A DNA stretch of 64,000 bases, taken from assembly GCA_040285855.1 (NCBI GenBank), contig JAUFOQ010000004.1:1674001-1738000 (forward strand), read 5' to 3'. Below the pieces are notes generated by a model that was given only the letters and a program-made list of their open reading frames with translations, searched no databases and had not been told where the DNA came from. The translations under genes were made by a program, and so were the position numbers. This DNA is from Eukaryota sp. GEM-RC1 (lineage: Eukaryota). Positions 1 to 64,000 of this stretch are shown piece by piece. Every line of letters starts with the position of its first letter. Positions within the stretch are counted from its first letter, which is position 1.

Positions 1-1062
1 CCATTCGGTACTTACAGAAACATTGTGATATAACTTGCGTTTATTGTTCAACGAATGTAAGTACCAGGCGGAGTATTCATATGAAACTGACCGACCATCA
101 GCACTGAATATCTGGACTAAAGGTTCAATGATGATACCATGTCTAGGATCCCAAGAGTAGGTGGAAGGAAACCTATAAGTATCACCAGCTCTACTATCAT
201 ATAAGTCACCCAAAAACTGTTTTATGGCTTGAGGAGACGTGCCAGGAGGAACATTTTTTAGCAAGTAATGTCTTCCAGCAGGCATTCTATGACGCAAAGT
301 GGGATGCCAGGGAGCAAATTTGGCAAGATGCCACAAGTCGTAGTCAGTGATGGAGACACTCTGATCGTACGGACTTGCAAACGGGATGAGATCGTTGGGA
401 ACTGCATCTCTATGAGGTCTAGACACATAACCGGTTTGTTGTTCTACAGCTAGAGCTCTCTCAGTCATGGAAAGATTGGCTGTTTTTTGTTGTTGCTCCA
501 GAAGCTGTCGTTTTGCTTCTTCTGCCCTGGTCTTATGCTGAGCTAGGACTGTTTGAAGTTGCCTAAGGCTCTCTTCAACCTCCCTAGACAGAGGAACTGA
601 AGGATCAACGTTATCTTTATTTAATAAACTACTAACTAACAAGGAAGAATCAGAAAAATGATGAGAGGGCAAAGATGTTAGCTGAACTACAGACGAAGTA
701 GTATTACCCACAACATTGTCTCCCGGAGTACCACTGGTATCTGAAGAGACAACGGTAACTCCGTATTTCTCCAGTACCTTCTTGATTCCAAGAGGATCTT
801 CCTGTTCTGGTCCAATGGATGAATCCAAAGGACCAGGGTTGCCGCCAGACTCCGAAGAGCCCAAGGGTCTTATACCAGTCGTTTCGCCGGCTTCCGAAGA
901 AGCCAAGGAACTTCCATCAACGTTTGAAGATGGGCTCTCGTGTGAGGAGAGACTCTCGGGTGAGGAGAGTTCGGACACAAAGTCCTCTTCATCTACTGAG
1001 GATTCAGTAGGCACTTCGATCGGGGTGGCAGAGCTCTTCGATACTCTGGTCTTTTGACAGAC
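1..1062 (-). CDS. Uncharacterised ORF open to the window edge (~350 codons); Ser/Glu-rich N-terminus, short coiled coil, then globular region; possibly mobile-element encoded
   Basis: Manual minus-strand translation is stop-free from ~1062 to base 1 (KTRVSKSSATPIEVP...EESLRQLQTVLAQHKTRAEEAKRQLLEQQQ...WHPTLRHRMPAGRHYLL...). It is missing from the ORF track because no stop is in the window; the start is unclear. Confidence 0.5.
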
Positions 1063-1223
1063 CTACTTGGCTGTCTGCGGTTAGTAACTCCTTTCTTAGG
1101 AGCAGCTGTAGTAAGATTCCTCTTTTTACCATGAGGATAATAATTATTAATACCTAAAGGTGCAAAGGGGAAGGTAAAGGGTGTTTATAAATCAAATTAT
1201 ACGTACTAGTAACACTTCACTAA

Positions 1224-3282
1224 CACCTGTGGCTAACATCTGAAGTTCATAACTTTAAAATTCCAAATAATCGTCCTATATCAACAATTGACACAGACCT
1301 TCGTGATTTTGTTGCTGGAGCAGGAATCCATACTGCCAATTCAAACTACACTGGATATAAGCACTGTGTTACTGATACATTTGGCACATGTCATTTACCA
1401 GAACTTGATTTTGATCATATCAACCGAGCTTTTGAATACACTACTCAGTATGAAATGTGGCCTGCGTTTGAACTAAATATTCGTCCCAATTATGAGATGT
1501 ACATTAAAAGATTTATCAATACAGTAATGGGTAAGAAAGAGTTTGAAAGAAGAATGAAGAAGAAACGTAATTTAGTTTTAGGTCCAGAACTTGCAGGACT
1601 AACAGGACGTGAAGCTCAAAAGTTCACTAGTTACTTCAGATTTCGCTTAAAGATATTGAAAGATCAAATTTTGTATCGACCTAGAGATGAAGCCCTACAG
1701 TATATTAATTCTTTTAACTCTGCCACTCACCCTGAGAATCTTAAGTTTATTGATGAAGTTTCCAAAGTTTTTAATGCTGATTTCAGTATGTTAATATTTG
1801 AACAGATCAATTCCCTAATGACTGATAAAATTCCAGAATTACTTCAAAGATTTAACATCATATTTCCTGCTACAATCACTACTAAGGACAATGAAACTGT
1901 AGACGTTCATAATTTACTTTACACAGTTCAGGAGTATCCACTTCATTTTCTAAGAAATTCTCTTCAAATCTCAGATTACTTGGAATCCAAGGGTGCTAAG
2001 TTGTATAATGTAATTCCTCTAAGTTTAGAGAATACTCCTTGTTTTTTCCCAATAGACACTAGAACTCTTTGGGGACTGGCTAAGCACTGTTTTGGATACA
2101 AGAATAATGACAAGAAGATTGGTCCTCTACATTCAAAAGTGACTAATTACATGTCTGCTGATCAGATTAAAAACATGACACATTCTCAACAACAAGATTA
2201 CTGGAAAAGATGGTTTAACTGTGATGACAGAAGTTTTCACAAAGCCAATTTTGAATTCAACAACTATGCTGTAACTGATGGAATTTCTATTTGTTTTCAA
2301 TTTGTTAGAAAGGATTTGAAAGGAATGAAATGTAAACCTGATTCAAGTAAAGCTTCAGTAAAAGTACAATATTTCAATGAATATGATAGGTCTGACTTTA
2401 TTTCTAAACAAATGGTTTATGTGGACATTGGAAAGAGAGATATGCTACAACTTGCATCTAAATCAAATAGGGAAATTCAAAATCCTCTAAAGAAATACAA
2501 CTTCTTACGATTGACGCATGCTGAGTGGTCTAGAGTTTCAAGAAAGCATAAAAGAATCCACCAGTACCTTGTCAGAAAGAGATCTGGTACTAGTCCCTCA
2601 GGTCAGACGAAGACAATTGAGGAATGGAACACTTGGTTAGGTGAAGATCAGAACTCTAAGACAGTCAACTACAATAAATTTAGAGAATTTATGCTGAATA
2701 AATGCATTCACTACAATGCAACTAAAGACTTCTATGCTTTGCATATATGGAGGATTCACAAAATCCAAAATCATGTCCATAAGCAAAAGACAGAGTCTAA
2801 ATTGGTTAACAGCATTGTAAAAACGTTCGGTAGTCGTGACAAAATCGTACTATGTATTGGTGATTTAGGTCAGAAGCCAATGTCCAACTTAAAACACAGT
2901 CCACCATCCAGAACTAAGACTTGGACTTCATTCTTTCAGAGAAATGGTTTTTTAACAGTGTTGAATGATGAGAGAAACACTTCGTCCAAGTGTCCAGAAT
3001 GTCATGAAGATGTTTTTGAAACTTCTATTGAGGTTGTTAACCCAAAGCCCAAATCAAGAGAGAAGAGAGAATGGATTCATCCACATGGCTTACTAGAGTG
3101 TAAGAGTGAACATTGTCTGGGAGAAGTAAAGAATCGATTGAAAGGGGGAAAAGAAAGGGCATACAGTGCCCAGTCAAATGTATTGGAACCGAAACAAGAT
3201 GACTTGTTTGAACATGATGAACATGTTCGAACACTGGATGAGTGGAAGTGATGAGAGAGTAGAGTATCTGAGTAGAAATTAG
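1224..3282 (+). CDS. Fanzor1-like (TnpB/Cas12 superfamily) RuvC nuclease; one frameshift at 3141-3152
   Basis: Motifs in expected order: TDGISICFQF; RuvC-I VYVDIGKRD (D 2424-2426); IVLCIGD; RuvC-II plus Zn finger NDERNTSSKCPEC (E 2970-2972); HGLLECKSEHC. After dropping one base in AAAGGGGGAAAA the frame continues YWNRNKMTCLNMM...ERVEYLSRN* (TAG 3280-3282). Frame is open from 1224; first ATG at 1455. Confidence 0.88.
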
Positions 3283-3400
3283 CTTTATTTTTGTTATCTG
3301 GCCGGTGAAACCCGGCCATATTTGGTTAAGTCCATATATAAGCATTGAGGATTGAAGCCAAATCCATACTTCTCTCTACTATCTCTACCTGATGTGAGAA
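3283..3400 (+). ncRNA. Candidate Fanzor omegaRNA scaffold (ends unknown)
   Basis: GC-rich stem TGGCCGG(3299-3305)/CCGGCCA(3312-3318) closing TGAAAC, then a second stem ATTTGGTTAAGTCC(3320-3333)/GGATTGAAGCCAAAT(3349-3363), directly 3' of the restored Fanzor stop. Confidence 0.5.
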
Positions 3401-3809
3401 CTGCAGTATAAGACTAAATGGTATAAGTGACTTGTGGGCAGAGGAGCAGTGAATGATGAAGAATCTACAGTAGATAGGTGATAAACAGAAGAAATACAAT
3501 TATTAAGTTGCTTTTTCCCTTCACACGACTATAATCCACCAGAGTACAACTGGGTCATCAAACCGGTAAAGACAAGCTTGAACCGTTAGCTTTCTCCAGG
3601 GTTCAATTGGGAATTAACGGTTGTAAGACACGTTTAACTCACTTGCAAAAAGATATCTGTGGCCGTAACGTAAACGCTGTTTGAACTCAATCCATCTTGT
3701 GGATGAAGCATCAGACTAGGATGATTTGAAATCTCCAATTTTCTCTTACCTTCTCCCTTCAGTGATCTCACCGGATCACTATTATTTGACATTAATAAGC
3801 TATTAGCTG

Positions 3810-4355
3810 ATGTCTGAATCTGTTGAGCGTTTTCGAAGATTCACTCCCAGTGGGAGAGTTATCAAAACTGGAAACATGCAAAGGCTTACTCTCAAAGAAA
3901 GACCAACACCCCAAACTCAAACGAAACCTCCAACCCTACAAAAACCTGACACTGCATTAATGAAACAAACTCTTGGCTTTTCTTTCGATGATTCTGAATC
4001 CGAAAACGACAGTTCTGTTCCCATATCATCTGCATCTCTAGTCAGCGCTTATTCATTCGACACCAGTGACGATGACGATGAAGAAGAACAAGATCTCCTT
4101 CTACAAGAACTGGAAAAGATCCGTAAAGAAAGAGAAGTACAAAAGTCCCTTGATGATTCTGTCTCATACCATTTGATTCCTTCATCTGATACTCAAAGCT
4201 CTGTTCTGAAGGAAGAAGCCTCGATGGATTGGTATGAGGATTCATTGTTTGGTGTTACGCCTCAAGAACCTCCAACAAAGAAGTCCAAGGTTCATATGAG
4301 TGATGTTCTGAAAACTGAGTTTCATAAAAACTTTCTACGGCAGTTTATCAAGTAA
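3810..4355 (+). CDS. CWC15: Spliceosome protein Cwc15/Cwf15
   Basis: Acidic tract followed by LLQELEKIRKER, WYEDSLF, and C-terminal DVLKTEFHKNFLRQFIK matching the Cwf15 C-terminus. Confidence 0.8.
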   Translation: MSESVERFRRFTPSGRVIKTGNMQRLTLKERPTPQTQTKPPTLQKPDTALMKQTLGFSFDDSESENDSSVPISSASLVSAYSFDTSDDDDEEEQDLLLQELEKIRKEREVQKSLDDSVSYHLIPSSDTQSSVLKEEASMDWYEDSLFGVTPQEPPTKKSKVHMSDVLKTEFHKNFLRQFIK

Positions 4356-4599
4356 GAGTTGTCGAAAGCTTTTGAAATCGTTGTTTGATGCCTTTTGTTT
4401 TAGTTTTTTTATTGTATATTTATTTTTGTCACTTGTTTGAGTTATAACGATTGATTTTTTTGGTCTCAAATCATTAAATAAACCAATCCAGACAATTTTG
4501 TCATATGTTCATCTTTGTTTCATTAGTGAGAATTGTATTTTGACTTTACATACATAGTTTTGATGTAGCATTAAAATCAACCTAACCTATCACATGTTT

Positions 4600-4720
4600 G
4601 TAAAGAAATTTGCAATGATTGTATTGAGCTGTATACAGAAACGAAGTGTAAGTTTAGAACTTCTGAATGGATAAATCGAAATATTCTGGTCTATTTCTCG
4701 TTTAATGTAAAGATTAGACA
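4600..4720 (+). pseudogene. Decayed remnant of an RLE-LINE C-terminus
   Basis: Reads CKFRTSEWINR, similar to FNSAVWINRI in the 16.2-16.9 kb LINE. Confidence 0.3.
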
Positions 4721-5183
4721 AGTTAGAGGTGAATGTTCTTGTCCAAAAACGTCATCTCTTGCCAAATAGAGATGAGCTTGTTTGGAACGTGATTTAATCT
4801 ATTAATTTCGATTTACAATTTCATATTTATGTAACAGTGTTATTATTTGCGCTGAATACTATTATGTTCAATTTACCAACCTATCTTTTTGACGGTGGTT
4901 ATACGGTTCGTTTTGCTAGTGCGAATAAATGAATAGCAACTTCATAGAACTCCTCCCACTCTTACCACTGCTGAACCATGTTTTTGAAAGTGACACAGTA
5001 TCATAGTTTTAGAATAACGAAGTGCACAACTGCATTGTTGTGCGAAGTTGGACATTGGTACTATTAATAGTACAAAACATGTAACAGTTTTACTCAACTG
5101 ATCTAGATTTTGTTGCAGTCAAAAACCTAGACCCAACTTCCCAACTCTTACAGTCAAACAACACGAGAATAGGACGTTTCTAG

Positions 5184-6548
5184 ATGGCTGCAGTCCCTCA
5201 AATTCCTACATCGTTGCTTCCTCTTCGATTGTCAGCATATCAACAGCTTTCCCAAAGCAACAGTGTCACTCTTGATGTTAAATTAAAACTTGAAGAAGCC
5301 TTAAACAACTTTGATACAGCATATAGTCCTCGACAAGGCGTCCGACTCCCTAGAATCATATCAGACATGGATTCATCAGTGACAAAACTGTCTAACATTG
5401 TAGCTGACATTGACGAACGTGCACGTCTCTCCAAGCTCCCTCCTCTTACTTCCAGGAAATCCCACTCCGATTCCAATCACTCCACTCCCTTTGTCCGATC
5501 TCTCTTCGTAGCTGCCAAGAAAGGAAATGTCTCTACACTGCAACAAGCTACCTCATCATCTGGCTCTTCTCTATCGGATTATCCTGAATCCTCTAGAAAA
5601 CTCCACTTCTCCTCTTTAACGAAGCTGTTAAACCGAAAACACCAAAACATTCTCCACGTCGGTTGTCTCTCAGGCCAAGTCTCCATAATCAAATACTTCT
5701 CCTCCTACTCTTCTACCTTCAGTGATGACGTGGCAATTGCCTTACAGACAGCTGATCATAAGGGTAAACTGCCCCTTCATTGTGCTATAATTAGTGAGGA
5801 TTTAGAAACTCTATTAGACTTGTTACGGTTGTATATCACGCTACAGGACAGACTTGACTTGGTTTTATTGTGTAATTCACTGAGTGAAGATGGAACTGCT
5901 TGTTTACATTTGTTATTTAAACATTTAAATATTTTTAAAAGTTCTGCGGGAATAAGAGTCCCGACGGTTGCTCATGATGATGATCAGCGTGTTCTATCAT
6001 TTTTGATTGAAGATTGTCGAGCGTCTATTAATATTAGAGATCATCAGTTAAAAACCCCATTGCATTATGCCGTACTTAATCGACATGAGCTCCAACCCCA
6101 ATTAATTTCCAAATTTTTAAATTTCAAACCAACGGTCGACACTGAAGATGGTAAGCACCACACGCCTCTCTATTACGCTATAATTCATGCAAATAAGGAA
6201 GTTGTTCAACTCTTATTATCCAAGGGGAAAGCAAATCCTAATTATGTTGACAAAAGACGGGGGGCGTTAATCAATATTGCTGTGGAAACGGGAAATTTAG
6301 AAATTGTGAAAGTTTTATTTAAGCATGGGGCGTCTCCAGTTGTTCGTGATTTTCTTGGATGGAGCCCTTTACACGTGGCAGTCTATCACGGGAACGGTGG
6401 GGGTCAATCAGCTAGGAGTAGTCGAAAGAGGGAATATTTAAAAATTGCATTGTGGTTGAAAAAACACGGAGCTTCCATGAATGATGTTTCAAGTTTTAAT
6501 ACTTCAGTTAAGGATTTGGTGGTGACGACGTCGTTTAAACAAATTTAA
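5184..6548 (+). CDS. Ankyrin-repeat protein
   Basis: Repeated ankyrin motifs: GKLPLHCA, KTPLHYA, HTPLYYA, GWSPLHVA, GNLEIVKVLFKHGA. Confidence 0.9.
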   Translation: MAAVPQIPTSLLPLRLSAYQQLSQSNSVTLDVKLKLEEALNNFDTAYSPRQGVRLPRIISDMDSSVTKLSNIVADIDERARLSKLPPLTSRKSHSDSNHSTPFVRSLFVAAKKGNVSTLQQATSSSGSSLSDYPESSRKLHFSSLTKLLNRKHQNILHVGCLSGQVSIIKYFSSYSSTFSDDVAIALQTADHKGKLPLHCAIISEDLETLLDLLRLYITLQDRLDLVLLCNSLSEDGTACLHLLFKHLNIFKSSAGIRVPTVAHDDDQRVLSFLIEDCRASINIRDHQLKTPLHYAVLNRHELQPQLISKFLNFKPTVDTEDGKHHTPLYYAIIHANKEVVQLLLSKGKANPNYVDKRRGALINIAVETGNLEIVKVLFKHGASPVVRDFLGWSPLHVAVYHGNGGGQSARSSRKREYLKIALWLKKHGASMNDVSSFNTSVKDLVVTTSFKQI

Positions 6549-7553
6549 AAAATTGTATTTTACTTGCATGGTGTTGATGAATACCTTTGTTTATTGATTG
6601 GTATAAATTGAAGTTTATACAGATTGTCCAATAAATTATCAGAATAACAAGTTTTACATCGATTTTACCGGTTTCTTATTGTTCTGAAATCAAACTCACT
6701 TTAAATGATGTATTTTTTGTTGTTGTATTTAGTTTTGTCTTCGCCCGTAACTGCTTGTCGGAATTGGGATATTCGTTTGATAGTTTGTTTTAATAATCTG
6801 TATTTGTCTTTAATTTCTTGTTGTGTGTTTGTCTCAGCACATAAATCCGCCCTTTTACATCAACCAAATCAACAGAAATAATTCTAGATTATATTTGCAA
6901 TAGTCTATAATTTAGAACATAGTTCAGATCTACATATACACTTAATATACTGCATATACATATACAGATTTTCTGTATATACAGTGTATATTAAAATCCC
7001 CAAGATGTTGGTTAGAGTTGTATATTTGTATATGAGTTCAGTTACATGTTATACATAGGTTTTACAAATTTTAGAAAGTAAAAGCAGTTAAATTCTCAGC
7101 ATAAAGTCGAGAATTAGGCCCATAGATGCTCAACAGTTCATTACAATATATAACAACTAAAAATTGATTCACTATACACAATGTTTCTGTAATACATTAT
7201 TACGATACAGAAAATTTTGAAGAAATAGATGTTATAGTACAAAAAACGTCCAGTGTTAATTTTCTTTTTCTGAACACTTTCATCCTCAGCTACCATATAC
7301 TCCCTTATACTTCCAAACTGGCAAAATTGAATTGATTGACAATGTCAATGATTGGTGTTTAACCAATGCCAATTCCAATGTCTCAAATCGAACCAATCAA
7401 TATTTCAATGTTTGATATTGATCCAATGTTTCCCGTATGACCACTACTGATATTAATACAACAGGGAAATCATAAAAGTTATTTATTTAGTTCATATAGA
7501 ACAAGTTGAAACGATGATAGTTTGTATTTGTAAGAGTAAATAAAAGGCGTTTT

Positions 7554-7790
7554 TTAGTTGAAACGATTATCTACATCTAATGTTTCTAATAACTCCTCAT
7601 CCACTTCTACTGGTTCCTTGTTCAGTACATCTCTCAACACCGTTTCAGTAAAGAAGTGTTGATTGAACAGTAGGAAGAGCTGCAACTCAAGTGAATCACA
7701 AGACATACCATGACGGAGATACCCTAAAAGTAGCCGAGCTCGTGAAAAAAGTCTTTCAACAATATTGGAAGTGGTAAATCCACCCAACAC
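7554..7790 (-). pseudogene. hAT transposase C-terminal dimerisation-domain fragment
   Basis: TSNIVERLFSRARLLLGYLRHGMSCDSLELQLFL fits hAT S..ER.FS. CAATG-type repeats at ~7340-7430 resemble subterminal repeats. Confidence 0.7.
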
Positions 7791-8167
7791 CTTTTGGTGA
7801 AATGGGAAAGAGAGACGCCCATATACTAGCAACAAGGTTCTCAATCTACTTTAGCAGACTAATTGACCAGGAACATGGCGATCGATGATCACTGCAAAGA
7901 ACAGGATAGCGGACCCGAAACTCAAACAAGAAGTTTTCATCTTAAGATAAGAAAGCTCCGTCACGAAGATAAAGCAATGACCTGGCAACGAAGTGAAGAA
8001 GACAAAGTATTTTTTGTAAGGGAAGACAAAACAAGAAAGAACCAGAAGGGTCACCCTGTTTAACACTACGAGAAGTAAAAAAACAGTGTGTTCATGAAAT
8101 AACAAAGAATTATGAGAACCATACAATGTTTCCAAATTAAAAATCTGGACCAATTCTAATTCTGACC

Positions 8168-10388
8168 ATGGATTCGGCCTCTCTTTTGAAACATGACACA
8201 GAACCGGTTGCGCCTGTGTTTGATTATGAAATGTGGGCCAACGAGTCTAAAGGTAAATCAAATCTTTGCTGTTACGTGTCCCTTGTGCTAATTGTCGTTG
8301 CTGCTCTTGTTACCGGTGTGATTCTACTTTTTTTTGGCGGATTACATCAACCTTCTCAGCTTGATCTGGCTTCTGATGCTGTGAAACTCCTAGAGGGTTC
8401 ATCTTTCCGTGTGTATCCCTTCACTACAAGGATCATGGAGAACAAGCTGTGTGATGTTGTTGTTTCTACCCTCAGGAGGCAGTCTCTATTCCACTCTCCG
8501 GGTGGGAAAGACATGGATGTACGTGTCCGCCATGTGGATAACTACAATGTCTTTGATGTCACTCTTTATTTGTCTCAGCAGTCATCAACCATCATGCTCT
8601 CCTGTGAATTTGATTATGATGACGAAGGTGCTATAGAAGCTGCATTTCAAATTCTTGCTGAAGCATTTGCTGAGTCCATATCACTTGTAGTTCCCTCAGA
8701 TACCGTTGCCAACCGTGAATCTGCTATTTCTGACTATTGTCGAGACCTTCTCCAGGATTTTCTTTCCATCATCGAAGGCTTCAACATACATACTGAGCTT
8801 AATACAGACAATTACTACACCATTCGACTTATCAGTGGTTTACTTACCGATTCCCGAAGATTTCATCTTAAATATCAAGTGATCGATCGTAAAGTCATTG
8901 AAGATCAATTCGATGGGTATATGGAACAGATTCTCCGGTATCCTTCTGAGTCTGGAAAGGGAACCATGTGCATCGATGGACCTGATGTTTATCAATCATC
9001 TGCAAATAGACAACAGACTCTGATCAACTTCATTCAGCAATACATTGACGACGATGGTGTTGAAATCTCGCTCACACAAGATCTCAGTAAAGACTGGCAC
9101 ATGACAATGATGAAGGACGGTGTTGATAAGAATTTTGTGCTGGATGGTATTACGTTTCGTGAGCAATCTTTGAATGATCTGTCAGGAGCTGGAATCAAGA
9201 AATTGGAATTAGGATATGGAACTGTTGCCATCCTGTTTGAGAGGAAACTGTACGTGTTCAACAATAATGAATGGATAACGATGCGAGATGTGACAAACCA
9301 TTTGTATCATAAAGATGTTACTGATGTTGCTCTGGGAGATTTCCACATCGTTGTGTTAACTTCGGAAAAAGAAGTTTACTGCTATGGGAACAACCAATAT
9401 GGTTTGTTTAATTTTACTGCTTCTAATTTCAGGGCAGTTAGGTGTTGAAGAACGGGCCGCTCGACATTCTAAACCTTGGTTTTATGATGATGAAATAGTG
9501 TCTGTCTACGCCGGTCGCTATACTTCTGGTGCAATATCTTTGAGACAGAGCCACTATTTATGGGGACATAATACCAATCGGAAATTGTATGATGATGATG
9601 TCGAAGTATATGATTACCCCCACGGATTTTCTTTTCCATCTCACAACTCTTTTAAAAATATCATTTGGTACATTTCACACTCTGATCCTAACTAACCCAT
9701 ATGATGATGGTGGAGGCCTTGTCTATGGCCAAGGATGTATGTTTCCTTGAACTCTATTCTTACTGGAAGCAAACAGGTACGGACAGTTGGGAAATGGAAA
9801 AACTGGTGGTAACCACGCTTGGGCAAGAATAAGTTCAAATCTTTATCTTGAGGGTATCGCTGAAGTCTATGCAGGCAGCCATGTCTCTTTTGGATTTCAA
9901 ATTTCGTCAGATGATGTCAGTTTATATGCTTGGGGTATTGTTCCTTTTCCATATTAACAGTAGGTCGTGGTTTAAATGGAATGCTATTGACCGGAAATCA
10001 AGTAGATCATCTGTATGCCTATCGAGCTTTTGGTGGAAAAAATGCAGCAATTGCAACTAGCGAGGCGGTATCTATTCTAGGTCGCGATTTGTCATCTGAT
10101 CCTGATGCTGATGTTTTTGCTCAATTTACAGGAGCTGGAGAAAACACTTATAATGAATTATTGACAGGAGATGATGATCGAACTTACATTGATCGAACAA
10201 ATGTTATAACTAATTTAGTGTCTATTACAAGTGGTAGAAATAACATTGCTGGTCTCTACTACGACCGTGTGACTAAGACAACCACTGCTGTTGGCTGGGG
10301 ACAATGCTGGGGAAAGGGTGGAATTCTTGCCGGATGTGACGATGAATATGCAAGTAGACCAGTTCCCTTAGGCTGTGTTCGTGACTAA
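8168..10388 (+). CDS. Single-pass membrane protein with C-terminal RCC1/BLIP-II repeats; three tiny introns and one homopolymer frameshift
   Basis: N-terminal TM (VSLVLIVVAALVTGVILLFFG). Introns 9402-9432, 9737-9769 and 9935-9963 (or 9960) restore YGNNQYGQLG, YGQGSNRYGQLG and YAWGRG. A shift at ~9650-9660 restores ISFGTFHTLILT. Confidence 0.75.
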
Positions 10389-11413
10389 GTGCATTTTATC
10401 AATAAGTTGATAAAATTTCAGTATTGTCTTACTAAAAAGTGTGCATCAATAGCAAATTCTCAAGGATATGAACACGATCAACACAACTCGGTTCTACTTC
10501 TGGATAACAAATAATTTCCGAAAAAACATACATCTCTCGTTGTCTTTCTTCCAGAAACCTCCTCATATGTGTTTCTTTCTTACATCTCAGCTATTCCCTT
10601 CTTCAAAGTACATTATACGGTACCCAAAAAGGTAACCTTCCTACAAAATTGCTCTTCTATAAAAAAAAGCTTTGGTCTTTATGGAACAAAAACACTAAGA
10701 TGAATACAAATTCTAGAACTCAATATCATTAAAGCAACAATCATTGCCATTAAAACTCAAATCAGCTTTTTCTTCCAAAAAAAACTACTGAGAGCTAATG
10801 AAGGTGCTTTTGAAATTATAATACATGTATGAATTGTTTGAAATATTGTAAAAACAATACGATTCAACCAAAACTTGAAATCAAATTTTTGTTCATACAT
10901 TTCTTGATAACTTTCTCAAAATCAGAGAGAAAACAAAGAGCATCTTTACCAAGTCGACCATAAATTGAAATTGTAAAAGGACATACTACCCTTCTATTGA
11001 CTCTCTTTAACCCAAGTCTTTCTAGGAGCAGTCGACTCATACTCAGTTATTTCTTAGAATTTGTGTGGGGTGCAATCAGAAGTGACTGATCGTGATGAAC
11101 TGGACAAGCTTCCCTACGTAGTTTTTAGAAGTATTCAAGATTAGAAATTTGTCGCTTTTTTTCTTTTCCTTTTAGCATAGGTTGATGATAACTGTTTTCT
11201 ATGTGACCAGAAATATTCTCCAATGTTGATGTTCTTCACAGTGGTTGAAAGGGACTACTCTGAGAGACAACTTAGATGTAGGACTGTCCAAGTTCCGTTT
11301 CCGGTTCTAACTGGAACTATTTATTTTGGAACCACACAACTGGAACTACTGAACCGATGAACAATTTGCCAGACCACATGTATGACTAAAATTGACTTTT
11401 CTTGAAAACTCTT

Positions 11414-12754
11414 ATGACTCGTTTCATTTTCTTCCTTATCGGATGTATCATTCTCACATCTGCCGTAGATGTTTCAGTTATGCTTCCTCTTGATATGGTC
11501 GATTTCAATGGGAATCTTGCATACTCTGACAAGGTCATTCGCAACTGGTTTTATGACTTAAGAAATGCTTCCGTTGCAGGTGTTATGACTGATGTCTGGC
11601 ATGGTCTTACTGAACCACAACCCCACAAATACCACTTTGATCCTTACATCAAGCTCATCACCATTGCACGAGAAACTGGTTTAAAAGTTCAACTTGTTGC
11701 TTCATTCCATCGCTGTGGTGGTAACGTCGGAGACACATGTGACATTCCACTCCCCAAGTGGATCCTAGACGTAGGAAAATCAAACTCCAACATCTTCTAC
11801 ACTGATAAACACGGTCATCCAGACGAAGAATACCTTTCCCTCGGTGTTGACAATGAACGCCTCTTTGGTTCCCCTCCTCGTTCTCCCGTTGAAATCTACT
11901 CCGATTGGGTCCATGCTCTAGCTAAGGCCATCCGTCCCTTCATTCCTACCACCGTTGATGAGTTCCAAATAGGCCTGGGTCCTTGTGGAGAACTCCGGTA
12001 TCCTTCCTACCAGTTGGATCGATGGGGTTTCTGTGGGGTTGGAGAGTTCCAATGTTGGGATAAGTACATGCTTGAATCTCTCAAGAAAGCCGCTGATGCA
12101 TATGGTAAACCCTGGTACCTCCCCCCAGGTGATGCTGGCGAGTACAACTCACGACCTGATGATACTGGATTCTTTAGAACTAACGGAGGTTATGCGTCTG
12201 AATATGGTAACTTCTTTTTGAAGTGGTATTCTGGACAACTTATGGATCATTTCGATAGAGTTTTGGGTGCTATCAGAAGTAAGTTAGGTTCTCTCGGACT
12301 CTCCGATTTCCCGTTGGCTGTAAAGATTGCTGGTATTCATTGGCACTACAACCACGCTAGTCACGCGGCAGAGTTAACTGCTGGGTATTTCAATACTAAT
12401 GGAGTTGACGGATATGCTAAGATGATGCCATTGTTTAAGAAACATAACGTTGCTTTTGACTTTACTTGTCTGGAAATGAGAGATTGGGAGCAGCCTGGTG
12501 AGTGTAATTGTTCCCCTTGGAGTTTAGTTGGTCAGACTATTAAAGGAGCAAAGATCAATGGGTTGACTTTCTCTGGAGAAAACGCGATTGCTGGATTCGA
12601 GCAGAATAAGTTTGATACAATGATTGAGAATGTTAAGAGATATGGGAAGGGTTCTGTCAAGCAGATTACTTTCTTGAGACTTGGAGATTCAATGTTTTAT
12701 CCTGATAATTATAAGCGTATGAAGTCTTGGGTTGAGAGGATTGCTGAGTATTAG
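11414..12754 (+). CDS. Secreted beta-amylase (GH14)
   Basis: Signal peptide; VMLPLD, SFHRCGGNVGD, GLGPCGELRYPSY, KIAGIHWHY, HAAELTAGY, FTCLEM, GENA motifs. Confidence 0.95.
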   Translation: MTRFIFFLIGCIILTSAVDVSVMLPLDMVDFNGNLAYSDKVIRNWFYDLRNASVAGVMTDVWHGLTEPQPHKYHFDPYIKLITIARETGLKVQLVASFHRCGGNVGDTCDIPLPKWILDVGKSNSNIFYTDKHGHPDEEYLSLGVDNERLFGSPPRSPVEIYSDWVHALAKAIRPFIPTTVDEFQIGLGPCGELRYPSYQLDRWGFCGVGEFQCWDKYMLESLKKAADAYGKPWYLPPGDAGEYNSRPDDTGFFRTNGGYASEYGNFFLKWYSGQLMDHFDRVLGAIRSKLGSLGLSDFPLAVKIAGIHWHYNHASHAAELTAGYFNTNGVDGYAKMMPLFKKHNVAFDFTCLEMRDWEQPGECNCSPWSLVGQTIKGAKINGLTFSGENAIAGFEQNKFDTMIENVKRYGKGSVKQITFLRLGDSMFYPDNYKRMKSWVERIAEY

Positions 12755-13547
12755 TTTATTGTTTCTTTTATTTTCTAATGTAAATATATATGTTTCGTCA
12801 AAAGAGTGTTGTTGATTTCATTTCTGCGAAAACACTACGACAGAGGTAATCAGTTTCCTAATTTGCTTTTAGTTTCACGTGTTACATAATGAACAATGAA
12901 TGTTAGATTTTTCAGATCATCATTTTAGTATACTTTAGTGAAAAATTAACGAACAGTTTAAACCAAATTAACGAACGTCGATACTGGTTCACAAAGTTTG
13001 AATGACACCAAATGATAACCACTTTTTGCAATTTTAATGCATTAATATAAAGAAGAAGAAGAGTCGTCGTTTAGGTTTATTCACTACATCGGCGACAATA
13101 ATTAGTCTCACTGAGACTAAATACGAAGTGAGACTATATGTGGTAGAGGACAATTAGTCTCACAAAAATATTCTTACCAACATACATATTAAGACCAATA
13201 AAATGATTGGTTCTAATTCTACATTAAGAAACGGGGTTTATGATCAGTCAGTGAAATAAATGCATTTGCAGAAGTAAATAACTAACAGACACTAAATAAA
13301 GTATCTAAACTATGATCCTTCTGTCCATCACCGAACAACTTACCTAAAATTGAATTAAAATATCTGTGCATTGAACGAAACAACGCAAACGTTAACCTAC
13401 TCAACCAAAAATTTTCATTGAAAACTTTACCATACTCAGAACACAATTTACCAAAGGAAGTTAAAAATCCTTGTGCAGCTGGTCCAATATTACCGTATAT
13501 CGACATCGCAAAAGGTTGAAACACAAAAGAATTGTACCTGTCAACAT

Positions 13548-15578
13548 GGAAAAACACCGTATTTCATCATAATTCAATTTATAAAACCTAAAATCATCAT
13601 CTTCATCCCTTGAACTTTACTTAATGAAAAACACACTTTCTGCATTGGCTAATGCATTCTATCCTGGAAACATGCAACTTCAAGTGGGTGAGATTCTTGG
13701 AAAGAATCAGCTTGATGCTTCGACCCTTCTCCACGTCTACTCTATAAAGACAGATAAAGAAATATTCTGCAGTCAGTCGAACAATAGAAGACTAGATTTT
13801 GCTTGCAGTGCCGAAGAATGCTCCTTTCATGTCCATTGCACTTCCGATGGGGAGGAACATCCATTTACACTTAAAACCTTGAGAGGTCACCATCCATTCT
13901 GCAAGGCACTGCCAAAACAAAAAGTCACCGAACCTGTACTTGGTAGACTTTTAAGGGATCTCCTTCGACACGAAAAGCTCTCTCCTACTAAAATCTTCCA
14001 CGATCTTGATCGGCAAATGTCCAAAAGCTCCGTAGCAAGAGCCTGTCAAAAAGCACAATCCCTGTTCTTAGGGACATTGAAATCCTCATATGCATTTGTG
14101 GGTCCTTGGTGCAAAGAGCTTATTCAGAAAAATCCAGGCTCTGTAGCCGTGAGTACTGTCACTGAGAATGTCTTTACTTCGTGTTTTGTGGCACTTAAGG
14201 CAAGTATTGATGGATATCCATTTACGAAGCCATTAATTGCATTAGACGGGACCCATATTCGTACCTCTTTCAAAGGTGTTTTGTTGATCGCGGTAAGTGT
14301 AGATGCTATGGGTCATATTTTTCCTTTGTGCTATGGTGTATATGGCTCCGAAACTAAAGAAGCATGGACCCTTTTTTTAAGTTCCATGAAGGATATTTAC
14401 GATGTTAGTGGACGAATCTTCATTTCTGATCGCCAAAAAGGTCTTATTCCAACGTTAAAAGAATTGTTTCCGGAAAATCAGCACTGTCATTGTGTTTATC
14501 ATTTAGTACAAAACTACAAAACGAATGGTGGAAAAGGATCTGGACAGACAGTTCCTTTTTTATGGCAGGCTGCACGCACTCCAATCAAAGAAGACTTTGA
14601 AGAACTCTTGCAAAAGATACAGGAACATTGTCCTCAGGGGTATAACTATCTCCACACTAGTTCAGAATTTGAAGCTTGGGCGGAAAGTTGCATGACTGTT
14701 GCACGTTATGGACATATTACTTCAAACGTATGTGAAAGTATGAATGCTTCACTTTTGAAAGAGCGCATGTATCCTGTCACACAGTTACTGGAAGAAATCC
14801 GGAAGAAAATGGGGGAATGGTTTGTTGTAAGACGTTCAGAAGCAGCGGAAATGCAAGGAAGACAAGTTGATGTAGTGGAAGTGTTTGTTCAGACGCTAAT
14901 TGCGAAGACTCACACAATGCAAAGCACTGTAGTTGACAAAGAAGAAAAATTGTTTGAAGTATTGAGTGATGGAAAGCAGTATCTCGTCAATATCAGCTTG
15001 AAAGAGTGTAGATGTAAGCATTGGAGAGATGGGTTACCATGTGCTCATGCTATGAAGGTTATACGTGATTTCCACTTCAACATGGAAGACTTTATTGAGT
15101 TAGTGTACAGCACTGAGTATTATAGAAGAACGTACGCAATGAGACTCTTCTCACTCGATGAAATCCAAGGTGATGGTACCACCTTACCTCCTGAAAACAA
15201 TCGTGCTCCTGGAAGACCTTCCAACAACGCAAGAAGAAGAAAGTTTTTGAGCGGAAGAGGAAACAGTTGGGAACATCAAAGACGCGACCTGGAAAACTTC
15301 CAAGAGCTGATGATGAACTCATGGGGAAAGGTCACCAAATGGAAGTAGTTGAACGAGTTAATCCTGTGGAAGGAAAGGAATCCCGTCGGTGTTCTCTTTG
15401 TAGGCAGTTGGGACATAATGTCAGAACATGTCCAGAGAAGGAATAAATATATATAGTTCTTGTGTATACTTTTATTGGGCAATGAAATCAATGTATTGAT
15501 GAGAACCGGAACGAGAGAAAATGTGTTGATGAAATCTGGGACAGAAGATGAAAATTTGATGAAATCCGGGATGCACCC
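13548..15578 (+). mobile_element. Mutator-like (MULE) DNA transposon, apparently complete
   Basis: 9-bp TSD TGTCAACAT (13539-13547, 15579-15587). Imperfect TIRs GGAAAAACACCGTATTTCATCA / GGGTGCATCCCGGATTTCATCA. Confidence 0.88.
13624..15348 (+). CDS. MULE transposase with SWIM zinc finger
   Basis: LDGTH, ISDRQKGL, CVYH, TSNVCESMN (DDE with CxxH); SWIM CRC...GLPCAH. Confidence 0.92.
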   Translation: MKNTLSALANAFYPGNMQLQVGEILGKNQLDASTLLHVYSIKTDKEIFCSQSNNRRLDFACSAEECSFHVHCTSDGEEHPFTLKTLRGHHPFCKALPKQKVTEPVLGRLLRDLLRHEKLSPTKIFHDLDRQMSKSSVARACQKAQSLFLGTLKSSYAFVGPWCKELIQKNPGSVAVSTVTENVFTSCFVALKASIDGYPFTKPLIALDGTHIRTSFKGVLLIAVSVDAMGHIFPLCYGVYGSETKEAWTLFLSSMKDIYDVSGRIFISDRQKGLIPTLKELFPENQHCHCVYHLVQNYKTNGGKGSGQTVPFLWQAARTPIKEDFEELLQKIQEHCPQGYNYLHTSSEFEAWAESCMTVARYGHITSNVCESMNASLLKERMYPVTQLLEEIRKKMGEWFVVRRSEAAEMQGRQVDVVEVFVQTLIAKTHTMQSTVVDKEEKLFEVLSDGKQYLVNISLKECRCKHWRDGLPCAHAMKVIRDFHFNMEDFIELVYSTEYYRRTYAMRLFSLDEIQGDGTTLPPENNRAPGRPSNNARRRKFLSGRGNSWEHQRRDLENFQELMMNSWGKVTKWK

Positions 15579-16989
15579 TGTCAACATTCAATTTTTTAAT
15601 TAAGTGACAGTACTTTGTATTTTTTCCTTTATTCTACATTATAAATCATCTTCCTTCTATAATTTCTTCGTCCTGGAAACACCAGTGAGTGATGATGAGA
15701 AATAGGGAAAAATGTCATATCAGTGGAAGTACAATGTTGAACCGATCAATTTGTTACAACACACAATATATATGCTACTAGTTGAGAATTTGAACTACAT
15801 TGTACATCCAATTTTCAAAAATGAATGTTATTATACTACACTTATGATGTCAAGTAGATACCTCCATATTATCTGGATTCTCATTTTCCTCCCATTCTAG
15901 CAATTCTTCATTCTTGTATCTCCTCTATTGAAGTAAAGTCTATTCTTGTTGATAATTGTCTGCAAATCAACAGATATATGATTCTCATGAAAATGTCATG
16001 TTTCACACAAATTTGTGAACAATAAAATGGATACAATATCGAACATTACTACAAATGAGAGCGTTAATTCTCCTTCTGTTACATACACATAAGTAAAGCG
16101 ACTTTTATTGGTCCCAAATCTGTCAATGTACTTAAACTGAACATCATTTTTGAACGTATTTGGAAAAATTGATTACCATTAATAGTCTCACTGAGACTAA
16201 ATGTCAACTGAGACTAATTATTGTCGCCGGTGTAGTGGTTTGCTAAATAATTCAATCTGTGTTTGTGATAACCGATCTACAGCCACATTTCGTCACGTTG
16301 TTAGTTGCAAGAAATTTTTGCAATTTCGATCTGTTCTACATAACGCTGTCCGTAACGTTACTTATGAAATGTTCAAATCCTACAATTATAGTTGTAAAAT
16401 TGAACCTCTTCTGAAACATTATAGTGACAATACCGTGTTTGATTCTCGGCGTGGTGACTTAATTGCTCCTTTTCTGGATTCATCTCAAGTTTTGGTTGAT
16501 TTTACTACAGTTGACCCGTTTGCAAAAGTCTACCAAGACTCCATATTGAATGATTCGAATGGTTATCTGGAAAAGGCTGAACAGCGAAAGTGTTCAAATT
16601 ATGCGGATGCTTTGCAGAAGCTTAATGAAAATCTATATTGCAAGTTTTCATATGTTCCGTTTGCAATTTCATTTTTGGATAATATTGGTCTAGCCGGTTT
16701 AAAGTTTTTGAGTGATTTTAGTCTTTTATGTCGTTCTAATGGCAATGTGTTTAATAGCGCTGTATGGATTAATCGAATTATGTTCGCTCTTTATAGAAGC
16801 ATTCCCAAATATTTATGTTCCATTTATTCGAAGTTGTATAGGGACAATTCTCGTGTTGATGTGGTGAATTTAACTTCTTTCGTTTTCTGAATTAGTATGT
16901 ATGAATTTACAGTTGCAAATGAAATCTTATAATATAAAGAAGTGTGAATTTGGTGGACACACTTTCTCGTTAATTACAAAGAGCTTGTT

Positions 16990-17095
16990 CTGCTACAAGT
17001 AGTTAACAAATACTAGTTCAGAAAATGAAAGTACATAGTTGTAGTTAAATTCTACACATCAATTCGGGAGTTGTCCTTGTAAAAATTAGAATTAA
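16990..17095 (-). mobile_element. Short inverted copy of the RLE-LINE 3' end
   Basis: Reverse complement (TACAAGGACAACTCCCGAATTGATGTG...TTTTCTGAACTAGTAT) resembles 16836-16900. Confidence 0.55.
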
Positions 17096-17233
17096 TGGCA
17101 CTTATGATACGTACATGTTGTTATGAGTCCTCCTATCATTTGCAAGATAATACAGTTACTCAAATTTATATCGCACAATAATGTTGTGGTCACAAATTTG
17201 ATTCGCACATCTTTCACACACATTTGTTCATCT

Positions 17234-17325
17234 ATGTTAGCCACAGGTGTTAGTGAAGTGTTACTAGTACGTATAATTTGATTTATAAACACCCTTTACC
17301 TTCCCCTTTGCACATTTAGATATTA
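17234..17325 (-). repeat. Inverted near-identical copy of 1150-1239, the segment upstream of the Fanzor frame
   Basis: About 80 nt exact match GTGCAAAGGGGAAGGTAAAGGG...CTGTGGCTAACAT; the copies diverge after CTAACAT. Confidence 0.9.
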
Positions 17326-17459
17326 TCTAATAATGAATTATTGGATTCATTCACTGATGACTTTCGGGAAAGTGTCTAAGAAACATCATCAGATGAGAGT
17401 TTTCTACTTGAAACATACGATGAAAGCTAATTGTTAACCAACGAGTGACTTATTTTGAA

Positions 17460-17780
17460 CTCAATTCACACAACTTGATGGGATTGGATTGCATGATTAA
17501 TCATCTTTACTTCCAGCTAGAAACCTCGAGCATTGTCCCCAACCAACAGCAGTAGAATTTATAGTGGTAATGTTGTACCAAAAACAAGTAACGCTCATCT
17601 TACCACTGGGAATGAAAATTAAATTGGTGGTAACATCCTCTCTATGAGTATTTAGGCACAACACTAACCAACAGTAACACCAAGCAAATAGACTTACACG
17701 ATTATTTGATATACTGTTAAACGTAAAGAATACTGCTACCTGTATAAACTTCACAGACATTTTCAAGACGGCTCACCTTG
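17460..17780 (-). pseudogene. Decayed paralogous fragment of the RCC1-repeat gene 3' end
   Basis: TAVGWGQC...LAG matches TTAVGWGQCWGKGGILAG at ~10280-10335. Confidence 0.6.
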
Positions 17781-18058
17781 AAGACAGTATCAGAAAATAC
17801 AGTTCACAATAACCTCGAAATCGTTTGTCCACAGCAAGGAAAGCTGAAAGTTTCCCTCCGTAAAAATAAGAACAGACTTCTGTTCAGAATGTGAAAAGTA
17901 GAATCAGAAACTGAAAACAAGAATATGTGAATTCATTAATGTAAAGAATATTAGAAACCGATATTTTTATAATACATGTACATAAAATTCAATAAATATA
18001 ATTTACAAAGGAGACAAAAAAAATCAAAAATACTTAAAATTTCAATTTTTTTCAAAAA

Positions 18059-20791
18059 TCAACGTAACGAAAAAGCACTTGATTCAGAATTTACTCTTAC
18101 AGCATCACTTAAAAGAGTTAGCAATTTTTCAAAATGTTCTAGAAAAACAGACTGGTCTTGAATGTTCTGAAAAAGTTGACGTTTTAATGAACTACAATCG
18201 TGTTTGATTGAATCATACGGCGTAGAGCTCATAATCATTTCAAGATCATGTTCAGAGAAAGGCAAGTCTTGTAACTGATCAAATTTGATTGAACTAGCCT
18301 TCTTCAATTCGGGTTGAGCAGCATCAATCAAATTCTCAACTAAACTGATAATCATTTCAATAGAGGCTTTTAATACAGACTCACGGGGAGACTCCACTGT
18401 AGACCTTGATTTTTGACCCTTTGTTTGCGTCATCATTGATGATTGAAGGAAACTTACCCGTTCTGCCAACGTGTCGTTGAGAGCTTCAATTTCTGCTTTC
18501 TTCTCAGTAAGATCTGTTATAACTGATTTCTGCGATTTTAAAGTTTGAGTAAGTCGAGACAATCTAGAATTTAAAAGTTTTTTCTCTTTTGAAAAATTGT
18601 CGACTGCATTATTGAAATCCTTTGAAATCTGAGCGACCTGACTGGCATTAACCACCACTGATTGATTAAGTCGTCGTTGGTCAAGATTATACGACAGTCG
18701 TTTGACTTCTTGTGATAAATTTGAATTTTTAGATTCGAGTTTTGTGACACTTTCAACAAGTTCTTCTTTAACAGTTCTAATCGTTTCGACTTCAGATTTC
18801 AAATTTTCAATAATTGAATCTTTCCTGGAAATTTCAGATGAAGAATGTTTTAATTTTTGTTTAATTGAAGAATTTTCAGAAACCAATTTAGATTTCAGTT
18901 TTTCAAGTGCTTTGAGTTCCGAAAGAATTTTTCGACGTTCTGGATTCGGAAGTTGCTTAGCTTGTTTTTGAGCTTCTGCTTTCCCTGATAGTTGATCTTC
19001 AAGTCTGTGAATTTGATGCAAATATTTAGAAATTTCGCCTTTTTGAGCATCAATCGTACCATTCAATAATGCAATTCGCTTATTCAACAACTGGATTCGA
19101 TTACTCAAAACTCCTGTTTTCAACACCTTATTAATGGACAAATTAGACAAAAACGTGGAATTCACCAAAATACGAAGCTTTTCCCCTCCTAGTTTTCTCG
19201 AAAGTTGATCAAAAGAGTTCAACTTCTTCCTTAAATCATGAATGATGGCCTTCTGTGAACAAACTAGAGCAGACAGCTTAGGTACCTCAATTTTCTTAGG
19301 TGATAACGTGGCCAATTGAGCTCTTGACGTGATGACAGTCGCTATAGTGTCATCCTGGAGTTTCGAAAATGATTGAAGGAAACGGTCTTCCAAAGTCCGT
19401 TGACTTTCAAGGACTTCAATCAAAGTGTTCATTAGAATTACACCATTATCAATGTTTAATGAAGAAAACCAGTTTGAAACCGTTGGGAGAATCAGCAGTA
19501 CTTGATTTAAATCTTTTGATGGTATTTCTGATAGAGGAAATATTGGTAATAAGGATTCCAAAGCATCGGTTTGTACGTGTTTTGGAAACGTGTTGTAGGG
19601 CAGAAAGGTCATAATTCCACGTGAGGTCATTTCAGATTTTGGTCTTGGACCATTGGATATGTCATCTTTAAGTGATTGATACTCTTGTAACAAATTTCTT
19701 GAATTTTCTTCTGATTTTTGAACTTCTTCAATCAATGCATCACGTTCATTTTGAACTGTTTCCAATTGTGATCTCAAGTGTAATATTTGTCTTGACAGTG
19801 ATGATCTCTCAGCATCAGCTTGATGATACTTTTTCAGTAGCAACTGATCCTCACTCCGTTTCTGACTCTCAATCAATTCTGATTCTTGCTGACGTGATTC
19901 ATTTTTCTTCAACAACGCAACTTCCTCTCTCAATCCATCAATCACATCATCCATCGTCTTGATTTCCTTCACCAGCTCATCATTCTCCTCAATCAAACCC
20001 TGCTCACGTGATGACAGTTGTGCCAGCTCATGATTAACTTTCGCCAACTCAGCGTTCTTCTCATCCAACATCTCCTCATACCCACTAGCTTTATCCATGT
20101 ACTTCTGACATTCGCCCCTGAGCTTGTTAATGGTAACACAGGCTTCCTTTACTTGGGCTAGTTGCTTCACCTCAGCATCCCGATCCTTTGGCGTCGGTCC
20201 AGTTTGAACAGAGACATGTGATGCGGAGGAGGTTACAGATGAGTTGTATAGAGAGAGTTCTTGACGAAGTTCAGCGAGGACAGAGTGTTGTTGTAGAAGT
20301 TGGCTGTTTTGTTTTTGGATTATAGTTGATGATTCCTTGTCAAGAGAAGAGAGCTTGTCACATCGATCAGAGAGAGCTTCTACTGTCTTCTCCTTGTCTG
20401 TTAGAGCTAGTAGAATGTCTTTTTTTGAAGCTCGGAGGTCAGAAATGGTAGAATTGGCCTTGGATAGCTTGTCGTTGAGATCTTGAATGGTATTGTTTTT
20501 CTCATTAAAAGATTGAAAAAGATCGTCTAGATCACATGAAGTTAGACTTGTCTGGGTTTGAGCAGAAGAGTTTGAGGTAGATGATGGTTTATCTGAAGCA
20601 AGTACCAGTGAGATTTTTTGTTCAAGTTCACGTATTTTGGCTTGATATTCTTGAGTGCAAGTAGAAAGTTTCATGGCAATAGAGTCATTTTTGTCATGTG
20701 CTGCTGCTAATGATGACTTCAGATCAGCAATAGATCGATCTTTGGCTTGGAAAGCTGCCAAAATCCGTCGAGAAGTGTCTTCTTCTATCAT
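18059..20791 (-). CDS. Long coiled-coil protein, unknown function
   Basis: 910-aa open frame with heptad-rich K/E/L/S composition and no recognised catalytic motif. Confidence 0.8.
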   Translation of the reverse strand: MIEEDTSRRILAAFQAKDRSIADLKSSLAAAHDKNDSIAMKLSTCTQEYQAKIRELEQKISLVLASDKPSSTSNSSAQTQTSLTSCDLDDLFQSFNEKNNTIQDLNDKLSKANSTISDLRASKKDILLALTDKEKTVEALSDRCDKLSSLDKESSTIIQKQNSQLLQQHSVLAELRQELSLYNSSVTSSASHVSVQTGPTPKDRDAEVKQLAQVKEACVTINKLRGECQKYMDKASGYEEMLDEKNAELAKVNHELAQLSSREQGLIEENDELVKEIKTMDDVIDGLREEVALLKKNESRQQESELIESQKRSEDQLLLKKYHQADAERSSLSRQILHLRSQLETVQNERDALIEEVQKSEENSRNLLQEYQSLKDDISNGPRPKSEMTSRGIMTFLPYNTFPKHVQTDALESLLPIFPLSEIPSKDLNQVLLILPTVSNWFSSLNIDNGVILMNTLIEVLESQRTLEDRFLQSFSKLQDDTIATVITSRAQLATLSPKKIEVPKLSALVCSQKAIIHDLRKKLNSFDQLSRKLGGEKLRILVNSTFLSNLSINKVLKTGVLSNRIQLLNKRIALLNGTIDAQKGEISKYLHQIHRLEDQLSGKAEAQKQAKQLPNPERRKILSELKALEKLKSKLVSENSSIKQKLKHSSSEISRKDSIIENLKSEVETIRTVKEELVESVTKLESKNSNLSQEVKRLSYNLDQRRLNQSVVVNASQVAQISKDFNNAVDNFSKEKKLLNSRLSRLTQTLKSQKSVITDLTEKKAEIEALNDTLAERVSFLQSSMMTQTKGQKSRSTVESPRESVLKASIEMIISLVENLIDAAQPELKKASSIKFDQLQDLPFSEHDLEMIMSSTPYDSIKHDCSSLKRQLFQNIQDQSVFLEHFEKLLTLLSDAVRVNSESSAFSLR

Positions 20792-20856
20792 AGATTCATA
20801 TTTACAGAGGAAATTGAAGTCAAATAAATGTCAATAATCTCCTCAATTGTCTTTAA

Positions 20857-21663
20857 ATGCTTCCACCACCACTTCCATCAATAGCGAACTTAGCCACTGG
20901 CCTACGAGCTATGATTAATTCTTTGTCAGAAGATATTGAATCCTTCGATATGGATGTTTTTCATTCATGTGCATATCTTGTGTCAACATTTGCTCACATC
21001 AACACCATAGATGATCTACGATATCCAGTAGCTTCCATTGGCCTTTTTGCACTGAAAACTCTTCCTTCGGTTCAACACCTTCCTATTCTCACAGATCTCT
21101 TTTCCATATGCACCCCGCCTCAAGGATCTCGTTTGTACGTTCCGATTCAATGCTACGTCATCAACCTCCTTGTCAACTTTTCTCTTCCCCTCTCAACTCG
21201 ATCAGAAGCCGTAACTCTACTCACTAACTTTCTAGCTGCCTTCTCTACTTCCCCTGGCTTTGCTGACTTCGCTTACCCCATCCACATGCATCTTTCCAAT
21301 GTCCTCACCACTATCAACATCAATCCAGACTATAATCCCAACTCCTTCCTAGCTGACCTTGAACGTCTCGCAGATGCTCTCCTCTTGAACATTAACCTCA
21401 TTAAAGAACGAGAACCTGCTCATTTCTTAGATCCCGTTGCTCTAGTTACTTGGGAAGAAACTCTAAGACGACAAGGAGATTCACCATTGGAAGCTTTGGC
21501 GTCAGGAAGTGCTGACGTGGCAATGGCTGGCATTAGGACTTTGAAGAAGAGTAAGAGGAAGGAACAAATGAGGAAGAAGAAGGAAGTTTTGTTTCTTAAG
21601 AAAGTTGAAGATGCTATGCCTAAGGCAAGAACTGTTAGTGCTGAGGATTCTGGTTGGAAGTAG
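20857..21663 (+). CDS. NOC2-like protein (Noc2-domain-like, unusually short)
   Basis: LRYPV...LPSVQHLP, LYVPI, SPGFADFAYPI and HFLDP...WE...SPL resemble the Noc2 family C-terminal half; basic C-terminal tail. Confidence 0.55.
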   Translation: MLPPPLPSIANLATGLRAMINSLSEDIESFDMDVFHSCAYLVSTFAHINTIDDLRYPVASIGLFALKTLPSVQHLPILTDLFSICTPPQGSRLYVPIQCYVINLLVNFSLPLSTRSEAVTLLTNFLAAFSTSPGFADFAYPIHMHLSNVLTTININPDYNPNSFLADLERLADALLLNINLIKEREPAHFLDPVALVTWEETLRRQGDSPLEALASGSADVAMAGIRTLKKSKRKEQMRKKKEVLFLKKVEDAMPKARTVSAEDSGWK

Positions 21664-21883
21664 ATTATTTAAATTTTTCAATTTATAGTTTTTTAGTTGT
21701 TTTTTGTTTTATCTTTTCGTTTGAAATTTATCTGGTTTTTTGACCAATTATAATGATAAATTCTATATTCTTTATCGTGAAGCACGACATGAAAAAATAT
21801 AACAAACTAGAAAATAAATAACAATTGAAATAATTGAAAAACAGGTAAAATACAATGAAATACATAAATAAATACATTATAAA

Positions 21884-25509
<3,626 letters not shown>

Positions 25510-25867
25510 TCAGGCGGAGAAGAGAGGAAGGCAAAAATGGCATTTCACATCTCCTCTCTCAAAGATTCTTGCTTGGTGGAATTGTGTTATCGTAGCAGGT
25601 AGAGGTATAATTTCATCACACTCTCTTTGTCTCCTTTCATTTTAACATGGTTTTGATGGATTATGAACAACGGAACCGTATTGAATGATCAATATTAATT
25701 TGCCAACAACATGTTAACACCTTCGTACGAATGTTATTTTACGTTCTCTAATATAAGTGAACGAATTTGTGTCAAATACTACTCATGATTATAGAAGCAT
25801 TTCTAAGAAATTAAAAACACAATTGATTTACTAATAAAGAACGAAATCTCTATTCAAGTCAATAGAT

Positions 25868-26700
25868 CAGGAGTGTGTATCGATAAAAGCTTATTGTTCG
25901 ATAACGATATATCTACTTATCGATATCTTATCGAGCCAACATTTCTGAACGATATGTTTATCGACTGTCTCCAACACTATTCCGATACAGTATATTGCGA
26001 TAAATAAAGATAATTTTTTGGAGACAAAATAGACCCTTTTTCTGGTTTCATTGAGTGATTTCACAGAAATACGTCACTTTCACTGGTCACCTATCGGTAT
26101 GAGTCTCACTGAGACTAATTTCTAGTGAGAGTAATTACTAATTATTTCGCACTTGTACCTTCATGACATCACTTTTTGAAAAACCGTCTCTCAAATTTAA
26201 GTTACCAATCTCTTTAACAAATCAAGTCTGCCCTTGATACATCTGTGTTTCGTCACGATTTCTTGAAGATCAATGGCCAATTTTTATTCATGGTGTATTC
26301 AAAAATGTAGTAAGGACTGATAAATGATGTTGGAGAAATTGTTTGCTGCTGCACAATTCCATCATGACCCATGAGTTGTCCAAAAAAAGACCTTGAGGCT
26401 ATACGTTATGCCAAGGTTGCCAACTTCTATTTTAGGCTAGCTTATTCTGCCCCAACCCCACCAAAAGCTGAGCACAGAGATACGCATGGTGCTTGGAACT
26501 GCGTTAAGCATAATAAACGTAGTTTGATTAATAAAGATGTCTTTCATTTTGTTATTGTATGTCATTCAATTATCGAAGATATATTTATCGATTCATGGTG
26601 CAATAGTCGATAAATAAATAAGATAAATTTCCTGACAATATATTTATCGAAGTTGCCTAACAAATAGATAAATAAAAGATATCGATAATACACACTCCTG
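25868..26700. mobile_element. hAT-type non-autonomous element (833 bp)
   Basis: 13-bp TIR CAGGAGTGTGTAT; perfect 8-bp TSD CAATAGAT (25860-25867, 26701-26708); ATCGA(T) subterminal repeats. Confidence 0.9.
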
Positions 26701-26992
26701 CAATAGATATTGCTTAGTTGTAAAGTCATTACAACAATTGCCCATCATAACTAAGGCTTCAAATTCTGGAAACCTTCCAAGTTTGAAGTCTCAGATCAAA
26801 GTAGAGTCATGCTAATTAATCTTAGGGCAATTAGTATAGACTAGATACAGCCGTTCTTAGAATATCAGCTACAAACACACCTTTCCGACATAGAAAGACA
26901 TCTAGGACAAGAGTCTTGTCAAGACACGATCAATGTCCAATTTTGGCCTCCATCAATTTTGACACTTCTTCCTCCAGTTTTCATCACCAAAC

Positions 26993-28296
26993 ATGGATGC
27001 CATTAATGAGACCCTACTTGATCGTACACCGACGCAGGGTGCTTCTCTGTCCTCGACCGTCATAAATCTAAGGTATATACGCTCTCCTGTTTTCTAACTT
27101 TAGTAATTGCATCATTGGAGCTGGTGTCCTTACCTTGGCTCAAGGACTTCGCAATGCTGGCCTAGCACTGGGTGTCACTTTAATGTTTCTCGTCTGCTCA
27201 TTTTCTCTCATCTCTTTTGCAATGCTTTCAACCTGCTGTGACCGAACTGGCCGATTTTCCTATAAAGGTGTTGCCAAGAAGATTTTCGGTAACAAGTTTG
27301 GAGTTGTAGTTGAAGTCTTAGTTCTGCTTTACACTGCCTCGTTATCAATTTCTTACGTTGTTCTACTCGGAGATTTCCTACCCAACATCAGTCACTACGT
27401 TTTCCCTGATACTTGGCATCCCTACTTCTTTGACCGCACTTACCTCATCATTGGATTGTCAATCTTGATTCTCCTACCGTTATCATGTCTTCCAAAGCTC
27501 GATGCTCTTCGTTTTACCTCTGCTGCTGCCATCGCCTGTGTTGTTTACCTGACTTTTGTCGTCGTCTATCGCTTCTTTACTGACTCTTTTCCTATACCAG
27601 TACCAGATACTCGTGGACCTATTGTATACTTCAACTGGTCTCACACAATGTTCCTCGCCATCCCACTAATGGCTGTATCCTTCACTGCTCATTAGTTTGT
27701 CCAATTGCCATATTCCTCACCACAGCAACGTCCCTGATTTATATAAAGAACTAGACAAACGATCTCCAGGCAAGTTCTCCAAAGCGGCACTCATCACGTG
27801 TACATTCTGCTTCTTCCTCTATGTAATGGTATCTGTGTCTGGATATTTGTCCTTCAGAGGAAACACTTCTGGTGATATTCTAAACAATTATGATCATAAT
27901 GACGTGCTTGCAATCATTGCTAGAGTTGGATTGACCCTAACCCTATCGTTTTCCTTTCCTCTCGTCTGTTTCTCTATTCGGTCTTCCATTGAAGCCATTA
28001 CTTTAGATGAACCTGAGCCTAATTGGATACGTCAAGTGATTCTTGCCACTGTCATCACAGTCGTCTCAGTAACTATAGCTATACTTGAAGAACGAATTGA
28101 AGTTGTGTTGAGTCTAGGTGGATCCAGTGTTGGGCTTATGATTGGATTTACTTTTCCCGCTCTTTTTTATGTTAAGGTTGGAATCCTACCTGGAGAAAAG
28201 TTTGCTGGATTAAAGAAGTTTGCTGGAGTTTTCATTTGTGTTATGGGTGTTGTTCTAACTGGCTTTTGTACTTGGGTGTCTGCTCGTCAGCTTTAG
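26993..28296 (+). CDS. Amino-acid transporter (AAAP / SLC38-like)
   Basis: 31-nt introns 27073-27103 and 27695-27725 restore NLSNCIIGAGVLTL and SFTAHYNVPDLY. Many TM helices; LSFRGNTSGDILNNY. Confidence 0.9.
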
Positions 28297-30039
28297 GTTA
28301 TTTGTTTATTGTATTGTATTAGTTTATCGTGTAAATCTAGTTGTATATTGTGTTTGATATGGTTGTATGCTTAAGACATCTAGAAACAATACAAGCCTAA
28401 CAGTATTATGTTAGCTCAAACAACTCGAGTTTTCACATTGGAATGACTATTGTAAGATAAATCAATCAGTTTTAGATACTGACGAAACACAAATTAATGC
28501 CGAATTTTTGAACATTTTTCAAATAGCCGTTCCAACTGCTACTGTACTTCAACTCAATTTTGAAGATGTGTATGATCTAAACTAATTCTTCTACCTTCGT
28601 TCTTGGTTAGATTTCCACTCATTGTTCCAGATTTGCTTTCATTTTTGCAAAACAAATCTGTAAAAGCGAAAAAAAAATCTGCATCAGAAACCTAATGCCA
28701 TCCAGGGACTGTCAAAAATATACTACATGCCCAAAATCTGTTGCAATACAGTGTAACAACACTGTAATACATCGCAGTTTATTGTAACCAACATAACTAT
28801 TGTCCAGTTGAGTATTTACGGTACATGCACCCATTTAACTGATATCCCACATGATAATCATTCACTATGGATTATTTAATTTAACTAGTTTCTAATTAAA
28901 AATCATGATAAACAAATTAATGTCCCAAACTTGTCGGTTTACAGAAAGAACGGTTTGTATTGTCAAGTCTAGATCACATAACTGATTTGAAACATTCGTG
29001 ATAATTGCAATTAAATGCAATTTTGCGGACCAATTACTAGTTGCAATTAATTAATTGGTAATAATGTACTTAGCAATTCAATTTTTCTAAGTCTTCCACT
29101 GAAGTTGTATCTTGACAATTCGTAAACATTCGAGAGTTACCGAAAAGACGTTCCAAATTTGATGATGCTGCGATGAAGTTCAAATCGGGATAACACATCT
29201 CTCATATATGTAGAACGTCTCAATAAGTTGAAAGTTGGCAACTTGAAACTGGTTCCAGCTTGAACAGAAACTACTTCAAACTCTTGATGTTCCAAACTCA
29301 AATTGTTTATAATCACGTCCATCACCCTGGAAAGCAAAAAGCAATTTATCTTGGTAATCAGTTTGCAAGTGGCAACATAAGATTGTCATATGAAGAAGTT
29401 GCGAATGATAGCAGACATTTTTTATGAGAAATGATGGTCTATAAGGTACTACACACCAACAGGTTTTAAGTATTGTTACGCTTTTTCAAACTATTTTTAC
29501 GACAAAAACAGAAAAACATATTTCCATAGATGGAAAACGCGGAATGATTTTCAGTTCCGACATTCTACACTTCCACTTCTTTAGTAACACCATTCTTCAA
29601 AATCCGTGAAACACTGATGACTAGCAAGACACATAGATCCATAAGAAACGCATATTATTTGCTGTTAGTCATTCCTTGAACTGATAGACTTCGCTGAGCA
29701 TCAATACCCAAGCAAAGCATTTCTAAAATTTGAAGATGACGATCAGACATTCTACTTCAATTGTATCTTGGAGTAGGCTTGTAAAAATCGTGGTCCAAAA
29801 ACAGAAAACGACGTAGTTTATCGTTTTGTCCGACTGTGTTTTTTAATAAAAACGTTCAAAAAATACAATTCTACTTTCCACTATATTCTCACTTCATTTT
29901 CGACAATCATATAATTCAAAGTTCGATTACAGTCTCAAAGAAGTTAGATACAGTAATCGGATTACTGTATCTAACTTCTTTTGAGATTAAAAAAGACAAT
30001 TATAGCCAAACTAATACGATTTTGAGAGTCTAAGTATTT

Positions 30040-30255
30040 ATAACACAATTAAAAGCGGTCAATATCAAGAACAAAGTTTTTTACGTCGTTATTTGAGAAA
30101 AGATCTGTCATTACACCAGAACAATTATTGCCATCAATGATACCAGTACAATATCGGAAAGGGCTGAATAAATTGTCAGGATTACGTTTAATTCGATCAA
30201 AACAAACAGAAGCAAAAAGACGAAGAATTACCTCACCGACAGCAATAGGTCCAAC
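30040..30255 (-). pseudogene. Degenerate non-LTR reverse transcriptase fragment (CRE-like)
   Basis: Reads PIAVGEVILRLFASVC...FSPF...G..DG, then VLDID..AFN. Confidence 0.65.
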
Positions 30256-30612
30256 ATTTCAACAAATTTTGTCCAAGGCATCCAAATAACTAGATTTTTA
30301 GAGCAAAGGGACATTTGTCGGGACAATGTTTTGAATGTATCTGTTTCTCAGATACAGAACCAAATATCGTCTAATAGTGTTTCCAACAATTACTACATTT
30401 AGTACTCTCGTCTTGCTTGATTAGAATCAACAGATTTAATATGTAAAGACCAGCAATTGCTAACACTAGGCACATTATTCAGGTCTTACCTATAAAGAGC
30501 CATTGATGGTCAGGAACTTATTCCGTGTAGAACAATCATTTTGTATGAATGCTTCTTGATTTTTTTACATTGTGATTCCCACAATTTAATTGAAAATGAA
30601 CAGTGAAGTTTA

Positions 30613-33600
30613 TTACAACAGTATCTTCGATAACATTGCCACATTAAACACAAATAATACATTAATTATTGCCAATAAGGCGTAAACATAGCGATCAACA
30701 AATGCAGCGTTGATACTCAAAATCAAGATTAAAATTGTTTGAATAATTAAATGGAATGTCAAAGTGAGAAAAGATGATGTGATCATTAGAATATAAAAAA
30801 ACAGGGGAACAAAATGACAAGTGTTTCGTTGGAGTACTAACACGAGAACAACATATAAAGAGTGAACCGTTGCAGTGACAAAATCATTAAACGATTGAGG
30901 TGAAACAAGAAAGTGTTGATGAAGAGTTCCAAAGATGAAATTAATTGAAACTAGAGCAGAAGTTGTCAAGAACGCACTGTGATAGAATTTAAAATGTTTC
31001 AATTTCCTGAATAAAACATGAGCTGAAATAAAGGAAAACATCATTAAAGTAAAAACGGACAAAAAATAGGTAGATAAGTCAAATCGCAAAGCTGAAAGAA
31101 TAAATTCAAAGAATACCAAAACAGTATTGGAGGATTTTGTAGTGACGATGGAAACCGTGAATAAAGTCGTGAATACATAATTGATGAAACGTGAAATTGA
31201 TCTAAATTCATGATATCGGAAATTCTTTGATGCAGACAATACAAGAACATTGTGATGTCTTTGTTTTAGATTTAGACATTTAGACATCGACTGATCAGAT
31301 GCAACTATAACCACTATTAAGATCATCAGTAACATTAATTTGATCAGTAAATGTTCTTTTCCTAAACAGAAAATCCTGGTAGAAATAGCATCTTCAGTAC
31401 AATATTGACACAAATCTCCATATGCATGACGTGATCTGCAAGAATTTGCGTGACAATTGAACCAAATATCACACTCATCTAGGTCCCAAGTATCAGTATT
31501 TAATCTAAAACCAGGTTCAATTCCAGTCAAATTTCCATATCCACATTCAGCTAAATGAGGACAAGGTAAACAAGAATCTATAGAATCTAGAGTATTTAAA
31601 GGACAAATACAATGGTCAAGATCACTAGAACCTTTTGAAGAGTAATTCTGGGAATCGGACACGACCTGCATTCTGAATTAAACTCTGAATTTGAGTAATA
31701 ATTTAAAGCACATTCCACACATTCACCAAGTGAATTAAATTCCATTCCTCTTGGGCATAGACAGCCATGTCCAGAATTCAATTTAGGAAAGGGGCAATCG
31801 TTTGCACGGATTTTAAGAGTTACTGATTGAGACAAAAGGAAATTGATATAGACATTGATTGAAGTGGAAAACTATTAATTTCAACAGAATCAGCAAAGAC
31901 AACCAAGACTATGTGATCATCTATTGAAGTAAACTCAAGTGCAGAAAGTGGAATTTTCGATGAAGTATTTGATAAGTGATGTTGAGTTATTAAAGTCACA
32001 TAGGGTTTCAAAACAGTACATGACTTTTCAAACAACATTTGGTGGGAACATTCCAGTACATCATACGTGTCGACTTTTAAAATTTCTGCAAACTTTTGAA
32101 TAAATGTAAGGTTTGCTTCGAACATTTGTCCGGAAAATTCATATTCAAATCGACTATAATCAAAAATAAAGCACTGGTGACTCAAAAATTGTAACTCATT
32201 TGTAAATAATTGAAAACGTGTGAAATTAAAAGTAGAAGACATGATTGTCAAATTCCCGAAACATTTTACAATGAATCCAATTGGATCGACACAAATGATG
32301 GGAATTGAAATATTCAGAGAACAAGAATCAATTTCAAGATAATTCTGAACAACTATCAATTGCACGGCTTCACCTGGAGTAAAAGTAATTGTGACTGGAA
32401 CTGTAGCCTGGAAACAATTCAGTGAAGCAAGATGTAGGAAGTAAGTGATGTGAGGTGTGTTGATAAGTTGATTCGATTGAGAAATTGAATTTTTAAATTG
32501 TTCAATGTTAGTGTATGTTTCATTTCCCATCCTTAAATGAATAGTTTCTTCAATTTCTTCTCCCAATGATGTAATTCCTTTGTTAATATCAACAGGAGTT
32601 ATACAAGTATATGATTGATAACCGTAAAACTCCAACTCTAAAAGAAACACGTCATTTCGAGGAATTAAAATAATTTCTTCAACTTTTGGAATAACGTTAT
32701 CTATTTCACACATCAAAGCAAAGGAAAAACCACTGGGAATTTGTTTACAAGAAAAAGGAGAAGTATGACTCTGACCGTTAGAAAGCAGAACAAAAGGAAG
32801 ATCAAAATCAAAATCTCCACAACTGGAGTTGGTCGTGATTACAATATAGAAAATGTCAAAAGAAGAATTGAAAGTAACTGAAATAGATTGACTAGATTTC
32901 AAAAATTCAGAGCAGAATGAAACATCAACACTGCAGCAGCGTAATCCATCAAATATTAGAGTATTTGAAATATTTGAAGCATAATGCGAGTTTTCGATTT
33001 TTGGATGATTTGAAGTAGGCAGGAAACAAATTTCTTCTAAAAAGCCTTCACCATAGACTGAAAAAGAGTTGATGAGCAGACCATCAAAGAAGACTTTGAC
33101 TGGAACAACTACATGAAATGTGGAGATAATTAAATTTTTACAAATCAGTTTAGAATTGGAAACCGATCCTACAAAAATATGATCATCAACAACACACATA
33201 AATTGAGAGTGAAGAAGTCCGACGAAGTCAACAAGAATGTCACGATGTTCATAAACACTCACGTGATCCGAGCTTGTAAATTCAGTATTGAATACTTTAA
33301 TATCACCAATAATTTGGTTTTCAAAACCAATGTGATTCCAAGACCATTGTAAATCACTCTCACCTAATGAAAAACTAAACCAAGAAATATTAAATGAATA
33401 TGTAGATGAATACGGAAATATTAAAAATTCACTAAAAGTTGAAGACATTTGGTCGTAATAAACAATGGAAGTATTGACATGAAATTCAGAATGTAAAGGG
33501 CACTGTGAAAGAATTGAAATACTAACAATCACGTCATCAATGGTTGAAAAGATCACAGAAGACGAGAATGAAATTGAAGGAGGAAGAACAACTTGACGAA

Positions 33601-36600
33601 CTAATTCAAATGAAAAAGCAGTTTCTAAATATTGAACTAAAAATAGAAAAGAAGATTCGCCTTGATTTAAACTGAAGAATGTGAAACTTAAGGACCCTTG
33701 ATCTGAGTTATGGTCTAATATTTCACAATTTGTTACACATTCTACGTCAATTGAATAATCAATTTGATAGAAATCGACAGTAAAGGACTGATAAAGATCA
33801 ATCTCATAATAGAAGGGTAACTGATCTGCAACCAAATCAGTAATCAAACTGACATTCATTGACTGAGTTGATTGATGTAACGTGATGAATGGATCATCAT
33901 TGAATAATTCAAAAACATTGGATCCTGTTCTCAGCAGCATTTTTTGGGTTCCATGAGAAATAAACATGAACGAAATTTGTTCCAAAAGAATAAATTCTAC
34001 TCGAGAGTTGATTTGTACAAATGGTGGTATAAGTAAATAATTGTTCACTTCAAACACTAAATTCAAATTGAAAGTTGAACCAAAACTATCTATTCCTAGA
34101 CTAGCAAATGATCCATCAGAAACTACTAAAACTTCAAAGATAACAATATTATCTTGAACTTCAATCAATTGAGACATTAATTCTCCAAATATAAAACTAC
34201 TCTCAATAGATGAGCACTCATAGAAATGAATTCCTTCAACTTCTAGCGAAATTTCATGAACAAAACTAGACTCAAACCATTGAATTAATCGAGGAGAAAT
34301 GGAATTGGGTAAGACAATATAAGGTAAGTTAAAAATAGGATAACAACCGGCTTCACTACATAATTCTAAATCATCAACAACTCCAGGCACTGTAGAAATA
34401 AACTCAATGTGAGCAACATAAGAAAATGCTTGGAAATTGAAAACTTGAATAGAATTTGGAAGACTTGTCGTGATTTGAAAGTCATCCATTGAAACCTCCC
34501 CATTTAGACTATAAACATATATTTCACAGTGATGATTAACGAAGCAAACCAGGGAAGTATTGTAAGCTTCTAAAGATGTAATTGGAACATATAAAACAAG
34601 AGAGATACCAGGAATAAATTTGATTTCAGTAATAAATTGACTGAGACCAGCTATTTCTCCAGTAGAAATGGTAAGTTCGTCAATCGTTACTTGCTCTAAT
34701 TGAGATGCATAACCAGACATTTGGATAGTGGAATTGTCAAAACACTCAAACATTTTGCCAAAATTTGTTCCAAATAATCTCAAAAGATTTCCAGCGGGAG
34801 AAAGTATAAATGGAAAGTAGTCATGTCTTGGAGCTGTTAAATGAAGTTGAACAACATTACTGGTTTGATTTCCAATTATTACATAAACATTGAAAATGTT
34901 ACTCTCAACTGAACAAACGTAAGGAATATAATGAACAATCTCTTCATGAGAATGATTTGCCACACGTGTTGAAGCAATTTCAGAAACTAAAGACGAATAG
35001 TCAAAACTTGTTGAAAGATCATGACCAATGATTGAAAGCTCTCCGTTCAAAAAGAATAGATAAGGAGAAACAAAAGAAATGACAGGCTTTTTGAAACAGT
35101 AAGTAAATGAAATTATTGAAGAATCTGTGGATCTAGATATCATCATTTCATGACAACCATGACCTTCAAAGAAGAACATATTTAAATTTTCATGATTATT
35201 TGAATAATAATCAAGACCTTCATTAACCCAAGCAGTTGAATGATGTATAACTATAGGATCTAACCCAAGATTAAAAGCAACAAGTGGTACAAATCCACCT
35301 CTAGTTGGAGGTTCTAGACTTAAAAACTCAATAGGACAAATATGAATGAACAATTGGTAGGAAAACAACATTTGGGAAATCGATAAATTAAAGTAAATCG
35401 AATTGCTTAAAACATTGAAAGAAACAATATCACTTGAGAAGAAATCGAGAGAATTCAATTGGAAGTCATAATAAAGGTCATTTTGAATATTGATTGATAA
35501 ATCTAACAATTCTTCAAGATAATGAACGTCATCAAATATAAGTGAAACATTACAAAAGAAGTGTTACAGCAATGTTGTGTAGGAGAAATTGAAATATTGA
35601 AAAATAGCTCAGAGAGATCCAGAACTGAATCAGTTCCAAGTATTTCAGATGCTTGATCAATTGTAACAAATTTTGAAATAATCGGATATCCAGAGGAGAA
35701 TAATAGTGATGAATTTTGAACAGATAAAGATGACAACAACAGGAATTCCGATGAATTAGTTAAGGTCAGAGAAGAGTTCGTAACATTGAAATCAGATTTA
35801 AAAACTGATTGAGAAGTGCATCCAGAGAATTTGAAATTATCTAAAAGAGTTTGAGAATCAATTATGGTAACATATGGCTCACCGTCTGGTTCTAAAGACC
35901 CTGACTTACAGTTCAAAACGGAAGTATCTTGTATTTTAACAACAGAATGGTCAATAATATTGAATATCACAAGAGAATCAAAGTTAGTGACTGAAAGGTT
36001 TGAAACAGACAATGAAGAGTTCAATACTTCAATCAGTTTTAATGACTTAATATCATGAATAGACCAGGAGTATAGATAGCAACTGGAATCCAAAAGGTTA
36101 CACAATTATGGAGTATCGTCAAATTGTCAAATATTAAATCATCCGACTGGAGAATTGTATTGATGCAGTGAATAGCAGAATTTAGAACTGAGTCCGTAAA
36201 AGTGTTTGCTTCAAGAGATAATGTAGAATTAGACGAATGTAGCAAATATTGACACACGACCTCATTAACTTTAACATTGATTGCAATAAAAGTTGAGGAA
36301 TAAAGATCAATCAGATCAAAATTTTCATCATTAAATTTGTTGTTAGGACCTGGTCCATGATATTTAGGTAGTCCAGAAACAGTAACATCTTGAAGAAGCA
36401 CTTTAGAATTCAATCCATAGATAAAACTACCTGCCACATTGTGAAATCCAGACTCCAGAAGGGTGAAATTTGAATATTTCAAGGAAATAGAAAAATCAGA
36501 CAACATAGAATCAATTTCAATTTGTTGACACGAAATATCGCTATCTGAAGAGATTATTATTGGAACATTGATAACATCAGCATAAATGTTTGATAGCAAA

Positions 36601-39600
36601 CCCATAGACTTGTAAAAGAAGAAAAAAAGGTGACAAAGTTGAATTAACAAAAGAAATGTTCAACAATTTTACTTGATTCAATTCAATGTTAGTTTCATAA
36701 GAGTCAACAAAAATAGTTAGAGAACTATCGACAATACATAAATCGTTGAAATTCACTGAGGATTTGTTTAAAGCAGTAAAAGCATTCTTAATGTTAGTAG
36801 AATCAATAGAGAACTGACACAATAAACCGTTAGAGTTTTGAGAAAAGATAACAGAATCAATTTGTGATGTTAATAACAAAACAATGTTACAGTAAATATC
36901 AGACTTATTTAATTTGATGAAAAATATTGAATCAAAATTTGAAGTAGTCAAGTTTTCAATTTGTAGTTTAGAACCAATTAGATGTATAAAACTTTCATCA
37001 GATTTGACTTGATGTAATTCAGAGTTAGAGATGAAAACAGAAGAACCTGAAAATAGAAATACATTAGAAGTTGTAAGATGATCAAGATACAACTGATCAC
37101 AGAAGATGGTTGATGAAATTGCTAGGAGTACATCATTTGTCAAATGTGAATTTGAAATCACAACATTTGAACAACTAATATTCGAAAAATCAAATGACAC
37201 TAGGAAATCCGCAGTGGAATTTAAGATACTGATATCATTCCATTGAGTAAATGAAGAGTAACTACTTAAAAGAGGAGTAGATAAATGACTCGCATTGAAT
37301 TCGAAGATTGTGAAATTGGAATTAAGAACTTGAATTAGAGGTAAATTACTGTTGAAAGGACCACCTACATTGATATCATGAACATTTACTGTACTGAGCG
37401 ACATATTAAAGAGAGAAGTTGTTAGGGAATTGGTTGATCCAAAGTCAATTGAATAGAGATCAACAATTGATTGACTTACTTGGAACATTTCAACAAATTT
37501 GGTAGTTTGCACAGTCAGATTTTGAATTTGTCCAGAAGTTCTCAGTATTTTCGAGAAAACTCTACTGGCAAGTGTATTCATAATTTCCACGGTCTTTACG
37601 TATAAATTGGCCGCTTCTGTTATCACAATTGATTGAGTGGTCATATTGATTAGTTCTGTATTGATTAAAGTCAAGTTGGCATTTTTGAAATAGAGTAGAA
37701 TATCAGTAAATGAACTTAAGAACAGTGAGTTTTCCATTGTCAATGAACTACAAGCTGAAAAATTGATTGGGTAAAATGAATCAATGGAGGAAAACGTCAA
37801 GAAATTAGTGAAAACTGAGGAGTTATTTGCTGTAAATAAAGAGAAAGCGTTAATGGTATCAAACTCAACACTGTCGAAGCTAGCAGATGAATCAACAATT
37901 GAAATCATATCTAAGTCATCATTACTTACCTTGGAAAAACAGAAAAATTGATAATGAAAGAAGAATATGTAATAGACCCAATTGAAGGAGAATTAATACT
38001 GATAAATGACGTATTTGAAAGCTGAACTTCAGTGGAAATAAATTCGAAAAGAGTACTATTAAGTAACTCAAAAGAAACAAGATCACCATTGAAATCGGAA
38101 TTACTTAAATTAATTAATGGAAAATCATTGACAGTCCTAAGTTCAAAGAAGATAAAATTACTGAATACAACATCTGACTTGTAACCAATCAAAAATGATT
38201 TAAGCAAAGTGATATTAGATACGAAACTAACATCATTCATATTTAGAGTTGAATCATTTGAATCAAAAAGGTTTCCAACACTATGTCTTCAACTTCAATC
38301 AAATTGATTGCGATCATAGAATCGTCAGCATTGATGAGTGATTGAGATGACTCCACTTCAATAATAGAACTATTTGACAAGGAAGCTGAAGAATATGTTA
38401 GAGAGATGAAGTGCTTTAGGTTTAGTTTGTTGAAATAAGAAAGAGTTAGTGAAAATGTTGAATCAGTAAAATTCAAGAGTGAGTCAGCATAAATCATAGA
38501 AAACATTGACTCTTCAATAGTTAGATTAGAAAAATTATCTACAGAGACCAGTACTTGAACCTCAATAGAATGGAAATTACTGTTTGATATTGCTAAGTCA
38601 GAATTAGAATTGACAACCACGGAAGACACATTTAAATTTGTCAATGAAAGATCGGAAATATTTGCTGCTGAATCAGAAAATAAGAATATTGAACACTCAA
38701 TTTTCGACAAATAGAGATCATCAACTGTTAACTCTGAGTGATTGAACTCAAACAAACGACCAGAAGTATCACGTATATTAGTAATGTTCATTGAGCTCAA
38801 TCTAACAGTGCTAAGTTCTGAGTAGAGAAAGGACTTAGTAATTCTCAAAAAATCAGCTTCCAAATCATTAATAGTTACATTACTGTTAAAGATTTCCAAA
38901 AGCTAAAGAAGTATTAATCTTAGTCAAGGAAGTAGTATTAAAACTCATAGATCCATAGTCTAAATGAAAAAGTGAAGCAAAAGAAGAGTTATCAATAAGT
39001 AAGTTGTCTATAGATCCATTACAATGTAGACATGTTAAGAGTACGTCAGCATTGGAATGAGTTAGTATAATTGAAGAAAGAACTAAGCGAGAGTCAGCAA
39101 TGTTGAAGATAGAAGAACCAAAGAAATTTGAAATTTGAACTGTTTGGAATGACACATCTGAAGAATTCAACACGAATAAATTACTATCAATATGTCCAAA
39201 ACTAGAATTCTGCACATATAACGATCCTCCACGAATGTTTAATAAATGTATGACATTGAAATCATTGGGATACTTTAAATTTTCATTAATTTGTTGAAAT
39301 TCTACTGACAAAAGGTGGTATTTGTAGCTTCCATAAACATAATTCCAGAGGTCAAAACAGAGTTGGAAATTTTAAATGAATTGATAGCCAAACTAACATC
39401 AATAACTTCAACCACACAGAAAGCAAACATATTTGAAATAATACTGTCATTAAGATGAACAACTGAAGACGAGCCATTAAGCATGGATACACTTCTTGAA
39501 GTATTAGAATGCAAATTTCTGACACACACGTTGGAACTTTCTACTTTAAAAGTAGTTGAACTGTTTAATCCAATAGAATTTAAAGAATCAACAATCATGA

Positions 39601-42600
39601 GTGAATTGTCTGATTCAAATACAACGCCAACATCTGAGTACAAAATTGAAGTATTTGAAATTGAAGTATTTGTTACAACAAAGTGAAAGACTGTTTCAGA
39701 ATGAAGATGATGCAATTCAATTTGCCTGAATAATGAAGATTCTACGTAGTCCAAAACAAACAGTGAACCAGTCGAATGAGAAATATTAAAATTCGTTACA
39801 ACAAAGGATCCCTTAATAATCATGAATAATCCAAAGGAACTCCCAAGGTTAGTGTTCTGGCAATAGAAATAATCAACGACGACATCGCTGTCAGTTGAGG
39901 AAAGAAAAGAATCAGAAATCAACAATCCATCTGAGACAAAATCATTAATTGAAATGGTTGAATTGGAAACGTGATAAACATGTGTTACTGAGGTGTTGGA
40001 AAACGTGAATTCAGAAGAAAGTATATCAACATCACTCAATACAAATGCGTCACAGAGGGTGGAATCAATTGTAGCAAAACTCTGCACTTTTCCAGAAGAT
40101 TCATTGGATTTTTAAAACGTGTTGTAATTTGGAATTTGAAACCGAAACATTAACGATCTGAAATGTTGTGGTAAGAGATCGAACGGCCATTGGCAAATTA
40201 CTATCGTAAATATTTAAATAGTGTACAGTACTAAGATCAACCTGCGATAATTCAAATAAGCTTCCAGACGAGTAAAACAGTTCCATTTCATTGACAAGTA
40301 AACTGTTTCCAAATACAACAAAACACGTGTCACAAGTTACATTAGAAATAGATACGTCACATAATTCAATTAGACTATTTACTGATTCAATGATTGAGTT
40401 GCAATTAAAGTCTTGAAACATATTTTTGTGGAGAGATGTAGTTGAATTGGATACAAAAATAATAGAGTCTGAAGAGTGTAAACCAATTATATTAGAGTTG
40501 TCAATTTGAATTTCAGAATTTGTTGATGACATTAGCTGGCCAAATGTAGTCGTTGATAGAATTGAAGAGCCGTTGATATTAAATAGTGTAAAATTCAAAC
40601 GGTAGATTAATTCTGCCCTCGTCGAATCAATGGTAAAATCAAATTGATTGAGCTCACTATTAAAAAAGATCGAACACATGCAATGAAAAATTTGAATTTG
40701 AACAAGATGAATGATTCAACATCACTTGTGAGTTGTTCAAATAAAACAATGTACCAGTTACAATATTTGAAATATTACTGTGAAATATCTCAATAACAGA
40801 GTTCTCAACAATGAACGAACATTCGTCAGCAAAACCAGATATAGCAACATTCATCAGAATTAGGAGAGAATCATTGGACTGAATGGTACTTGAAGAATTT
40901 GACTCAAAATTACAATTTGATACATAAACAGTAGAAGAATCAATGATAGATGTGGAAACACCACTGTCGTGAATGACTAAAGAATTATTTAAAGAGAAAG
41001 ATGAGTTAGAAACAGAAAAACAAAGGTCTGAGTTACAGACAATGTTGAGATTGGACACGGAAAAATTGGATCCCCCAACTTCAAATAGAGTCTCTGCAAA
41101 TCCAGTGACCTGCACGTCACCAAGACCAATCACTTCCCAATCCAAATCAAAAATTTTCGTCGTAATATTAAAGGAATACTTTCCTTGATGTAAATAAACC
41201 TTCCCCTTTCTTCCCATTCTTGCTAAAACTCCTTTAAAAGAACCACATGGACTAGTTAATGTCCCGCAACAGGGATCATCAACTCCAGTAGTAGAAATGT
41301 AAGAAACTTCATTCAAATGAGCCACATAAAAATCAATTGTTCCAAATACTGAAGTAGAAGTCAGATTTACTTTAAAAGTGGACAGACACGTTGTTTTTAC
41401 TGGAAACAAATTGACCAATCAGTTTAGAGGATTCCATAAGTAGAAAGTCGTTACGACTCCAGGTCAAAAAGGAATCAAATTCTATCTCGAGAATACCATC
41501 TAAATATAAAGTAGAACCAACAAGTACTTGAGTGGAAGCAGTGTCATTCAGAAGTTGAAGAGTAACAGTTGAAGAAGAAGACAGAACAAGGTTTTGGTCA
41601 AATACTATTAAGGGTAAGGGAATGATTTGACCAGAGTTTGAAGTGTTGTCAAAAATAACTCCAGAACCACTTAAAATTTGAAATTCTTGTAGATCAAAGT
41701 GTTGATGGAGAAAAACATGGGAATCTGAAAGAAATATGTTCAAAGTCTGAGAAAAAGCTACTTTTATAATAGAAAATGTGACATCATTTCTCATTAGAAC
41801 ATCAGAATGACAAGTGAAAGTACCAGTAGAGGACTGGAATTCTGAAACTGACACGTCATCAAGAGTCACATGACGGAAGAAATCAAAAGAATCGGATAAA
41901 AGAACGGCGCCAGATACCGTAGAGTTAGTCACTGATTCTCGGACGACTATGGAAGAAGAAAAATTACCATAATTAACGTCGAACAAGAAATCCACTTCAA
42001 ATGAAGAATTACCTAAAATTTGACAAAGTGAACACCAAAAGAAATCAACGTCTACTTGAATAAAAGACAATGATTCAAAGGTTGATGAAGTTAGGTCTAG
42101 AACCTGGAGATTAGGAAGGTCAATATCATTTTGGAAAAGACTATTGATTGCAATCAAACTTAGTGTTGTTGTGGATATGTTAACTGAATCATCAACAATC
42201 AGTTGACTTGAATTTAAAAAGAAGGAAATCGTATCAAGAAGAAGCTCTGATTCTTGTAACAAGCTGACATGTGAATTTTGGTGAATTTGAAATGACTTTA
42301 AACTGTCATGCAATGCCTGTGGTTGAAGAATTGAATTGTAAGGAATTAATCGAAAAGTGATCAGAAATAAATAAGAATCTACAACGTTGAAGACACAAGA
42401 TCCATTTAAGTTGATAACGTCAACAGTCTCGAAAAAGGCAATTACAGATTTGAGAAAAGCCAAATTATCACAAAGGTTCAAAACAGTAGAATTTTTGAAA
42501 ATGAACAATCCTCCTATTAGATCAAATAAATAGTTTTCACCAAGTCCAGTTAAACTATTTAAGTTCTCATTATTGAAGGAAATATCAACTGATAGTAGAG

Positions 42601-45600
42601 TTGAGTTAGTAGATCTAGCCATCAAAAATCCGGATCTTAGAAAAGAACTTGGTGAAATATTCAAATTATTGAGTTCAAGAGTTACATCAAATAGTTTAAA
42701 AACATACGCTGTCGATAATTGCGACAAATTGACGTTATGCAGAGTAAAATCAGATGATGAGCCATCGAATACTGTTGAAGTGTTCAATTCAATAAAACTT
42801 AAATCATCAAGAAACATCAGTGAATTGTCAAATTCAAAAACAATGTTGGTATGTGAGTATGAAATTGAAATATTTGAAATTGAAATATTTGAGCTAACCA
42901 AAAGGAAGACCGTTGCCGATTGAAGATCAAATAAACTTAAGTGATAGAAACTTGAATACTCCACATTATTCAAAGCAAAGAGTGATCCTATCGATTCAGA
43001 AAAATTTAAATTTGTTACAGTCAAGGATCCACTAATTAACTCAAAAAGTGCAATGGAGTTTTCTAAATTGGTATTTGTCCAGGTACACGACTCAACGATG
43101 ACTGTACAATCAAAAGACGAAAAAAAGGAAGTTGAAATACTCACGTCATTGAATATAAAGTTATTAAGTCCAATGATGGAGTTGGATACGTGGTAGACAC
43201 GTGTTGCTGAAGTATTAGAAAATACGAAATCAGAGAATTTTACATCAACACCATTCAACCCATAAAAAACACTGAAAGAGGAATTATCTGAAATAAAATC
43301 ATGACACACACCTGAAGAGTCTTCCGATAATAAAAAAATTCATGAATTTGGAATTGTAAATTGAAACATCAGAGAATTCAAATGTTGTGTAGATAGTGAG
43401 AACGGAGGTCTCAATAATGCAATCAAAAATATTTAAAAATTGTACAGCGAATAGATCAACTTGCGACAACTCAAATATAGAACCAGACGAGTAATATAGA
43501 TCCATTTCCTTGACAAATAAACTATTTCCAAATAGACCAAAACACGTGTCACAAGTAACATTAGAAATGATGACTTCATTTAATTCAATTAGACCATTGA
43601 CTGATTCAATTAGTGAGTTGCAATTAATATCTTTGAAGAGAATGTTTTGCAGAACAACATTCGAGTTAAAGATGTTAATGATAGGAATGGAAAAATTAAA
43701 ACTGGAAAAAGTAAAGTCGATAACATATAATTCCGAATTATGTGATAATATCAATTGGTCAAAATAAATACCAGATAATACTGGGAAAACACTGATATCA
43801 AAAATGGTGTAATTGAGGGAAAACACAGTCACCGTGCTAACAGATTCAAATGAGAATTCATATGTACTAATATTGCTGCTGGTAAGATCAAAAGGGCAAC
43901 CGAGAAGTTAGATTTTGAATAATATGAGTGATTCAATTGAAGGAGAGAACTTGTCAACCTAAACAATGTTTTAGAGTCGACATTTATCATTGACGTGTCA
44001 CAGATCTCCATCTTAGAGTTTTCCAGAATAAAAGCATTATACAGACTAACACTGGAAAAAATAGAAGAACAAATGATTAAAGATGAATCAGCAACAAAAC
44101 CAATTGAAGGAGAATTAATACTCATAAATGAAGTATTTGAAAGCTGAACTTCAGTGGAAATGAATTCAAACAGAGTACAATTAAGTAACTCAAAAGCAAG
44201 AAGATTACCATCAAGGTTTGAAGTAGTTAAATGAATTAGTGGAGAATTATTGGGAGTAAAAAGATCAAAGAAGGTCAAATTGCTGAAAACTAGATCTGAC
44301 AGGTGTCCAATCAAAAATGATTTAATCAAAGCGACATTAGATTTCAAGACAACATCAATCAAAGTTAATGTTGAATCACTTAAATCAAAAGGGTTTTCAA
44401 CACTACATCTTCAATTTCAATCAATTTGACTGTGACCACAGAATCGTCAATTTTGACGAGTGGTTTAGATGACTTTACGTCAATAATAGAACTATTTGAC
44501 AAGGAAGCTGTAGAAGAAGATAGAGAGAGGAAGTGTTTCAGATTTAGATTGTTGAAACGAGAAAGAGTTAGGGCAAACGTTGAATCATTGAAATCGAAGA
44601 ATGAACTTCCATAAATCATAGAAAACTTTGACCCTTCAACAGTTACATTAGAAAGATTATATACAGAGACCAGTACTTGAACCTCAATAGAATGGAAAGA
44701 ACTATTGAATATTGCTAAGTTAGAATTAGAATTGACAACCACGGGAGACACAATTAAATTTGATAATGACAGTCCAGACAAAAATACTGATGAATCAGTA
44801 AATGAGAACAATAAACACTCAATTTCGGACAAGCAGAGATCAACAGCTGATAATTCTGACTGGTAAAACTCAAATAAAGGACCAGAAGCATCACGTATAT
44901 TAGTAATACTGATTGAGCTCAATCTAACACTGCTAAGTTCTGAGTAGAGAAAGTACTTATAAGTTCTGAAAGCATCAGCTTCCAAGTGATTAACAGTAAC
45001 ATTACTGTTAAAGATTTCCAAAACTAACGAAGTATTAACCTTAGTCAAGGAAGTAGTATTAAAACTCATAGTTCCATAGTCTAGATGATAAAGTGAAGTA
45101 AAAGAAGAGTTTTCAATAAGTAAGTTGTCCATAGATCCAGTACAATGTAGACATGTTAAGAGTACGTCAGCATTGGAATGAGTTAGTATAATTGAAGAAA
45201 GAACTAAGCGAGAGTCAGCAATGTTGAAGATAGAAGAACCAAAGAAATTTGAAATTTGAACTGTTTGGAATGACACATCTGAAGAATTCAACACGAATAA
45301 ATTACTATCAATATGTCCAAAACTAGAATTCTGCACATATAACGATCCTCCACGAATGTTTAATAAATGTATGACATTGAAATCATTGGGATACTTTAAA
45401 TTTTCATTAATTTGTTGAAATTCTACCGACAAAAAGGTGGCATTTGTATCTTCCATAAACATAATTCCGGAGGTCAAATCAGAGTTCGAAATTTTAAAAT
45501 AATTGATAGCCAAACTAACATCAAAAACTTCAACCACACAGGAAGCAAACAGATTTGAAATATGACTGTCATTAAGACGAACAACTGAAGATGAGCCATT

Positions 45601-48600
45601 AAGCATGGATACACTTCTTGAAGTAGTAGAATAAAAATTACTGACATACACGTTGGAACTATCTACTTTAAAGGAAGTTGAACTGTTCAATCCAATAGAA
45701 TAGAAAGAATCAACAAGAATTAGTGAATTGTCTGATTCAAATACAATACCAACATCTGAGTACAAAATTGAAATATTTGACATTGATGCTATTGTTCCAA
45801 CAAAGTGAAAGACATTTGCAGAATGAAGATGATTCAATTCAATTTGCTCAAATAATGAAGATTCTACGTTGTCCAAAACAAACAGTGAACCAGTCGAATG
45901 AGAAATATTAAAATTTGTAACAACAACAGATCCTTTAGTTAACCTGAATGATCCAAATGAATCTTCAAAGTGAGTATTTTCACAATGGAAATAATCAACC
46001 ACAATATCACTGATATTGGAGTATATAAAAGAATCAGAAATGAGTAACCCATCCGAGACAAAGTCATTAACTACAAGCATTGAACTCAAAACAAAATGAA
46101 CACGTGTTGCAGAAGTATTAGACAAAATAACACTTTCCATAAGTAAGTTAGTATCACTCAAAACAATCATATCACTAAAAAGGAATTATCCGAAACAAGG
46201 CTTCGACATTTTCCAGAAGATTTTTTCGATTTTAAGAAGTTTGCAGAGGATGAGTTGAAAACTGAAATATCAGTGATGCTAAAGGTTGTGTTGAGAGATA
46301 TAACGACTGTTTCCACAGTACTATCATAGATATTCAAAAATTTGACATTCATAGGATGTACATGTGATGACTCAAATATAGTTCCAGACGAGTAAAACAG
46401 ATCCAGTTCCTTGACAAATAGACTATTTCCATATACATTGATGCACTTATCACAAGTTACATTGAAAAGAATCACTTCATTTAATTCAATTAGACTATTT
46501 ACTGATTCAATCAGTGACTTGCAATTAATGTCTTGATATAGAATGTTTTGGAAATAAGTTGTTGAATTGGAAACATAAATAATGGAACTTGAAGATTGTG
46601 AATCAATTAAATTGAAATTGACAAGAATCACTTCAGAATCTGTTGATGATATTAGCTGCAAAAGATCACTGTTGACGGAACTGTAAAATCATTGATTGTG
46701 AACTTACTGGAATTGATTGCAAATACAGTTTCAACTTGAACTAAATCAAGATTAAAATAAAATTCATTGAACTCACTTTCAAAGAGATCAAAAATAGCAA
46801 ATGAAAAATTAGAATTTAAACAAGATGATTGATTCAACATAATATAGGACCTGTTCAAACGAAACAGCGTGTAAGCTTCAATATTTGAAAAAATGCTGTG
46901 AAAGATATCAATATTTGAGTTGAGGAGAATAAAAGTAGAAGAATCCGGAATAGAGCCAGAAATTTCCACATTCCAAAACACTAATGATGACTCATTAGAC
47001 TGTAATAAATTGGACAAATTTGACTGTAGAACACAATGTGACAGATAGAAATTCGAAGAATTGACCATAATAGTGGAATTATTACCGTGATGGAAGACCA
47101 TCGAATTATTAAACTTCAGTGTTGAGTTTGAAACCGATATACAAACATCTGATCTACAATGAATGGTAAGATTTGTAACAGAAAAATTGGACATCAATAT
47201 TTCAAATAATACTTCATCACATCCTATTTCGACGTCACCAAGACCAATAATATTCCAGTTAACGTTACTTACTTTTCCTAATCCTTGATGAAACGAGTAA
47301 GTACCTTCATGGAAATAAACCGTCCCTTTACCTCCCATTCTGCCTAGAACTCCTTTAAAAGAAGCACACGGACTAGTAAGAGTTCCACAACAAGGATCGT
47401 CAATACCAGTGGTGGCAATGTAAGAAGTTTGTTGCAAGTCAACAATAAAATCGTTTACAAAGACAATAAGAGAAGTTTCTGAATATAATGTAGTAATAAG
47501 TGAAGCGCATGGATTGATAATATTACTAAATTTGCCAATAATTTGAGCAGATTCTAAAAGTGTGCAACTTTTACTAATTGAATCGTATTTTGTGTCAAAT
47601 TGAATTTCTAGTATTCCATCTAAATATGCCGTAGATCCTACTGTTATTTGAGTAAAAGATCCATCATTGGAAATTTCGAGAGCAACAATAGAAGAAGGTG
47701 AAAGAGAAACACTGTCTTCAAAAACGAAGCAAGAAGTAGGATGAATTCTTCCTAAATTGAAAATGCTACTAACAACTTTACCAAATCCAGACACTGTTTG
47801 AGACTCTAGGACCTCAAACGTCGGTTCGAATAGAAAAGTGGAGTTAAGTAGAGTCAAAGTATCATTGAAAGTGAAAATAACATCAATAATAGTAACATCA
47901 TTTCTAATTGAAGCATCAGAATAACAAGTAATGTAACCACTAGAAGATTGAAATTCTGAAACTGACACGTCATCGAGAATCACGTGACTGAAGAAATCAA
48001 TAGATTCGCCTATTTGGACTTTTCCAGATAATAACGGATTAATAACAGATTCCTTGATATGAATAGGGAGACGACAAGTACCCGGAATTAATTTCAAACA
48101 AAGAAGTCACTTCAAATGAAGAATTTCCAAGGGTCTGACAATCAAAGCACCACCAATACTTAACCATTAACTTGCTTGGAAACCAAGATTCAAAGGTAGC
48201 CGAAGTTAAATCCAAAATGTAGATATTGGAGAAGTTAAATAAGTTCTCGAAATGGCTATTGATTGCACATAAACTAAAAGTTGTTGTAGCGATGTTTACG
48301 GACTCATCAACAATAAGTTCGCTTGAATTTAAAGTGATGGAAATATTCTCAAAAACAATTTCCGAGTCTTGTGAAAGACTGATAATTGAATTTTGGTGAA
48401 ATTCGAACATCTTCCAATTTTCATACATTAAATCATCAGAAAGAAAATCTGAACTAGAAGTAGTTATGAACTCTGTTAGATATAAATGAGAGTTAAAAAC
48501 AGTGAAGATAGACGACCCAGAATAATCTGAAATTTCAATTGTTTGAAAACAGACTACAGTAGATTCCAGAAGCGCAAAATTGCCATAGATTTGTCTGAAA

Positions 48601-51600
48601 TTTGAATTATTGGTAAAAATCAATCCTCCACTTATATCGAATAGACTGTGATCATGATGTTCATTAGAGTAATTTGAATCCTCATTACTTAGGGAAAGAT
48701 CTACTGATAGTAGAGTTGAGTTAGTAGATCTCGCCATCATAAATCCAGAAGTTAGAAAAGAACTTGAAATATTCAAATTATTGAGTTCAAGAGTTACATC
48801 AAATAGTTGAAAAACATACACAGTCAATAATTGCGACAAGTTGAGGTTATGCAGAGTAAAAGAGATGCTGAGCCACCGAACACTGTTGAACTGAACAATC
48901 CGATTAAATCTAAATCATCAAGAAACAAAAGTGAATTGTGAGATTCAAAAACAGTGTTGGTATATAAGTATGAAATTGAAATATTTGAAACTGCAATATT
49001 TGAGTTAACGAAAAGGAGAACGGTTTCCGATTGAAGACCAATTAAACTTAAGTGATGAAATATTGAGTATTCTACGTCTTTTGAAGAAATTAGTGATCCT
49101 ATCGATTCAGACATATTTAAATTTGTTACAGTCGAGGATCCACCAATTAACTCAAAAAGTGCAGTAGAGTTTTCAAAGTTAGTATTTACACAATTAAACG
49201 AGTCAATGATAATGGTGCAATCATAAGACGAAAGAAAAGAGGCTGAAGCAACAACATCATTCAACATGAAGTCGCTGATTGAAATGATGGAGTGGGAAAC
49301 GTGATAGACACGTGTTGCAGAAGTGTTAGAAAACACGAAATCAGAGAATTTTACCCCAGATTCATCAATAGCAATCATATTATGGAAAATTGAGTTTTCA
49401 GAAATGAAACTAAGAACTTCTCCAGAAGATTCATTGGATTTTAAAAAGTGAACTAATGAGGAGTTAACAACTGAAAAATCAGTGAATTGAAATGTTGAGT
49501 TGAGTGTCACAAAGGCTGTCGAAATATTACTATCATGAATATTTAAAGATTGTACAGTCATTAGATCCACATTAGACAACTCAAATAATGTCCCAGAGGA
49601 GTAAAACACATCCATTTCCTTGACAAGTATACTGTTTTCAAATACATCAAAACACGTGCCACAAGTTACACTGGAAATAGATACTTCATTTAATTCGATT
49701 AGACTATTTACTGATTCAATCAGTGACTTGCAATGAATATCTTGGAAGAGAACGTTTTCGAAATAAGTTGTTGAATTGGAAACATATATAATGGAACTTG
49801 AAGATTGTGAACCAAATACATAAAAACTAACAAGCAAAACTTCAGAATTTTCTGCAACTAGTAATTGTTCAAAACTAATACCTGTTGTATCTGAAACAAC
49901 ACTTGTATCAAAAATGCTGAAGTTGATTGCAAAAACAATTACAGTGTTAACACTCTCATAAGACAAGTCAGTTTGACTTACAGCACTGTTGAAAAGATTA
50001 AAGAGAACATAAGAAAAGTTAGAGTTTGAACAAGATGAGTGATTCATTTGTAAATTAGACCTTGTTAACTGGAAACAATGAGATGGAATCAATATTTGAA
50101 AAATTACTGTGAATCACATCCATTTGGGAGCCATCTAGATGAAATACAGAATCCAAAATAACACCAGAAACCTCAACATCCTGTAAAATTACTTGAGACC
50201 GGCTAGACTTCAACAAAATAGATGCATTAGATTCAAGATTACAATTTGATAGTAAAATAGTAGAAGAATCTACCATAGCTGTGGAATTACCAGCATCGTG
50301 AAGAACATTTGAATGACTCAGGTGAAAAGATGAGTTTGAAATAGAAAAACAAAAGTCTGTTTTACAATGAATTTTAACATTTGCGATTGTCAAATTGGAA
50401 ACAACAACGTCAAAAGAAGTCTTGTCCAGTACGTTGATGATCACGTTACCTAGACCAATCAGTTTCCAGTCTACATCTGTGAAGTTTCCCAATCCTTGGA
50501 TAGAAGAATAACTTCCTTCATGGAAATAGACCGTCCCGTTTCTTCCCATTCTGCCTAGAACTCCTTTAAAAGAAGCACAAGGACTGTCAAAGCTTCCACA
50601 ACAAGGATCATCAACGCCAGCAATAGAAATGTAAGACGTTTGGTGTAATTCCATTACATAATCATTAACTGAAATAATAAGAGAAGTTTTTGAATAAATC
50701 AAGGATACCAGTGAAGCACAAGGATTAATTACATTACTAAATCTTCCCTTAACTAGACCAGCTTCTATCAGGGTATAATTATGACTAGTTGAATCATACT
50801 TTGTGTCAAATCTACTTCTAATTGTCCATCCAAATAAGCCGTAGATGAAACAATTAATTGAGCTGCAGAACTATCAGTGTGAATTTGAAGAGAGATTATT
50901 GAAGAAGAAGAAAGAGACAAATTCTCTTCAAAAGTAAAATTCGAGGAAGGTTGAATTTTCCCAAAATTTGAAGTATTAGTAATAATAGAACCAAATCCTG
51001 TAATAATTTGATAATCAAGGATTACAAAAAAGGGTCAAAAAGTAAAGTTGAATCGTATAGAGTCAAAGTATCATGGTAAATAAATGAAACTTTGGAAATA
51101 GTAACATCATTTTTGATCAAAACATCAGAATGACACGTAATAGACCCATTAGAAGAAGACTGGAATTCTGAAATTGACACGTCATCAAGAATCATGTGAC
51201 CAAAGAAATCAATAGAATTCGACAATTGAACTTGACCAATGATTGATGAATTGTCTACTGATTCAAGAAATTTTAATTGGGATGAGAAATTTGCAGAATT
51301 AACTTCACAATCAAATTCTATTACCAACGACGAGTTGCCTAGTAGTTGACAATTAAAACAATAGAATACATAAACATTGACTTGAGTATAGAAAGCGGAC
51401 TCAAAAGTTGAAAAGGATAAATCTAAAATTTGAAAATTTGAAAAGTCAACATCGTTTTGAAAACGACTGTTGATTGCGACTAAACTAACACGTGATGAGA
51501 TCTCAACTGAAGCATCATAGTAGAGCTGACTTGAATTAAGATTGATATTTAAATCACCAGAAAGAATCTTGGTTTCTTCAGTGAAAAGAACTGACGAATC

Positions 51601-54600
51601 AAAGAGTTCAAAAGTTTTTAAATTGTCCAAGATGACGTCGCTTGATTGAAGAGTTGATGCACTTACAGAAATTGTTGTGAATTCAAACTCTGATGATGAT
51701 AATTGCACGTCTGAATTAACCAGAGAAAGTGTACCATTACCATGGAAACCAGTTGAAGAAGTATAATCCAAATCCTGAATCTCAGAAAGTGTTAAAGTTT
51801 TTCTAAAGACTTGGACTGCACGAATTCTCCCTCTAAAAGAGTGACTGTATGTGTTAGTGATCTCAGAAAGAGGAAAAAATGTTTGAACACCACTAGAGCA
51901 ACTATACCAATCAGAAGACGACCAAGGTGAAGAATAAGTCCCTCGATGCACACCATTAACATAAGCACTTGCTTGTGAATTAGTAGTGGTAATTACCAAG
52001 TGAAACCACTGTCGAAAGGGTAGAGAAATGGAAACAGAACCAACACCCCATCCGAGAGTACCTCTGCGAAAATGAAACCTACAAGGTTGCTGAGCCCAGC
52101 CAAACCCCATTCCTCCTTCTTCCCAGTAAACCCACAGAGAAATTGAAGCTCCTCTCCAACCGGTTACCCCAGGAATATTTCGAATATGGAGAGTATTACC
52201 AGGAACAACATCAAGATAACCTCCAAATTCATCTTGTTTCCACGTAGGTCCTCGAATTGTTATTGCATTGGAGTTGTGGATACCTGAAAGATCAATTGTA
52301 TTGAAAGAGGACTGCCAATTATAGTGTAAGAAAAGGTTTGAAGGCATAACAGGAACATAACAACTATTTTCAAGTGTAACGTTAGTGACGTTTACAAACT
52401 CTAGTACACTCAACTCATCTAAATCAAGGGTACCATCTCTAATATCAAAGTAACCATTGATTATAAGTTTGTGACTGGATAAAGAAGTGACAGCATCCCC
52501 CAAAACAAGAGAGTTTACTGAAGTAAAGGAAGAAGATGAAGTGATATCGGTCTGGAACTTTCCTCCATTGAGTAAAAGGGTATCAGATATTGTCAATGTT
52601 GAGTGATTCTTGAAGAGAATATCTAAATTGGAAGAAACTGAAAAGAGGAAGCAAAAACTGTCACGTCATCAAGAGTAACATCACTAAATAAATCAATTGA
52701 GTTTAAAAATCGAACTATTCCAGTGAATGAAACATCCTTAGCAGTTTCGATAATAATTAACGGAGATGAGAAATTTCCAGAATTAATTTGAGAATGTGAT
52801 TCGATTAACAAAGACGAGTTTCCTAGTACTTGACAATTAAAACAATAGAATAAATCAACAACTATTTCCAGTGAGGGAAGCTGATTTGAAAGTAGAACAA
52901 GATAAATCTAAAAGATCCATATGAGAAAAGTCAGAACCAGTTTGAAACTGGCTGTTGATGGTGGTCAAACTGAAACTTGATGATGTGATGTCTACTGAAT
53001 CATCAAAGTAGAGCTCACTTGAATTTAAGGTAATAGAGAGGCTATCAGAAAGGATTTTCAAGTCATCAATTAAATTCATCAATGAATCCCTGTCAAGCTT
53101 TACTTGCTGTAAATTGTTCCAAGTAAAGTTATTTGATTCTAAAGTAGATGACCACAAAGAGAGTGAACTGACATACATTAGTGACGATCGAAACTCCAGC
53201 TTTGAATCAATAAATGAAACGTGTCCCCAATGATCTTGAGGGTTATCGACTAGAGTTGTGGTGGTAGAAGTAGTGTCATGAAGGACACTTGAATTAATTA
53301 ATTGGAGAGTGGAGTCTGGTAGGGAAAAACAGATAGGGGAAAAGCAGAAAATGTCAATATTTGAAAGACAAAGATAAGAATGCACTAGTTCAAATAGAGT
53401 CTCATCGATACCCTCGATCATGACGGTGCCGAGAGCAATCACTTCCCATTCAACGTCATGGACTTCTCCCAATCCTTGATCAAAAGTGTAACTTCCTTCA
53501 TGGAAATAAACTGTCCCGTTTCTCCCCATTCTTTCTAAAACTCCTCTAAAAGAAGCACAAGGACTATCAAAGCTTCCACAACAAGGATCATCAATGCCAG
53601 TAATAGAAATGTAAGACTTTTGGTGTAATTCCATTACATAATCATTAACAGAAATGATAAGAGAAGTTCTTGTATAAATCAAGGATACTAGTGAAGCACA
53701 AGGATTAATTACATTCCTAAATCTTCCCTTAATTTGACCAGCTTCTATAAGTGTGTAATTTCGACTAGTTGAATCATACTTTGTGTCAAATCTACTTCTA
53801 ATTGTCCATCTAAATAAGCCGTGGATGAAACAATTAATAGAGTAGCAGAACTGTCATTGTTAATTTGAAGAGAGATGATGGAAGAAGAAGACAGAAACAA
53901 ATTCTCTTCAAAAGTAAAATTTGAGGAAGGTTGAATTTTCCCAAAATTTGAAGTATTAGTAATAATAGAACCAAATCCTCTAATAATTTGATAATCAAGT
54001 ATCACAAAAAGAGGGTCAAAAAGTAAAGTTGAATCATATAGAGTCAAAGTTTCATAGTAAATAAATGAAACTTTGGAAATAGTAACATCATTTTTGATCA
54101 AAACATCAGAATGACACGTAATAGACCCATTAGAAGAAGACTGGAATTCTGAAATTGACACGTCATCAAGAATCACGTGACCAAAGAAATCAATAGAATT
54201 CGACAATTGAACTTGACCAATGATTGATGAATTGTCTACTGATTCAAGAAATTTTAATTGGGATGAGAAATTTCCAGAATTAACTTCACAATCAAATTCT
54301 ATCACCAATGACGAGTTGCCTAGTAGTTGACAATTAAAACAATAGAATAAATCAACATTGACTTGGGTATAACAAGCGGACTCAAAAGTTGAAAAAGATA
54401 AATTTAAAAGATGAATACTTGAAAAGTCAACATCGTTTTGAAAATGACTGTTGATTGCGATTAAACTAACACTTGACGATGAAATGTCTACTGAATTATC
54501 AAAATGGAGCTCACTTGAATTTAGGGTAATAAAAAGGCTATCAGAAAGAAATTTAGAGTTTTGCCTTAAGCTCATAAGGGAATCACTGTCAAGTTCGAGT

Positions 54601-55805
54601 AGTTTTAGATTTGGAAATAATAGGTTCATTGACTGTAGCTTTGAGGAAACTAAAGATAGCGACCTCAAATACAATTCAGATGATAAAAGCATCACGCTTG
54701 AATCAACAAAGGAGAGGTGTCCTTGACCGAAGATGCCAGTGGGATGTTCAAAATGTAGTCCTTGAATTTCGGACCATGAAAGGGCTTTTTTAAAAATTTT
54801 GACTGCACGTATGCCACCTGTAAAACGAGTACTTGAACTAGTCATTTCTGAAAGAGGGAATAGAGGTGGAGGGTTTGAGTGGTAATAAGGTGAACCTGGA
54901 GAAAAAGACATTCGGAGAACTCCATCAACATAAAAACGTGCCGTGGTTTGATCAAAAGTCATCACCAAGTAAATCCATTGGTCACGGGGTACATTATAAG
55001 AAGTAGATGAGGAGCTACCCCAACCGAAACGTCCAGTAGTAATATAACATCTACAAGGACTGTTATTCCAGCAAAAACCAAATGCTCCTGATTCGAAATA
55101 GATCCAAAGTGCAATTGAAGCATCCCTCCAAGCTGTATGACCACCAATGTAAGGGATACGCAAAATATTACCAGACTGTATATCCAAATAGCCTCCCAAT
55201 ACATCCTTTTTCCATTGAGGTCCGTGAATTTGGATCGCATCGGAATCATGATTTTTTGCGTGGTCAATTGTGTTGAAAGAATCATGCCAGGTGTAGTGCA
55301 AGAAGAGGGTTGAAGGTAGAACACCACTGTTTTCAAGTACAACGTTAGTGACGTTTACAAACTCAAGTACACTCAAGCTATCGAATTCAAGGACACCATC
55401 TCCAACCTCAATGTAACCATTTACAAAAAGTTTGTGACTGATCAGAAAAGTGCAGTCACTTTCTAAAACAAGAGAGTTCACTGATGTAAAGGAATTCAAA
55501 GAAGAAGGGTCGGAACGGAAAGTACCTCCAGTAAGTATAAGAGTATCAGAGATCGTTAGAGTTGAGTGGTTTCTGAAGAGGAGAACAACGTTAGCAGACA
55601 ATGTGAGAGATGATATAGTGACCGAATCATCGATGGTGATGGTGATCGCACTGGATTGGGCACAGAGAACAACAGAAGAAGACATTGAAGGAGAATCGGC
55701 ATGATCCCAATTGCTTCCTTCAGACCAAAGTCCGGAACTGGAGGTATCCCATTTAAAGACTGAGCCGAGAACGCAGCAACTCAGCAGGAGAAGTCCGATG
55801 ATCAT
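30613..55805 (-). CDS. Giant repetitive cell-surface protein (~8,400 codons, ~20 frame breaks)
   Basis: Co-oriented abutting ORFs. Signal peptide MIIGLLLLSCCVLG; two LamG/ConA-like segments (SIALWIY...DQWIYLVMT...FYVDG; SISLWVY...QWFHLVIT...YVNG); four GxDDPCCG...SPC.SF modules; S/F/I/N-rich beta-helix-like repeats; Cys-rich CPRG...CVECALNYY; multi-TM C-terminus. Confidence 0.75.
37950..46070. repeat. Intragenic duplication: ~37950-39950 similar to ~44090-46070
   Basis: Long near-identical stretches, e.g. SVEFQQINENLKYPNDFNVIHLLNIRGGSLYVQ...LLTCLHC in both copies. Confidence 0.85.
50510..54470. repeat. Intragenic duplication: ~50510-51500 similar to ~53490-54470
   Basis: Near-identical DNA, e.g. 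FSSQLKFLESVDNSSIIGQVQLSNSIDFFGH...SSNGSITCHSDVLIKND in both. Confidence 0.85.
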
Positions 55806-56568
55806 AATCTCTTATTTGAATACAGGAAAGTGCCTCCAATAATGAAACTCGGCTTATGAATTTCTCCCAACTGCCCAAGTCACATCATGCACACTATAGA
55901 TTGGACTTTCATCACATTTTGTCATCATTATGTCTGTTCATACACTATAAGTAGACCGTACTTCGAGACCCTTCTACTTTTTTACACAAAGCTGTCTATG
56001 GGGTCTCAATACTTCCAAATGTGTTCATCTTTAAATGGCGATATTACAAGACTGTGTACAGCAGTGTCTCACATCTATCTACCCTAAGTCTTCCAATGAG
56101 ATTGCAGCAACCTCGTCAGTGGTTCTTTCTCCATCACCTCATCACACCACTACTATTTCTAGATCAACTGAAGTCATCTTCACCCATAAACTCTTTTCTA
56201 CAACTCGTCGTCTCCCTTCTCTCTTCCCAATCAATCCAACTTCAGTTCTTTTCCTCCTCAATACTACAACACGTCATTGATCATTCAAAATCGAATGACC
56301 CACCATCTCTTTCCAAGAACAAGACTCTCTTCTCTCCTTTCTCCTAGGCATCTACCTCTCCAATACATATCCTTTAGTCTTATTGAAACTAACCTGTATA
56401 ATCTATATTAAGGCATTGATTCATCATCCACAAGCTAAAAGTCATGAAGTGTTTAATTGCATTCACTTGATTTGAGTTAATATCTTTGACATCTTCAGAA
56501 TTGATGTTACATGGTCACAAATGATTTCTTGTTTCAGAGCTAAAGCACTATTGGGTGAATGATTACAC

Positions 56569-57368
56569 TAGGAATGTTAAATAGTTCAGTTCAGTTCAAA
56601 AAAGCGTGAACTGACCTGAACTAGTACACTGACTACCATGAACTGAACTGAACTAGTTCATGAACTGAACTGTATGAACTGGAGCAAATATACCATTGTT
56701 TCCACAATGATGTACCTAGGATCAAATCAACAGGTCACCAACAAGTACATGTAGTACTCAATTGTTGCAAAATTTAATAAAACATCATGTTAAAAACATA
56801 CTCTAATTAGACATCAGTAATTAATCATGAGTGCAAGCAAACATGCGATTGAACTGAATCATCACTTAACTGGGGTCTTGGTTTACATGCAATCAGTCCT
56901 GCAAGTAAAAACAAAGGCTCAGACGCAACACTACTTGCTTGAATTGTTGCATTTCTCCAAAATAGCGGTGACAATCTAGGGTACGCGTTGTGATTTAAGG
57001 TCAAATGGTGTAAAGGACTGGATGAAACATCACAAGTAGCTTCTGTGATATACTTGTTCAACTCCGCAAACACTTGCTTTCGACGACCTTCTTCTTCAGC
57101 TTTCGGTTCTTTGCCGTAAATTTACCATCAAGAAAGGTAAATTTATTTTAGAAAAACGTAAATTTGATCTTTAAACACTTGCGTTCTTACGTTGCTTTAA
57201 GTTGACCATTTCATAACATTATTGGGATACTTCATCCTACGTTCCTTATATGTGGTGAAAAAGTGCATATACTAGTATGTAGTAATAAAAATGGAATAAA
57301 ATGTAAGTTCATTTAGTTCAGTTCAGTTCATGAAGGTGTGAACTGAACTGAACTATTTAACATTCCAA
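56569..57368 (-). mobile_element. Internally deleted hAT element (800 bp)
   Basis: ~30-bp TIR T(A/T)GGAATGTTAAATAGTTCAGTTCAGTTCA; 8-bp TSD GATTACAC (56561-56568, 57369-57376); GAACT repeats; dimerisation-domain remnant YPRLS...QASSVASE at 56825-57073. Confidence 0.9.
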
Positions 57369-57429
57369 GATTACACATATAGATGAAGAAGATGATGAAT
57401 ATGTATAATATCGTTTTATACATATTCAG

Positions 57430-58805
57430 TAGGGATGGGCAAACTCCAACTCGACTTCACTCCACTCGTAGAAATTTTAGAACTCCAACTCGACTTCACT
57501 CCAAACAAAAATTTTGCAAGTGAACTTCACTCCAACTTCACTTCATTCCAAACTCAAGTCACTTGAACACTTCACTCCACTTCTGAATTTTATTTCTACT
57601 CCGAATGCTTGTAAACAAGAAAGGAATCTTCGTGTTCAATATCGACCGTCTTCCTCCAGCAACCGACACAGACCATGGGTGTTGCGGATGATTTCATCGA
57701 TGAAGGATAAGTTGGTCACTTATCATGATCACATCTATAACTTCACAACATATGCTGCTATGCTTCTTGATCCTCGTTTTAAGACGAGATTGATGCCATT
57801 GAAGTTGAAGACTGAAAACTTCAGAGAGCAGTTCAAAGAATATTTTATTTCACATCAACCCTCTCTTGATATTGAATCAGTAGAAGTCCAACCTGCAGAA
57901 CCTGCAATCGTTGAAGGTGAAGTCGTTGATATTGAACCCGTACCCGAATGCTCTCTCCATTTGGCTGTTTCACATCTGGTTGATCAACATGAGGAGCCGA
58001 TTGGCGAACTTGACTCATTTGAACTAGATCCATTGGAACCCCTTACTTCTAATCCTTTAATATTTTGGAAACACCGAACAGATAAGTACCCTGTTCTTTC
58101 TTCCATAGCTCGTCAGTTTCTTGCTGTACAGGTATCATCAGTTGCATCATAACGATGTTTTTCTGCAAGTGGACGTACGCTCAGCAAAACAAGAAATCGT
58201 CTCTCTGATGAAGATTTGGAAGTACTTCTTTGTCTTAAATCAAAAAAAAACGGGGTTTATGATCAGTCAGTGAAATAAATGCATTTGCAGAAGTTATTAA
58301 CTAACAGACACTAACTAAAGTATCTAAACTATGATCCTTCTGTCCATCACTGAACAACTTACCTAAAATTGAATTAAAATATCTGTGCATTGAACGAAAC
58401 AACGCAAACGTTAACCTACTCAACCAAAAATTTTCATTGAAAACTTTACCATACTCAGAACACAATTTACCAAAGGAAGTTCTTAAATCATGGTATGCAA
58501 TGAATCTAAACGTCCCTTCATAGCCTTAGTTTAATAAATAAGATAAACAACTTGTTAGACTTTCCTTTATTTGTTTACCTTGTTTCTAGTGACAAAGCAT
58601 ATAGGTGTTACTCTACAGCGGTAAAACTATTGTACACGATGTACAGCTTAGTCAAAAATACTGATTAAATCACAAGTTTCACTCCAACTCGACTTACTCG
58701 TAAATTTTGACAGAACTCCAACTCGACTCCCACTCGTAGAAATTTGGAGTGAAGTGGAGTTTGGAGTCTACTCGTAGAACTCGAGTGGAGTTTTGCCCAA
58801 CTCTA
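57430..58805 (+). mobile_element. Decayed hAT element with transposase C-terminal remnant
   Basis: TIRs TAGGGATGGGCAAA / TAGAGTTGGGCAAA; ACTCCA repeats; LLDPRFK, PLIFWK, YPVLSSIARQFLAVQVSSVAS*RCFS. No matching TSD seen. Confidence 0.8.
58243..58480 (-). mobile_element. 5'-truncated RLE-LINE copy inserted in the hAT remnant
   Basis: Near-identical to ~13230-13462. 10-bp TSD TCTTAAATCA (58233-58242, 58481-58490); removal restores LLCLKSWY. Confidence 0.9.
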
Positions 58806-59777
58806 TGTAACATATACATGGTCTTTTTCATCATTATTAACAAATAATTAGGACCTGGCTGAATATGGGTTTGTGAAATGTCGTTGTTCACATGAACTTC
58901 AGCAAGGATATACTGAACTGCTGACTGACAAGATAGAGATCGATTTTATGAGTTTGCAAACTGGACGATTGCGTCCCAACACGCTAGATGAATAGATTTG
59001 ATCAACAAAAGGACAACAAATGACTCATTAAGAAGGAAATGAACCTCTGATGAAATACAAAACACCGATTCAAGATATTCAGCTCATTTGAAACCTTGTT
59101 GATGGTCTTGAAATGGAAGACCTTCTTATGAACATCTCCCCTGCTGATGCCTGTAACTGCTGGATTTGAAGTTGCAGCCTTGCTCCTTTCCTATATTGGT
59201 GCTTTCAGGTCCGTCCTTGACCTTTCTCGCTCATATATCGCCCTCTCCATTACCACTAGTTCTCTCCTTCTCTCATCCATCCATTTAGCATATATCTGAG
59301 ACATTGCTATTTGCTGATGATTGGGTGTTCAGCAATACTTTTCCTCAATCCTACCACTTAAATTTGGATGACGATTACCCGTGGTAGTAGATCCGTGCCA
59401 TCTTCAATTCATCACCAAATGGTGCACAATAGTCATAGTTTGTTGGTTTATTTATCATAAAAGGCCGTCGTCTGCTGTTCATGTCTGTACAAACAAAACC
59501 TCCCATTAAGGTAATACTCCCATTAAGGTCTGCCCAAAGGCTTGCACTAATGGGATGGTAGTTTGTCAAGTTCGGAAATACATTAATATATTTAGACTTT
59601 AACTTTTTGCACCATCGAATGCACCATAAATTATATTTTTTTCACCAAATGCACCACAATATTCTTAATGCACCAGAAATTCCTTTTTTCATTTTGTGAA
59701 TATATTTCTTGACATTGATTTATTAAAAAGAACAACAATTAAATATTAAGATACAGATGACATCAGTGTCATTGAGG

Positions 59778-61381
59778 TCATGTAAGCTTACGAGGCCTTC
59801 CACGAGGACGTTTGATCTGCGGAAGTTCAAATGCAGATGGATTTCGTCGTTTGCACCTAGGGGTCTTCCACGAGTTTTTTTTGGGTCTAGGAGCCGCAGG
59901 GACCGTTGAGACTTCCTGAATAAGTTGTTGTAGAGACCTGTTGACGAAATCAGTCTGTTCTTGTGATAAGGAATCAGCTGTGAGCAACTCAAAGGCAGAT
60001 AGAGTAGGAGCTTGTGGAGGTGTTGTATCAGGAACAGGGACGACTTCAACAGCATGGTGGATGCGCCAGTGGAAATGGAAGAGGTCTTCTGAAAGTGGTT
60101 GGTTGCGCTGAAGGAAATGAGCGATGCATTGAGATGAAGGTATGCCATAAGAAGAAGATAAGCGTTTATCAGGGAAGAGAGTTGGAGTCATAGAGGAGAC
60201 GGATTAATTCTTCGGCAATCAGAATTGTCGCAAACTTAGGGACATGCTGAACGATGGGTTCGATGAAGTGAGAGATGGGTTCGGGGTACACTAAATTGAT
60301 GTCAGCATCTCGTGCAACCTGTATTCTATGTTCAGCTTCCATATTCTTCCACATCTTCATGATCTTCTCCGTAATATCCAGTAAATTACCTGTTGAGACT
60401 TTAAGATAAGTTTTGAGATCACTGTGAATAGATTCCACTCTAGAAGTAGCTCTTTGTAACAGATTGAATGTGTCGCCTAAATTACAAGCTAAAAATTTGT
60501 TACCGTAGTCAAACATGAGACTATCTACATATGTTAGTAGAGAGGGAAAGGCAGAAAACTGCTCATATATCACACCGCTTGCTGTCTGCATAGCTGCTTC
60601 TTCAGTTGAATAGCATAAATTGCGCCATAGGGAGCGAAAAGCTTCCTCCATGTCATTATCACGTACGATTTTCCGCAATTTGGTTTCAACGTTCTTATTA
60701 ATGTGCCAAAGGCACAAATAGTGTTTCACTCTCGGTCAGTGATAATTGTTTCTGTGAAATTAAGAGCAGGAAACGTAGATTTCAGTTGATCTAAAGGCCA
60801 TGTGTAATCATCATCTGTCTCTCCCGACAGTAAAATGAAAGCAATTGGAAAAGATTTCATGTAGGAAGAGATGCCCATTACAACCAAAAGGGGTAGTCCA
60901 TACTTGTTCGTTTTGTATGTACAATCCATCATTAAAACATATGGATTGCTGTTCACCATACTTTCGACTGGCTTATAAGTCATAAACCAATTTCGAAGTG
61001 AGCCATCGTCTTCATTCAACAAGGTCTTGACTTCAATGTCTGGCAAACTTCTGATTTGCTCTAGTAGAGCCTGGAAGTTGGGCAGCACATTCTTTGGTTT
61101 TTCAAGAGAGCAGTCTTCATATTAGCTATATCCTGTTTTCTAAGAGGGCAATTGGGCTCTAGTTGAAGCAGTCTATCAAATATAACTTTCGGTTCGCAAT
61201 TAGCACGTAGAAGAGTTTCGATAGTTTCTTGATAGATTTCTTTGAAGTAACTCCGGAAACTTCTACTGGCGGACATGCAGGAGTAAGGTTCGTGGTTGTG
61301 ACAAACATATTGACCAACCACACACCAACCTTCAGCAGTTTTTGTAACTCTAATGGAGAAGGGACATTCGGTTTTGCGGGT
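59778..61381 (-). pseudogene. Frameshifted FAR1/MULE-type transposase
   Basis: RKTECPF...W...HNH finger, MDCTYKTNKYGLPL, ITDRE, CLWHI, TSRVESIHSDLK, degenerate SWIM, AT-hook RPRGRPRK; spread over four frames. Confidence 0.85.
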
Positions 61382-62329
61382 CTATATTTATTAGCAATAT
61401 TTCTACGCAATTCGATGACTCATTTTTTGGTCTATTCGCCATCATCCGTATAATCTCCTTCATTGTCCAGCAACCAAGTCAAGGGTTAGTATTAAGACTT
61501 TTGCGAACAGTATCTTCACCAAAGATTAGAGTTATACATCAACAAAGGTTGTTTTTCCAGACTTGATATGTGTAGTCTTTTGCGAAGGGTTTCAACAGTC
61601 ACGTTAGCACGACTAAATAGTCCTTCGATTTTTGGATGGACCTGTTTTGAGTGTAAAGTCAATGTAGTGAGATTGGGAATGATGAAATACAGTGACATTT
61701 TCTGCTAGTGGTATGTCCCACGCAAAAGGTCATCCACTGAACGTTTCTCACTCTAACGATCATCAGTTCTTGATTGCCGTGTAGACGTTGTTGAACTACA
61801 TCAGTTCAAAAGCCAAACAGTCAACAATTTGACGTAAACAAATAGTATACTCTATTGTCTAGGTTGTTAATTACTAAAGTGAAAGTTCGTCAGAAGACTA
61901 CTGCACCCACAATGCACCTTGTTTACTCCGAAAAATGAATGCAAAATTGAATATAACATCAAACAAATGTATGATTTTAGTGATGAAAAATATTGCCACA
62001 ATAAACAATGAGGCAACCTAAATATACAACTAAAAATACAAAATGAATAAATATAGAAAAGACAAACACGACAATTTTTGTCGTGCGACAAAAATATATC
62101 ATGAGGTCATATATCTGTGATTGCTGAAGTGCAATCACAAGTGATTGACAACACTTTCCCACAGCAAAATGTCAAGAGGAATCTCATCTCCGAATGAAGT
62201 TGATGTGTAGAACATCCAAAACAACAGTTGCAAAGAAACGTTGTCAGTGATGTATCCCCAAAGAGCAAATCCCATGGCGACGTGGAGGAAGTGTTCCTCT
62301 TAAACAACTTTTGGGCTTTGAGATGCTGC

Positions 62330-62650
62330 ATCTTTGTTTGGCTTCCATGAGAAATAAAATTATTTGAAATTTGTTCCAAAAGAACAAATTGAATTCGGGA
62401 ATTGATCTGAATCAATTGGGGTTTAATCAGATAATTATCAACAGTGATTGGTAAATTGAGGTTGAAAATTGAATCACGAGCATCTATTCCTAGACTATCA
62501 AATGAACCATTAGAAATTACTAAAATTTCAAAAATTAAGACATTGTTTTGAACAGTAGTCAATTGTGAAGTGAATTCTCCAAATATAATACTTCTTTCTA
62601 TAGCTGCGTACTCGTAGAAATGAATACCGTCAACTTCCAGCGAAATTCAT
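62330..62650 (-). pseudogene. Paralogous fragment of the giant surface-protein gene
   Basis: VQNNVLIFEILVISNGSFDSLGID...VDNYLI...QINSRIQFVLLEQIS..FISHG matches ~33950-34260. Confidence 0.8.
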
Positions 62651-62879
62651 TAACGACCGTTAAGGTGAACATCAGTGCACCTTAAAACTCCTTCTTGATT
62701 GTATACCCACACATTCTCTCATTGGATTTTAGTACATTTTGAAGCTAAATAACGGACGTGCTTAGTAGAAACCGCAAACTGCTAAGTCGAAACACAAATT
62801 TGCTTCTACGATTTAATGTCTAGTGTATTTGGACAGTCGTTATGTATAACTAAAACTTTTAGTGCTTCAAAATTAGAAC

Positions 62880-63650
62880 ATATCGAGACTTAACAGTTTC
62901 TTCTCCTTTGGACATTTCTGAACAGGCCAAACAGGATAAGTACAAGAAACCATTGCTAGCTTTAAAACATGTAAAACATGTTGAATACGAATTATGCCCT
63001 TTGCTGTTTCAATTTACGGACGTTTAGGAAAAGTGCAATGAATTTGCTAAACGATTTCGGAAAAATCGTAAAAATAGGATGAACAAACGTTTTGATCATA
63101 TGTTATGGTTGAATCGGATCGTTTTACTGTTTTTAAAACAGTTCCCTAATCATCTCCAAAGCGTTATTAGCAGTGAGTGTCATTTATGAGGACAAAGCTG
63201 TTGTAGGTTTGATAGCGACGGGTGTTATTTTAATGACATCAAATTTTAGTTGTTTGATCTATTACATTTATTATAAACTCTAATTTTTCGTTTGTATAGT
63301 TGCTCTGAGGGCCTGATATTTATATTAACAACTTTGGTAGCACTCGTTTAACTTATTCTAAATGTAATAGACTAAACAATTAAAATTTGATATCATTAAA
63401 ACAACACCCGTCTCTATCAAATCTTACAACAGCTTTATCCTCATAAGGGAACTCACAGCTAATAAAGCTGTGGAGATGATTAGGGAATTGTTTTAAAAAT
63501 AGTAAAAACAAAACAATTCAACAATAACAAGTGATCAAAACATTTTTTCATCCTATTTTTTAGCATTGTTCCCAAATCGCTTAAAACATTCATATATTCT
63601 ATATTTCCTAAACAGCCATAAATTGAAACAGCAAAAAGCATAATTCATAT
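62880..63650. mobile_element. Two decayed RLE-LINE 3' ends in tail-to-tail orientation (imperfect inverted repeat)
   Basis: Plus copy reads EQAKQDKY...AVSIYGRLGK...LWLNRI. 63372-63650 is the diverged reverse complement of ~62985-63258. Confidence 0.75.
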
Positions 63651-64000
63651 TAGAAATCTAATGAATATGGTGATCTGAACATAGTTTAACTGGAAGAACA
63701 ACAAATCTAGAATTTTGTTTGGAAGCCCTATAAGGATATATTTGTTTTTTGCAGTGTTGTACCATGACCGCCATAACTGCCATGCGTGCCATGCGTCCAT
63801 AGGCACATGACATTTTCTGATTATGGCCGTGTTGTTATGGCGTGTTAACACGTGTTGTTATTCCAACAATGACAATGTACTGCATGAGCATGTACAGTAG
63901 TTCTATGATATGTATACTTAAAGAATGTTATTTATTAAACCTATATAAAGAGTTCTAATAGTCAGAATCGCTGTCCATGCTGTGTTCTGTCAATCCTTGT

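Follow-up and report, generated by a model that had tools for sequence, protein, structure and literature searches.

The closest described systems to the gene analysed here are two Fanzor1 proteins, SpuFz1 of Spizellomyces punctatus and PpFz1 of Parasitella parasitica. In Fanzor1 the catalytic aspartate of RuvC-I lies almost exclusively within a DPG motif, and the motif that Bao and Jurka gave for the group is reportedly a C4 zinc finger followed by RD. Its hallmarks are a TDG motif and an alternative RuvC-II glutamate six residues before the zinc finger (PMC10711439), and its members are usually 600-700 aa long (PMC11423790). GtFz1 of Guillardia theta is active with a non-canonical D-E-N triad, and the D606N mutant of SpuFz1 is more active than the wild type (PMC11423790). 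The CRe-1/2/3 Fanzor1 proteins of Chlamydomonas belong to non-autonomous Helitron2 elements, which are multi-copy, carry no transposase of their own, are often 5'-truncated and have a 3' hairpin; they are intron-rich, and no fusion is described for them (PMC3627910).

The window (the whole 64-kb stretch of DNA that was analysed) holds a reading frame of this kind on the forward strand from 1224 to 3251, with 675 codons from stop to stop. We suggest, with a probability of about 0.62, that it is a truncated and likely dead member of a multi-copy Fanzor1 family. Full-length members of that family would be exonuclease-fused RNA-guided cutters that likely trim the cut end. The direct basis of this reading is the match to Fanzor1 in sequence and fold, the loss of the 5' part in this copy, the fusion with its fixed spacing, the exonuclease and D-E-N motifs, and the 2A-like and Ulp1-like modules of the relatives. 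The copy comprises the following features.

1233-3282 (+): 5'-truncated Fanzor1 coding sequence, 91% identical over 690 columns to residues 189-878 of the relative P0014; tblastn start at 1233
2274-2282 (+): TDG motif of the WED domain, read as a motif; TNG in one subfamily
2424-2426 (+): RuvC-I catalytic Asp in VDIG, with DIG instead of the usual DPG; aligns to the DPxxRD segment of SpuFz1 and PpFz1
2970-3002 (+): RuvC-II alternative Glu (2970), then CxxC (CPEC, 2991-3002); E-RNTSSK-C spans 2970-2993
3099-3116 (+): second Cys pair of the zinc finger, CKSEHC, read as a motif
3141-3159 (+): purine tract, one base longer than in the in-frame relatives (G5 at 3144-3148), where the +1 shift lies
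3181-3282 (+): out-of-frame C-terminus with RuvC-III WNRN, the Asn of the catalytic position at 3193-3195, and the stop

The motifs named in a preliminary description of this DNA (TDG, the RuvC-I aspartate, a GD segment, the RuvC-II glutamate with CxxC, and a second cysteine pair) could all be located within 1224-3251, with the GD segment at 2859 and the alternative glutamate six residues ahead of the zinc finger. The same description placed the true C-terminus in the +1 frame and counted 608 aa from the ATG at 1455, or about 685 codons in all, and translation agrees: the read-through with X at the G run has 685 residues and a single stop, and 608 aa follow by arithmetic from ATG 1455. The +1 frame at 3142-3279 reads KGEKKGHTVPSQMYWNRNKMTCLNM...ERVEYLSRN, a peptide that includes MYWNRNKMTCLNM, and its stop is at 3280-3282. 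Over 46 aa this tail (YWNRN...YLSRN) has 91% identity to the C-terminal end of P0014, which is in frame, a match that places it beyond chance.

Pfam did not recognise the family on the window protein (best match TNB, E 0.24). The profile and structure comparison proposed in the preliminary description was run on P0014, which is identical to the window read-through at 627 of 690 positions (91%). Searched against solved structures with phmmer, P0014 matches SpuFz1 (E 8e-16) and PpFz1 (7e-15) only. Foldseek with its predicted model (pLDDT 85.2, pTM 0.82) places seven Fanzor1 structures first (E 7e-26 to 6e-18), the next match being at 6e-5. VIA fold alignment to SpuFz1 and PpFz1 gives Z 23.5-25.6 and rmsd 3.5-4.6 with 577-597 residues aligned; the Fanzor1 chains span Z 19.7-25.6, the next non-Fanzor1 structure scores Z 12, and TnpB and Fanzor2 score 8.0. 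We conclude that the window gene is a Fanzor1, as judged from the sequence and modelled fold of its near-identical relative, and both the original assignment and the claim of a divergent lineage are upheld. The likeness to SpuFz1 and PpFz1 extends over the whole WED/REC/RuvC/TNB fold, the TDG motif, the alternative glutamate and the C4 finger. In contrast, identity to them is only about 20%, the family has an asparagine at RuvC-III and DIG or DLG in two subfamilies (the window copy has DIG and P0024 has DLG, while three further subfamily members keep DPG), and it adds N-terminal exonuclease, 2A and protease modules. The C4 finger of the window copy is followed by RN, not RD, and so are those of 24 of the 25 relatives.

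The frameshift corresponds to one extra G in the window copy, since the relative P0209 reads LKGEKKGHT in frame with one G fewer. Among the seven close copies that reach the site, only P0014 and P0209 are in frame at the G tract, and four different readings occur; in the window's own subtype, none of the four copies is in frame. P0009 and P0016 share the out-of-frame reading of the window copy, P0013 and P0017 are broken in other ways, and the same additional G is present in both subtypes. Judging from the sequence, we consider that the extra base is probably an assembly error, on three grounds: the shared G crosses two subtypes, the essential SMC3 gene (21884-25510, reverse strand) is shifted twice by -1, at a short T run and a short A run, and 19 overlapping frame changes occur over 24 kb in one long gene of the window (-1 in 11 cases and +1 in eight; some may be introns or decay). 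The preliminary description had likened the Fanzor shift to homopolymer shifts in SMC3; two such shifts are indeed there, although both go in the opposite direction (-1) to that in the Fanzor (+1). That the extra G arose instead by true slippage, in a copy or subfamily undergoing decay, the family and the truncation being as we read them, is the less probable account, though by no means a negligible one. The excess of out-of-frame copies (five of seven, and all four of the window's subtype), the identical reading in three of them and the private changes of the window copy at conserved sites all speak for mutation. Against it, the common reading spans two subtypes, two copies break otherwise within the same tract, SMC3 shows similar shifts, and the assemblies of the relatives (Skoliomonas) were built from R9.4/R9.5 nanopore reads corrected with short Illumina reads (PMC11316075).

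Rescue of the frame by a short GT-AG intron or by programmed frameshifting is scarcely credible, and we reject it. The window does have short introns, in keeping with the tiny-intron protist of the preliminary description (that of SMC3, at 25364-25415, is 52 nt long), and two of ten candidate introns (3126-3144, 19 nt, and 3126-3153, 28 nt) would restore the frame and retain the zinc finger. Both, however, are nearly all purine and end in AAG, whereas the SMC3 introns are pyrimidine-rich and end in CAG; moreover, P0014 and P0209 code straight across the site, and the spacing in P0004 is unchanged. The G_GGA_AAA heptamer would direct a -1 shift, but +1 would be required here.

Whatever the cause of the frameshift, the window copy is not intact, because it lacks WED-I and the helices with which REC begins. 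Its homology to the relatives starts only at about 1233-1237, which corresponds to P0014 residue 189 (ATG 1455 corresponds to residue 263). The structural match of P0014 to the Fanzor core runs from residue 116, equivalent to SpuFz1 residue 18, to the end. About 73 core residues (P0014 116-188) are thus missing, or about 147 (116-262) if translation began at ATG 1455, and on the P0014 model they form the WED-I strand and first REC helices. Family-protein sequence from upstream of the junction has no match anywhere in the 64-kb window (tblastn, E<=0.1), and the exonuclease, 2A and protease modules of the full-length relatives are likewise absent from this copy. The preliminary description held that the gene may be intact. 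A stand-alone Fanzor1 of 608-685 aa, masked only by sequencing error, would explain the 1.9-kb open frame, the presence of all catalytic positions, the pair of 3' hairpins and a length typical of Fanzor1 (600-700 aa; PMC11423790). However, the copy has no complete WED-I/REC N-terminus in one frame with RuvC-III, the lost segment is aligned from SpuFz1 residue 18 onwards, and SpuFz1 H21, T22, K25 and R96 touch guide, target and TAM (PMC10432273). Fold mapping of the missing N-terminus, with no upstream piece in the window, largely refutes an intact copy, and we give it hardly any chance.

Of 578 sites compared, 16 carry substitutions private to the window copy, seven of them at sites shared with the relative of 50% identity (7 and 1, respectively, for P0014; other copies have 4 to 28, over 209-584 sites). 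Such substitutions at conserved sites fit decay, and the window copy is very likely dead as a protein gene. The 5' loss may reflect either truncation on insertion or cutting by the left-hand repeat.

A search with residues 220-675 of the window protein found two proteins among 2385 candidates, one from Eukaryota sp. GEM-RC1 (90% identity) and one from TZLM1-RC (50%), which we take to be Skoliomonas litria. Their clusters, which are spread over several contigs, have 18 members (the window's own protein is one of the 15 listed) and 11 members, so that the collection of genomic paralogues proposed at the outset revealed a multi-copy family. A profile search of 1.84 billion representatives (E<=0.001) gave 1116 matches, of which the best 150 were analysed; the ten top matches looked up all belong to GEM-RC1, TZLM1-RC or TZLM3-RCL. 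Skoliomonas sp. GEM-RC, sp. TZLM3-RCL and S. litria are metamonads from soda lakes (PMC11316075). In a midpoint-rooted tree, from which 12 of 126 rows had been dropped as too short, the skoliomonad rows occupy one side of a branch with an SH-aLRT of only 84, and their sister group is not resolved. Pattern searches for related DNA loci gave 83 matches in viral contigs and 242 in metagenome contigs, none of which was confirmed. Our literature search found no paper naming both Fanzor and metamonad.

In the full-length relatives from three skoliomonads, which are proteins of about 960 aa or more, the Fanzor part follows a fused PolB-type DEDDy 3'-5' exonuclease domain, as identified from sequence. 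The exonuclease profile PF03104 exceeds its cut-off in four of 14 proteins in one scan and in 11 of 14 in another, and the acidic motifs Exo I DxE, Exo II NxxxFD and Exo III YxxxD occur in all ten aligned exonuclease regions, one of which has DLD for the FD-type Exo II and one a shortened Exo III. The Exo III tyrosine and the basic residue of WED-I lie 29 aa apart in 23 of the 24 proteins and 28 aa apart in the remaining one; the set comprises six groups that share less than 50% identity and carries three species labels. On account of this fixed spacing across 24 models we reject a gene-model artefact. With the predicted model of P0183 (1096 aa, pLDDT 78.8), Foldseek returns Fanzor1 first, followed by Pol delta and the HSV-1 polymerase (E 5e-7 and 6e-6); in a viral library, the Fanzor-sized matches and the polymerases are separate proteins. 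The domain shares the Exo I/II/III motifs and fold of the proofreading exonuclease of family B DNA polymerases (PF03104), but no polymerase domain comes after it, the Fanzor WED-I strand beginning 29 residues past the Exo III tyrosine. P, piggyBac and some LTR elements have DEDD accessories with comparable motifs and fold. The preliminary description recognised the Fanzor1 part correctly and missed this fusion, the 2A and protease modules ahead of it, the late start of the homology and the RuvC-III asparagine.

An exonuclease profile, biased to skoliomonad sequences and applied to the best 150 of the 1116 matches, recognised nine, of which seven are skoliomonad by look-up and two are near-copies of skoliomonad proteins; the fusion may occur outside skoliomonads. 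We found no natural exonuclease-Fanzor fusion described, in a literature scope that stopped short of most surveys' supplements, subscription papers and Repbase, so prior notice is possible. The word exonuclease is absent from the main texts of PMC10711439, PMC13565253 and PMC10530073, and fused or fusion from that of PMC10432273, with related terms absent from nine of its supplementary files; parts of PMC6338049, PMC11071296 and PMC12846837 served as further comparison.

Upstream of the exonuclease lie additional modules. A 2A-like motif is present in ten proteins, six with the canonical D(V/I)ExNPGP and four with His for Glu, and is missing from the window copy. The order is 2A-protease-2A-linker-exonuclease in P0030 plus P0027 (two separate models), 2A-protease-exonuclease in P0051 and P0185, and 2A-linker-exonuclease in P0044, P0193, P0194 and P0031. 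The protease of P0051, P0185 and P0027/P0030 has Ulp1-like His and Cys motifs and a Pfam Ulp1 match below the cut-off (18.6 against 20.7 bits), from which we describe it as Ulp1-like. The relatives' N-termini come from automatic gene prediction, and ahead of the 2A motif they may be incorrect. In RNA viruses and APE-type non-LTR retrotransposons, the 2A or StopGo sequence D(V/I)ExNPGP is found near the N-terminus of mobile-element proteins (PMC3708506); here, by contrast, it stands ahead of protease, exonuclease and Fanzor in models with no reverse transcriptase, and skipping is a prediction. P0182 (2027 aa) has a DEAH-box helicase ahead of the exonuclease-Fanzor in one gene model; it appears in one of the four members of that cluster, and we do not accept it as part of the element.

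The RuvC-III position is Asn in the window copy and in 24 of the 25 relatives, while the 124 other matches among the best 150 of 1116 have Asp in 91, Asn in three and Cys in one, with 29 unparsed. GtFz1 shares the D-E-N triad (its structure matches the P0014 fold with Z 19.7), although it is more distant than SpuFz1 and PpFz1 and no fused exonuclease is reported there in the part of PMC11423790 concerned. By analogy with active GtFz1 and SpuFz1 D606N, the clade-wide asparagine suggests an active variant instead of decay.

Downstream of the stop codon, the window copy has a candidate guide-RNA region.

3286-3364 (+): candidate omegaRNA scaffold, with a predicted stem-loop (3299-3318) and long stem (3320-3363)
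3365-3379 (+): candidate guide taken from flanking DNA, placed after the second stem by analogy with SpuFz1 and PpFz1

The stem at 3299-3318 is predicted to be GC-rich with 7 bp. The fold of 3286-3365, whose boundaries were chosen after the hairpin had been seen, has -25.4 kcal/mol (z -3.46, 0 of 200 shuffles); equally stable folds occur in four of 399 window tiles, and the minus strand is weaker (z -2.38). The predicted fold resembles the two-stem 3' RNA layout of SpuFz1 and PpFz1, and we regard it as a candidate omegaRNA. A search of the window found the hairpin nowhere else, and its pattern gave no hit in metagenome contigs; the candidate guide has no close match in the window, the best having three mismatches in 15. 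Terminal repeats within 900-4000 do not rise above chance, and we found no convincing terminal inverted repeats around this copy. Between the junctions, direct repeats reach only 6/7 or 7/8 matches, and the 5' end of the element is missing. Two candidate target-site duplications are weak and were not accepted: TGGCTAA/TGGTTAA (1230/3323), which lies within the predicted second stem, and ACTTCACT/ACTTCTCT (1214/3368). In contrast to the CRe elements, which as Helitron2 are marked by ATIRs, a 5' hairpin, a RepHel partner and a variable TSD, no TSD, ATIR or RepHel partner was identified at this copy.

The surroundings of the copy contain other repeats.

1-1155 (-): belongs to a different multi-copy family and lies head to head with the point of truncation; 8 clusters, 13 sequences, 56-97% identity
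13585-15446 (+) and 60169-61381 (-): two MULE transposase remnants (PF10551)
57481-58152 (+): hAT remnant (PF05699)
7554-7850 (-): second hAT-like fragment, recognised by eye

All sequences of the 1-1155 family are labelled GEM-RC1 and have no Pfam family; their terminal segment is presumably chromodomain-like, and membership of the element is not established. Compared with P0200, this frame is itself shifted by one base, at an A run near 1055. The MULE and hAT remnants lie several kb from the Fanzor copy and are a possible source of transposase in trans. Two related short frames flank the MULE remnant (13282-13563, reverse; 16201-16890, forward, with no Pfam match for the latter), and we take both to resemble the C-terminal nuclease region of non-LTR retrotransposons. 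The window also has a beta-amylase-like gene that appears intact by eye (11396-12754, forward), a gene resembling amino-acid transporters with a likely GT-AG intron of 31 nt (27670-27700, forward, three-frame view), and a gene of about 25 kb (30613-55811, reverse, 23 listed frames) whose repetitive, beta-rich product has laminin-G domains and would be secreted or lie at the surface. Sequence like that of this last gene precedes the first 2A in both P0030 and P0031, as though genes of this type were targets for insertion of the elements.

We propose the following scheme for the full-length members. Ribosome skipping at the 2A motif would free an exonuclease-Fanzor with a basic, NLS-like linker, which would load an omegaRNA from the 3' end of the element, with its guide from flanking DNA. 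RuvC would cut the matching (empty) site, and the exonuclease beside the WED domain may then degrade the freed single-stranded 3' end of the displaced strand, a substrate that is our guess from fold and position. A break trimmed in this way would not simply be re-ligated, and templated repair from the element-bearing copy would restore the element; restorative homing has been proposed for OMEGA systems (PMC13565253). Transposase would come from an unseen part of the element or from another element. The window copy cannot make the protein, but its intact 3' end could still supply omegaRNA to full-length copies.

The exonuclease need not be of benefit at the cut, since engineered exonuclease fusions reduced the activity of MmeFz2 and SpuFz1 (PMC12923547, PMC13434818), which argues against a simple boost. 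The fused exonuclease might instead act elsewhere, trimming the omegaRNA 3' end to guide length or processing a transposition intermediate of the element. Besides the failure of such fusions to help cutting in engineered Fanzors, this would suit Fanzor guides, which are 14-15 nt ends of longer transcripts (PMC13565253), and the DEDDh nucleases known as accessories of P and piggyBac elements (PMC3627910). However, the domain matches DNA-specific proofreading domains of family B polymerases, and other Fanzor1 proteins mature their guides without such a fused domain; we regard a substrate of this kind as unlikely. More improbable still is a transposase-free, self-spreading class of element, in which one StopGo polyprotein would yield an exonuclease-Fanzor1 able to cut and resect DNA and to have the element copied to new sites, with 5'-truncated copies left behind. 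No transposase domain was found in the family protein models scanned. Were the idea true, the 3' ends of 5'-truncated copies such as that in the window would add new guides.

On the reading that we prefer, a dead copy of a family of exonuclease-fused cutters, the skoliomonad family extends Fanzors to Metamonada. The fusion has been kept by evolution, with a fixed junction and intact active-site motifs, in at least six divergent groups and three species. Fanzors are under study as compact eukaryotic editors, in which engineered addition of an exonuclease lowered activity (PMC12923547, PMC13434818). Natural copies that are in frame (P0024, P0033 and P0183) make the fate of DNA ends after a Fanzor cut, and the persistence of the element, directly testable.

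Follow-up and report, generated by a model that had tools for sequence, protein, structure and literature searches.

A Two-Hairpin Tract behind a Broken Skoliomonad Fanzor1 Gene Is Likely the omegaRNA of a Fanzor1 Lineage with a Predicted Fused Exonuclease

Results and Discussion

The Fanzor1 Locus and Its Lesions

The DNA analyzed here (hereafter the window) is a 64-kb stretch from Eukaryota sp. GEM-RC1, near the left edge of which a Fanzor1 remnant lies between a Ty3/Gypsy element and two closely spaced hairpins. The features on which this work bears are the following:

1..1131 (-), 5' (gag-like) part of a Ty3/Gypsy element, running off the left window edge and sitting in the Fanzor gene
1148..1238 (-), short LTR (about 90 bp) of this Ty3/Gypsy element, its outer end being the Fanzor break point
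1239..3152 (+), Fanzor1 coding remnant with REC, WED, RuvC-I D, RuvC-II E and zinc finger
3142..3282 (+), out-of-frame C-terminal tail with RuvC-III WNRNK (Asn for Asp) and terminal YLSR, from three-frame translation
3293..3298 (+), predicted omegaRNA 5' leader ending in TTATC, placed by reference to published Fz1 omegaRNAs
3299..3318 (+), SL1 candidate, a 7-bp GC-rich stem with 6-nt loop TGAAAC
3320..3363 (+), SL2 candidate and predicted terminal scaffold stem, core 3323/3324-3359/3360, with a 1x2 internal loop
3361..3380 (+), predicted guide plus first flanking bases, with a start that may be off by several nt and that does not hold for a longer scaffold
3761..3780 (+), second, weaker SL1-like hairpin of 7 bp with loop TCACCG, 50 nt upstream of the Cwc15 start

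A sequence-only reading of this DNA had called the gene upstream of the hairpins a Fanzor, an identity that sequence and fold matches confirm and narrow to Fanzor1. Thus, the remnant matches PpFz1 with an E-value of 8e-16 and SpuFz1 with one of 4e-14 (phmmer), and ORF 1224-3251 matches, among solved structures, PpFz1, SpuFz1 and, weakly, GtFz1. Protein P0001 carries the motifs VDIG, NDERNTS, CPEC/CKSEHC and VTDG (RuvC-I D, rearranged RuvC-II E, C4 zinc finger and WED TDG), and the structure model of a paralogue (pLDDT 83.5) retrieves SpuFz1 in Foldseek at E 1e-24. Remnant 1239-3152 aligns at 91% to residues 189-836 of paralogue P0013, and tail 3142-3282, likewise at 91%, to residues 833-878.

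The reading frame of the window copy is broken twice, by the Gypsy insertion at 1238 and by a frameshift near 3142-3152, so that no full protein can come from the copy as assembled. The Ty3/Gypsy element at 1238 accounts for the missing 5' part of the gene, and simple 5' truncation was rejected in its favor; both the exonuclease discussed below and the Fanzor start are on the far side of this insertion. Residues 150-354 (205 residues) of the ORF at 1-1062 (-) are 98% identical to polyproteins of 1706 and 1731 aa that contain RT and RNase H Pfam domains, with an integrase in one of the two. Ty3 insertions within Fz loci have been described for Spu as well. LTR 1148-1238 has a 98% twin at 17234-17325, flanked by a 4-5 bp direct repeat, as would be the case for a solo LTR with a 4-5 bp target duplication, 16 kb away. 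The Gypsy LTR is unusually short (about 90 bp) and starts with TG but does not end in CA, and the Gypsy polyprotein cluster comprises 23 proteins.

The frame changes in an A/G run at about 3142-3152, and the out-of-frame tail (...YWNRNK...YLSRN) is closed by TAG 3280-3282. Six close proteins reach this run, one of which reads through, four of which (the window's included) continue in the same wrong frame and one of which continues in the other frame; in the sister species, seven proteins keep the frame at this point. A homopolymer assembly error is a plausible cause, since the named skoliomonad relatives were assembled from nanopore reads (PMC11316075). The SMC3-like gene at 21884-25010 is likewise split by a frame change, which suggests indel errors in the assembly. 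Dead as a gene, the window copy could still act through its RNA in trans, by analogy with SpuFz1, the ghost RNAs of which work in this way (PMC10432273).

The Skoliomonad Fanzor1 Family and Its Predicted Exonuclease

The window protein belongs to a 90% cluster of 18 members, the named ones of which are labelled Eukaryota sp. GEM-RC1, and a cluster of 11 members from TZLM1-RC is about 50% identical to it. With at least 18 and at least 11 near-identical proteins in two species, recent mobility is indicated. Further subfamilies, of 30-55% protein identity, were added by a search of 1.84 billion representatives; all 12 representatives looked up come from TZLM3-RCL or TZLM1-RC, and the named family members fall in three species of skoliomonads, which are metamonad protists of soda lakes. 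No relatives of the skoliomonad family were found in the viral, metagenome or prokaryote contigs searched. One locus (L264) holds a Fanzor1-like fragment on a 3.3-kb bacterial MAG contig that is probably misbinned and of eukaryotic or viral origin.

In a FastTree phylogeny of 135 RuvC regions, from which near-duplicates and short pieces were excluded, a long branch with an SH-like support of 100 separates the 12 skoliomonad rows from all others. At the RuvC-III position, 30 of 31 skoliomonad proteins have Asn, and 89 of the 92 others have Asp. This Asn is no sign of inactivation, because GtFz1, which also has Asn, is active in vitro and SpuFz1 D606N is more active than the wild type (PMC11423790). 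The family folds are nearest to SpuFz1 (TM 0.79-0.82 by target) and PpFz1, the match to the GtFz1 fold being weaker (TM 0.60-0.68), and the position of SpuFz1 W570 is occupied by Lys in the window's subfamily.

The N-terminal domain of the paralogues is predicted, from motifs and structure models, to be a PolB-type DEDDy 3'-5' exonuclease with its motifs intact. Longer family members match PF03104 above the cut-off, and of 14 aligned proteins 11 have the ExoI residues (D-x-E) and all 14 those of ExoII (D) and ExoIII (Y...D). The ExoIII motif occurs in 23 proteins, seven of which continue to WNRN, and the spacing between the ExoIII and REC motifs is 156-173 residues in the 20 proteins with both. 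In the model of P0179 (pLDDT 78.9), which matches SpuFz1 (TM 0.82 by target), the exonuclease lies immediately N-terminal of the Fanzor, and this model also gives weak Foldseek matches to Pol delta, epsilon and alpha (E 2e-4 to 2e-3). The order exonuclease-Fanzor1 recurs in gene models of three species, from which an in-frame fusion is predicted. A 2A-like motif, D(V/I)ExNPGP or a near-variant, is found in 8 of 195 proteins, all skoliomonad and always upstream of the exonuclease; four of the eight have His or Pro in place of Glu-x. A Ulp1-like protease is seen on either side of the 2A-like motif, in P0181 with a Pfam E of 0.002, below the cut-off, and in P0026 and P0119 as identified by eye. 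The gene model of P0178 joins a DEAH-type helicase to the exonuclease-Fanzor, a single case that is possibly a merged neighboring host gene.

No natural Fanzor-exonuclease fusion was found in the literature searched, subscription journals and most supplements lying outside this search, and the word "exonuclease" is absent from those parts of the Fanzor papers that were word-searched for such a fusion. The lineage and its exonuclease-fused protein appear to be new, but Fanzor-survey supplements beyond the reach of this search may list these proteins already. Engineered exonuclease fusions to Fanzor and Cas12 (PMC13434818) likewise join an exonuclease to a mobile-element nuclease, but there with 5' exonucleases and by design; the domain predicted here is natural, of PolB type with 3'-5' polarity, and in frame with Fanzor. 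In P, piggyBac and LTR elements, DEDDh or DnaQ-like accessory exonuclease domains also travel with a mobile-element nuclease; those domains sit on transposases and polyproteins, whereas here the domain is predicted on Fanzor itself.

The Hairpin Tract behind the Stop

SL1 lies 16 nt downstream of TAG 3280-3282 and 22 nt downstream of the YLSR codons, and pairs 3299-3305 with 3312-3318 in a perfect 7-bp stem with six G-C pairs, the place and 7-bp length of the stem being those given by the sequence-only reading. That reading's longer imperfect stem directly after the first is equally real, SL2 (3320-3363) beginning 1 nt after SL1 and having pair probabilities of 0.6-1.0, and the surroundings are AT-rich as described, with a GC content of 19% upstream of SL1, 70% within it and 31% within SL2. 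Among short stems of the window, 3299-3318 has the highest GC content; 65 perfect stems of 7 bp or more were listed for the window, and only this one and a 17-bp palindrome have six G-C pairs. No other hairpin of 7-bp/6-nt form lies within 150 nt of the YLSR codons; the chance of any 7-bp/6-nt stem per 40 nt of window is 0.06, and a T-starting loop together with a TC leader is present in only 5 of 190 such stems.

The sense strand of 3293-3363 folds at -25.1 kcal/mol (z -3.95, with 1 of 200 shuffles equally good) and the antisense strand at -20.7 kcal/mol (z -3.24), while SL2 by itself has a z of -2.89; 8 of 6393 70-nt windows fold equally well. SL1 is able to form on either strand and scored as terminator-like, and SL2 includes G-U pairs, the sense strand being more stable than the antisense. 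The structured tract had been proposed to span 3283-3420, and this claim survives for 3293-3363 but not for 3364-3420, which falls outside the tract because z is -1.0 for 3364-3420 and +1.6 for 3364-3450. For 3400-3500 z is +0.7, nine sense-strand segments wholly within 3364-3830 range from -1.04 to +1.64, and weak stems at 3366-3409 and 3401-3441 are present in some folds. The structured tract is 3293-3363, not 3283-3420.

There is no second copy of the hairpin within the 64-kb window. Rfam returned nothing near a gathering score, the best being sR5 at 3450-3490 with 22.9 of 40 bits, and a homologue search with the antisense ORF across the hairpin tract found none. A stem-pattern search of viral contigs gave 0 matches, and 103 metagenome matches to this pattern were rejected as chance (all at least 46% GC, at most 25 nt alike, none Fanzor-coding). 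The suggested search for targets of the guide, conducted with candidate guide 3361-3380, gave no target within the window or the viral contigs.

Comparison with Fz1 omegaRNAs

The tract was compared with other Fz1 RNAs from published tables (11 Fanzor1 rows), from which the Torulaspora and Batrachochytrium rows were left out, and from giant-virus loci. Each of the three Fz1 RNAs with a solved structure has an SL1 of 7 bp, beyond which the structure varies (Xu et al., PMC11423790). In Table S3 of PMC11423790 and in Saito's table, most Fz1 omegaRNAs, namely those of Spu, Pp, Gt and one algal virus, start 5-7 nt before SL1, two of them with TTATC, and those of Spu and Pp have a TT(A/T)TCC-like leader followed by 7 bp and a 6-nt loop. 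The RNAs of Spu, Pp and Dishui Lake virus, the last listed in Saito's table, share a 7-bp stem with a T....CG loop. As can be seen from PMC10432273 and PMC11423790, SpuFz1 and PpFz1 resemble the window in having the RNA right past the stop, a TTATC-like leader, a 7-bp SL1, a 6-nt loop and one more stem, and these two proteins, both with short two-stem RNAs, are the best sequence and fold matches. The window differs from them in its TGAAAC loop, 1-nt linker, RuvC-III Asn, Lys at W570 and predicted N-terminal exonuclease. In SpuFz1, the C two bases before SL1 pairs with the last loop G (PMC10432273), a leader-loop C-G pair that Spu, Pp and viral RNAs have and that Gt and the window tract lack; here it is impossible, position -2 being T and the loop ending in C. 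An explanation of the unusual loop by loss of a W570-like residue was rejected, since the C-G pair persists in 13 viral loci in which this residue is non-aromatic. The linker between SL1 and SL2 has 1 nt, or 4-5 should the A-U base of SL2 fray, as against 6-10 in Spu, Pp and viral RNAs. To GtFz1 the likeness lies in the D-E-N triad, an SL1 loop ending in GAAAC and, as judged by eye, a close SL2 with a 1x2 internal loop; the GtFz1 RNA, however, has 150 nt and four stems, whereas no comparable structure follows 3363 here.

The viral set comprised IMG/VR loci L001-L160 and L265-L344, and among the first 160 of these 117 were distinct and had a right-end motif. In 91 of these 117 giant-virus Fz1 loci a perfect 7-bp/6-nt hairpin is found downstream of the YLxR codons, at a distance of 9-17 nt in 71 of the 91, compared to 22 nt in the window. 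All seven SL1 pairs covary among 42 viral loci, which were chosen by leader and loop, so that the invariant C-G there results from selection; a scan of 172 viral loci found a hairpin in 129, of which 124 have the leader-loop C-G pair. The giant-virus Fz1 loci are thus alike in their strongly covarying 7-bp/6-nt SL1 soon after the YLxR codons, and differ in their T....CG loop, 10-nt linker, three-way junction, conserved end motif and RuvC-III Asp (172 of 172). Covariance models from the viral Fz1 RNAs, whether of the full RNA or of SL1 by itself, leave 3299-3363 unlisted up to an E of 10. The proposal that the scaffold spans the hairpins gains from the shape and position of SL1, which match Fz1 omegaRNAs, and loses from these viral models, which miss the tract. 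The viral right ends form a well-conserved, covarying omegaRNA family with a sharp end that supports a covariance model.

Alternative and Preferred Readings

A longer, GtFz1-like omegaRNA, in which further stems close near 3409 or 3446 with the guide beyond, would agree with the abutting of SL1 on SL2 and the GAAAC loop end, both as in GtFz1, with the RuvC-III Asn common to the family and GtFz1, and with the weak stems 3366-3409 and 3401-3441 in some folds. The z-scores past 3363 (-1.0, +1.6 and +0.7 for the three segments given above) and the closer structural relation of the family proteins to SpuFz1/PpFz1 than to GtFz1 make such an RNA unlikely. The hairpins might instead make no guide RNA and represent a DNA-level element end, a 3'-end processing signal (for instance a Helitron-type subterminal hairpin) or host sequence, as the formation of SL1 on both strands, its terminator-like score and its absence from the matches of either viral model would allow. 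This we consider slightly less probable still, on the grounds that SL2 needs G-U pairs with the sense strand the more stable, that shape, leader and distance fit an Fz1 SL1, and that a terminal hairpin and an omegaRNA can coexist. A CTRR motif at the spacing usual for Helitrons was looked for in addition, and none was seen.

The hairpin at 3761-3780 is either a rival site, a second element end or chance. As a rival, the hairpin pair at 3755-3835 would be the working omegaRNA (the end of a long 3' tract or of a second ghost element) and the 3299 stems would be otherwise used. Its loop TCACCG fits the canonical T....CG, making it one of two such stems on both window strands, it is the top local match of the viral SL1 model, and a 7-nt linker leads to a second stem. 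That match, however, amounts to 9.2 bits (E 0.2 in 701 nt) and is unlisted window-wide, z with downstream sequence is only -1.77, and the site lies 480 nt from the stop with its second stem overlapping the predicted Cwc15 start at 3830, so that we regard this reading as highly improbable. Homology of the 3299 and 3761 units was rejected, 19-38% of windows scoring equally. Segment 3761-3835 is preceded by a pyrimidine tract and CAG, resembling a splice acceptor. On the opposite strand, 3386-3792 (-) is a possible small spliced gene head-to-head with Cwc15 (ATG 3792, donor-like site 3642), for which Pfam gave no support and which, if real, would bound the element end.

The reading that we favor, and hold to be probable as a whole, is that of a Spu/Pp-type omegaRNA at 3293-3363 with a guide from about 3361-3364, acting in trans on an exonuclease-fused paralogue that would cut empty alleles and trim the resulting ends. 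The tract is likely the omegaRNA of a Fanzor1 variant, with a predicted boundary, and the two hairpins are likely its guide-RNA scaffold of roughly 70 bases. A scaffold end near 3363 is more likely than one at 3420, and the guide start at about 3361-3364 follows from the SpuFz1/PpFz1 architecture and the loss of structure after 3363. If expressed, a transcript through the element end would be processed into an RNA of about 85-90 nt, with SL1 docking on the RuvC/TNB surface and SL2 on WED/RuvC and with some 15 flanking bases, next to a presumed TAM, directing the nuclease to the empty allele, as for SpuFz1 and PpFz1. Intact paralogues would supply the protein in trans as exonuclease-Fanzor1 fusions, whose release from a polyprotein would come about by a putative 2A-like ribosome skip and whose active site would be D-E-N, like that of GtFz1. 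The fused PolB-type 3'-5' exonuclease, if active, would most likely trim cut DNA ends, the alternative being trimming of the guide 3' end.

An omegaRNA behind a Fanzor is expected, and the novelty would lie in the lineage and the guided protein. We give an even chance to the wider proposal of a multi-copy skoliomonad lineage in which a polyprotein (Ulp1-like protease, 2A, PolB-type exonuclease and D-E-N Fanzor1) is paired with an RNA of about 70 nt that has swapped the CG loop for GAAAC, such that one protein both cuts and trims. With the predicted fusion, its exonuclease intact, retained by three species and across several subfamilies, end processing becomes a role that can be tested directly, one that bears on why transposons retain Fanzors and how their cuts get repaired. 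The lineage would parallel, in nature, the engineered exonuclease fusions, and would be the second instance of an Asn active site throughout a clade.

Other Features of the Window

Elsewhere in the window, a MULE/MuDR transposase at 13624-15348 (PF10551, SWIM) lies between inverted repeats 13082-13145 and 16174-16237, and segment 13226-13462 has a 98% twin at 58245-58481. A MITE-like inverted-repeat pair with a 17-bp palindrome occupies 56568-57369, a 21-bp perfect palindrome is found at 29933-29986, and further self-inverted stretches are present at 62984-63651 and 16814-17104. Segment 30600-55800 (-) holds a very long gene or array of repeated S/F/L-rich beta-type modules that is broken up into many ORFs.
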